The position numbers and the translations under genes are program-made. A stretch of DNA of 63,505 nt, the filler included, from Choristocarpus tenellus KU-1152 (taxonomy: Eukaryota; Protista; Phaeophyceae), in assembly GCA_964200185.2 (NCBI GenBank). It is 9 parts of 9 records of this genome, joined end to end, with 100 filler letters (N's around TTAATTAATTAA, not from the genome) between each part and the next. Parts side by side here need not be neighbours in the genome. Positions count along the whole stretch, not along the records: positions 5,465 to 17,021 come from CAXNAD020002257.1; 8 more parts are not named here. One strand, given 5' to 3'. Below are positions 1 through 63,505 of this stretch, piece after piece (within the stretch, counting starts at the first letter, position 1; every line of letters starts with the position of its first letter). Under the pieces are notes generated by a model. The model saw only the letters and a program-made list of their open reading frames with translations, was not told where the DNA came from and did not search any database.

Positions 1-105
1 TTCTTCTTCTTGGCTGCTGCCTTCTTCTTGGCCGGAGCCTTCTTGGCTGCTGCCTTCTTCTTGGCCGGAGCCTTCTTGGCTGCTGCCTTCTTCTTCGCAG
101 GCGCC
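1..105 (-). repeat. 33-bp coding-type tandem repeat encoding histone H1-like Lys/Ala/Pro repeats (KKKAAAKKAPA, about 3 units), truncated by the window edge
   Basis: Minus strand reads APAKKKAAAKKAPAKKKAAAKKAPAKKKAAAKKK; plus-strand unit ttcttcttggccggagccttcttggctgctgcc. Confidence 0.7.
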
Positions 106-419
106 CCCCAATTTTTTTTAATACTCTTGCTATGTTCAGCCCCAACATTTCCTTTCAAGAGTGAAAGTCCGGAGCAGTCACACCCAACCACTCCGTAACA
201 TCCAGTTGAGGCCTGAGGTGATGCCAGTAGTAGCTCATCTCTCGTCTTCATGCCCCTGCCCTCCACTTGATACTCCTCGACAATATGCCCCACGATCAGG
301 TCATCAAGAAGAAGCTCCACCCCCAGCATTTTGGACCACACTGTCAAATGAGGGTGAGTGATTGGGTTGATCAACTTCGAGGTGCACCGTTGGTTCGACA
401 CACACCGCCATCTGCACCC

Positions 420-3215
420 TCAATCTCCTTCCTTGTGGACACCATTTCCAGATGTTTCACCCGGCAACCCCTCGGCTTTATCTCCCCCTGCCCCTGGCAC
501 TGTTCCGAGAATGGTGTCTAAGGGAGGCACAGTGAAGGCCAGCCAGCAGCTATCATCTTTGAGATGATGAAGAGTGTGATGCCGCTTCAGGGCCTTCCAA
601 AGTTTTGACTGTGGCACCACCCTGCACAAGGTATTACAGAGGTGTGGAAAGCACAGATGGGACTCTTGTGAGTTGCTCACACAGCCACGAGCCGCCCTCT
701 GGCTACCAACCCACACACACATACGTGACCCACCAAATATTCCCTCAAGAGTAAGAATCGTAGGAGCAGGGTCAAGAACACAAAACAAAGGCGTACATGG
801 TGTGCAAAAGGGGACAAAGGTGAACATGAATGCACAGCAGGGGGAAGGGGGGAGCAAGGAGGTTAGAAGCGCCACTGTGATCATGAAGCAAGAGCAGAAA
901 ATGTGTTCCTAAGCTGTGCTCCACGTGTGATGAAACACTCCCAGCCCCAGCCCCAACGAAAACCTCCCTCCCCCACCCGTGCAAATCCCTTTGCATTTAA
1001 AAACTCCCCAAACCTTGTGTGCACAATGTAGTGCGTCCACTCGTATACCAATCCCATGGTCATGTAGCACCCCAGAACCGTGAGGGACAGTGGTGCTGGG
1101 AGTACAACAAAAAATATGGTGGCTGCAGCTATGGTCCATGCAATGACAAGGTCTGGGGGGTCCAATGACACATGATAGAATGGGAGATCATGGTGGTTCT
1201 TGTGAACCTCGTATCCAAGCCATTCCTAATGTCAGGAGAGGGAAACATGGAAGGAGGTAGGGAGGGATTTGAAAGGAGATGGTGGGGCATGTTCTAAAAA
1301 AGTTGTTTTTTGCCTTGTCAAGGTTAGTTGGTGAAACCAGGGAGGATGCACCCTAAACCTTCAGTATGTATAGGAGTTGGGGTCTCTCTCAGAACAGGCC
1401 TCCTGTTTGAATACAAATGTTGGCAATGTGTATAGATACCCCATGCATGATTATTACAGTGCCACTTGTGAATTACTTTTGACAATGGGACAAGGTGATT
1501 GCACAATGAAACTGACAGTCAACCTCCATGTAGTTCCCCCTTAATCGCCCCCATAGATGCTATCTCACTACAATTTGCTGGAATTTTTGTCCTCCTAGCG
1601 CTGCCAAGAAGACTTATTGAAGCCCATCGCAAGAAATCAGCGCAAGAAATCAGAGATGTTTGGTGACAAGCATTTGAAAAAAGGACAAATTTCGTTGTTG
1701 TCATATTACAAAAAGTGACCGTTGGCAGGACAGTTTAATGGTTCAAGGACGTTTCAATAAGTGAGAAACATCATACCCTATAAATGACTAAACTGCGTAA
1801 CATGTTGATAGCTGCGAAGTAATGCTCTGGTCAGCAGACTGGCTTTTGTGTGCTATGATACCTCAAAACCGTGTAGCAAGAACCGGTGGATAGCCCACTC
1901 CTGGATACTCCAACCAGCAGCAACAACGGGCAATGCCATAGCATCAGCAACACCTAAGGGACATGCTGCTGTGCGTGCAATAAAAGTCACTGCTACACCT
2001 GTTGGAAATGACAGGAAAGTGTACCAGGGGTGGGGAGGGGGGGGATATCAAAACTGAGGTATGTAGTAGTGAAGTGGGTACATCGAGAAGGAGATTATAG
2101 GCAGCGTGTGGGGAAATTATAGTGCCATGATTCATGCTACAGTGAAATTACAAATAAGGGCACCCCATGGACTGGATTCAGTCTTGCCCTCGAGAACGTC
2201 AAAGAACAAGACTGTCAATGATGTCGCTAGAAAATCACGTCAACAAATGTAACACATACTTATCCACTATCTTCACAGCTCCCTCAGGTACCCTATTTTG
2301 ACTCTTCATTCTATTATCCGGCGAGAAAATTCTCAGTCGACAGAATATCTACTTGGCTTGGGAGTAGCACCTTTACCTGAAACGATCAATCTTGGTGTAG
2401 AGTGACCCAAGAAGGTGTCCACAGCTTCTGGTAGGGTGCAAGGCACGTCAAAGTTGACACTCGGCCACCTCCTTAGCACTTCCTTTAGTCCAGGGTAGAG
2501 AGTACAACATAAAATTTTCATTCAAAACGTCTTCGGGAAGAGTGGCACTGAAAATTGCAAAATACGGTAGGCAGTCGAGGTGTCAGGGGCAATGAGCCTA
2601 CCTCTCTGGGAAGCTGCCTCGCGTCCACTAGGGTCTTCGGTTTATCCCTGATTGCAGGGGATGCATAATACGTTGAATTAGTACGCAGGGTTAGGTTCAC
2701 AAGATTGGCGGGTTGGAAACGAAGAGTGGAAATATCTTAAAACGCAGTTAAACGATGATGTCATGGGTCAACAGACAGTAGTTGCGACTTTTGCATCTCT
2801 TCTCCAGACCGAAATCCCATCTAACAGCAAACACTTGAGCAGCTCAGAACAATCGGTCAATTCCATCAAGTAGTAACAAGCAATAAGGCTACAGCCTCAA
2901 TATGGAAAGCTCTTCGGAGGGGACACAGTGAATGGCGAGGGGCTCACCCAAATGAATGCCAACTCACCCAAATCGATCTCCATTGACAATCTTCTTGGCA
3001 TCAACTCCCAGATCTACCACCACAGTAGCTGGATTCACCACAGTAGGATAAATCGAGGACGCCTCTGCGGCTGCCAAACCTACTCGACTTGAACGAGCTG
3101 AGAACGCTTGTGTTTGTGGCGACTTCCCGACATGTGGAGACCACAGGCCTCCACATTGAAGCGCTACGCAAGGTGATACACATGCCACACCTGCAAGGAG
3201 TTGGATAGCCTTCAT
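420..3215 (-). CDS. Fatty acid hydroxylase/sterol desaturase superfamily membrane di-iron enzyme, 6 exons (approx. 3215-2968, 2647-2602, 2482-2377, 1998-1862, 1225-1014, 621-420)
   Basis: His boxes EWAIHRFLLH, HKNHH, YEWTHYIVH and KRHHTLHH in frame-compatible GT-AG exons; N-terminal signal-peptide-like MKAIQLLAGVACVSPCVA followed by a Ser/Ala/Arg-rich stretch (possible plastid targeting). Confidence 0.88.
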
Positions 3216-3735
3216 GAAAATTACTCAAGGAGCCGAGAACTACAGCAGGACCAGCTAGCGTGTCTATTTTGTAATCTAAACCTTCTCCATGTCACTTGAC
3301 ACATAAAATGATCGTGCATACTGTACTAACTATTTTCATGTAGTTTGTATGAAAGAAAATTGAAGTATTGATGGTACAAACCCCTTACTTTCTCACAAAA
3401 AACTTGCCACCTGGACATGGATTATCTCGTTCAGATTGAATGCGATCATTAACCAATAAAGTCGATATGTTAAATATATCTATTTAAATTAGGTATAAAT
3501 ATATCCTTGTTTGTGAAAAGAGTTAATATATACGTCAACTTGATCGATTGTCCCAAGCGACACCTTCAACATAAAAGTGACCATCTGTTAACTTTGCAAA
3601 GAGGTACCAACCGCCCTCCCTACCTGCTTCTTTTTTAGTGGAGGACTGAAGAGGGTTGCGCTTATATTTGTCAAATTTGACACACGGTTCATCCCTGTGA
3701 CCAAGCTTCCCTCCTAAATCTCGATTTGTTGTTGC

Positions 3736-5202
3736 ATGGACAGCGTGTCCTTTGTGGTGGTAGTCCCCACCATGCCACATCGTTTTAGTTTGTATCGTGG
3801 TAGGAGGCGACGACGAACTATCGCAGCTGGAGCCAGGGCAATTGCCTGCAGCTGCCTATTGGGATTGGCAACTGTGAGTGGATTGATATTTTCAGGTTCG
3901 TCGAGGTTGAAAAACTTCACACGTTGCGTTGCTTCTGGGTGCCATGGGGGAACAGGACCTGGATATGGAGAGAGGGGACTGTCAGGGGTGAAAGCCAGGG
4001 TTGGGCATTCTTCAGTACCTGCACATGGATTGTTGCGTATGTCAACGATCGAGAAACCAGTGAAAGATCGTAGCCAGGTAGAGTATAACCAAAAATTGGA
4101 GACTATATTTGGGAACAACAGGAAGGCAAGACTGGACTCTGGCATCAAGAACGTCGAAGGAATGAAAGTGACTGGCGGGTGAGACAATCTTTGCTTGAGG
4201 TTGGTAATGGAATGGTCGGCTTGTCAGAAACTCTGACGCTGGATTGTATGGACTCTTCACCCATATCAGGAATAGGGCAGTACACACATTCCAGGGAACG
4301 ACACTCAAGGGGCGGCGCATTTCCAACCTTTCAACGGTTGGTTGGAATTCGAGACAAACAGTTCCGACTCAATCGAAGACTTGAATTAATGAACAACATA
4401 TCTTTTTCGCACTCCCTCAGGGACAATTCCGTTTACAAGATACACAGCAATGTCTTGAAGACGAGACTCCTCACAAGGGAGGAAGAATACGAGCTAGGGT
4501 CAATGATCCAGCTTCTTATGGGGTACGAGGAGGCAAAGGATAAACTCAAGGTGTCGCTTGGGAGAGTGCCCTCGGATGCCGAGTGGGCGAAAGCTTGCAA
4601 GATCGAATTGCGAAGCTTTCGAGTGAGTTGCAGTCTACATAACAGAGACGTGCTTTTTGCGTTCTTTTCTTTTTGCGTTCCTCGTCGAGTAGTCACCACC
4701 ACAGTTCCAGGGAAATCTGTCATGTGGCACATGTTGACAAGATTGACCTTATTTTCCCTTGCCTTGTACTCACTAATTTGTTGGCCACACCCTAATTTCT
4801 TATGTTCGATAATGCCACTTCTGTACTCTTTTAATTTTTTTTGGCGCTGGGAGTAACTACTCACTCTGCTGCCCCCCGTCCCGTCCCCCCCTCTCAAAAA
4901 TTTGTCTCGACTGCTGCAAACTCTCCTTTTCAACCTGTCCCCTCCCTTGTCCCTCCTATGCCTTCTTTTTGTGGCAGGAACAAGTTGTGCGGTACACCAA
5001 GGCAAAGCACGCAATGATAAGGTCAAATGTGCGCATGGTGAAGGCAATAGCTAGGAGATATAGGACCTTGGGGGTTAGTGAGGAGGACCTCTTCCAGGAA
5101 GGGACGGCGGGGCTGGTTCGTGCGGTTGAAAAGTATGACCCGGTTCGAGGCTGCAGGTTCAGCACCTACGCCAGTTGGTGGATACAACAGGCGATTTTCA
5201 AT
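3736..5202 (+). CDS. Nucleus-encoded plastid RNA polymerase sigma-70 factor, 5' part (3' exons lost at the gap; start codon uncertain)
   Basis: Region 1.2 RLLTREEEYELG in an exon ending at 4622 (GTGAGT donor); region 2 in exon 4978-5202: MIRSNVRMVKAIARRY...DLFQEGTAGLVRAVEKYDPVRGCRFSTYASWWIQQAI. Confidence 0.92.
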
Positions 5203-5364
5203 GTGAGTATCTTTTCCTCAATCAAGTTTTGTTTTGCAGGGAGATGTTTAGTGGGAGGGGGGAGGGGGAGGGGGGGGGGGGAGGGGGGGGGTGATGGGGA
5301 TGGGGCGGGAGGGGGTGTGGGGAGCGGAGGGGCGGCGTGTAGGGCTAGGGGGTCGATCTCGGTG

Positions 5365-5464
5365 NNNNNNNNNNNNNNNNNNNNNNNNNNNNNNNNNNNN
5401 NNNNNNNNTTAATTAATTAANNNNNNNNNNNNNNNNNNNNNNNNNNNNNNNNNNNNNNNNNNNN
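5365..5464. other. Artificial contig linker N44-TTAATTAATTAA-N44; identical linkers at 17022-17121, 22912-23011, 36162-36261, 45264-45363, 48956-49055, 55098-55197, 60819-60918
   Basis: Eight identical 100-nt spacers with a core giving stop codons in all six frames. Confidence 0.98.
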
Positions 5465-5568
5465 CTCTCCCGTATATCAAGATATCAAGAACCCTCTCCC
5501 GTATATCAAGATATCAAGAACCCTCTCCCGTATATCAAGATATCAAGAACCCTCTCCCGTATATCAAG
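5465..5568. repeat. 29-bp minisatellite, about 3.6 copies
   Basis: Unit ctctcccgtatatcaagatatcaagaacc repeated perfectly at the contig start. Confidence 0.92.
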
Positions 5569-5847
5569 CGATCTCTCATGAAGGCATGTAGCATACTCGT
5601 ACTTCCCCTGAGCGGGGATGGAGGTAAATGCTGTCAGGCACGCTCAACAATTTAGAAACAAGGTAAAAAAATACCCATATAAACTAAACCCTACTCTAAT
5701 CCACACCAACAACCAAACATGTATTTCGTTCTAAATACACTATATCCAATGACATGGTGAGTGTAGCACAGCGTCACCAATAGAAACGACATGCAAGCGG
5801 AAAGATTCCAATTCAACGATAAATTTCCAGTTCAACGATAAACTTCC

Positions 5848-6108
5848 GAGTGTAAGTATCTTAGGGTTAGGGTACGAGTTTTGCCCTGTTTGTCCATTTG
5901 GGGCTTGACTTCCTATGGGCGTTTTATTACATTTTCCTTCTCCAAATGTCTCCGAGTGGGTAAAATGTGTATGTTATTAGAAGGCGTGTCCAGAATATCG
6001 ACATGGACACTTCCTAACACACACAATAGCCAAGATTTCATCCAAATTGCAACATTGGACTTTGGCTCCCAAATGGATGCGGCTGTACCCTCTAAGATAC
6101 TTTGGCTC
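5848..6108 (+). mobile_element. ~260-bp MITE family A copy with TTCC target-site duplication
   Basis: Ends gagtgtaagtatcttagggttagggtac...taccctctaagatactttggctc; TTCC at 5844-5847 and 6109-6112. Confidence 0.88.
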
Positions 6109-7145
6109 TTCCAATTCAACGATAAATTTTTAAACGCTTGGTATAGGTAGTACGGGCTTGCACTCCACAAAGCCCCTTGTGCTTGTATCAACACATGCGT
6201 ATTAGAGTCTTCTCAACTGTCAAATCTCACAGTCTGCATGTTTTCATCAGCATCAATGGTTGAGCGTTATCATGTACTCTAGAGTATGTAACAGATTCTT
6301 GTTGTAGTATATCCAAATTATGAAAAAAAAGTTTCAACGCAACCTTGCAATACAGTAGTGATCATTGTTTGACTTCTGGGATTTCATCACATGAGGTTCA
6401 GCATATCACCACTGAGCACACCGATAAACAATTACACCCTACACACCCCACTACTATTCTCCCGCAGGTCCTTCACCTCACCACCATAATAAACACAATG
6501 AGTACGTAACTTTCTCACCTAGGTGTCTCCACCACACAGGTACAAGATATGACTTCCGTGAGCAGAATCATGGATATTCTTCCCTACAAAACCTCTCCAA
6601 TAGACCTATATATAATTTCTGTGTTCAAACCATCTCTCTCCAGGACACTTGAGTGATACCATCTAAGAGGATGGTGTCGTCAAGCATTAAGGGTCCCCAT
6701 GACTGCTGGTGGCACATATTTTTAAGCACTATGATGAGCACTTTCTGCTAGCAATGTATTTACAACTGATTTTCTCTTTTACACTCACACCCTCCTCAGG
6801 GAGTAAACTTCATTTCAGAAATGGGCATGGTGCATGCTGCACAATTTTTTAGAGGACTTGAACTCAAAATGGCCTAAATTGGTCCCCCTTAAACGCCATT
6901 CAACTCCTCAATGCTTACCCCTCATAACAAATGCCCTATGTATACAAAGATGATGCAGTGAAACAAATGACTAACTACTGTAATACGACGAAACCTTGCC
7001 ATAAACCAGAATTATTTCAGAAAAGTAGGCCTATTAGTATGCATCCAGAATTATCTCAATGGTCACAATACTAACAGGCCTCAACCTTGTCTCCAGTATA
7101 CAATACTAGCTTGTACAAGATTTTGTGTGGATTCACATTACTCAC

Positions 7146-10100
7146 CTGAACATGCCGTAGCACAGCTAAATTATGTAGGGAATCAGCGATGTCTGGGTGG
7201 TCAGCCCTCAATACCCTCTCACGCATTTCAAGCGACTGCTGATAATGGGATGCCGCATCCTCATACTTCCCCTGGACAGATGGAAGGAAACATTTGTAAG
7301 ATGTCAAAATTTGATAAACAAGATCTACAAAAACTCTACCTGTAAACATCGATACTCACCACTCCAAAGCATGCACTTCTTTCTAAGTACACAACGCTCA
7401 CCCATGTGATGCATCTGATGAGTGAGGGACGAATATATAAAGGACATGTGAAGGAAGCATGACCTACCCTACAACATGCCTATTGTAGTCAAGGTTTGAC
7501 CACTCTTACATTGAAAAAATGAACAGGAAACGAGATATGCGCTACATATTTTGCATGTTACTTCCTCTGTTCGGAATTAAACGTAAAATAACTTTTGGGC
7601 CCCCGATTAAGAAATATTTTTTCATACCTTCATACATTGTAGGTGTATTGCTCAGACACTAGAATATTGCCATTCAAATCTCAAGTAAATTGAGGCAGCC
7701 TGCACTTATCAATGATTCTGCCCCCGAAACCCTCAAAAACTTCATTCCAGCAAGGTATTTCGCCGAATCCATAGGGGCATTCAGGGAGAGCTTGCCGGCC
7801 TTCTCAAGCATTTTCCTTCCGAAGATGGGGATGTTGAAGACGCTGTCACCCCTTGGACCCCAGCACTTCACTGTCGACTGCTAAGAGACTCTGCCAGATG
7901 TGCTCTCTAATGTCTCCTAGGGGTACACATTGAACGCCCCTGTTGTGGCCTCCACCAGCTCCTCTGTGTTGGTTGCCTCCACGTCTTCCTTCGGTTGCTG
8001 GATGAAATGGAAGAGTCCCAGGTCGTTGGCATTGAGGTCAGGTGATTTGGCTGGCCGGGTCTCTATGATAACATCGTCCCCCACTGCCTCCTTGATTGCC
8101 TCTATGATCCCCTCCCTTGGTGTATGGATTTGCCCCAACCTGCTGCACGAAGATGATGTGTCCTTCCGACCTAGGTATGCGGACCTTGATTGCTGGGATG
8201 ACACCATTGATCGTGAGCTTCTTTTACCTCTCTCCATCCACTGTGGCTGGCACAAGCACCTTGGTCCCTTGGGTCGGTGTTTGCTAGAGAGCTTTTGAGC
8301 AACCTTAGTGTCCACGATACACCAGATCCCGATTTTCCCATCAAGCACACCACTGGAGAGCTTCCTAGGGCAGGCCACAGCTGCAAGGAACATCATCTTC
8401 GTAATGCAATGCTATTTTCTGCGAGTGGGGGGTTGGGGGGGTCCTCAGTGCAGTGCAGGCACATACCTTGCCCATCTTTGAGGATGTACAACCACTCCTC
8501 GACCAGATACACCCAGTATAGATCGTCCACTAATACCCCACTTTCCCCCCCTCCTGTGTGCGCGGCTGATAACAAAACCCATCCTGTTGTCTTTCTGCTG
8601 GTCTGGGAGGACTGGCTTAATCCACCAATTGACCTTCTTGACCTTCTTGCGCTTGCATAGATCCCGCAACGAGGCAAGGGAAACCCCAGCATTGGTCACC
8701 CATGTGCGGAAGGGTGTGCGATGCACTGATGGGGCATCCAAAACGTCAAGGATACTTGTATGGCGGCCACATCGACCCTTACGACGTCGTACAAGGTCTA
8801 TGCATTCACCCCGTAGGATCTGGCTGTCATACTCCTTCAGATGACTGAACACGATGATTCAGGATATTCCAAATTCCTCCACGATGACCACGGCAATACG
8901 CCCACATCCCCCGAAGCGGCCGAGTCTTGCGCCCTCTCACCTCCAGGAATCGCGCCACCACGCTTTTCATCATCGGGGTGTTTGAGTCTGGACCCCGGAC
9001 AGACTTCTGGGTCGAAGAATTAGGACCGACGGGCGACGACGAGATGAGCAAGTCGCTTGAACGACGGGGGGCCTTCATCCTAGGCATACCAAAAAATATT
9101 TCCACAGTTTCACAAGGTTTTTTGAACCCTGTCAAATGTGACTTGGTCGACTTTGCACTAGTGATCCTCCACAGTCATGACATCCCACCATCTGAAACCT
9201 TGCACCCCTCCCAATCTATAAGAAACCTAAGGGTCATCCAGGGGGTTTATCACATTGGTTGTTCCCAGGCAAGAACAGAGCTTGCAAAAGGTATGTTACG
9301 TTTAATTCCGAACAGAGGAAGTATTTATATTCAGATACTTGAAGTATTGTGAAAAACACTACATTGGGTAAAGTTCAATTTTGTAAAAAGACGGGATTGA
9401 TACAAAATCTACGAGAGAGAAAAGGGCCGTAGATCCTCTAGACCAAAATAGGCTAAAATAATAAATCGTTTTCACCACATATAATACATACATTTCATCA
9501 TTTGTGTGCAAATGTTGACTCAAGACTACAACAAACTAATACTAACTGGAGTAATTAATAATACGCCCCATGAATACAATTTATGTTTTATAACTGCTGG
9601 AGGTATAGGACAAGAAAAATCAAAAGCAAACTCAAGATCCAAGAGAAGCGATGAATGACTTTTGATTATAGGAAAGACGTAAGTCTTGCTGATTGGTGGA
9701 TGAATCAATACTGCTATCCCCTCTAAATGTGATCTCCAACTTACTTACAGATGGACGAGGTATGCTAATGTTTTTCGAGATCTGAGGTTCAGATGTGTTG
9801 GAAAGGAACACGTGTTGTAAAGGGGAAACACAAAAGATTGGTTAGTGATGGACTCCTTCAAGTAGTAGTACACAAGAGTATCACATATGCATGTGAAGAA
9901 AATATAACACATACAAAGTAAAACAACGATTGATCGGCCGCAGGGGAACATGTGGGCACACTTTCTTGTCAAACCTAACAAGTGTTTGTAGGTGATAATT
10001 ATTTTTTTGTGTATTCATATAATGAAAGCTATCTATTGAACTTCAGGCAAACATGAACTGCTGCGATGATGTTGATCAGTATTAACAGTGCTGATCATAA

Positions 10101-13100
10101 ACCTCAGAAATGCATCAATTAGTGGATGTTGACGAGCCAAACAGTTGGAAAACCCTTAACACAATACACCAATGGACAACCCCGGAAATTGCCATTTTTT
10201 TATGTACGGGCCATCAATTAGAGGTACACTATAATTCACAACTAACCATAGCAAATAGAATATCCCCACGTTGTTTTGTTGCCTCAGCTGATAAAGGATG
10301 CTCATCTCCAATTCCTCCATCAACGCTCAGCATGTCAAGTGCCCTCAATGTCAACTTATCTGCCTCATCATATAGACCCTGGACAGAAAATAAGGAGCAA
10401 AATCATGAAGCTTAAACTCAGGCTCAAAGTATCTGGGGGGGGTGGGGGGTGTACAACAGGGTGTTCATTCGGGACCTGATCAGGAGAAGTGCACTTACAT
10501 TAGATACTTGAGCCTCAGTGTTAAAAACCGCTGTGATAAATTGAATCCAAGAATAATCAGAATCACATTGAATCTATCACCTAGTCCACTATTTACTATT
10601 TCCTCTCTTGTGCATGCTGTGCAATCTTTTTATTTTTTCCTGCGATGCTTGGAAGTGCTTGGTGCTTCAGACATGCTTCGATCCAGTATATTGAGTCATC
10701 GATTTTTTGACCAAATGAATGCATATTCAACTATTGCAAATCAGCATTCTAAGCTATCAATCATGGACAGAGAGAAAAAGTATCTTAGAGGGTACGAGTT
10801 TTGCCCTGTTTGTCCATTTGGGGCTTGACTTCCCATGTCTTTTTTAATGAATTTTTTCTACTCCAAAATGTTTCGGAGTAGGTAAAATGTATACGTTATG
10901 AAAAGGTTTGTCCGAAACATAGATATTGACACTTCCTGACAAACACGATAACCAAAATTACATCAAGATCACAACATTGGATTTTGACCACTAAATGAAC
11001 GCGGCTCTACCCTCTAACATACTTTGGCTTTGACCAAGGCTTCAACAACGGATAGTGCAGGTGTATTCGGCAGTCCTTTCTTCAACTGATTTCTACCCCA
11101 GAAGAGTGGAATTATTTTGGAGGGTACAAATTTGCCCTGTTTGTCTGTGTGGGGCTTGGCTTCTCACGGGCTTTTTATGACATTTCCCTATTCCGAAGTG
11201 TTTCGGAGTATGTACAATGTATACACTATGCAAAGGTGTGTTCGGAACAAGGATATTGACACTTCCTAACAAACACAATAGGCAAGATCCCATCAAAATC
11301 GCAACATTGGATTTTGGCCCCCAAATGGACGCGCCTCTACCCTATAAGATACTTTGACTCAGAACGAATTCGGAGCAGGAAATTCCACTGTTCTATTCCT
11401 GGCAGAGTTGTATACCTCATACAATTTTAGTGACTAATTTTCGAAACATTTGAGATGAATCAAACATGCCTGACCCATTCAATAGGCATGCACCTACTCA
11501 GTATTGGATCAAGAATATAGTGTGAAAAAGGAACAGATACTTCCCCATTATGTTGGGTGATGCTGGCTTGAGTTAAAACAATCCGCACTGCATGACTCAA
11601 GGAAGACGACTACAAAGGTAATAGTTTGAAGAGGATAAGGCATACAGCCCAAGTGTTGCCCTCCAGATTACCGAGATGGGGGTAGAGTAACGCAGTCCAA
11701 AAACAAGCAAATATTGTGTTATGTACACTATAAACTTGTCGGGCAGTGAATTTGGGGAAGATCATTCAAGCTCATGAGGGAGGATGGCTGAGAAAGAGGG
11801 TGGGGAAGGAAATCCTTACTCCCTCTCTCTTGTACTTCGTATGTTTGTTTGTTTGATCAATAAGTTGGAAAGCTAAGGCTCAGTAGAGCGAGTGTCACCA
11901 CAAGACGGAAACCCCTTTAGTTAGATAATTGATTGATGTCTTCAATACAAACATCATTCCTATCAACACACCGTTATGCTCAAATCCATACACCCAGCTA
12001 CATCAACTGTGATTTCCAACCAACAAAGAGTTCTACCAAGCATCACAGAACAGGTAGGGCAACATCTCCATTGTACCCACTTCACAGTATATAGACCAAA
12101 AAAGAAAAAGGTGCAGCATTACAACAAGTCCTAACAACCACTTGTACATGTACTATTTATGCTTGAAACACAGATCATCACGTAAAAAAAACAATATCTA
12201 GTCACAATTTCAACGAGGTGTTCAACTAATATGAGTGCTTTCTTAGGCGATTCACTGAGTAAGACTAGATATCTCCTCATTTCGGCTGTAGGAAATCAGA
12301 GTTTGGTGGAGGGAGGGATATGGCCTCATCATAATTACCGCCATTTGTAATTAATTCAACATATTCCATCAAGGGTATCGTTTGTCGTTACACCAATCCA
12401 GCCCACCAGCTCAACCGAAACCTGATCTCCCTAAGTGTCAACGTGCCAATCCAATATTTTCATTCTTGATCGATCAATCAATTTTAGTACAAAACTTCTT
12501 ACACAAATGAACCTACTTCTTTCTGCCTCTTACACGCACGGACATTCTCTAGTGAGTGAGTCCTACTAAACAAACCACTCTGTGATGCACCTTACTGGTG
12601 ACTAAGACTAGATCAGATTCAACGTGTATCATCAAAGCACCACTACACTAGACATGTTGGAGTCGTTCTTGCCTGAGCTATCATTGAAGGAACCATGTTG
12701 CATATTGTTTTTGCAACATCCATTTTAGCTCTTCGAACTCCAGATCCTCCTGGGACCTGGGCCAACTTCAGTCGCTCATTTGTTGTAGTGTAGACCTATT
12801 AAAGAACAGAGGGTTCAAGTAGCACTCATCAGTATCAAACTTCATTCAAAACTTCGCTAACAATAAAAAGCACAATACCACACCTTTCGCCACTCCTTCA
12901 CAGACTCGCTGTATCTCCCACTCATATGCAGAGTTGCTGGCAATGCATCCCTTAGTCCTTTCCAGTCCTCTTTGGCAAGCTCGACCATTTTCTCCGTAAC
13001 CTCAACATTCCTGTGGTGGAAAAGATGGTAAGGTTCCATTGCATGTGTGACATGAAGGTCTCTCGCCCACTCGTACACTTTGTGTGACCCTTCCTTAAGG

Positions 13101-14255
13101 TCGAAGAAAGTTCTCAGGTGTAGCTGAAGCTCACACAAATGTCCGTGTCCATGGTCTTGGGGGACGATCACATTCATCTTCACATCCCGATATCCGCCAG
13201 GTGTGTAGCTACTCCGGAACCCATTGGTCACTCTTACCACTTCAAATTCCTGTGAACGTCGGAAGGGAGAACAACAGTAGCGCACCAGGATTCGGCCTTC
13301 CCTACAGGGTAACAATCAGATGGCGGAAGAAACAGTGGCTCTGCCGTACACCTCTTTACTAGTGATCCTCACCTGTGTGTCCTTGAGCAAGTCGAACATA
13401 CGCCGTAATTCTCCTGCTGTCTTGCAAACGACTGAAATCCTCGCCATGTCAGTGACCAGGCGCAGGTCACCTTTTGCCCATGCCATCTTCGACTTGCGTA
13501 TTGTGCTCTCTCTCGTCTTCAGCAGGCCCTCAACCACATCAGCCGACACAGACGCCGCGATCCCCCTCACGATGCGGTCCAACTTGAGTTTAGCTTCTTG
13601 CGCATCTCGGAGATAATCATCGACAGAATTGTGTGTACAGGGCTGCCGGAGGTGCTCAGGAAAATATGGCGTAATATTCAGAGCATCAATATTCTCCTGT
13701 TGCAGAGCTAGCTCGAAGTAGCAGTTGTCGTAGTCGTCCTGGTATTTCTGTACAAAGTGAACATGCAGAAACACCAACAAGTTCTCTTTTGCTTGCAGTG
13801 TGGTTTTCTTCCGCTTGAGGTCGTCTTCCAGTCGGTTGATGACGTCCTGCTGACTCCTGATATCTTCGTCCAGTTCGCGTACCGCTTGGAACTCCTGTTG
13901 TTCCGTAGTGGATGGGGTATGTTGAGCATTGAACACTCATCCCGTCATTGACAAATATCGTAGTTAAGATTGGACACAATGACCGGTTGTATCAGCTAGG
14001 GAACCATATACTTCGAAAGATGATAGCTCTAAATGGTAGTGGATGGGACACGTCATCCCAGAGTTCGACCTTGTACATTGGAACAACTCTAGTACGATGT
14101 GGCACGAAACCTTCTCACAATGAGGCTAACCGATCTGTCCGAACGTAGTGATCTATGCCAACAAGCAATCTCGACATAATATGTCGACAAGATAGGAATG
14201 GGTTCACCTCTATTAGTTGGCGTTGCATGATGTATCGCTCGAACGAAGTTCTGGC
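7146..14255 (-). CDS. Coiled-coil + RelA/SpoT-like nucleotidyltransferase (small alarmone synthetase-type) + TPR-repeat protein, partial; exons 14255-14208, 13894-13373, 13249-12884, 12795-12673, 10378-10247, 7271-7146
   Basis: Motifs LKTRESTIRK, TDMARISVV, VRVTNGF, GGYRDVKMNV, CELQLHL and SHKVYE; TPR exons GLYDEADKLTLRALDM...DEHPLSAEA and GKYEDAASHYQQSLEMRERVLRADHPDIADSLHNLAVLRHVQ; all exon lengths are multiples of 3 with phase-0 splice sites. Joining into one gene is inferred. Confidence 0.75.
7561..9321 (-). mobile_element. Tc1/mariner DNA transposon (plant/oomycete DD39D-like) with intact TIRs, TA TSD and frameshifted transposase, located in an intron
   Basis: 26-bp perfect TIR cttcctctgttcggaattaaacgtaa at 7561-7586 and 9296-9321, flanked by TA; motifs MFLAAVACPR, DGKIGIW, PAKSPDLNANDLGLF and GDSVFNIP split across frames. 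Confidence 0.93.
10772..11030 (+). mobile_element. MITE family A copy
   Basis: aagtatcttagagggtacgagttttgccc...ctctaccctctaacatactttggc. Confidence 0.85.
11104..11360 (+). mobile_element. MITE family A copy with AGAA TSD
   Basis: GAG...CTC ends; agaa at 11100-11103 and 11361-11364. Confidence 0.85.
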
Positions 14256-14499
14256 CTGTGAAGAGGTTGGTGTAGCACGTTCAGTATTTATAGAGGTTGT
14301 TGTTTTAAGTGTTGAGGTGGTTGGAATGAAAGAAGTGTCACTTAGATAGATAGCTTGTTCTGGGACTTTTAGTAATAGATTAGACCGTTCAAGGAATGTT
14401 CGTCAATGTCCATAAAAAATAGATTATTGCGTGATAGCTATCTTCCAACCAAGGTATACCTTTAAAGTGCCCTTCGTGGTGAAGATAGACCTCGTTGAC

Positions 14500-17021
14500 C
14501 TCAAGGGGGCAGCAAGGAGTCAACTGGCAAAGGCTGGGCTGGGCGACGAGTATTGGTTCTTCCTTTCCATCACGGAGGTCGCCTTCAAGACTGGAGGTAT
14601 GCCACACGGATACCTGGGAGGAGAGACGCCATGCGAGCGTCTAACAGGAAAATCGTTCAACTACGATAGGCTTCGGGCCTGGGGGAGCGAATGCTATGTT
14701 CACCAGGACAAGCAACAGAGAGGGGCCAGTTCAAAGTTTCACCCATACGCCAAGAGAGGTAAAATAATGGGACATGATCGTACATCACTATGCTGGCACA
14801 TCTGGCTTCCTCAAGTGGTCAAGTTGGTAACCTCAGCCCACGTGACGTTCGAGCCAGACGAACACATCATGGAGTTCTTGGGGGAGAGAGAGACCATGAC
14901 TTCGACGGATAATGAAGAGATTTCTGATACTGAAGACGACACTGATCGTGATTTCGATATTGCAGTCGATCCGATACCTCAAGCAACAGCTGGGGTCAAG
15001 AACTCGACAAGTGCACCTAGTGTACAACGGAGGTCAGCCAGGATAGCTGAACAACCCAGGGTGGACTACAAGGGTTTACACTCTGGAGATATAGAAGAAC
15101 TGGGAGAGAATATAGTGAATCTGCTCAGATCAAGCACGGATGATACATACTGTTTGACGGGTATGGCAGGTGACATCTCAATAGGCCACCAGGAGCCATC
15201 AACCATCGCAGAAGCCCTCGCAGGGCCCGATGCAGAACGCTGGTAGAGGGCAATGGAACAAGAAATGGAGAGCCAACGAACCAAAGGAACCTTCCATGAG
15301 AGAGAGAGTCTGCCACCAGGGAGGAGACCCGTCAAGACAAGATTCATATTCAAAATAAAAAGGACAGCCAATGGAGACATTGAAAGATTTAAGGCCAGGC
15401 TGGTGGCACGGGGTTTTTCCTAACAAAAAGGGGTAGACTACTTCAACACATTCAGTCCAGTGTTGGGATTTGACGTGATTCGAGCAGTCCTGGCTACAGC
15501 AGCTAACAGAAACTGGATCATCAACTCCCTAGACTTCATTCAAGCCCACCTGAACGCACCACTTCCTGAAGATGCATGACTACAACTGCCCAATGGATCC
15601 ATCGTAAAAGCTGCCAGGGCCATCTATGGCCTTAAGCAATCAGCAATGGAGTGGTACAAGGAGCTAAAGGGAAAAATTTTAGCTGAGGGGTGGAGTTTTA
15701 GCGACTTTAACGCCTGCTTATATACAAAAAGGAGTGAAGGTGGAAGGGTTGCTGTTCTTTTTCACTACGTGGATGACATCTCGTTGACTGGAAACTTCCA
15801 TGAAGAAATAAAAGGATGAAGAGCAATCTGCTTACCAGGTACGAAGGACGGGACCTCGGGACCCCAGACAAATTAGTTAGGGTGGCAATCACCAGGGATG
15901 AGGCTGGCATTGCACTAGACCATTTCTATGCAGAGAGCATTGTTTGTGAAGGAATGGGATCCACAGAAGTACGGAGTACCTCATCACCTCTAAACCCAGG
16001 AATGAACCTGACCACAAGAAGAACTGACGAGGAGGAGCTGGACCAGAGGTACAAACCTTACCGCACCATCCTGGGGAAACTTATGTTCCTAGCCGGGATG
16101 ACACAACCAGACCTATCCAACAGTGTGCGGGAACTGGGAAGATATGAGCATCTCCATGCGATCGACACTGGAAAGGACTACAACATGTTCTGTGATACCT
16201 GGTGGGCACCACGAAAGAAGGGATACACTATCCTGCTGGTGGTGAAATGGACAATGGGGGCCTGGCCGGGTATGGAGACTCAGAATGGGGCAATGACACC
16301 TCATCAAGGCGGAGTGTGACAGGGTATCTGATACTCATCAATGGAGCACCGATTGCATGGAAATCCAAGATGCAGGGAGCTGTAACCACATCTTCATCAG
16401 AGGCGGAATGGACAGCGATGGTGCATGGAATGAGTCATGGAACATTCCTCAGAGGCATCCTAGGGGAGCTGGGCATGCTCAAAGGGGTCATGGTTTGGTA
16501 TGGAGATAACCGATGTGCGATTCAAGCAGCAGTTGACATGATAACTGAAGGCTTTAACGGAAGAACAAGGCATGTTGACATCAAGCTGAAATGCACCAGG
16601 GAATATGTCAATAAAGGATTTTTTAGAGTGATGTATATACCTACGACACTCCAACTTGCAGACATCTTGACCAAAAGATTACGCAAGAAGCAGGTAGAAG
16701 ACTTTGTAGACACTGTGTTGACTAGATGAATGTCGTGTGTTAAACTTGAAGTAATCTGCGTTCTTTTACTGCATTGGCAAGATAAATGTGATGTGCGTGA
16801 GAATTGAACCAATCTGACGTCTTTTACTTCCCTTTTCATGGGAAGTGTGCAGAATTGGGAGTTTACACAAAAACATGTTTTAGGTTTGAGGGTTCCAGCA
16901 ACTCTTTCATTGCCTGCACTCTCATGGGGGAGTGTGAAAAATAGGACAATAGTGAAGGGTACCTGATTTTGTATATATGAGAATATTGTGCTGAATTGAG
17001 TCCATGTGATGTAACTAATGA
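14500..17021 (+). mobile_element. 5'-truncated degenerate Ty1/copia LTR retrotransposon (integrase C-terminus, RT, RNase H, PPT, start of 3' LTR)
   Basis: [81 protein letters not shown]; in-frame stops (15244, 15421) and frameshifts; PPT atgggggag near 16924 followed by tgtgaaaaatagg. Confidence 0.93.
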
Positions 17022-17699
17022 NNNNNNNNNNNNNNNNNNNNNNNNNNNNNNNNNNNNNNNNNNNNTTAATTAATTAANNNNNNNNNNNNNNNNNNNNNNN
17101 NNNNNNNNNNNNNNNNNNNNNGGGGTGCTGGGGTTTGAGGCGTGTGCGTTTCCGATCGCTCACCTTGGGGGGGGGGGGAAGCAAATGTTGCAGTCCATTG
17201 CGGGGTGGTAGTTGGGGGGGTAGATACTACTTGATGGAATGACATTGTCTGCATGCAACTTAATGCAGCAATGGGGAAGGTGAATCAACAAGCGGTGATA
17301 TACTCGTCTCAGGGTAGACCTGCGCATTACACCCTTCCCCTTGAACGTCAGGGGGGAAGGGAGGATCCACCTCACTTGTGGACATCTATCAGTATTAAAT
17401 TCAGCTGGTGCAAAGGCAAGAGGCTATGGGGTCGAAATATGTTTTAAGATGGAGGAATCACCTTGTTGAGAGATTAAAGCCTTCCTGCAAGGAGCGCACC
17501 ATCGACAAGGTCCATTGTAAACAAGTACCAAGAAAGATCGTAGGCGAGTCAGAGAGACGTTTGGGGGTCTTCATTGATCAGAGTGGACCAATGCTCAGGG
17601 TGAGCTACACCCGGGCAAATTTTTCTCCATGGGATCCTGTTGGTCTGCAACGAGTCAGGAAAGCAATTGATTCAATTCTTTCCATCTAAAAAGAGAGAC

Positions 17700-19780
17700 T
17701 GGCAAGGGGTTACATGCTTCTGTCTGCAATGTGAAAGAAAAAGAGGCCACGGGGTTCAAGAATGCCTGCCGACGTTCAGACTGTGTTTGAATTAGCATCG
17801 TACCAAGAGACAATCACATTGTGCTGATTGCGGGGAACAGATTGATCATGATTCATGTTACCAACCTGGACGATTGCTTATCACTGTGGGCCAAGGCTCA
17901 TAGCATGGCTGCTACCATCAATAACCTGCCAACCACATCTGCAAAACCCAATCAGAAATCCCCCTACGAGGCGTTTTGCAGTGTCTTCACTCATCCTTAC
18001 ATGCTACCATCACGGGGATCAAGGGAAAACACAAGACTTAGTGAACAAATAAACAAACCCAGAAATTGAGTTCGACAGCCGAACCTTGCTTGGTGATTGG
18101 ATGCTCCAAGAATCACCCTTCCGGTCATTTGCAGATGCTCTTTCAAATCAGGAGACGCTACACATGGGAATCCCATTGTGTCGATAATGAGCGGCGACGG
18201 AAACATTGAGAATGGCTCTGGGATTGGTGTTGGAGGACTGGAATTTGATCTCGTGGAAGTGTAGCCTGGGTCTGATCAGGGGAGCTGTGGATAATGGCAG
18301 AATGGGGGGATAGTTGACAAGGGCACTGCGACTTTGGTTGAGGAGAAGAAAGTAGAAGGTGATGATACAATGGGGATAGACCTTGGTCTCAAGACAGCAG
18401 GGCGGACAGACAGTAGGAAACCGCCACAGAGGAACATTGGTCTGACATCACAGCAGTGGAGTGGAAGGAGGAAATTAACCCACCTTGTGGAACACAACCT
18501 TAATCTCTCAGCCGCACTTGCAGGAGAACCAACAGACGAGCAACACGATGTATTATAGGAGGGTCTTCAGGCTACATGTTGAAGAGTATGCCCATTTGTT
18601 TCCACCCAAGTCTCCAAAACAGAAGCTTTTGAACTGTGGAAAAGGAGGAGAAAGATCTAGATGGCAGGGGTGTGTGGATTCAGGCAGTCTCACCAACCAA
18701 TGGACATCGGGTTCTAGGGACAAAGGTAATCTTTGAAAGTAAGGTTGGTGTGGAAGGCATGGTGTTCGGGTACAAGCAGAGCCTGTGTTCCAGGGAATTG
18801 TCAACAGACCGGGGTGGATCGCTTCGAATCTTTGAATATTTGAATCTTTCATACTCCAAACTGGTCACAACTCCGTTTGCATGTTGCTTGCTTCGTTGAG
18901 AAGAAAGACAGTAACTCATCAATCCACAGCAATTATGGAAAGCATTTCCAGAAAGAAGCCGACATCAAAAAAGAGAGAGACACGACGGTATGTTGAGGTG
19001 CCGGAGGGTTGGTGGAGTAGCCTGATCCATGTCTCTTCGGTCTGACAGTGTCAGGTGTGGTCAATATGATCATGCTTGTGCACGTGGGGTGACATTTCAC
19101 AGATGTGGAAACAGGATTGAGGCGCACTATTGACCTCACTGAGCGGCTTGAGAACTTCCCAATAGTGAAGTTGAAAGAGGTCCAAGTTTCAGGGTTGCAT
19201 GAGAAGGTGGGAAAGGAAGAACAGGACAATTATCGTTGACCAGAGCTCGATATTGAGAACTTGGTGGAGATTCGTAGGAGTGGCACAGTGTGTGTGTGAG
19301 GAATCAAACATTTCCAGGGGAAAGAGAAGGCTGCCCATTGGGCAACCATGATGGCTAGGCATGAGACGACCTTTTGCAGTTGGCATTGCATGCTGAGGAT
19401 CTGGGCTCCTCTGATTGGTTCAATTCTGAGAGGGACACAGGGTATCTCTTGGGAACTACAGAGGAGTGCATTTCCTTGAGAAAATCTGAATAAAAATAAC
19501 AGAATCTGAGCCTGTGGGTTTGAACCCTGGCATGACTTGCTGCATTTTCAACTCCCATTATACTGAGAACAGAAGAGTTGAATCTAGATATGTCTGCAAG
19601 ATGAGCCACAACAAGAAACATGAGATAGAGATGACCGGTCAGGGAGAAGTTGGGGACAAGCGACTCCAAACAGATCAAGCCAAGCAGAACCCTACCCTTT
19701 ATTTTGACAATATATTGAGATACCAACCACTACACCAAACTAGGAGCAAGGCCTATGTGAAACTGTTCCCTAGGTCGTAA
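17700..19780 (+). mobile_element. Highly decayed second Ty1/copia remnant (boundaries approximate)
   Basis: Integrase-like LWAKAHSMAATINNLPT...KSPYEAF and RT-start-like GVWIQAVSP..HRVLGTKVIFESKVGVEGMVFGYK; many stops. Confidence 0.6.
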
Positions 19781-21383
19781 TGTGCTATCTCAACATCTAA
19801 AACAGATTTGTCCTGGACTGGGCCAATGATTGGCAATGCTGACGCTATTGCAAGTAGACCAGGTTTCTATTTGAGGACGTGCTGTAATGTTGTAAGATAG
19901 GTTGTGCGGAACGGGGTGATGCAATTGCAAAAAACAGTTACATTGTAACGCTCTGCTGTCCGATGCCAACAATGTTTCATTGCGAGACTTGGGAAAGGAG
20001 GTCCCGTTATTGAAGCATTTGATAGCATAATGTAATTTAGTTGATAAGAAGAGCTAGATACTACTGTTGGGCATCCAACTACAGAGTTCCAACATCCTCA
20101 TCGTCTTACAAATAGTCTGTCTGAGGGCTCTTTTTTTGCAGGCAAGCCAAACTGATCATGTGGAGTGTGCACTGGGATAAAAAAATACATTTTGAATATC
20201 ATGTTGACCGTAGTTGCTGGAGGGCTTATTTGTCAATGCCTGTTGATAAAAGGCAGGGGAGTGCACTCAGAACTCTTGAGTGAAAAGAAGGCCACGCAGG
20301 AGACAGATATTATCATAATAACTGAGATATACAAACGGCAAAAGAGTTCATCAAAAAACAGGACAATACTATTATATAGGTCATATCTTTGAGACAGGAT
20401 ACTCTATGAACATCACAACAATTAGTGAGAGGTGTTCCAGGAACACTCCTACTAGCAATTGTTGAGTTTGTCATAGTTGAGTGTAAACGAACAATCTCAC
20501 TGACGATAGATTCATACCCTTCCAATCATGGAAATAATCAATATACAAACACATATGCACATCTTGGGTTACAGCAACTGGTGTAACTAAATCAGACTCA
20601 AAAAGGGCACCAAGTAAGCTACCAGAGCTACCAGACGGTTGTACTTGTAGAAACCTTTTCTAGCAACAGATCAGAGAGCCCGACACACGCAGCGATAATC
20701 TCCTCACGCCCAAAGCTGAAGAGCAAACAAGGACACTCTTTTCTTCTAAGGGATACATTTTGGAACCGCGTACTCTGTACTGTGTGTGCTACAATAAACA
20801 AAAAAATATGTATCGTGCATTTCTGTACCTTTTATAAATGTTTCGAGCGTGTAGTGAGCATTTCAAAGACTACCTACATATCATCACCAATATCATTACC
20901 ATTATCTGTCCATCAACTCCTGCAGCACAGAGTAGACCAAAGAAAGCTCCCCTTCTTTTGCAAGGATCGGAGGATCTGACCCGAAACACAGAAAAGCATC
21001 ACACACCAACAACCACCTCTCCGCAGGGGAAACCAAACATGTGTAGAGCCAAAGTAAGCAAGAGACACCCCGGGTTGCTTTTCAAGGATGCTGACGACTA
21101 ATGATCCACAAATTCAGCTCCTTTTTAACAATTGCAAATGGGTACTGGGAATTTCTAAATTCCTACTGAAATTGTTGGAAAACAACAGACAAGAAGAGAA
21201 TGGTCTCAAGCCAATCTTAGCACTCCAGCCCATGAAAAATATAAGTGAATTGGAAAATATGGGGGAAAAAAATGGATTAAATGAAAAAAAAAAACGAACC
21301 TGGCACCTCTCAAATAATTTGGCCTGCAATTATAAATATATATATATGTGTGTGTGTGTGTGTGTATCCCTATCAGTCCATAC

Positions 21384-21561
21384 CTCAGAAGCAACCACGA
21401 AGGTCACAGGCCCCAGCCCCAGGGAGAAGACAAACATGAACATGCACAGCCAGAAGAGTATCCAGGTTCCGCTCCACTCGAGGTGGAAGGCGTTGCCGAC
21501 CATGACCAGGCAGAAGGTTACCAGCACTGAGCTCAAGAGGAACAGGGGTCTCCTCCCGTAC
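21384..21561 (-). CDS. Internal exon of an MFS sugar porter family transporter
   Basis: cag|...|gt exon encoding YGRRPLFLLSSVLVTFCLVM...WLCMFMFVFSLGLGPVTFVVASE (GRR loop and GLGP..ASE sugar-porter motifs); other exons not confidently found. Confidence 0.82.
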
Positions 21562-24271
21562 CTGAGGCAATGTGTACAACAAAAACAAAATTATTCATTC
21601 AAATAAAAAAAACTCTGATGGTACAAAAAAAATATTCCTACACCAAGCGGGTACTCCACTACTCCGGAGTTATATTTCAATTAATATTTACATCGGAACG
21701 GTAAACCCTAACCCTAACCTCTCTCTCTGCCTTACATACAGTGTGATAAAAAATAAACGGATAATTTCTACAAAAATAAATATGGGTAAAATACACCCTC
21801 CTTGCCGGAGTATCCCCCTGGCCATCCCAGTCCCAATTCGTTGCCAATCATCTCCTCCACCTTGTGTCTTACCACACAGGCCATTCGACTAGTCATTCTC
21901 CATCATGCCTGACGAGCTTGTGACAGTCCCACGTTATACTCACGGAGTCGAGACAGCATCCTGGGTTCAGAGTCTCCCCCACTACCCTGGAGGTGACGTA
22001 ATCCCGTTCTCATCTACTTGTTCAGAAACGCTTGTAACAGATCCCCCGACTTGTACTTCTTCATCAGTACCCAACCCCAATTGCTCTTATTCAGCAGTGT
22101 CCAATCCCAATTGCTCCTCCCGAATGCCTTCCACCACAACCTCCAAAACTCCAGTTTCTTCATCAACACCAGATTTAATCCTCACGTGTCGTTTCCCCGC
22201 CAGTCGTCGCTGGTAAAGATCCTTCCCCCCCCTGCCACCAGCGGCAAAACCCTGAAGACTGATTTGATGTTGAGTGTCACTATGCAGGTTAACCATCCCA
22301 CGTAAGACTACCAACTGATGTATCTACGCATCACTAGTCTCCCTAAGCATGGCAGCAGTATCCAAAGAGCAGCGCTCGACTCAAATCCATCCCCAGTAAA
22401 TCAATTCCGTCCCACAGTCCCCGTACTTACAGCTTTGATCTCTCCACCTCACCAGGCTTTCGCCACGTCGACCAAAAACCTCTCAAATGAGGACGCCGTC
22501 GTTGTATCACTCTTGTTCTCAAGGCAATCCACCATGAAAACATCCAAATGTAGTGACACCCTTCCCCCTTACTGGGTTGTTCCTCCGGTCTAGTCAAGCC
22601 CACATAAATACGCCTCCCCATTCCCCATTACCGAATCGCGATTCTACGTCTCCCCTGGAATTGGATGTGTCTATGTGACCCTTGCCAAGTGACCAAACCT
22701 CGGAAAAAACGGCACCCACGTGTCCCAGTCAGAAAAGGTATTCTGAGCAGATAGCGCATTTCCTGACTAAAATCTCTTGACGTGCATGACCCTAATCTCG
22801 CACGCAGTTCGCTCGTCTACATCCATCGACAACATGCGGTAGAGACTCTGGGTCAAGCGTAATCTCGGTTTCGATCCCAGAAACAGGTGTGTTGCATCAG
22901 TCGTAAGGGGGNNNNNNNNNNNNNNNNNNNNNNNNNNNNNNNNNNNNNNNNNNNNTTAATTAATTAANNNNNNNNNNNNNNNNNNNNNNNNNNNNNNNNN
23001 NNNNNNNNNNNCGAAAAAAGGACGCCCACACCCCCCCCCCCCCAGATACTTTCACCCGCATGTGCTTGGTGACAGTGATTTCCACCACAGCAGGTGCAAT
23101 CTGTCTACGTAATGCAAGATAAGGTCTAGCAAATGCTTTCAGGTTCTTCTGATAGGGACACCCTCTTTCTTTCTCTTCCTGGTTATCAGATTAAACCTTC
23201 ATACTCAAGTTCGTTCTGCTCATTCTTCCATGCCCTTTGACACCATTGCCGCCTTGCACCTGGCACAGCATACACGACAGATAGATGGACTAATACCGTG
23301 CCCATGATGTGAAGCAGGTACTTATCCCAATGTCCTCTTTAGTGACTAGACAACATAAATATATGTGATCATAGTGCTTGTTGTGTGGGTGTGAGAGAGG
23401 CCTACGCGCAGCCTGTTCAGAGTGCAAAAAAAAAATAATAATCACCATCTTCATTATATTGACTAATTGAATTCTTGTGCACAACACACTATTGCGTCTA
23501 ACCTCTCTTGGTCAGAGTACAACGTTGGAACCGAAAGCTCTTAGGACTCTGTGCCATATCCATTGATTGAAAATCTAGAAAACACATCATGACTTTAAAT
23601 TGCGAGAATGAACCATACAATACTCAAAAACAATTATAATTCAAAGTAAAATTCCAATCATAGAGTGCTATTCCAGCAACACCAACAAAAATCCAATAAA
23701 ATAGCAACCCACAACAATGTGTACAACGTAAAAAAAGAACGCTTTGCTTCTTTTTGCAACACCTGTGGTACCTAAATAGCCAAAAATGACACAACTTATC
23801 TACTAATTTGTTGTACAAGACAGGTAACGAAACGCGAAACAAACCTACACATCACAGTCCTATGAATGTGCCACATAATCCTCAGCAACATAGAAGCAAT
23901 TTTCTAAAGTTGTAGACGGAATGTCCACCTCTCAGCTTCAAGAAGAACCTAGTTTTCAGGCATATCAGAGCGAGAAGGAGGTCACAGTGGTAGAATGCAT
24001 GCTTCAAACTAGAGTGAACATATTTTGCTCAACACTCATAAAATTGATTCAACATCCACAAACCTTACTCAGCCTTGTGTACCACGCTATCATGATCGTC
24101 ATCCTAGCTTAGTGCCAAACGCCCACATAATTGCTAGTTGAGTATCTCGATCAAAGCCAACGATGAAAAAAACGACCAAGAGGAACCTCAGCACTAGCAA
24201 TTCAGTGGAATGCTTACAAAAAAACACACATTCATCTACAGATATGCCGAAAATGCCCTAAGGGTGTTCAC

Positions 24272-27200
24272 CTGGGCACGTTTGTGGGCAATTCTCTTCT
24301 ACCCACTTGGTCATTTTCAACGCAGATATGATACCGTAACCAGCATCTACACCGAATTTTCTCTCAGCACGTTCAGCATCACTGACATAGTCAATGGTGT
24401 AGTCATAGTTGGTGAGCATCTCCATCATGTCATCTCTGGTGACAACCTTGTCGAAGAATAGTGACAGTCAATATACATCATAGGAGATACTCTTGTGAGT
24501 TAGAAATACACTTGGATGACTCGATAAGGTGTATTGGGCCCCATATACAACAACCACTACGGACTGTGGGTGAGGAGACAACCCTACTGTTTTGCTTCCA
24601 CTATGAACAAACAATATCAAATGTAAAGGAGAGGACATTGCTGAGTACCGTATAGTAGAGTCTGCGAATGAAAATACTGTGACTACCCACTGTTTCAAGG
24701 TCAGAAAACTTTCAAAACATTACCTATCCCTCTGACACCTTACAATAGTAGTGTCGGTTTTGTACCGCACTAGAAGGCCCTTCACATATCAAAAACCTTG
24801 CAAAATATTGTACTTGGCCTCCAAAAGAAATGTTTCCACCATCAACTGCCGACAACGGATAGGTTCACGCTACTGCATACATCTGCACTTGAATTGTGCA
24901 CTGTCTCATCTTCTTACCCGGTGAGGAGCGCATGCCCCACGAATCAATGCTGCTATTGCTGCAGCAACTGGCGCAGAGGCTGATGTCCCATAGAATGAAG
25001 AAAAGCCTGACTCAGAAACAGAGCGGCATATGCAGCAGGGAGATCAGATCAGACTTGTGGGGAGTGGGGGCGGTTCAGGGGTAGACATTTCCCCTCTGGT
25101 CTCTGACTGTGCACAACCCTCTTTGCTCTCTCTCAAGCTGTGGTAATAGAGAACATGGAGGGGAGGGGGGTACCAAGCTCTGAGTGAAAATATCTTAGAG
25201 GGTACGAGTTTTGCCCCCTTTATCCGTTTGGGGGTTGGATTCCCACGGACGTTTTATGACATTTTACCATTTAGAAGTAGGTAAAACGCTTACGTTATGA
25301 AAGGTTGTGTCCACAAAAAGGATATTGACACCTTCTAATAAACATGATAGTCAAAATGACATAAAAATCGCAACCTTGGATTCAGGTCCCCAAAAGGACG
25401 CGACTCTACCCTCTTAGATACTTTGAATTTCTGAATTTTTCTGATGAGTGGTATCTTGTTTCAGGGTAAGTGCTCAATACCTTCTGTTGAAGTTGACATC
25501 CCATTTGAGGCTGTTGTCACGGGGTGCTTGCGCTGCTTCAGTTTCTTGCTTGCCTTTTTCCTCACGTGGCACTTCCCTCGGGAAGAGAAGTCTTCAACTA
25601 TTGAGTACTCTGGGTCCTCAAACTCATTCGACGGGCCATTGGCAAAGAACTGGATGGGCACACCAACACATACAGAAGGAGTTGGAGGTGAAGTTGCTAA
25701 AATGTTGTTGATGCAAACCGGATATTTCATTATTTCAAGGATGAGAAATGGAGCTTGTGCCTGGGTATGTGATGTGCTACTCACTTCTCTTAGTTGGGGG
25801 GAAGTTAACTTGGCTCTTTTCATCTCTTGGGGTTTCGTGTTAACCCAAGCGGCACAGTACGGTGACGGGATGGGGCCCTAGGAGTAGCCTTTGGACTCTC
25901 TCCCTTTTTCAGAGACTGTTCAACTTCTACATATGGCGGGATCACAAAAACAGTAACCATCTATTCAGAGACGTACCCTATCAATGGCGGCAACAGAGAT
26001 TGCCTTCGAGGCACATGCATGTCCGTACATGGCAGAGTCCTTTGCACCAGGGAGTTTGGTGTCCTTCACCATCTGTGCATACACTGAGGAGGTGTCCGGT
26101 CCCTGGTTTTGATGCAACGTAATATAGAACTGCCGATACAGAAACGATTCCACAAAAGGTGATTAGTTGTTGTTGCAGGGTGGGGGGGGGATCATAATGG
26201 GCAAGAATTGGAGCACAGGAACAAATATCAGCCCAGTGATCCCAGTTATCCCCTTGTTGAAAACATACAACACAGTACCTCTATGCTATAGGTGTACAAT
26301 TGTATTTTGCTACTCAGCACAGGCGAGGTGCAAGGATTGACACAATTCCTCCAGAGCACTGCACTTATCATCATAGTACTGTAACATAAAAGGCTATATA
26401 CTTCATTAAAAAAAACAATGACTGCTTAAGAAAAGCATTTGAAGAGGATAAAAAAATAGGAACCTCTCATGCAGTATGCATCAGCTATATTCTCATTCCG
26501 TGCTTGCACTCTCACCGGTCCTGCAGCAGGGAGGTACACAAACTCCCACGCATCATTAGTTGACTGTTGTATGCCCCACCAATAAACAGACAAGTTTCGT
26601 AAGAAAACAAAACAAAGAAAAGAAAAGAAAAGAGCGCACACAAGAGAAACGCAAGGGGGAAGGGAGAAGGAAGTAATGTTTTTTTGAAGCTAATGTTTAT
26701 CTGTCTTGGGGGGGTTCTTAATCATCAGTGCAGTCTACATGTACAATCCACTATTAGTACATTCCCCGCAAAAAACACTTTGCATGTCCTTCAGACACGA
26801 GAGAGGGAAGGAGCCACTCGTACGAAGGCAGGTGAGCAGGCATGCAATAATGTGTGTGTCGATGTCTCCTCTTTACCTCGTCTCCAACCTCCATCAGCTT
26901 GAGTTCTCCAGTATCCTCATCAAACATCCAAACGTTGATGACCATGTCCCGAGCCTTTCCATCGTCCTCGTCCCACTGGAGTACCACAGGCTTCCTAGAT
27001 AGATTTACAATCTCAAAAAAGTACCTGTGGGGTCATGAAAAACATGAAACTATTCTCAGTTAAATATGCAGAGAGCATTCTACTTAGAAAAAGAGTATTG
27101 GAATATGTTTAAACGTTGGGTTAGTTTGACACACACACACAAGCAAATATTTTTTAGATAATGTGAATATATCTATATATATATATATTTAATCATTTTA

Positions 27201-30200
27201 TATTTCTTACTTGACCTGGTCATTTGCCAACGTGCTGGTAGGGGCACAGTCAAGTTGACCCTTGTAGAGACATTGTGAAGCCTTTTTTGTTGAGGTCCCA
27301 AATAAGTCAGGACACGAATGACTTCAGAAGCATCTATACTTCTTATCACCCCCTTCAAACATACACCATGTTTGTCCCATGAGGCTCACCTTTCAAAATA
27401 GTCTTCTGCGCTTTGGTCGAAAACATGTGTGGCCCAACCAGACTCACAAGGGGATACTGTTGTTGACTCCCCGTCATGTAGAAAGTCTTGACTGCACTCC
27501 AGATCCTGGAAGTGGCACGTATATAGCACGATCCAAGGGAGGTGCGAGGGTTGAGATGGTCATGGGCATGTTTATGAAGCAAAAATCTGGGATCAAGGAT
27601 GGAGCTCCATTACAATACTTTTCTTCTGCGATGTATACAGATGGGGACGGAGTTACACCTCCATATTTCAGGAAACGTATGCAAAGGCTCGAGAATCACC
27701 TAGTGCTCTACTGTAGTAAGTCAGGGGAGGGAAAAAAGGCAAACGTCCCTACTTTGAATCATTACGACTGAATGTCAATCAACATACGAATCACTCATTC
27801 GCAGTTCACCAACAAAGCCTGGTGTTTAACACGAGAAAAGAGAGAAGAGATAAGAAAACTGCACAGCACGGAGGAGAAATATATGCCAAGAGAGTGCTAG
27901 TGAGGCGTACCCTGTGCGCAACTAGATATAAATATCGGTAATACATAGTCGAAAGCATTCCGCACCATTCAGACAGGCAGTGTTGACAAGGTTCTAGATT
28001 ATTTTCGTTCTGACAATGGATTTATGTATTTTTGGGTTTGAGAGTTCCAGCAACCCTTCATTGCCTACACTCTCATGGGGGAGTGTGCAAAAATAGGACA
28101 ATCGTAAGGTGTACCCTGTCCAAGTTTAACTGCAAATACCCCTCTTCCTACACCAGATACAAAGTTGCAGCTATCCCTCCTTCACTACACTCACCAGGGT
28201 GAAGTCAATAGCCTTCCCGAAATTTCCTGCTGAGCTGAAGTATAGTACATCGTGGTCCTTAACGGCAGCATCGACAGCCTTGGCAATCTCAGAGTCTCGA
28301 AAGGACGTGCTAGGTGATGATTAAGGAGAGCATGAGGGAGAGCTGAGAATGAGGATCAGGTACCTTCTGTTCTTTTCCCGTCAGTGGGCTGCACTATAGT
28401 CAAACCTTAGTACTCAACAACAAATAATAATGCAGAATCTTGACTAACCAGAGCCATGATATTGTTTTGATATATTACAGGCCATTCTATTGTTCAGGGT
28501 GAGTGCATGTATTGTGTCATTAAACCAGGTCCTAGGATGGGAGGATATTCACAGATAGGCTTGGTCTCAAAGGCAACCTTAAGTACTCTGACAAATAACA
28601 AGAGTCAGTGACCTACTAATACGACTCCATTAATGATACCTTCCCATCAACACGGACGGTTGACGACACTTGGTAAAAATGTTAACGTTGGCTTACACAT
28701 CTAACCATTTATTAATTGAGATGCAATGACCTTAATCGCACTGATATTCCTTCAATCACTATCACTTACAGGCAAGGCTACATAGCATCATGTACATGTC
28801 CATCCCCTAGGTCTCCCTTCTCAGATCTGTGGTATATTTAAAAAAACGTGATGCTCTGAGTGCAATCAGTAAAATGTACTAGGACAGCGACCCTTCTCAG
28901 ATCTATGGTACAAATAACAGATGATGCACATATGTATAGTTTGTGCTAGTGACACGGAACTGAACTTTGCATCAGCACGCAACAGTCACGATGAGTATGG
29001 ACACATAAAGGGTGGGAAAGTGATCACTATGTTTGTATCAAGTAGTTCACAAGGCCTCAATAAAAGGGCGAGCAATTCATACTCACACACTGAAATAAGT
29101 CACATCATCCACAATGATGTCACAGCTGTGGTCAGGACCCGCGAGAGTGACTATGTCTTCTGCCATGGCCTGCACAGAGACACAGGGATTTGAGCACGTT
29201 TTTAGCACTGCGGTTCTGGAGCTATTGTGGTAGAAACTTTGTAGCTCAGGTGTGGGTGAACGTTCCAGCAGTTTTGGTTAGATATACCGCACATTTGAAG
29301 ATGTCAGTAATATGTATCATGGGACAATCCTATCTCAAATACCATACAACACTCCTTTTGTTGGGATAGTAGGGCAAGAGGAATCCAGCATATGTTGTCG
29401 TCCCGTGTGCATCTCACCTCCATGCCTCGAAAGGCAGTGTTGAATTTGTAGGTGGCATTGGGCGCAATGTCGAAGGCCAGTTCGATCATGGCTGACCCCT
29501 CATCGGAGCCAAAAGAGATGTCCTGATGAAGATAGCAAGCGGAAGGTGACAACCCATACTCAGAACATGTTTGACTCAGTCTGTCTACCCAATCCTTGAT
29601 CTGAGAATTCTTGTACTGCATACAACTTGACTAAACTAGGTTTCCCTAAGACAGTAGTAGTATTACAACAAGAGAACTACACTAAAAATGGATGTGTTTA
29701 CTCCACACCGTGTACAATATGGAACTTCAGAGTGCATGATGTCAATGCTGTGATTCTCCCCATGCCCCGATTACTGTGCTCATCCTCACCTCAACAATTT
29801 CGACATCAGGGAGATCCCCGGAGGCCTGAAGGCTCTGCATGTTGCCCTTGGAATTCATGCTGTCGCTCATGGCGCAGAGGGTTTGCCCCTCACCCCTTGT
29901 GTTTGCACAACCCAATGCCTCCAGTGCAGCAATGGCCTCGGCAACCTGAACTTGGCGGCAGGGAACAGAATCAACTCACTGAGATGAGAATCACTCCTGC
30001 CCCTCATCATTATTAACACAAGGGCTAGTTTGGACTAGTTGATGCTCATGTAGCATGAAAGGGCTTATGAGAGTATTGCACACCCGCAGCACACGATAAT
30101 AATGTTTGTTCCTTTCATACCTGAGTTTACGGATTCGGACATTCCTATTAGGGGTTGCTACCCCCCACCCCCACCCACCCACTCCAGGGTGTGATGGAGA

Positions 30201-30404
30201 TAGTTTGAGAACGCTTCAAATTCACCTGGTGGTTTTGGATGGCTTCGCTGGTGGTGTCCTTGAGGTTCCTTGATCGATGTGCTCGTGCGCGTGACCCCCG
30301 GAGGTTGGTCTTGCGTTGCACAGGCCCTGGCCTTCGATATAGTTCCACATCAGTCATTGCATCCACCCTCTCCACTTTGGTTATCGTTTCATCTACACAT
30401 AGTG
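24272..30404 (-). CDS. Subtilase, peptidase S8/S53-like (Glu-Asp-Ser type), multi-exon, ends uncertain; exons include 30404-30226, 29945-29790, 29522-29418, 29169-29087, 28309-28195, ~27024-26889, ~26101-25977, 25006-24918, 24446-24272
   Basis: Ordered motifs AMSDS, LQASGDLP, SDEGSAMIELAFDIAPNA, CDIIVDDVTYF, DSEIAKAVD..VLYFSSAGN, LQWDE, YGHACASKAISVAA, EDFSSRG, FYGTSASAPVAAAIAAL, AGYGII. Confidence 0.87.
25182..25429 (+). mobile_element. MITE family A copy in a subtilase intron
   Basis: gagtgaaaatatcttagagggtacgag...ctctaccctcttagatactttg. Confidence 0.85.
28025..28118 (+). mobile_element. Fragment of copia 3' UTR/PPT/LTR start
   Basis: gttccagcaac..ttcattgcct.cactctcatgggggagtgtgcaaaaataggacaat matches 16892-16950. 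Confidence 0.75.
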
Positions 30405-32804
30405 CTGAATATCCCAGGCCAGAGGTTGTAGGGTTTGAGTAGCAACACGACATAGACCCATGAGTGGAGGGGGTACCATAAAGGGTAGCAATGTCAGTCG
30501 TTATTAACTAAGCTTATTGATCAGTCAGTCAGCACAACATTGTCAACTATCATCCTCTGAAATACCGACAATTTGGACAGGAAGAAACACTGTTCAAAAC
30601 ATGGTGATCGAAATGCTGTGTCCTCCTTAGTCTTGGGTGTACGTGTCCTTGGCACATAATCGGATTCCCGAAAGAGCCATCTCGATATTTTGCTGCGTAT
30701 AGAGCTAGAACCGATAGCCTGAACTGTGTGATGATAAGCGATATCTCCCCTCACCCTGAATATCTGTTGCATTGCTGCTTCCGATAATAGAGTGCTTTCT
30801 CTTCCTCGCGGCATCTCCATTCGCTACCACTCCAGCAGAGTCCGTCTAAATGTTGCTCAAGTTGGTGAAAGAGGTATACAGATCAGCAAGCGGGTGCAAC
30901 GCTTTGTCTCGTCTAGAATTTCTTGTGACTGTACCACATCCACGTTAAACATAAACTCGAACCTTTGACATGCAAATACGATCGATTCCCCCACGACACC
31001 CTCTCAACAAGAAAACAAATAATTACGAAGAACGACCAGACGTCATCCAACATACTCCCAAAGCTCTCTTTTTGGCAAGTCACCTGAGTAACACTCAGGA
31101 GAAGTTGTTCCAGAGACCCTCCACCTTGGCAATACTTCGCGACATGACTTGCATCAGAATCACTATCCACCATCATCCTTGTCCATAAGTCGAAGGGCAA
31201 CTTGCTGCTGCATTCACCATATGAAGCCCATTTTTGCCTATGGAATCAGGGCAGTCGCTTGTTACTGCATGCGCGGTGGGCATTAGCGCACTTCCATTGT
31301 GGTGCATGAAGTTAAGCACATAGACGTCAAGCTGTGGTTCAAAACGTTGCAATTCTGCGCTTGTATGGTTGTGAGGTGAATAATCTGTACCAGATCGCAA
31401 GGGTCGACGACAATGAACCTTGGAGAAAGTTAGGGAACTGTTAGTCGGAGAGTTGCTTTATTACCAGGATAATGGTGGCCTTGCTACATGCCGAGTGCAA
31501 CGACGACAGACAAGGGTACATCAGGTTGGTATTGTTGAGCACTATCCCGTTGGAGACGAAATACCCAAAATGTGAAATAATTCAGGGATCATGCCTAAGT
31601 CACTTTGAATTGAGAAGCGAAGGGTGCCTATGTGGAATGGAAACAATATGTCTGGTTGGGGGTGTTGGGTGTCTGACGGTCGATTTCAATATTTCAATAA
31701 GGCAGTCCTCACTTAAGTGCGATGTAGGCACTGAATTTGCAGCTTGAAGAAACGGAGGTATCAACGGATGTAGCAATGACCTGTAAAGTGAGGAATGGAA
31801 CGACGAGGCGAAACAATTGAGGGGTGAGGACGTCAATCGGATGAAGGATCAGTGCAAGTCCAAGCCGGGAATCGAAAGAGGTGGACTTGAACTTAGAACA
31901 CAGATTCATAACCGATTTTGGCAAGGCGCACCATGTGAAGAAGCAGTAAAACGATCGCGGGGAGGCATGGACGGCAAGTTGAATAGCGTCGTGTCATATC
32001 TCCGTGTAAGGTCTGGTGCTTTGTCGCGTCTACAAAGTATTTTCTAAGGGTGCAAGGTCCAAGGGACTCAATTGGTGTTTGTTAATGATACAATCTGTTC
32101 AACCCTTATTTATCCGGTAATGATGTACCAACCACATTGTACGTTCTTTCCCGATAACAGTAACCGCACTGTATCTTTGTTTTGGAGAATTAATACTAGT
32201 ATTTTGGCACATCAACTATATTATTTTATCCCCACTGGTAACATATCTTCATTTAAATATATAGAAGGGAAGAGGAACATTGTCTTTAGGAACATTTGTT
32301 GGAATTCTTTAGTTGATGTCTGTTTCCATTTTCGGGATTTCTCTTATGTTACATTATCAATGTCACATCTAACTGTGAAATCCACTATTTCTTCACATAA
32401 AAATCCCAATCCTCTTGAACACAAGATGTAGGTCCAACAATAATAGGTAACAAATCCCACTTCTGTTGGGTTGGATTAGAGGTTCATCCATCTCACCAGT
32501 TCTCCATCCTCTTCTCTCCAGTCTACAGACTTAGTAACGGTAGTATATACTATACTTTTTTTCTCCTCTAATCAGATTTTCTGTATTCGATTTTCTGGAT
32601 ATTGGCTTTCCCCTTGTACAGATTAACAGTAGTGTTAATGTCAGTATGAAAAAGAGAAAGATATAGAAGGCTCACACGATTGTCATTTGTTGAATGTGAG
32701 CATATACTTTTACAGTATGTGCCCCTATTTTGGACCAAATATTATGAACCAAATCGAAAAATGTTCAATTTTGTACCGATATTTTTGACATGCTCAAATG
32801 ATAT

Positions 32805-33830
32805 TGTACCACATCAATTCTGTACCGGTTTTTTTCGGCCATGCCCATGTGTGAACAAAATCGGGGCACCTTCTGTATTATGGCATTTTACTTCTACAGG
32901 AGTTCTTATGATATTGAGGTTCTTTTTTCCCTAACACATCTGGAATATATGTTAAACCATAATAATACATTATGTTTAAATGGTTGCAAAGAAGAGATAT
33001 TATTATAGATGTAGGTCGTTGGATTTGAGTTGCCCATCCTTTGCAGGTGAGTTCTGGAGCATGTTGTAACACCATTGTCACGAATGCTTTTGGGTTACAC
33101 ATCTGCAAAATGTCAGAGGGTATAATATTAATAAATTGTTTAACCTCTGACATTTTGTGGATGAGTCAGGGGAAACCAATGAAAAACCATTCAAATATCA
33201 GAACCTCTAATATAGTAACAGTTGTCGTAAATGTGAAAACATATATTTCTATAATCTATTTACTATTTTGCTACCAGCTATGCTGCACGGCTGCCCTCCT
33301 GTGCCTCTAACCTAGCTTAGTCCTGGATCCCACAGTGAGGAGCTAGGGAAGCATCTCAAGAATCTAACAAGCCCCTCCTTGCCCATCTCCCTGGTGCCTC
33401 CAGCTTAAAACACATGACACGCCTAGATGGAGCTATTTGTGTTGCGACAGACACTATCTGTTGTAGACGGGATTTGACATCCCCTTTCCTGCTGTAGCCT
33501 CCTACCCCTCTCCCCCCTACCGTATGCATAGCCAACTCATCCAGAAAACGTTCCGCTTGCTTACCAAGCCGCCCAAAACTTCCCACCGCGAAGGTGCCGA
33601 GGTTTTGACTGTGAGGGTCAAAAAGAGCCCTTGCAGTGGGTGCACTTTCGTGCCTCAGTTGTAGCAGCAGCTACACCATTGCTGGTGGATAAGTGAGGTA
33701 GGTGAGATACTGCTTGCGCTTCTGCAAACTTAATATCAAGAAGGAGGCCTTTGTCATGGTAGGGGGCTGATCCAGTGTCGGAAAGTGCCCCAGCATAAGT
33801 ATGTTTGGTCTGTGTCAAATCTGACCTCGA
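32805..33830 (-). mobile_element. 3' end of a non-LTR retrotransposon with restriction-like endonuclease C-terminus (CRE/R2-like) plus 3' UTR
   Basis: LLLDIKF...GVAAATTEARK and GSFGRLGKQAERFLDELA; the segment is shared with 45611-46030. Confidence 0.62.
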
Positions 33831-34073
33831 ACAAACATGTTCAAACTAGCGCAGTCTATTGACATAAATGGGTAGTCTACCGTACCCCACTGCATGCACT
33901 TACTGAGACTCAACAATATTGAAACTAGTGTGTACTACTGCGTTTTATTTTTCTCACAATTTCTGGGTTTATAAATTAGTCTCGTCTTAGCCTTCCATCC
34001 ACTCTCCTCCTCCTCAACCACTGCAACACCACATCTTCCTTCCCTTCCCATACTATCCTTGGTACCGACCCGA

Positions 34074-34248
34074 AGTATCTGTGGGGGGTGGGGGGAGGTC
34101 TACACCAGGGGGTCCATTTGGCCCAAAACCAGGAAAAGTGCACTTACGTTATCCAACCGACGTATGCAACCAAATCACCGGAAAATCACGACATGAAAAA
34201 TTTGACCCTAAATGGACAGCCACCACCGCCCCCCCAGATACTTTGAGC
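34074..34248 (+). mobile_element. Short MITE family C (agtatctggggg...cccccagatact); related copy at 38903-39073 and partial ends at 10427, 23031-23057, 36277-36308
   Basis: Inverted termini aagtatct/agatactt; shared internal aaatggacagccacc. Confidence 0.68.
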
Positions 34249-34506
34249 CACCCCACAAACTATGCGAACAAATCCGCATCCCCACTCACCAACCACAGCG
34301 GCTAATACCATGTATCCAGTGACCAATTTGCGTGACCAATCTATGCAATTACCCGTGGAAGGTATTGCTATATATCATTAGTGAAGACAAGAAGATGTGG
34401 AGCCTCACACGACCCCCTATGCTGAACGTGAAAAGAATGGATGGATGAAATTAGAAGAGTGACCTTGTTGGGAGTCTTATATTGTTTGGTTTCTTTATTA
34501 TTTTTT

Positions 34507-35556
34507 TGTCTCACACGTAAGTCAACATTAATTGGAATACCACACTCCACACAAATCCAGATGTACTATATCATAAGTTACATCACATGGACTCAATCTA
34601 ATGCCACAATCTCACATATACAAAATAGGGTACACCTTATGGTTGTCCTATTTTGCACACTGTGGGTATATACTTTACTGTAAAAATTACTTGGCTGACA
34701 TACTTCCTGGTGCATTTCAGCTTGATGCCGACATGCCTTGTCCTTCGATTGAATCCTTCGGTCGTCCCTGGTTGGATTGTACCTTGGTTGTCCCCATACC
34801 AAGTCGTGACCCCTTGGGGTATGCCCAACTCCCCCAGGATTCCTCTGAGGAATGTCGCATGTCTCATTCCATTCACCATTATTGCTGTCCGCTCTGCTTC
34901 TGAGGAAGATGTAGTTACAGCTCCTTGCTTCTTGGATTTCCATGTGATTGGTGCTTCATTCATTAGGATCAGATAACCCTTCACGCTTCGCCTTGAGGCA
35001 ATATCATTGCCCCAGTCTGAGTCTCCATAACCGATCAAGCCCTCATTGTCCAATTCACCACCAGCAGGATAGTGTATCCCTACTTTCATGGTGCCTGCAA
35101 GGTATTCATAGAACATGTCGATTGCTTGGAGAAGCTGCATATCTTCCCAACTCCCGCAAACCGTTGGACTGGTCTGGTCGTGTCATGCCAGCTAGGAACA
35201 TAAGCTTCCCCAAAATGGTGAGGTAAGGTCTGTACCTCTGGTCCAGCTCCTCGTCAGTTTTCCTAAAGGTCAGGTCCATTCCTGGGTTTAAGGGTGATGA
35301 GGTGCTCCGTACTTCTGTCGACCCCATTCCCTTGCAAACAATGCTTTCTGTGTAGAAATGCTGGTCCAGTGTGATGCCAGCCTCGTCCCAGTTGATTGCC
35401 ACTCCGAATAGTTTGTTTGGGGACCCGAGGTCCCGTCCCTCGTACTTGGCTAGCAGACTAGTCCTCATCCGCTTTATTTCCTCTTTGAAGTCTCTGGTGC
35501 ACGAGATGTCATCCACATGGTGGAAGAGGACAGCGAGCCGACCATCTTCATGATAA
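34507..35556 (-). mobile_element. Truncated copia copy (RT end and RNase H joined directly to a ~150-bp LTR), same family as 14500-17021
   Basis: HHVDD, KYEGRDLG, GDSDWG, SSSEAE, RTRHVGIK; LTR-like TG..CA at 34659-34507 similar to 16932-17021. Confidence 0.88.
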
Positions 35557-35576
35557 AGTATCCCCAAAATCATCAA

Positions 35577-35840
35577 GAGCCAAAGTATCTTAGAGAGTAG
35601 GGTCGCGTCCATTTGGGAACCAAAATCCACTGTTGTGATGATTTGGATGTAATTTTGGCTATCGTGTTTGTTAGAAAGTGTCAATATCCTTGTTCCAAAC
35701 ACACCTCTTCATAAGGTATACATCTTATATACTCTGAAACTTTTGGAGTAGGAAAATGTCCTAAACAACCCCATGGGAAGCCAACCACCAAATAATGGAC
35801 AAACAAGGCAAAACTCGTACGCTCTAAGATACTTTCACTC
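35577..35840 (-). mobile_element. MITE family A copy with TCAA TSD
   Basis: tcaa|gagccaaagtatcttagag...ctctaagatactttcactc|tcaa. Confidence 0.88.
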
Positions 35841-36393
35841 TCAAAGAGGATAGAGATAATAAACCCGGCAAGTTTGCTTGATGTCTGTAGAGTGATTAAA
35901 ATTAGGTGGGGCATGCAGAACCCCATAACAACGCAAATATATCATTTTTATCTAAGAAATTTCTCATAAATTAATCACTAGTAAAAGGTTCTGATAATCA
36001 ACCACTAATTGATTGTTCCGTTACTCCATACATATTTTACCGTATCTGTCCGATAAAGTTGGGAAAATCTAATCGAACACCCTCCCTAGCTTAAACAACT
36101 CTTGAGAACTTACAAGAAAACAATTATGGATCCTAGGAGACTCCTCAAGTCAGTCCTGTATNNNNNNNNNNNNNNNNNNNNNNNNNNNNNNNNNNNNNNN
36201 NNNNNTTAATTAATTAANNNNNNNNNNNNNNNNNNNNNNNNNNNNNNNNNNNNNNNNNNNNCCCCGATGGGACATGCCCCCCCCCCCCCCCCCCAGATAC
36301 TTTGAGCCTTGGATACCTGTCCTCTTCACGTTAGACCCTGTTTAGATAGCGAGAGAATGGGCACAGTACATTGCAGCGGATGATAAAACTCCT

Positions 36394-36651
36394 GACCCAA
36401 ATCATTTAAGAGGGTAGGAGTTATGCACTGTTTGCCTGTTTGGGGCTTTGCTTCCCACAAGTTTTTTTTCCCCTTTTTCGGTTTTCTGTGTGAACACGGT
36501 TACCTAAAATGTATACGACTATAGAAGGTGTCTCCAGAGCAAGGATACTGACACTTCCTAACAAGCACAACAGATCAAATTCATCAAAATCACAACTTTA
36601 GATTTACGACCCCGAACGGACACGGCCCTACCCTCTTAAATGCTTCGGGTC
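36394..36651 (+). mobile_element. MITE subfamily B copy (variant TIR gaccc.aa.catttaagagggtag)
   Basis: Internal sequence similar to family A; ends ccctaccctcttaaatgcttcgggtc. Confidence 0.8.
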
Positions 36652-37851
36652 CCCTACTCACCCAGGAAGAGATGAAGAGTCACAGGCATTATGTGATTGG
36701 CGAGTTGCTCTGATTCTTCTTGCTTCCACCCTGCGCTATTCCCAAGCATGTGGTCTTGCCGGGAAAGGTTTTACGTGTCTAAACTCAGTTCAATCGGGGA
36801 GTTCTCACTTGAATGCTTTTTGTGGTGTAGTGCAGGTCCAGGGGGTGATTCCATGTTGATACCACGTCCTCGGGCTCCGTGTACACCACATGAGTCTGTC
36901 CCGACTCTAGCCCTGCAAGGCAAGTCCAGTGCTTGCCCCCCTCCACCAGGTAGCGACAGGAAATACCCCTTCCGAACCCCACCCCACCCAGTATCTCGCC
37001 GATAAAGTGAACCTTTGGTTCGAACAGGTGGTGATACCCGTTCAGACACAGCACGGGGGATGGTGACTAACTTTGTATATTGTGGATGGACAAGCAAGAA
37101 GTATGAGGTGAGACTCCCTAATTAACAAAGGACTCACCGTGTCCCGGGCACTTTTTTTGTTGTCCCTCAACACTGAGGGGAAATGTGAGCAGTAGACCAT
37201 GGGGACATAACGTTGGGGATATGCAAGCAAATCCAAATCTCACGCAGGAAGGCGTTAGTTTGTGGCGGTGAGTTTCGTTTGTTAGATTGTTGAGACAGTT
37301 TGAAGTACTTGACTGATATCTACGCCGTTACTGTTTCCCCACATTATGTTGTCTTACTACATACCCTATAATTTACTTGGAGCGTACAATTTGCAGCCTT
37401 GATTGCATCAGTCCCCCCAACTAGTCCTCTACTTCGGTCAACCCCTACTGTTCCACTATCCCAATCAGATATCTCAGCATTCCCCACACATTCCTTGTCT
37501 CACTTCACCTCTGGTGCCCCCTCTGCTGACACGCGATCTCTCAATGCTCTCCTGTTCTTGAGTTGATTCACGGGAGGCTTCCTGATATATCCCATTTCAC
37601 GCATTTTTCTGTCCACCACATGTCCCAGGGTCACCTCTCGAGGTTGTTACGAGGGGAGAGATGCATGTTGGGAGCAGGGCCTTTTCTGAGTGCTGTGAAG
37701 GATGCTATGTAAGGCTGAGAAGAGGAAGAATTGAACAAAGGTTTGTGTTCAGTAAACCATTGTGGGTACAGCACCTCACCCACTAGCTCTATGTGTCCAC
37801 ACCAGGGTGTTGTACTCTCAAGGGTTCCTGAGATATGTTGGACAAGGCTTC

Positions 37852-38750
37852 GAGCGAAAGTATCTTAGGGTTAGGGTACGAGTTTTGCCCTGTTTATCCA
37901 TTTGGGGCTTGGCTTCCCTCAGGGTTTTTTATGACATTTTCCTACTCCAAAAAATTCGGAGTAGGTTTCATGCGTAAAACTATGAAAAGTTGTGTCCTGA
38001 ACAAGGATATTGACACTTCCTAACTAACACAATACCCCAAATTACATCAAATCGCAACATTGGATTTTGGCCCCCAAATGGACGTGACTCTACCCTCTGA
38101 GATACTTTGGCTCACTCTTTGTTTATTCCGGAGGCAGATTGTCTTGATATTTTGGTCTCTACACAGGACAGTATGAAAGGAGGTGAGAACCAATACATTT
38201 AATAGGGTAGGAGCTTTGCCCTCTTTGTCTGTTCGGGACTTGACTTCCCACGTTCTTTTCTGCCCTTTATCGGTTTTCTGTGTGAACACAGTTACCCTAA
38301 CCCTAAAACGTATACGACTATGAAAGGTGTATCCGGATCAAGGACATTGACACTCGCGAACAAACACAACAGCCAAAATTACATCAAGATCGCAACATTG
38401 GATTTATGACCCCGAACGGATGCGGCCCTACCCTCTTAAATGCTTTGGGTCTGAGCATGCTTGGGTATCATGGGCAAGAGGGTAGTTTGTGAGTGAACGT
38501 ATCTTAGAGGGTACGAGTTTTGCCCTGTTTGTCCATTTGGGGCTTGGCTTCCCACGTTTTATTGATGACATTATACCTACTCTGAAATGTTTCGGACTAG
38601 GTAAAATGTATACATGTTATCAAAGGTGTGTCCAGAACAAGGATGTTGACACTTCCTAACAAACACGATCGCCAAAATTACATCAAAATTGCAACACTGG
38701 ATTTTGGCCCCCAAACAAACATGGCTCTACCCTCTAAGATACTTTGACTC
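37852..38750 (+). mobile_element. Cluster of three same-orientation MITEs (37852-38113 A, 38187-38451 B, 38491-38750 A)
   Basis: Three complete TIR-bounded units; tgt flanks the third on both sides. Confidence 0.85.
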
Positions 38751-39094
38751 TGTATTGCATGGTAGTAAGGTAAGAAAAAGAAGAACAAAAAGTCTGAGCT
38801 GGGATCATCCCAAGAAGAGAGTGAATGTGCTTGATGATGAAGGAAGAACAGACGTGTCTGAAGGCACTCCAAAGTAAGAATATTATCCTGATTTTAGGCT
38901 CAATGTATCTTGGGGGGGGGGGGGGCAAACCAGGATGTCTATTCCGGCCCTGACCAGGAGAAATGAACTTACATTATCCAATGCACGCATGAAACCAAAT
39001 CACCCAAAAAATCGCGGCATGGAAAAATGGACCCCAAATGGACAGCCACCACTCCCCGCCAGATACTATGAGCCTTACCCCGTAGAAAGTTTAC

Positions 39095-41598
39095 CTCTTT
39101 GTATGAGCCTGTGGCTATTCCGCCGGCTTTTCCGCCTATTTCCTCCAAATTCTCATGAGGTTCACTGTCTCCTTGATGGTCACTGCTGGTGTCACTGCCT
39201 TGGTCATCCCCTGACCCAGCAGTAGTCTTGGTCGCTTCACTGATATTTTCGTGCACGGGGTTGTTCTGCTCCTTGCTTGGCAGCCTAATGTTGTTGTCAG
39301 TAGATGGCATGGGAAACAATGCAACAAGTGAGGGGACTTTTGTGCCAGAGTGTGTGCTACCCCTTACAATTCTCGACAATATTGGACGCTATGTAACTTG
39401 TGCAGCAAACCCAACATTTCCACCAATGGAATATAGCCTAGAAGTCTATCCAAAGCAGCAATCGGATGTATTGCACTTTAACCTCTCCTCTAACCTTTCA
39501 ACGAGATAATTTGGAAGAATTTTCCTTTTTTTTTTAGCACGTCTCTTGGACACAAAGCCCTTAAGCCATGTCTACATCAGAGTGAAAGTATCTTAGAGGG
39601 TACAAATTCCGCCCTGTTTGTCCGTTTGGGGCTTGGGTTCCCACCGTTTTTTTAATGTCATTTTACCTACTCCAACATGTGTCGGAGTAGGTAGAATGTG
39701 TATGTTATGAAAAGGTGTGAGCGGAACAAGGATATTGACATTTTCTAACAAACACACTAGCCAAAATTACATCAAAATTGCAACATTGGATTTTGGCCTC
39801 CAAACGGATACGGCTCTACCCTCTAAGATACTTTCACTCTCAAGCAGAAGGCGAGAAGATGAAGGAGTAAGACTTCATTTTTTTTTTCCAGCCAAAATAA
39901 TGCTATAGTATGTCGTGGTATATTTGAAACCACACAGAGTTAATCGAGGGGATTTTGCCCCATGCAGCCTCTCCTACATTCATCGACATTGGGTTTACTA
40001 CTTTTCTGTGGGCGCAGCACCTTCAAGGACAGGAGCACTGGTGACCACCTTGCAGCAACTACTATGCTTAGGGGGAAGCGCAGACTTGATATTTCACACT
40101 TCTAGAGCTGCAGTCAACCTGATGCTTAGCCACATTCTTCAGACAACATATTTGTCATGCATACATTTAATCAGCCAAAGCCACCTGAGGTTCATTGTCC
40201 CAGCTCCCTCATCCTCTTCAGATTTTCCCAGTTCCTCATCTTTTTCATTTTCATCCTTGTGCTCTGTTTCCCCCATTCCCCTGTTCTCTCGTCCTGTATC
40301 CTCATTCCAGATTACCTTGCCTGCTGAGGTTTCTACCAAGCCCTCCCCAACTGGAGACGTTTCTCCTCCTTTCCGCTGAACTGTTGACTTGGGCAGCTGA
40401 ATGATCCCTTTTGTTGCCTTTCTCATCCTGCTGCGCATTTCCTCAAATCTACCTCCCTTGGCATCGTCAGGGGTGTTTCTCCCTTCCCAATCTTGCTCAT
40501 TTCCCTCCCCTGTCCCAACCTTTTCACCAGGGATTAGGGGCTCACCATCTTTATCCCCTGTGTACTCTCCAGAGATTTCTCCATCATCCTCGGCATATGG
40601 TGGATTAGAAGGAAACTTGCTTCCCTGCCTATCTTTGCTGTAAGCTGGATTGAACTCTCTTGCCGCTGGGGTTGTTGTTGGAGGATCTTTTGCATGAGTA
40701 TTGAATTTCTCGTCTTGACGCTTGTAACTGTCGTTAGTGGTGTCGAGACTATCTTTTTCTTGATCTCTTTCACCATCACTGTAGTTGTTATCCACACTCT
40801 CTCGCTCTTGACGACTAGCCTGCTGAAAATGGGGATGGACAGTGTGCTTTCAAAACCATTTCATTTCCTCCATGCGAAAGGTTTTTTGTAATAATTTCTT
40901 TGAGTCTCTGAGCCCTCAAAGCCTACTAAAGTATCATGATGACACCAAAAACCTTGCCATACCTCCTCTCGCTTCTGCTGCTCGATGCGTGCCCTTCTAG
41001 CAGCTAGGGGCGTAAGTTTCTTCTTTGGGGCTTCCTGTGGTGGAGCCTTGCGTGAACTCGTTGGCTCGCTGGACACACCAGGAGGTTCACCAGTTGCGTT
41101 TATGATAGGATCAGGATTGTCTGCACCCAGCAATGAGACAGGGTTCGGCTTCGATGCCATAGTAGAATCTCCACCCAAATTTCGGGCTCTGCTCATATTT
41201 CTATCGCCAAGAATTTCCGAGGAATGAACGATTACCTCCTGAGAGTCACGAGGCCCAGGGAAAGTGGATTTCGACTCTCCTTCCTCCTCGGCCAAGTCTC
41301 CTTCGTTCCTCCTTCTCATTCTCCTTTTCCTTCGAGCATCCATTCTCTCCACTTCCCCACCTTTTTGGACAGGAGATAGAAGTCCACGGCTTTTTGAGCT
41401 GGCTGGAAACGGTTCCGCCGCATTGAAAGTGTTGTTCGTCCCCATCCTTCCAGAAATGAGTGGATCTGACACAACAGGTCGAGTGCTTCGTCTGTTCGTG
41501 GAGGGTGCTTCATCATTGCCTTCTATATTGGGGGAGAGGCGATCCTGTCCAAGTCGTCGAGCTGCTTGCTCCGCCCTTAATTCCTTGAGCGATTTCAT
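39095..41598 (-). CDS. Hypothetical low-complexity, charged protein; exons 41598-40963, 40819-40185, 39284-39095; 3' end unresolved
   Basis: Long open frames with phase-compatible GT-AG junctions, starting MKSLKELRAEQAARR; no recognisable domain. Confidence 0.62.
39580..39839 (+). mobile_element. MITE family A copy with perfect 23-bp TIR
   Basis: gagtgaaagtatcttagagggta ... taccctctaagatactttcactc, flanked by tca/tca. Confidence 0.9.
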
Positions 41599-41778
41599 CC
41601 TATTTTCCTTGTGTCCCTGCGGACAGGTTATGAATGCACTTGATACTCTGTACTTTGCGCTTTGTATCAAATTGGAGTGATGTCCCACCGTTCAACTGTT
41701 TTCGTTACAATTCTCTACACTCGGCCTCGAATACATTAGAAACCTCAGTTCAAAAACTCAGTTCAAATTTGTTTGGCA

Positions 41779-44700
41779 ATGGTGGTAACCTTTGGGCAAG
41801 TGGTGGTCGGTCCTCCTGGGTCCGGCAAGACCACATATTGTCATGGGATGCACCAGTATCTCAAAGCTCTAGGGAGGGATGCCGCTGTTATCAATCTGGA
41901 CCCTGCCAACTATGGCGAGGGCCTCCCATACGAGGCGGAACTGGATATAGGCGATTTAGTTTCTTTGGAGGTAAGAGACTGGTTAACCCTTACTGAATAA
42001 CTTTGGAATTTGACTTCTAGCTGAGGTATCGTAACCTCCTCCCTCCTGGTTGTTTCTTCTCTCGCAGAGCGTCATGGCCGAATTCGACCTTGGACCAAAC
42101 GGTGCCATGTTGTATTGCCTGGAGTACCTGGATAAGAACGAGGACTGGCTGGTAGAAAAGCTTTCTAAACTTCGGCACAAGTACCTCATCTTCGACTTTC
42201 CTGGACAGGTGACCATCGCTGATGTATGCAGGAGCAATAGATCGCATGATGCCTTGCTTGTTCCCGGTCTCGAAGGACCACCTCTTTGCCCAGCTCTTGA
42301 GTGAATCGAGACATACCCTCTGTACCGAACACTCTGAGGGCGTAGGTACCAATATGATACACTCTCCGTTTCCACTCCAATAACGCGATACTAGTGTTCC
42401 CCTCCTGCGATTTCGATCGGCATTGGTGGCTACTCAAGAAGGGGTTGGTGGTCGTTCAGGTCATGACTTAGCCTCTGGTCCCGCCAACCTATTTTTCGTT
42501 GGTTGAAATGCAGGGCCAACCTTACCACATATCTGATTCCTATCCTTCCCTACTCGACAGGTTGAACTTTTTACCCACTGTCAATGTGTGCAGAGGATAG
42601 TACACAGACTGCAGAAGGAAGACTGCCGCCTAACTGCTGTACACCTTGTAGATGCTTACAACTGCAGGTGATGTCATGTTGAAGAATCTGTGCAACATGA
42701 CAAAAATAATCCGGCACATCCTTTCTTGCACTATTTTATGGCTGTTGAGAAAATTTTCGTCATGAATCTCTAGCACTTTATGTTAACAGACTACTGTGTT
42801 CTAAGGTTTCCTAGGAAGGATGTAAGTTATGCGGGACATTTTGGCTTTGCTGACCCCCTCAGTCATAGGAAATGAGCGGTTTATTGCTGATGTCTACAAA
42901 CAAAATCCTTCTTGGTTTTGATGCTGATGCTTCCCTCAGCATTTGTTGCCCTTGCTCTCTATCCACAACACCGCACCTCCCTTGTTGGTTGCTGTGAGAG
43001 TCTCAGGTGTGGAGTGTTGGCATAACTCAAATGCTCCTTGCCCTATCCACCTCCTCCCACTTGTGTGCCCTCCCCAACTCTCACCAGCAATCCATCGCTC
43101 TTTATCTCAGTCACACTTCTGTCTCTCATGGTGATGCTGCGGTTGGAACTCCCACACATTAACATCCTGTCCAAGGTCAGGACCATGCTGCTGCTCAGGA
43201 ACTTTTGATTGTTCATGTCTGCTGCCTTCACATAGAGATCACTATCCCAAGAGCCCTCTGCATGTGACTACCATATTGCTTTGATCCACCAAAACTTTGA
43301 CTGTTCTTCCCTTTTGACTGATACTAAGCTGTTCATCCACCATCCATCCCTCTTTCAGTCCATCTATACAGTTCGAAACTTACACAGTTCATCTATTTTT
43401 GATCGACAGACGATCAGGTGAACTGGGCATTTGACCCAGAAGCGCTTGCTCCCAGGACGATCAATACTACCGTAGTTGGCAAGAATAAGGGTTAAGGTTA
43501 TTCTTAGGATTCTTGAGAGGGGGAAAAAAATACTAGTATCGCTGTCGTCCTTGTGTTGAGGTGATGCACATCAGACAATCTGACTTGCTGAGGGTGTGGC
43601 GAATACCCCCAATGTCTGCTACATCTCAATCACCTTGATCATCTTGCTTTTCTTCTCCAAGCCGCTATGTAATCTGGGCATCCCTGCTCACCAGTGATGC
43701 GATGACTTCCCATCGTTGACACCTTGTGTTAATCCAACCCTCAACTCCAAAATTCTCTGTGGCCCAACAGAGATGAGAAAAAAGTCGCCACTTGATGTGT
43801 GTATCAGCATTCTCACGGTAGTATTGCATAATTTCCTCCCCTTCCTCTCCCCTCGCCCCTGACGTGGTTCTACCCCCTAACCCTAACCTTAACTCTATAT
43901 TATCTGCACCATTAATAGGTGGACTTGATCGAGCAACTAGGCCCCTTGCCATTTAATCTGGACTTCTTCACAGAGTGCCAGGACATGCGGCAACTCCTGT
44001 TGTACATGGATACACCCCCCCTTGTTGAAGGAGATGAGGAGGAGGAGGAGGAGGAGGAGGAGGAGGAGGCAGATGAGGGTATGGGGGAAGTGGTGGGGGA
44101 AGGCATGTTAGGGGACGGGACTGGGGGCTTGGGACAAGGATCGGGAGGACCAAAAAGAGGGAGTTCGAGGTTGGGAGAACTTTTCTTCAAGATGACAGAG
44201 GAGATATGTGATGTGGTGGACAGCTATGGACTTGTGAGCTTCCACCCATTGAATATACAGGTGAGTTGTGGGGTTTGTTGTGGTGGTTGGTTTGGTTTTC
44301 TGATTGATTGAAGGCAATGCATTTTTTTTTTGTAAGAATAAAATTCGTGGGAGCAAAACTTTATTTTGTGGATTTTTTTTGGTGTGTGTTCAGTCGGTGC
44401 TAGCTCTGGAGTCGTGTCGAGATGTTTCCTGCAAGCTGGAGCATTTTTTCAGAGGGGGTTGGTGGTTTGTTCCTCTTTGAAGGATTTCTTAATTTTTGAG
44501 TGTAGATTGATTGTTGCGCTTTTGCTGGACTTGAAGAACAATGAAGGTGTTCTATGCCTAGAGATCGTTTTGTTGTTTGATTTTGTGTGCATGTTGTTGA
44601 CTGAGAGGAGCCTACAACTCATTTCAACGTTATCTTGATTTGCCTGTTTTTGAAGGGTATTTGTTGTGAGATAGTTAAGGTCAGTTCTGCGTAGAGAACT

Positions 44701-45263
44701 TGGAATGAGTTTTCATTCCCCTTCCGGAGGTAGCAGGGAAGGGACCTCGACTTTTTGCATGCTTGAGACACGGCACACTCTGCCGAGGCAGTGAGTGATT
44801 TTGGGTGAGGCAAGACAAGTTTTTTTTTGTTAGCACTCTGTAGTGTTTTCAGTTGTCTAGAATGGTATAGGGGCTTTCCTTTCCATGGAAGGCTTTCGTC
44901 ATCTTAGATATCCGGACTAACAGAATCTAACCTGATTGAATCTTCACCTGGAATAGTGGAACAATAATTTTCCTCTTTTCTACTCAGGCGAGAATGACTA
45001 CCACTTCTTTTCCTCAAGACAAGAATTCAGCTCTTTCTTCTCATTTTATTGATACAGACTCCCTCCCCTCCCCTCCCCTCCCCTACCCTCCCCCTCTCCG
45101 CCCATCCACCCCCCCCACCCCCTCAACTGCAAACACAACACAGGATGCAGAGACTGTAGGCCGTGTCTTAGCACAGATCGACAAATGCAATGGTTTTGTA
45201 CTTGGAGTGGGTCAGGCGGAACGCCCTGGGACAGTGGGGATGCCCTCCTTGAAGGGCGGTGGG
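41779..45263 (+). CDS. GPN2: GPN-loop GTPase 2, exons 41779-41970, 42068-42208, 42561-42667, 43088-43175, 43919-44260, 45144-gap
   Basis: [83 protein letters not shown]. Confidence 0.93.
44037..44069 (+). repeat. (GAG)n microsatellite encoding poly-Glu in a GPN2 exon
   Basis: About 11 consecutive GAG codons. Confidence 0.9.
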
Positions 45264-45610
45264 NNNNNNNNNNNNNNNNNNNNNNNNNNNNNNNNNNNNN
45301 NNNNNNNTTAATTAATTAANNNNNNNNNNNNNNNNNNNNNNNNNNNNNNNNNNNNNNNNNNNNCTTATGGCGAGGCGGGAGATGCGCATTAACACATTAA
45401 CATCATAAAAAATAGCGCTCGTAATCGTTTCCATCCTATCCATAAAGCTTATGATTGATTTCCCAGCTCACCACGATTAATCATTCGATTCCGCGATTGA
45501 TTTTCTAGCTCGCCACGATTAATTGGTCGCTTCGACGATTGATTTCCCACGAATGACACGATTGTTAGCAGATTCCACGATTGATTTTCAGTTTTTTTTT
45601 AAACGATAGT

Positions 45611-46030
45611 GTACCACATCAATTCTGTACCGCTTTTTTCGGGCATGCCCATGGGTGAACAAAATCGGGGCACCTACTGTATTATATTATGCCCTCTGAT
45701 ATTTTGCAAATGTGTCAGGGGGGGAAAAAATGAGAACTATACACGTCGCTATAAGCCCTAAAGATATAAAAACTCATAAATGTGAAAACACTAATCTATT
45801 TGTTACCCCACCACTATCTTGTACTACTGTCATACTGTGCCTCCGATCTACCTAGTCCTGCACACCAGGAGAAGGAGCTAGGGAGACATCCTAAGACTCC
45901 AATAAACCCCTCCGTGCCCATCTCCCTGCTGACTCCAGCTTAAAACACATGACCCGTCTAGACAGTGGCACTTGCGTAGGTACTGAGACAATTTGGCGTA
46001 GCTGGGATTTGACAACATCCTTAAAATGCA
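45611..46030 (-). mobile_element. Second, shorter LINE 3'-end copy
   Basis: Blocks gtaccacatcaattctgtacc...aaatcggggcacct and gcccatctccctg..ctccagcttaaaacacatgac match 32805-33430. Confidence 0.62.
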
Positions 46031-46467
46031 ACGTTGGATACCTCTCCTTTTCTTCATCTCACTATATCCTATGAGACAAGTTGACTTGGTGATGCTGAAC
46101 GTTATACCCTTCATCTGTCTCCTATCGTACTTTCTGTTTTTGCATTTTGTTTCAAGTTATGACTATGTTCCCCATATGTCTTGTATCTTAGTGCGTGGCC
46201 ATAGTAGTCAAGTGACAGCTGGGATGTGGTGTGGAGACTGGCTGTAGATGGAAGGGCTTTCGAAGTCAGGGAGAGTTTAGTGCATCGTAGGACAACCCAC
46301 CTGTGGGGCAGTTAAGCAGTGCTACTCTGTTACAAAAATTCACTTCAGACACTACACTTAGAGGATTTGTAGATTGTAGGCGAAGCAACATGATACTGTG
46401 AAGGATCAGCAGGACAGAGTACTTAATACTCTATTCGTGAGGATTTGGATAGGACAGAATCAAAGTA

Positions 46468-46728
46468 AGAATCAAATGATCTTAAAGGGTAAAGCTGCGC
46501 CCGTTTGGGGTCTAAAATTTGATGTTGGGATTTTAATGCAATTTTCGCTCTCGCGTTTTTTGGAAGTGTCAATATTCTTGTTCCGGAGATACACCTTTTT
46601 ATGAAGTATTCGTTGTACCTACTCCGAAACATTTCGGTGTAGGAAAATGTCATTAAAAGAATGTTGGAACCCAAGCCTCAAACGGACAAACAGGGCAAAT
46701 GCCATACCCTCTAAGATACTTTCACCCT
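46468..46728 (-). mobile_element. MITE family A/B copy
   Basis: Reverse-orientation copy ending taccctctaagatactttcaccc. Confidence 0.8.
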
Positions 46729-46732
46729 AAGC

Positions 46733-46970
46733 GAGAGGTGTACCCAGAGATAAACTGTAAGGATGCTGATATGTATGTGCAAAATTCTTCCTTTTTTTCA
46801 AATTCGTAGAGGATCTTTTCTGAAATATGTTGAAAGGTCTCAAGTAATAGAAAATTCAAGGCTCTCAAGTCAAACTTAGCACTTCATCCATAGAAATGTG
46901 AGTGAATTGGAAAAGAAATAAAAAAAAAAACTGTCTCAAAATGCAAAATGGTCAAAACCTGGGTAACTCT
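46733..46970 (+). repeat. ~240-bp dispersed repeat (MITE-like family D); second copy at 53932-54177
   Basis: Shared blocks tacccagag..taaggatgctga, gctctc.agt.aaacttag.acttc and aatgcaaaa.gg..caaaacct.ggt; imperfect terminal inverted repeats. Confidence 0.6.
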
Positions 46971-49287
46971 ATTATACTTTGGCTTTACAGGTAGAAACTG
47001 ATAGACCCATAATACCACTGTGTTTCAGTAATCTCTATGTAGTGATGTACTAGGTAGATATTGTTCATCGTAGAAGAAGCCACATGGTGTTGCCAAGGGC
47101 CAACAGGAGAAAAGACATGACAACATTGATGTCATTCTTTTGTGAAAGTGGTGTTTGAACGATTTCCTGTTTTTTTTTAGAAGTAGGATTCAGCGGGTTA
47201 ATAGTGTCTGCTCAGCAAAGGAGAGTGCGTATGAATGCTGATGCTGATGCGATACAGAAACGGCAGCAAGTGGAGTTGGCAATCAGTGTTAGGGCTAAGG
47301 ATGGATCTCTATGAACAGGTTGCGTTATCTGGATAGTTTCTGCTTACACATCTGATGTGTGATATGATCTACTGCTAGTTTTGTTACTTGATAGTACAGT
47401 TCATAGTGTTTGCACAGTAAGGTGAGAGTGTTGGTATGTATATATGTAGCCTTTCTATGTCAACTGAGATTCTGCATTTGCATTTGTACATCCTGCAGTT
47501 GTACTTTCGGCCTATACTTCACGCATTCAGTGAAAATGTCACACAGGGCCATTCCCCCCCAAAAAAGTATGTAACCAAAATATTGTGCTGACCTCAGAAC
47601 GAGGTATCTGTATCTCACTAAAGCGTGGATTGGAGTCTCAAGTGATGGGGAGAAGGAGCATAGCGTGGCAGTGCTGATCTTTGCTCATGTCTGTGACAAT
47701 GCTACTGTGTACAATGGTACTGGCAAGCGGGATTGTGAGGGCCTTTGTAAGCACTTGCGGGTCGACCACGGCAGGGGAACTTCACAAGAAGGAGCGGCTC
47801 AGGCATAGAGAAGATAGTTCAAACTCAAATCCTACTACAGAGAGGTGAAGCGTTCAAGGGTGGTGGAGAACTACATCTGTGATACCGATTCAGTTGACGT
47901 CCACACAATCATCACTGGCAGTCCTGACTCGCTCTTGAGAAGGCCTAGTGGATCAAATGCTGGTGGTAGAGGGTATTTGTTAGTCTTCGTGAGACACGTG
48001 CATACCTTCCTTGGGACCAGTGAGGGGGGACGAAGGTATCACATTTTCAGTTTTCTGGTGATTACATTGTATTTTGCTTTCTCACTTTGGAGGAAGGAAA
48101 AAGAACCACCATCTCCATTGAAGACATGGCCCTAGATCCAGCGATTCACCAGAGTTAGTCCCTAAGTGACCTTTCCCTAATCTGTTACAGGCGAATAGTG
48201 CAGGAATTTCTTCTCGCGTTCTAACAAGGGCAAGCAGTATTTACATGTGGGGAAGCTTAAAAAGAGGAATTCCGATTTGCTAAAGGTTGCAGAGTAAGAT
48301 CTGTAACTTGGGAATTTTGGAACGGTTTTCAGATGTATTCCAACTTCTGTGAACCAAGGCAAAATAAAAAAAGATTATAATAAAAGGAATAAGAGCGCTG
48401 CTATATATTTTATGCCAAGTACCTACTGACGTTGAATGAGAGAGAAGTACCCCCCTGTTCTACAAACCTGGCGCACGTTGGATTACCTGGACTGCTAAAG
48501 TATCCTGAGAGGCTTGCACGAGCATCAGAATTTTCTATAGGCCTGTGGATTAGAACTGCACATCCTTTCAAGGTAAGCTTCTGGAGCGTGCTGTAACAAT
48601 TCCAGGCTGTGTCTGGGGTAAAGAGTGGGAACTATGGACATGGAGAATGTATGCCATGCTGAAGTGCTCAGTGTGTGGAAAAAGAGGGGAAGGTCCATAG
48701 CAAAGGGGAAATTTGAGCAGAGCAGACGAAATGAGATGGGCAAGCTTCCTTGTTATTGGTAATCGAACGTAATAGTGTGTTGAAACCTGAATCGAATGCA
48801 TCGTACATGTAAGCAAAATGCGTAGACTACGAGCGATGAGGAATCATGGTGTTGCAAAGCACCGATGGGTGATATGCGTAGTCTATGTTATGGATTGATG
48901 TGATCGTGGTGCAAAGCACCGATGTATTTATTCTGTTGTAACTGAGGTCATTGATNNNNNNNNNNNNNNNNNNNNNNNNNNNNNNNNNNNNNNNNNNNNT
49001 TAATTAATTAANNNNNNNNNNNNNNNNNNNNNNNNNNNNNNNNNNNNNNNNNNNNTATTGATATCCAAGCAGGGTCTAAACGCTACCCCTCTTACGCATG
49101 ACCATTTTGCATTGCCCCTCTTCAGGGTTAGGGGTCACGTGTCTTGCGGTATGCACCACCTAGTTATAGATAGGGTTAGGGTTTGACCATGACCCAGATG
49201 CAACACCATGCGAAGAAAAAAAAAGGTGCAAAGTGGAGGCATTGTGTACCTTAGTTATGTAAAGAGTCAGTTGGTGTAGTAGAAATA

Positions 49288-51041
49288 ACCCAAAGTACCT
49301 TAGAGGGTAGGTAGGGCCTCGTCCATTTGGGGGTCAAAATCCAACGTTACGATTTTGATGTGATTTTGGCTATCATGCTAGTTAGGAAGTGTCAATATCC
49401 ATCTCCCGGACACGCCTTTTCATAACGTATACATTTTACCTACTCCGAAATATTTTGGAGCAGAAAAATGTAGAAAAAAAAACTGTGGGAAGCCAAGCCC
49501 CGAACGGACAAAGAGGGCAAAACTCGTACCCTCTTAGATACTTTCACGCAAGATTCCAAGGAAACTCCTGTCTTCGTAAGGGCGTAGGATACGATTCGAA
49601 TATGATGTTCTCTGAGTTGTGACTGGCAGCGAGCTAGTGCTGGGCATCAACGTGTTGCGTTTACAAGGATGACCCTGTACTTTAGTTTCTTGAAAGACTC
49701 CAGGAATTTTCACTGGTAAGTTAAATGAACTTATCTCCAAAGCTTTACCACGCGTTTTTCGGATTTTCATTGAACAAAAGGCGCTTCTCTGCAAGCGCTG
49801 ACTACATCATCCCTTTGCATTACCCCTTCTCAGCTTTATACTAATTCATTGACCCGTGCTACTGTAGATGCACTGTTTAATGAGCCAAAATATGTTAGAG
49901 GGTAGAGCCGCATCTATTTGGGGGCCAAAATCCAATGTTGCGATTTTGATCTAACTTTGGCTATCGTGTTTATTAGAAAGTGTCAATATCCTTGTTCTGG
50001 ACACACCTTTTCATAACGTATACATTTTACCTACTCTGAAATATTTTGGAGTAGGAAAATGTCATAAAAAAACCCTGTGGGAAGCCAAGCCCCAAATGGA
50101 CAAAGAGTGAAAGTATCTTATTAAGAGAGGGTACGAGTTTTGCCCTGTTTGTCCGTTCGGGCCTTGGCTTAGGGTTAGGGTTTTTTATGCCCTTTTTTTT
50201 CTGTATGAAAGTTTTGGACTTTGGAGTAGTAGATTAAATATGTAGGACTATGAAAGGTGTGTCTGGAGCCAACGATATTGACACTTGCTAACAAACACGA
50301 TAGCTAACATTAATCAAAATCATAACATTGGATTTCTGACTCTGAACGGATGCGGCCCCATTCAAACCCTAACCCTACCCTCTTAAATAATTTGACTCGC
50401 AAGTCTATGATGCTCGAGACCACTACAGAGACCCCATTCACATGCTGTGGTGTTTCTGAATCAGATTGCACTCAGACCAGTCCAGCACACATATCCGAAA
50501 AAAATAATCGATAGTCACCTGATCAAAATGTGCCATGTCATAAGTCTAGAACTTGAGTCATTCCAGAGCCAAAAAAGTCAATTACTTTTCTTGACAGCAA
50601 GTTCTGAGTGACCTGTGACCTAACCCTAACCCTAACCCTAACCCTAAGCTCGACAGAGCGATGAAAATGGCATGTGAAATCATTCCTGCACTCTTCATTG
50701 ATGTGGGTAATGGAATAGTGACGAAGACATGAAGGGCCCATTACAGCCCTGTCTGGTACATTGTTCTGTATCTGTTTAAGAAGAGCCAAAGTATCTTAGA
50801 GGGTAGAGTCGCGTCCACTTGGAGGCCAAAATCCAATGTTGTGATTTTGATGCAATTTTGGCTATCGTGTTTGTTAACAAGTTTCAACACCCTTGTTCTG
50901 GACACACCTTTTCATAACGTATACATTTTACCTACTCCGAAACATTTTGGAGTAGGAAAATGTCCTAAAAAAACCCTTGGGAAGCCAAGCCCCAAACAGG
51001 CAAACAGGGTGAAACTCGTACCCCCTAAGATACTCTCAGTC
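49288..51041. mobile_element. MITE cluster: 49288-49549(-), 49882-50104(-, truncated), 50105-50398(+), 50783-51041(-, AGAA TSD)
   Basis: Family A/B TIRs and internal sequence. Confidence 0.85.
50618..50647 (-). repeat. Interstitial telomeric repeat (TTAGGG)x~5
   Basis: cctaaccctaaccctaaccctaaccctaa. Confidence 0.85.
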
Positions 51042-52824
51042 AGAATCGCCCATAAACTTTTTCTAGACAATGAGATCCCCTTCTGTTGAATGCTGAAACT
51101 GGCATATTCGAAACAGTATTTAGCAGTCCCTACTTAAGACTATTTGAGCTGCACAACGGCGAACATTCCATAGTTAAATCAATGTCAAGCACACACCAAC
51201 CACCCCCCCTAACACAGACTAGAAATTTTTGGCATTCGCCAGGACTCCTCCGGTCGCATCGCTGTCTATGACCTTGAGGCACCATCCCTCATCGGAGTTC
51301 TTCATGCCATGGGTGGGACAACAGCTAACACCAACACTCATGTGGAGGTTGGGAGCAGTGCAGCTACCAGCCCCTCACGCACTGCAAGAATGAACCAGCA
51401 GGGGAGCACGGGTGTACCATCTCCAACTTCACTGCTGATGGAAGAAGACGTATTTGGTCTTGTGGGGGACCCCTGGGTGAAAGCTTTTGAAAGGTAAGCA
51501 GGGCCACCAACCACCCATGCCTGCACAGTCATTCTGTCACCTTACTGCTACTGTGTAGGTAGGAAGGCAAGTTTATCGCCTTGCCACGAAGCTTGAGGTT
51601 TGAAAAAATGGCTGCGGAATGTGGACTAGGGGACTGGGTGAACGAGCGGGTTGGTGGGGAGGTTGAAGGCGTTACAAGGTGATGAGAGCATGTGATTTTC
51701 AATGAGGTTTGGTGTTTTCGGTACTACTTCATGCCTGATGCATTGCGTTTAAAAAAAAACGTTTCAAAAAAACATCTTGTATGTATGTCAATTGCTTGTG
51801 TGCCCTTGACTTGACCCACTCCTTGTATCTTATCAGGCAATTTGGTATCATGTTGAAAATCGCCAAGCAAGGTTTTAACAGAGGAAATTAGCATTGACAA
51901 TGTCGTGCATGGCAGAACCACATTCCTTTTCTCAGGACAAATCCGTTGTCCTACTGCTGACTCTTGTTTGCAACACACAAGATGCAATTAATGTTCTCCT
52001 TGATATGATAGACGCGTGAAACATCTGACAGTTACATGCTAGGGATGTAGGAAAGCGCATGCACGAATAGTCCGTGTGTCATTTTTCAAAGCGTGCTTTT
52101 TCCAGATTGCAATATGCTATTATTGCTACTATGCTTGACTTTTTCTTGAATTGTTTTCAAGAACTAATGCTTGACTACATCCTTTCAAAAGGTCAGTTCT
52201 CTGCTTTGTAGCTTCATTTGGTGTTGCCTGTGCATGCAAGTATCCAGGTTCTATATATCTGTATCATTTAGACTTCGCCAGGGCACTTAATCATAGCCAA
52301 GAAAACTCCGGGCCAACGGTATTGAGGCCAAATCGGAGTTTCCCACCAACCAGATACTGGAGACTTGGGTGGATCGGTACGATGTTACAAGGTATACCAC
52401 CAAATTACATTTATACCAATGGTGTTTACTATTAAGTACTCCATACTGTTATTAGCTTCTTTCACAGTCGCACCATCATACTGTTATTAGCTAATGCTGA
52501 ACGACTAATGTTTGGTACCCTGGAGTGCATTAAGAATCATGATCATCTCCAAAATCGTCTTGAGCTCAAGAAGCGTGCATGTAAGAACTTTTGCTGTGCT
52601 CTCTATATATGGAGTCTGCATGACACTATCACAAGCATGAAACACTACTTAGTGTACACACAAGCACCTTCCTCGATGTCTCATCAGGAGGGGAGTGGTC
52701 AAGACTGCACATGTGATACAGGGGACAAAACACAGTGACTCACTACGTGGTGCAGTGTGGGCTGTTGGTCGGGACCGCCTTGCCTTGGTGTGGGCACAGT
52801 CTTACTGTGACATCAAGATGGTGA

Positions 52825-53831
52825 GAGTGAAAGTATTTTAGAGTGTACGGGTTTTGTCCTGTTTGTCCATTTGGGGCTTGGCTCCCTACAAGTCTTGTAT
52901 GACATTTTCCTACTCCGAATTTTTTTTGAGTAGGTAAAATGTATACGTTATGAAAAGGTGTATCCGGTACAAGGATACTGCCACTTCCTAACAAACAAGA
53001 TAGCCAAAATTACATCAAAGTCGCAACATTGGATTTTGACCCCAAATGGAAGTGGCTCTGCCCTCAAAGATACTTCGGCCCTGAGAGCGTTCTGATGATC
53101 CCCTTTTTCACTCTATGGTGGTGGTTTGAAGTACTTTCCCAGTGGTACAATTGGTATGTGGATAGTTGTCAAGCTCAGGACCAGGGTCGATCTGAACAAG
53201 GTTTGCACAGTGGAACTACAACTGCTTATGCCCAATATTGTTTATAGTGTGTGAGATTTGAGAACTGTAATGCATGTTCGAGATGAGTGAAAGTATGTTA
53301 GGGTTAGGGTACGAATTTCGCCCTGTTTGTCCGTTTGGGGCTTGATTTCTCAAGGGTTTTTTTTTAATGACATTTTCCTACTTCAAAATGTTTCGGAGTA
53401 GGTGAAAACGTGTGCGTTATGAAAAGGTGTGTCCGAAACAAGGATATTGACACCTCCTAACAAACATGATGGCCAAAATTATTATCAAAATCGCAACATT
53501 GGATTTTGGCCCCAAAATGAATACGGGTCTGCCCTCGAAGATACTTTCTCTCAGGTGTGTTATATACTTCAAAGTGAGTGAAAGTATCTTAGGGTTAGGG
53601 TACGAGTTTGCCCTGTATGTCCGTTTGGGTCTTGGCTTTCCACGGGTTTATTATGGCATTTTCCTACTCTGAAACATTTCGGAGTAGGTAAAATGCATAT
53701 GTTATGAAAAGCTGTGTCCGGAACAAGGACTTCCTAACAAACACGATAGCCAAAATTACATCAAAATCAAAATCGCAACATTGAGTTTTGGCCCCCAAAC
53801 TGACAAAGCTCTACCCTCGAAGATTCTTTGG
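52825..53831 (+). mobile_element. Cluster of three same-orientation MITE family A copies (52825-53081, 53285-53552, 53576-53831)
   Basis: Each starts gagtgaaagtat; conserved internal sequence. Confidence 0.85.
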
Positions 53832-54241
53832 TGTTTTTTTTTGTTTTTTTTGTGTACTTTGTTTGAAAGTGATTCCAATATTTGTACATGTATCGATGTC
53901 CACACTCCAATATTTCCAGGGAGTCAAAGTAAACGAGAGCTACCCAGAGTTGCATCTTAAGGATGCTGACAAATATGGCACAAAATTCGACAATTTGTTT
54001 GAAAAAAAATATGTTAAGGATATTTTCCGAATTGTTTCAGAAATTTTTCAAAAAATAGGAGAAATAAACGCTCTCGAGTGAAACTTAGAACTTCTTACAT
54101 AGAGACCTGGGTGGATTGCATAGTACTGAAAAACATGCTTTAATGCAAAACGGGGCAAAACCTAGGTGCCTCTCGTTAGCATGTCCACTATCGGCCATAT
54201 GGCCAAGGGTCGGTCCACAGCCCAACCGTGTTCAAACAGTC

Positions 54242-54497
54242 GATGGCCATGGACTCGGTCAGGTTTGAATTTGATTGTACATGGCCGGCCGGTGGCCCCA
54301 GTCATGTTGAGTATGTGATGGCCATGGACTCAGCCATGTTTGAACTTGGTTGTACATGGCTGGCCAGTGGCCTCAGTCATGTTGAGTATGTGATGGCCAT
54401 GGACTCAGCCATGTTTGAACTTGGTTGTACATGATGGCTGGCCAGTGGCCTCAGTCGCGTTGAGTAAGCAACGGCCATGGGCTTGGCCATGTTAGAA
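54242..54497. repeat. 75-bp minisatellite, about 3.4 copies
   Basis: Units begin gatggccatggactc at 54242, 54317 and 54392, with a degenerate unit near 54470. Confidence 0.88.
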
Positions 54498-54589
54498 CAT
54501 TTCATCTATGGGCGGTCAGGTATATATTTTTCAACACTCGGGCTGACCACGTCATGGCCATGCCTCCCTAATTCACTCTACTTGAGTCT

Positions 54590-54874
54590 GGGTCAGAGCA
54601 TTTAAAAGGGTCCGAGTTTTGCCCTGTTTGTCCGTTTGGGGCTTGGCTTAGGGTTAGGGTTTTTTATGCCCTTTTTCGGTTTTCTGTGTGTGAACACTAA
54701 CCCTAACCCTAATATATATATATATATATATATTAATATGACTATGAAAGGTTTGTCCGGAGTAAGAATATTGACACTTGCTAACAAACACGATGGCCAA
54801 AATGAATCAAAATCCCAACATTGGATTTATGACCCCAAACGGACGTGGCTGTACCCACTCTAATGCCTTAGCTC
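54590..54874 (+). mobile_element. MITE subfamily B copy carrying TTAGGG/CCCTAA hexamers and an (AT)n tract
   Basis: gcatttaaaagggtccgagttttgccc...gcttagggttagggtt...taaccctaaccctaatatatat. Confidence 0.8.
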
Positions 54875-55695
54875 TCTTATATCCTATGCTACTACTGTAA
54901 GTATTCTAAAAATAAAATATACTATACATAATGATATTTCTGTACCATTTTCTATTTTACTAGTTTAACCAATAAAATTATATGTTTAATACAAATACGT
55001 ATTGAGGGACTGAGATGATTGGCGATCCGTGTGTGGCAACTTAGCCTTCAATATGCTGCATATGTTTGTTTTTTTTTGGTCAAAGTGACTGGGGGCGNNN
55101 NNNNNNNNNNNNNNNNNNNNNNNNNNNNNNNNNNNNNNNNNTTAATTAATTAANNNNNNNNNNNNNNNNNNNNNNNNNNNNNNNNNNNNNNNNNNNNCTT
55201 CCTTAGACAGGTCTGAGGAATGAAAAAAGAAGCATGCAAGGGTGAAACAGTTGATAAACAGAAGTATCAAGGGAACTGCAGTCACAAAAGGAGGGTATAG
55301 TGTTAAATGCGTGGAAATGACGCGTGTGGGCGTGAGGCGGGGGGAGGGGAAGAGATGTCCATGATATTACAAATGGTAGTGAAGTGAATATTTTGGATAT
55401 TTGCCCCCCCCCTCTGTCCCTTTGCACTTACTGCAGAGACCGGTCGGAGAAAGAATGCCAAATACCAGAGAAAAATTCACCTTCGTAGTGTTTAGCGGCC
55501 ATCTTCTCCGTAGGCCAGATCATCTATGCGGCAATCCAAGCAAATGAGAGGGAAATTCGGGAAAAAATTAGAGAAGATTCCAGGCTGAGGGAACCAAACA
55601 CGACTGCTGTAGTCTCCAGAATCGTGGGCATCGATCAAATTCTGTCCCAACCACTGAATCAAAGCACCGCATGTAACCATTCATCAACGACTTGC

Positions 55696-56258
55696 CTTCA
55701 TGGCCACCAACTTGTAACCCTTCTTCTCGAACCGAGTGATCACCTCGCCAACAAGCGCACGTTGTACACCATCAGGCTTGATCGCCTGGAGAGGAACAAG
55801 AGTAACAGGGAATCAGTTCTAGGCGAGAAATCACTAACAGCATGCCCTGTAAGAACGTTGCGTACTGCGCAAATGTGTCCTTCTCGAAACAACTACGTCA
55901 ATATTTCGATGATTCAATGCCAATTGTGGACCGAACTTGGCAACAACAGAACTCTCCGCAAGTGCTTGACTCCCGTATTCTAAGAATAGCCCGATGTAAC
56001 GAGAAATTGCAAACTCACAATGAAGGACCGCTCGTTGACAGTCCCTGGGGCACCAGTGTACGGGACCTTAGCGGTACACTCCGCCTGGTTTTGAACAGAG
56101 GCAGCAGCAACCACAGCAGTAACACTTGCAGCGGCCAGCACTGAAGTGAGGGGAGAGATGGAAGTTGGCTTGGCAAGGATACCTGCGGCCGTCGAAGCAG
56201 CCCGGCCGTGGATAGCCAGTCGAAGGGGCTGTGAGCGCGTGGTGAAACGGGCGAACAT
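55696..56258 (-). CDS. NDK: Nucleoside diphosphate kinase, mitochondrial-type, first two exons (56258-56019, 55785-55696); remainder lost at the gap
   Basis: ERSFI|[30 protein letters not shown]; Arg/Ala/Ser/Thr-rich presequence plus a hydrophobic stretch. Confidence 0.93.
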
Positions 56259-56655
56259 GTTTTTTGTGAACTGTAGATCCTCTGATGAGATTTGTTAACA
56301 AAGATGTGTGGGGTGGAGGTGTTGGAGTAAGATAAAGAAACAATCACCGCGCGGTGGCGCCGCGCGGCGATTGGGTTCAAATTTATTGTTGTTGGGTTGA
56401 TTCTACACTAACGAGTCTCCTGTTCTTCGGGCAAGGTTAGAGGGAACGTGGGCGGGGTAGAGGAGCTCAATGGATGGTCTCGATGTACGATTTACTGGTG
56501 TGTGCCTTCTTTCCTCTTCGTGGTCAGCAACTGCAAAGGTTAGAGCAATGACTTATCACATGTTTTTGTGTTTTTTTGGTTTGTTTTATCGAGTATCAAC
56601 TTCTGCCTGGCCTTCACGGCTATCCACGCCCTCCGTGCCGTGCTTACCTCTGCAG

Positions 56656-59600
56656 ACGGTGGTTCCCTTAAAATGTACACTTCTGGAGGCCATCGAAGTA
56701 GTGGAGGCCGTGGTCGCCGTGATCAGGCAAAGTAGGTATGGCGAGGGACCATCTGTGATCAAGACAATCTCAGGACTAGGTAGGTCGCTTTTCCAGGCTG
56801 TACTTGTAGTCATCTAACGCATTTGCCTGAAGCCCCCGAAAATTCTCAACTTCTTCCACAATCGTTTACAAAAATGGCCATGTATCACAGGAGATTTTTG
56901 CGTCTACTACATGGCCATGCGTAATCCTCAAGCTGTCTCCATTGTCGGAACGAGTTCGTGGACAGGGTCGTTGGGGGTGGCTACATTCTTGCGAAGATTG
57001 CATACAGCACTCACAAGGTACAACTTTCTTTCGTGTGTCGCAGGTTGGAGACGGTTGGACTGATAACCTCTGGTCTTATTTAGAATTCCTCGAGTTCCCA
57101 TGGTTAGCCATGTGTATGAACTACTATGTCTTCTGTTGCAAACATACCAGCCTGGAAGTACATGTGCACTTCGTAAGCTTGCCGAAAAATCGTGTACCCA
57201 TGCAATTGACTCTTGTATGTATGTGTCTTCTCAGTTGCACTTCGTTGACAATCACTTAAACAGTGTTACCGACACAGGAAATGACAAAAGGTTTTTTGGT
57301 GCCGTCCCCACAGCTACCCTTTTAAAATATATGTATATTTCGCCACGCTCTTAACTAGAGATCCAGGGGACATGGGGTTTTGGACTTTGCGTGCAATGAT
57401 GTTGCAGGCAATAACGGTGGAAGGCTTTGTGGATAGCACGATTCTTGAGAACCCACTCCCAGCTCGCTTTCTTGAGGAACCCAAGTGGGATAAAAGGGCT
57501 GTGGATAATTGGATGAAGAATGAGGGGGAAATGGCTCTCATCGGCGGTAGTGGCCAGGTGGACAGCAAAAGAGGTGGAGGATATTCTCGTGGAGGAACCC
57601 CAGAGACAAACAGCACAAAACCCTCTTCAGTGGGTCTAGATGTGACCACAGGGATCAAGCGAGATGTACTATCCAAGCTGGAATTGGATTACTGGGATTA
57701 TGGGTGAGTCCTTGTCCAACTGACCTGTGTGTAGTGCAGGCATCTACCTATCTTGTGGAGAGCATCAATCCTTGTGCATAATGTATGGCTAACCCTCTCG
57801 CTTGTTTGACCTTCCAGGGAACCAGACCCAACACAGGGAGTGCACAACATGGCCATGACCAACACTCATGTGGGCCTCAAGACTGATAGTGGACCAAAGG
57901 GAGGTGACGATTCACCACCCCACGCACATGATTCGTCCACCACAAGTGACCCTTACAAAAATGTTGGGGCAGGTCATGGTGTTACACCTGAAGGGGCCAA
58001 TGATCTCACCATTGCCAACCAGGCTGGGGCATGGGATGCCTCTTTCTTCAAGACCTCATTCAATTCTAGGTCGGGAGACACCTCGAACCCACAACAGGGG
58101 CAGTCACTCTTGAGTTCAAGATCGCCTAGGGGTGAATCGTCTGCCTTCAGACCCAAAATTGGGACTGGGGGAAGTACTGAACATTTTATCACTGAGTTAC
58201 CTTCGACTGGTTCCACTCGAGGTAGATCCATGCAGCCCCTGTCCCCCCTTCGAGAGGATGATATGGCTACAGGGATTAAGGCTCTGGTAGATGCCAAAGA
58301 ACGACAGGAAGATGCAAAGATAACACAAACATCCCTGCCAATGTCTAAGGAGAGCGTACAAACTCAGCAGTCGTCACCAGTACTCCAAGGGATGACACCG
58401 TCAGGATCGGAGGTAGGATCTCCACACACGCAAGGTGGTGCTGATGTAGCAGACAACTCTGTCCTAGCAGGAATGGGCACAACTGGGTTGATGGGGTTTC
58501 AAAAGCCGGCGTTCCTTGCCACCTCCCCTGATTTGTCCAAAGCTATTGCTCCTGGTCCAATCCCAGTTGTGAGGAAAGTTGGTGTCTCTGTTGCTGTAAG
58601 TGAGGACCTTGTTTGCGCCTACCGTGGGGCAGCATTGCAAAGCTATGTTGTCACTGGACAGGTGCTGGTGTCAGCGTGTGAGGTGTCATTTCATCTTTGT
58701 GTCCGGGACGAAGCCGGGCTCATTTCTAAGGTAAAGGTCAACCCCGCCTTTGCCAAGGAGCTGACTGGACCTACTACACCAAAGTCCCGTCTGTATCAGT
58801 GCAGGGCTGTTGCAGAAACAATGTCTCCGTCTCAGCAAAGAGCGGATTCCACCCAACATTCTGAGGATGGACGAGCAAGGCCGAAGTTTCTGCCAACACT
58901 CATGTACCAATGTGCCCCCCTCGCCAAGCAAGTTCCTGTGAGAATTCAATGTCGACTAAGTGCTGCAGGAAACACAGTAAACTTATCAGCCCAGGCTGTT
59001 GCAAATCCAAAACTCTCACACCCTCTGAGCTCAGTGGTGGTCCTTGTGAGTGTCCCTGTCTTTAGCAGCTCTGAGAAGGTGAGTGTGCCTGACTTGTGCC
59101 TTAATTGTTTTGCTTTGTCCTAGGGTCATGAATAGCAGCAATTTGGTTCATTTTGTTGAAAATACAGCCGCTATGACAATCTAACTTCTATGTCATGTTC
59201 GTTATTTGCTTGAGTGCATATTCTCTGCACACTCTTCTAGAAATTAACACAGCATGTTACCTTGTGTGTTTTTGTATCGCTTTGACTCTATATATTGAGG
59301 ATATACAAAGTAGACGATTTTTACTCTACCCACTTGTACCTTTGATTCACAACCCAAACGTTTGTCCATTACATTGCAATGCAAACCTCAGCTCGCATTT
59401 ATTCATAGTACTGTTCATAGTGGATTAGAGTTTTGGCATTTTTTCTTAGCATTACGTGTAGCATTTATCAATAGTCGTTCTCACCTTTTCCCCTTTGTTT
59501 CAGTAACATCAGACCGTTTACTAGCAGGGGATCAAATTAGACAAATATAGGCAATACAGTTACATAATTGTACCAAAAGAGAAGGTCAAGAATGCGTTAC

Positions 59601-60799
59601 AATTGATAACTGTATTATGTGTAATGTTGATTTTTTTCCTAACAGTGCATGATCTTCCGACTGCAGTCATTAACTTGAAGTAATAACTGCAGTATCTCAA
59701 TTCCTATCATTTCACTTTGTCACCCCTTTACCTGCTGATTGGATTGCCTGGAAATGTGTTTTAGCGATATGCACCTGGCGGTGTTTGAGGGGGTTGCTGA
59801 AAATAATACAAGTATTATTGGCGAGACCATTTTCATGGTGTGGCAAACAAAGCACAGTCTCAACACGAACCAACAGAGGACCTTTTGTACAGTTTTAGCA
59901 TTTAATACAATCAGAGTGATCCACTATAAAAATTCAAACCTGTCAGATGAGAAAATAATGCTTTAAGCAATCAGACCAGTACATAATTTGACCGAATGTA
60001 TGATACCTAACCCTAACCCTAAGATGTTCATTAAACAAGAACTAAGAAAAGCTAAACGTTTTCACGCCTTGACATCCCTCTCTGGGTAAATCAAAATTGC
60101 CAAGACTGGGGCCTTTGACAAAAATGCTTGTTGCAACACACGGTACTCTTTTTCAGATTTATTGTCAATTTCTGTACAATAATAAACACTTTCTTGGTCT
60201 GTACCTGTTGTAGAAAGTTGCGACTTTGATGAGAATGTCACACTTACCATCCAGCTGTAGAGCACATGCATGCATCAAACATATCCGTTGGTGTTATTGG
60301 AAGTCTAGGGACCAATCCAATCCCATTGTACTTCAAGATACTGGTCCTTGACAAGTATTCAGCACAAGAGTCAATCCCTGAATATGCCCCGAGATCGCTT
60401 TCCAAACACCCTTTCAATTTTCGCACAGTCCAGGCCTCATTGTAGATTTTCTGCCCACAGTAGTTTGTTGAAAAATATACCCTAACACTTTGCTCTATTC
60501 CCCAACAGGGAGCGATGAAGTCCAAACCGCCAGCAGAGTGGAGGGCTGACAGGAGAGTGCTTGAGTGGCGTGTCCCCAACAGCATATTGCCTGGGGGCAA
60601 GCAGCTGCTCCAAGCACAGTTCACTCTGGAAAAAGAAGCGTCCACCACGACTGTTCCAGCACTACCCACATCTGCACCTATAATTCTAAAGTGCTTGTGT
60701 GCTGGATCGATGTTCTCTAGTGTGGAATTTAGTGTGGATGAGGCCACCTCCCAACAAGAGGCAGGGGGGGGGGGGGCAGTGCACAGCGGGTTGAAGTAG
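56656..60799 (+). CDS. Muniscin-type C-terminal mu-homology domain protein (FCHo/TCUP-like); exons ~56656-56779, 57408-57703, 57818-59078, 60509-~60799
   Basis: Long disordered linker, then VSVAVSEDLVCAYRG...VTGQV, KVNPAF, PVRIQCRL, ANPKLSHPLSSVVVLVSVP, SKPPAEWRADRRVLEWRVP...LQAQF; last three exons are phase-compatible; N-terminus uncertain. Confidence 0.72.
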
Positions 60800-62569
60800 G
60801 GGGGCAGGTGGTGAAGCGNNNNNNNNNNNNNNNNNNNNNNNNNNNNNNNNNNNNNNNNNNNNTTAATTAATTAANNNNNNNNNNNNNNNNNNNNNNNNNN
60901 NNNNNNNNNNNNNNNNNNCTACCTATGTTTCACTGATAACGTGTATCATTCGTACTTATCAGAACTCAAGAATTAGTCCTCACACTCTATGTCTGTTGTA
61001 AGTGTTCGTATTTTCTAAAACATAATAGGAAATGCTCGCACTATTCGCGTGTAACAAACGTTTGCACTTCGTTGAAATATAAAAAGAAGTACTCGCTCTA
61101 TTCGCCTGTAACACCACAACTGCTGACAGATGTTGAGAGATACTACACTCTTCTTGAAATTACCAAGTTGTGGGCCATTCAGTACTCCCCCATGGCATAC
61201 CTGTGGTGACACTTCACTTGGCCACCACTGAAGCTCTATTAGATGGATGCTCTGAGAGAGAGGACTATGTATCTAGTACTGCAGCCAAGAAGCACCTGAT
61301 TATGTTGTGGTGTAATTATGCCATTTCGAGAACTGGTCAAGTTTTGTCTACCAAAAAGTGTTTGTATGCTGTCTAAAAACAGAGTAGTACAGTACAGTTG
61401 TGGGTTGAGGGGGTTGAGATGGGACTCAGATGACACACGTACAGAGGTTGTCATATCAGCCATGGTATACAAAGGAGCATGTTCGCAATACCCCTGTATG
61501 ATTTTGTGCTCCCAATACCACTGCGGTTGTTATTCATACTACAGGGACGCTGGTAAATTCTCAAGCACGTGGGCTGAAGGTATCTAAGTACCAGTGACAG
61601 ATTGTCTCGCTTCGGCAATGATGGTGAGTTCTGTATTCCCTCAAACAAGTTTGCTCTTTGATACCTTCCTGTGTTCAGGCATTGGAGGTCCATTGTGCTC
61701 AGGAAAAAGTGAAGCAGATTTATTTAGATACGGGGATATAAATTCAAGTACTCAGTGCAAATAAGAGCAGCAAAAGGTGCCATAGGCAAATCTAAAGCAC
61801 TCGTACTCCTGACAATATTGCATCCTCACTTTAAGTGGTTTTGTTCGCACAATACCACTCTTCTGGAGTGCATTGTATATTACAGGCAGCATGAAGTCCC
61901 GACTCTTGAGTGTAGAACAATAAAATTGATTAAAACAATGGTTTTGAATGATAGATTCAACATTTTGTGTATTTGTTCACTACAGCAAATAGTATGCTCT
62001 GTACACTCTTGACCGTTGCACATTCGGGACAAACTCAACAATCTTAGTCGGTATGAAGCAACAGACTCAATTTTACACACACCGTCCACACCAGTAACTC
62101 TGCCCATTCATACAAAGAAATTGACAGGCTTGCAGCACACTGTAATGCCATGTAACAAAATGACATGCCACGATACTCTCTTGTTTGTGAGCCACTGTCC
62201 AAGGTGAGGAAATCTATCCACAAATACCTAAAAAAACAAAATCAAAATAATTTGTCAAATTCCTACAAAAATACAATCATCCCAGCACAAAATGATGCAT
62301 CTCAGATGCCAGCCAACAGGAGAACTTGAAAGACTAATGTGCACTTCTACATATAGTTTGTCTGGTGTATGCCCATGGCTGGTCTACTACCGATTCACCA
62401 AATCTTGGTGCCCTCCCCCTTTCCCAAATAATCAAAATTTCCACCCTATCGGATTCCCCCTGCTCTTGTCTTGACCCTATCAGAAAAGCTGTAGAAATGA
62501 TCTGCTTTCACGAGAAAGACTACAATTGACCTCCTATTACACAGTATCAGTCCTTTATCACACAATAGC

Positions 62570-62883
62570 CTACTCTGTCTCGATTAGAGGCATAGCTTCA
62601 GCTTCACCACTCCCCTTGCGATTGCCTCTGTCATGATCCATCCTCTCCACTGCAGTTTCCCCAAACCCTGAACCACCACACTGGCCTGCCCATTCTGGAC
62701 CTTGTTGTTCGTCCTCCAGCACAGAGGGAGTTCTTTCCGATTCAACATCTATAGGTACATCTTCCCTCGACTCGAGGTTGACTTCAAGAGGCCCATGGAG
62801 TACCCATGGCTTATACCCACAGCCCACCAGAAGCTCCAGAACAGCAAAAAAGGGCGCCGCCGCCAGGGCACAAACCAAACGCC
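62570..62883 (-). CDS. Terminal exon of a possible Mpo1/DUF962-like membrane protein
   Basis: cag| exon RLVCALAAAPFFAVLELLVGCGYKP resembles the family C-terminal motif AL..APFF...E.L...GY.P; upstream exons unresolved. Confidence 0.42.
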
Positions 62884-63505
62884 TGCTAATGACAGGAAAG
62901 GTAGTTTGAGCAGTTACACTTTGGAAAACTCCAGGTCAAGGAGGGCCGCACCAAAGGGTTAATAGTTCCCTAGCAAATAATAAATATAGACTGTGTGCAA
63001 TGCAGCAATAAAAACCCCTTTCCAGGTAACACAATGTGAGGACCACACTTTGTAAGACTAGGACATGGTTTTGAAAAGACAGATAGTGGTAAGGCATACA
63101 CCAACACACCCATTAAACAGTGAACGGAGTCCCTACGGTGGCATGAGGAAACATGAACCCTCAAGGCTGCTTCTTGAAATCAATCAGTTGCTCAGCAGAT
63201 AGAACCCGAGCAAACGTGCCCACCTTACCTGTACAACCAAATAGACATCTCCATTTGGTATCAGCAAAACTTCCATTTCAATAATTGTAGATGAGATGAA
63301 ATGAAGCCCAGGAAGAAGAGGAACAAGCAAGGCTACTACTTACAAAAGCAATATATAACATGCACAACCAAGCAGAGGATGGAGCTGCTTCATCTTCAAG
63401 AATGTATCCATGGTTACATGGGCATTGTCACTCCCCCCTTCTTTCCTGACACCCCCCCACCGCCCCCTCCCCCCCCACCCTCTCCCCCCTCACCTCATAC
63501 CCCCC

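Follow-up and report, generated by a model that had tools for sequence, protein, structure and literature searches.

Choristocarpus tenellus carries an expressed, spliced gene in which a RelA/SpoT synthetase domain, of the type seen in stand-alone bacterial enzymes and toxins, is fused to kinesin-light-chain (KLC)-type TPRs, and we are highly confident of both the fold and the fusion. The gene lies in the window, by which we mean the whole 63,505-nucleotide stretch of DNA that was analysed, and all positions are counted along that stretch. What is new here is that a toxin-type domain of this kind, expressed and selectively maintained, is directly fused to TPR arrays. The predicted protein would consist of a short N-terminus, a helical segment, the synthetase domain, a short linker and a C-terminal KLC-type TPR array with one TPR per phase-0 exon. 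Our full reading, to which we assign a probability of about 0.45, is of an expressed cytosolic synthetase-TPR protein that is gated by its TPRs and acts in biotic conflict.

All exons of the gene are on the minus strand and in phase 0, with AG and GT borders apart from one GC donor. A 1253-nt spliced contig from a public run (X2, for which no library type or condition is recorded) joins the 5' exon, the two catalytic exons (e1 and e2), a linker exon (e3) and the first TPR exon at a depth of 297, as against 0-4 for the introns in the same run. The C. tenellus gene is expressed, nuclear and spliced, and its catalytic exons share one transcript with at least the first TPR exon. The 5' exon (14208-14317, the reach of the RNA contig) is joined to e1 at 13893/14207; a frame scan places the start codon at 14228-14226, seven codons ahead of e1, such that MQRQLIE is encoded before the splice, and finds no further ATG upstream in this exon and, beyond it on the upstream side, an in-frame stop at 14405. 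Directly next to the 5' exon lies a degenerate Copia element. Exon e1 (13373-13894, 174 codons) encodes a helical or coiled-coil-like segment and then the first half of the domain (LKTRESTIRKSK; TDMARISVV), while e2 (12884-13249, 122 codons) encodes the second half of this RelA/SpoT-like domain (GGYRDVK, CELQLHL and GSHKVYEWAR) and its C-terminal helices. A preliminary description of this DNA had reported two intact exons bearing such motifs; both are indeed open and encode the motifs, and their borders (13894/13373 and 13249/12884) are AG acceptors and GT donors that agree with the joints of the spliced contig. The linker exon (12673-12795; 41 codons, 123 nt), also present in the contig and conserved in the paralogues C187 and C3537, is followed by a GC-AG intron and is joined in the RNA (10377/12672) to the first TPR exon (10247-10378, 44 codons). 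This exon is atypical, and its equivalent is present in the paralogues.

The TPR_12 match is weak for the first TPR exon and for the region at ~5607, and significant for the second TPR exon (7146-7271, 42 codons, AG and GT borders), which is of KLC type as had been proposed for the downstream exons (Pfam TPR_12/TPR_10; TPR_12 E 4e-9). Placement of all these exons in one transcript had also been proposed: RNA ties only the first TPR exon to the catalytic exons, and the second is linked to the first only by a database gene model (P0001). The third TPR exon (start seen at 5540-5607) passes into a 29-nt tandem repeat where the contig ends, and hence the gene is cut off there. The TPR part visible in the window copy is short, split by transposon-rich introns and ended by the contig edge. 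A GC-rich block of broken open reading frames on the minus strand (7917-9174), within the long intron between the TPR exons, has no Pfam match and is probably a transposon relic outside the protein. The introns of ~2.3 kb and ~3 kb, and the reliance on a database model for the junction between the first and second TPR exons, could be taken to mean that the catalytic part and the TPR part belong to separate, adjacent genes. We consider this to be very improbable, as e3 and the first TPR exon are joined by splicing within a single contig and the same layout is found in C187, in C3537 and in independent gene models from five other brown-algal genera.

Identification of the domain was based on searches made exon by exon, with P0001 (the database model of the window locus, which is without the first ~150 residues) and with natural full-length homologues. 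Neither e1 nor e2 singly gives a Pfam RelA_SpoT match, the domain being split by an intron, and a whole-genome PF04607 scan missed the window locus. Single-exon searches with PADLOC, NCBIfam and Pfam produced nothing or weak XopAD/PRK09169 hints, and an ESM-Atlas feature search with e2 gave uninformative scores (≤0.84). Intact homologues score 16-20 bits on PF04607, which is below the gathering score of 27 bits, and 14 of the 55 family members match this profile at E≤0.1 (best 5.4e-6). Exon e1 alone aligns weakly to Tas1 over its motifs (E 0.61) and P0001 alone matches RelP at E 0.016 only. A family profile (A3) built from the 55 sequences matches Tas1 (E 2e-12), RelP (1.1e-6), RelQ-type proteins (4e-4 to 3e-2) and SaSAS. 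The catalytic and substrate motifs (the basic K..S..K patch, D..R with its Mg-binding D, the GYRD loop and the catalytic E.Q) are kept in the window exons and align through this profile with their counterparts in Tas1, RelP and RelQ. As the profile matches solved RelA/SpoT synthetases, and as K, K, D, R, GYRD, E.Q and H..Y...R are invariant or nearly so in the 55 homologues, the order of the motifs is not due to chance. A match between a Thermotoga ferritin and residues 40-110 of e2 (E 1e-4) was rejected as a chance event because it would set a helix of ferritin against the E.Q beta-strand and because the family profile over the same region finds no ferritin at E≤10.

For structural comparisons, an AlphaFold (AF2) model of an Ectocarpus homologue (P0010, residues 85-325; pLDDT 87) stood in for the window protein; identity to this homologue is 34% for e1 (E 6e-25) and 55% for e2 (E 2e-40). 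With this model, all of the top 50 Foldseek matches were SAS, Rel, Tas1 or CapRel proteins. VIA-align placed 26 Rel/SAS-type entries (Z 15.2-9.3) ahead of any other family, with values of 15.2 for RelP, 15.1 for RelQ, 13.8 for CapRel and 12.7 for Tas1, while unrelated nucleotidyltransferases had Z scores of ≤9.1. Assignment of the domain to the RelA/SpoT synthetase fold of stand-alone or toxin type, as first suggested from the motif order, is therefore well supported by the homologue model and by the family profile. The domain is predicted to be a divergent but catalytically complete pyrophosphokinase of the small-alarmone-synthetase, Tas1 or exported-toxin kind, and it is probably an active enzyme.

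An HD hydrolase was found neither on the window contig (HD_4 scan) nor in the homologues, in keeping with the earlier view that this is not an ordinary RSH. HD_4 and RelA_SpoT matches were located on other contigs (C18857, C97, C4310, C66 and C2442, the last with a stand-alone HD_4 locus), and separate, ordinary RSH loci exist in C. tenellus. By inspection, no transit, targeting or signal peptide is apparent, the N-terminus being charged and helical, and no secretion or delivery domain was found in the protein of the window gene; the protein is probably cytosolic. An ordinary plastid hydrolase-synthetase whose remaining exons fall outside the piece would belong to the same superfamily. The likelihood of this explanation is negligible, given that the ATG is close to e1 and has no other upstream of it in the 5' exon, that the HD_4 matches are on other contigs and that the homologues have the helical segment right at their start and TPRs at their end.

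At E≤1e-3, 449 proteins match the e2 profile. Full-length homologues with the domain and a KLC-type TPR array are present in Ectocarpus, Pylaiella, Ascophyllum and Discosporangium; they open directly with the helical segment and their TPR_12/TPR_10 arrays are long (up to E 1.7e-130, 12 stretches), which upholds the earlier association of TPR arrays with the domain. No NB-ARC or NACHT NTPase was detected in five full-length homologues, and the 41-residue linker exon alone separates the domain from the TPRs. Relatives at a greater distance include proteins of a pelagophyte, a diatom, a dinoflagellate, foraminifera and a cryptophyte, as well as bacterial injected toxins. Other eukaryotic members bear EF-hand, ankyrin or ubiquitin domains, and the bacterial relatives are injected or exported toxins, namely the XopAD/skwp C-terminus and an eCIS-core protein (cf. 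PMC12691689). These proteins form an undescribed family, spread across brown algae and other protists, in which sensor and effector may be combined in one protein.

In the C. tenellus genome, three copies appear intact and two (C3537 and C7871) are decayed. Copy C3537 is a pseudogene with a mutated donor and an internal stop and is without e1. A 389-nt tandem unit of exon plus intron was also found in the genome. Comparison of the window copy with C187 gave dN/dS values of 0.24 for e2 and 0.32 for the catalytic part of e1 (dS ~0.8), a sign of purifying selection on the catalytic exons. Within C3537, dN/dS among the TPR exons is ~0.7-1.1, but these values come from a single copy that is a pseudogene and hence can't tell diversifying from relaxed selection. 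It could be argued that the window copy is itself decaying, being transcribed but no longer giving rise to a full functional protein: its introns are full of repeats and hold a transposon relic, the Copia element is next to its 5' exon, just two clean TPR exons are visible and two sister copies (C3537 and C7871) are plainly disrupted. This explanation is improbable, since all five exons supported by RNA are undamaged and are spliced correctly, with high depth, the dN/dS against C187 is 0.24-0.32 and the gene stops short on its 3' side because the assembly ends there, in the 29-nt tandem repeat, and not because of a lesion.

Several known systems resemble the algal protein in part. The best sequence-profile match is Tas1, a (p)ppApp synthetase toxin of the P. 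aeruginosa type VI secretion system (PDB 6ox6), in which the motifs K.S..K, D.AR, GY, E.Q and GH..YE..R are aligned. Tas1 and the exported alarmone synthetase SaEAS (PDB 8vx3; PMC12691689) have the same fold (Z 12.7 and 11.9, respectively) and, like the algal domain, are synthetases without a hydrolase; the algal gene, however, is eukaryotic, has spliceosomal introns and fused TPRs and is without a delivery module or immunity gene. The C-terminal Rel-like domains of the XopAD/skwp type III effectors and of an eCIS-associated toxin (P0082) match 16 to 22 of the 55 members of the family, with best E values of 1e-6 to 5e-9, and P0082 carries an eCIS core domain; unlike the algal protein, however, they are injected by bacteria and have SKWP repeats or delivery domains. 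The top structural scores are for RelQ and RelP (PDB 5ded, 6fgk and 6ewz; Z 15.2-14.6 over ~177-181 residues, C-terminal helices included), with a sequence identity of just 11-17%; these bacterial enzymes are ~200-residue homotetramers without repeats, whereas the algal protein has TPRs. CapRel, a fused toxSAS-antitoxin and anti-phage tRNA pyrophosphokinase (PDB 7ztb and 9erv; Z 13.5-13.8), is likewise a single chain, in which a RelA/SpoT toxin domain at the N-terminus is followed by a C-terminal domain for regulation or sensing. CapRel is bacterial and its C-terminal domain, whose place is taken by the TPR array in the algal protein, is small and not made of TPRs, but by analogy it is the nearest model for how the algal protein may work. 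On this model, the TPR array would keep the domain switched off, in the manner of the CapRel C-terminal domain, until a ligand or partner is bound; we put the odds of such gating at about even. Once released, the enzyme would take pyrophosphate from ATP and place it either on a nucleotide, yielding (p)ppApp or (p)ppGpp, or on the 3' ends of tRNA, and this would arrest or kill the cell, or act as a signal, in a biotic conflict. A role in defence or conflict is a tentative suggestion.

Two groups of eukaryotic receptors bear on this suggestion. Dyrka et al. (2014; PMC4986451) reported an N-terminal RelA_SpoT domain on fungal NLRs. These are similar in architecture to the algal protein, being eukaryotic with a putative RelA/SpoT-type effector and C-terminal repeats (TPR, WD40 or ANK), but have a central NACHT/NB-ARC NTPase that the algal family is without, and their domain reaches PF04607 whereas the algal domain is more divergent. 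Because of this precedent, a eukaryotic receptor-effector of this kind is less unprecedented than the preliminary description implied. Zambounis et al. (2012; PMC3341825) described NB-ARC-TPR candidate receptors of Ectocarpus with phase-0 one-TPR exons, exons duplicated in tandem and a birth-and-death turnover of copies, and mentioned "other repetitive TPR loci" without describing them. Like these receptors, the gene described here is brown-algal, encodes a single TPR in each phase-0 exon and belongs to a family with tandem duplication of exons and paralogue turnover, but its N-terminal module is an enzyme domain and the family is without the NB-ARC NTPase of these receptors, with which the preliminary description had compared it.

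A different explanation is that the protein is a cytosolic nucleotide pyrophosphokinase for housekeeping or stress signalling, in which the TPRs and helical segment are an ordinary interaction scaffold with no part in immunity. In its favour, the family is of old origin and occurs widely among brown algae and other protists, its catalytic exons are under purifying selection, the EF-hand, ankyrin and ubiquitin domains of other eukaryotic members are typical of signalling and there is no STAND NTPase. We nevertheless think this unlikely, if worth serious attention, because the closest characterised relatives are toxins rather than stringent-response enzymes and because birth and death of paralogues with tandem duplication of TPR exons is the pattern of brown-algal candidate receptors (PMC3341825). 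More boldly, these proteins could be a cytosolic family of toxin-derived synthetases, present in brown algae and many other protists, that serve as single-chain, NTPase-less immune sensor-effectors, in which fast-evolving TPRs would, on binding a ligand, set off (p)ppApp/(p)ppGpp synthesis or tRNA pyrophosphorylation and with it an arrest of growth or a death resembling abortive infection. This version is rather doubtful; if true, it would provide a eukaryotic counterpart to bacterial CapRel-type defence. If the domain is active, either synthesis of (p)ppApp/(p)ppGpp or pyrophosphorylation of tRNA would take place in the eukaryotic cytosol, and the domain would add, without a STAND NTPase, to the small list of bacterial conflict effectors that have been reused in eukaryotes. 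Research on brown-algal immunity, which is poor in candidates, gains a biochemically testable family. A literature search found no paper on this family in brown algae, and database entries for its members bear no label other than "unnamed protein product" or "TPR repeat protein".

The enzyme domain belongs to the RelA/SpoT synthetase superfamily, in its stand-alone/toxin branch, as is established through a profile of homologues and the model of one of them. Taken singly, the two exons that encode it (e1, 13894-13373, and e2, 13249-12884) gave no RelA_SpoT match in Pfam, and a genome-wide scan with PF04607 did not find the locus. Exon e1 aligned with Tas1 across the K.S..K and D.AR motifs, weakly (E 0.61), and for e2 and its paralogues there were weak matches to the XopAD/skwp model at its C-terminus (E 0.002-0.03). 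When e2 was aligned with three paralogues and searched against 1.84 billion representative proteins, 449 proteins were recovered at E<=1e-3, 71 at <=1e-10 and 17 at <=1e-30. Fifty-five natural homologues, each a contiguous sequence, were aligned over the domain; two K, D..R, F, GYRD, E.Q and H..Y...R are invariant or nearly so, and these are the positions that the preliminary description had singled out as synthetase motifs. The resulting profile matches Tas1 (6ox6) at E 2e-12 and RelP/YwaC at 1.1e-6, as well as RelQ-type SAS and SaSAS; the motifs are in register with those of Tas1, RelP and RelQ, the Tas1-like GH..YE..R among them. PF04607 itself is found, below threshold, in 14 of the 55 members (best E 5.4e-6). 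An AlphaFold2 model of residues 85-325 of the Ectocarpus homologue P0010, which shares 55% identity with e2 and 34% with e1, has a mean pLDDT of 87.2 and a pTM of 0.83. All of the best 50 Foldseek matches to this model are small alarmone synthetases, Tas1, CapRel or long Rel/SpoT proteins, and VIA-align gives Z scores of 15.2 for RelP, 15.1 for RelQ, 13.8 for CapRel, 12.7 for Tas1 and 11.9 for SaEAS, with other nucleotidyltransferases at 9.1 or below; the proposed RelA/SpoT fold is thus borne out in the homologue. The database gene model of the locus itself, P0001, which is partial and covers the e1/e2 junction, matches RelP in the correct register (E 0.016). A single-sequence similarity of e2 residues 40-110 (12884-13130) to a Thermotoga ferritin (E 1e-4) was dismissed as chance, as the family profile fails to reproduce it.

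Choristocarpus tenellus is a brown alga, and positions 5465-17021 are the whole of one 11,557-bp contig of its assembly (164 Mb, 27,310 contigs), for which the database gene model is CAM9358505.1 (P0001), an 'unnamed protein product [Choristocarpus tenellus]'. Both catalytic exons are open on the minus strand, encode the motifs originally quoted, and are bounded by an AG acceptor and a GT donor; they are in phase 0, and their lengths are divisible by three. Three public RNA runs from one study contain the locus. In one of these (X2, with no recorded library type or condition), a 1253-nt contig at depth 297 aligns as five blocks, with joints at 14207+/13893, 13372/13248, 12882/12793 and 12672/10377 and an end at 10246, while the DNA between the blocks has a depth of 0-4; it is therefore a spliced transcript. 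This transcript reproduces the borders first drawn for e1 and e2 and adds three minus-strand exons: a 5' exon (14317-14208), a linker exon of 41 codons (e3, 12795-12673) and a first TPR exon (T1, 10378-10247). The e3 intron is of the GC-AG type, its donor at 12671-12672 being supported by the spliced contig. Bacterial contamination is ruled out by the four spliceosomal introns confirmed in RNA.

A second, clean TPR exon of 42 codons (T2, 7271-7146, minus strand; TPR_12 E 4e-9) lies outside the reach of the RNA contig and is joined to T1 by P0001 only. Of the single transcript originally proposed, the splicing of T1 to the catalytic exons is hence confirmed in RNA, but the attachment of T2 depends on the gene model. 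A third TPR exon starts near 5607 and passes into a 29-nt tandem repeat that begins within it and forms the contig end (5465-5575), where repeated TPR exons were likely collapsed in assembly. As this exon dissolves at the contig edge, the gene is truncated by the assembly, and its 3' end lies off the contig.

The sole ATG of the 5' exon (14228) is in frame with e1, seven codons ahead of the splice, and the nearest upstream in-frame stop is at 14405. The protein thus begins MQRQLIE and leads directly into a charged helical segment, which has weak coiled-coil-type Pfam matches and no others. By inspection, no signal or transit peptide is seen at the N-terminus, and this part leaves no space for an HD domain. 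PF04607 and HD_4 occur together on two other contigs, C18857 (within a single 754-codon frame) and C97; there are further matches to PF04607 on C4310 and C66 and to HD_4 on C2442. Judged by these domain matches, ordinary RSH genes are present elsewhere in the genome, and the window gene is not one of them. The HD_4 (alarmone hydrolase) match at C2442:5805-6302 (minus strand) is full-length (E 4e-42) with two internal stops, which may be introns; no RelA_SpoT match was found on that contig. This locus may encode a stand-alone Mesh1/SAH-like hydrolase able to degrade the putative product of the window-gene family. In the window gene, the enzyme domain is separated from the TPRs by the 41-residue e3 alone, with no NTPase, and in five full-length homologues (596-1005 aa) the N-terminal domain is followed by TPR families only, with no NTPase.

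Conservation of the basic patch, of the Asp that binds Mg, of the GY loop and of the catalytic Glu argues for an active pyrophosphokinase with ATP as donor. Among the nearest characterised enzymes, Tas1 makes (p)ppApp, SaEAS makes both alarmones and CapRel pyrophosphorylates tRNA. CapRel, a toxic synthetase that is checked by its own C-terminal domain and freed on ligand binding, is the closest likeness in logic to a fusion with a repeat array that has no NTPase. By analogy, the TPR array would gate the synthetase domain, and ligand binding would relieve the inhibition. Such gating, together with a role in conflict or defence, is plausible given the toxin ancestry and the dynamics of the family; the main rival is a scaffolded signalling enzyme. 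A RelA_SpoT effector domain in eukaryotic receptors is already known from fungal NLRs (PMC4986451), so the receptor idea has a precedent; our literature search found no paper that describes, for brown algae or other protists, a family of this NTPase-less, Tas1-like and TPR-containing kind.

Named brown algal homologues come from Ectocarpus fasciculatus, three further Ectocarpus strains or species, Pylaiella littoralis, Ascophyllum nodosum and Discosporangium mesarthrocarpum. More distant matches include a pelagophyte, the diatom Entomoneis, a dinoflagellate, the foraminifera Nonionella and Elphidium and the cryptophyte Hanusia, and numerous metagenomic homologues carry the sole label 'TPR repeat protein'. 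Other members are fused to EF-hand and ankyrin, ubiquitin or choline-transporter-like domains, and a bacterial relative of 3127 aa (P0082) combines an eCIS core domain with a calpain-type protease. The C-terminal parts of the XopAD/skwp and PRK09169 models are matched by 16 to 22 of the 55 members; XopAD proteins contain Rel-like domains, and alarmone synthetases exported by eCIS, T7SS or Sec produce (p)ppApp and/or (p)ppGpp (PMC12691689). A shape search of the ESM-Atlas also gave one TPR-fused and one diatom cluster, and hypothetical-protein clusters from viruses, one of 59 members from Nucleocytoviricota and one of 140 members from phages (Uroviricota). Giant viruses infect brown algae, and the viral clusters are hence a lead on origin or counter-defence.

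Five loci make up the family in C. tenellus. The window copy is intact as far as visible and is expressed. The copy on C187 has e1, e2, e3 and the same atypical first TPR exon, followed by canonical TPR exons. Compared with each other, at dS ~0.8, these two give a dN/dS of 0.24 over e2 and 0.32 over the catalytic portion of e1, values that show purifying selection on the enzyme domain. The C7333 copy is divergent (35-41% identity), with an open frame and its own ATG start. On C3537 there is no e1 match, and the TPR array, built of a 389-nt exon-plus-intron unit (5.7 repeats, 90% identity), carries three lesions, namely a donor mutation, an internal stop and one damaged exon; its ~2.5% divergence from C187, with dN close to dS, fits a recent, decaying duplicate. 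The intronless copy on C7871 (1477-2082 of locus L013, minus strand) is ~97% identical to the window copy, lacks intron 1 and has lost the catalytic core from D.AR to GYRD; it may have arisen as a processed retrocopy or from a piece of a mis-spliced transcript. A few kb downstream of the C187 TPR array is an LRR N-terminal-type exon with an LRRNT-like motif (8377-8643 of locus L019, plus strand), so that two genes of candidate-receptor type may be neighbours there. 'Other repetitive TPR loci' are mentioned, without description, in the Ectocarpus NB-ARC-TPR study (PMC3341825).

At 14431-16729 (plus strand) lies a degenerate Copia-type retroelement in several broken frames, with a retroviral SH3-like integrase fragment and RVT_2 fragments. 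It stops ~115 nt upstream of the 5' end of the transcript contig, and the promoter region of the gene is therefore very short or borrowed. Within the T1-T2 intron, a block of overlapping broken ORFs (7917-9174, minus strand; 53-54% GC) has no match in Pfam and is probably a DNA-transposon relic. Short, very highly repeated elements lie at 10635-11369, in the e3-T1 intron, and also at ~5743-6150. These elements reach a summed contig depth of up to 1.27 million with numerous alternative joints and loose ends, carry one short ORF motif in several copies, and look MITE-like.
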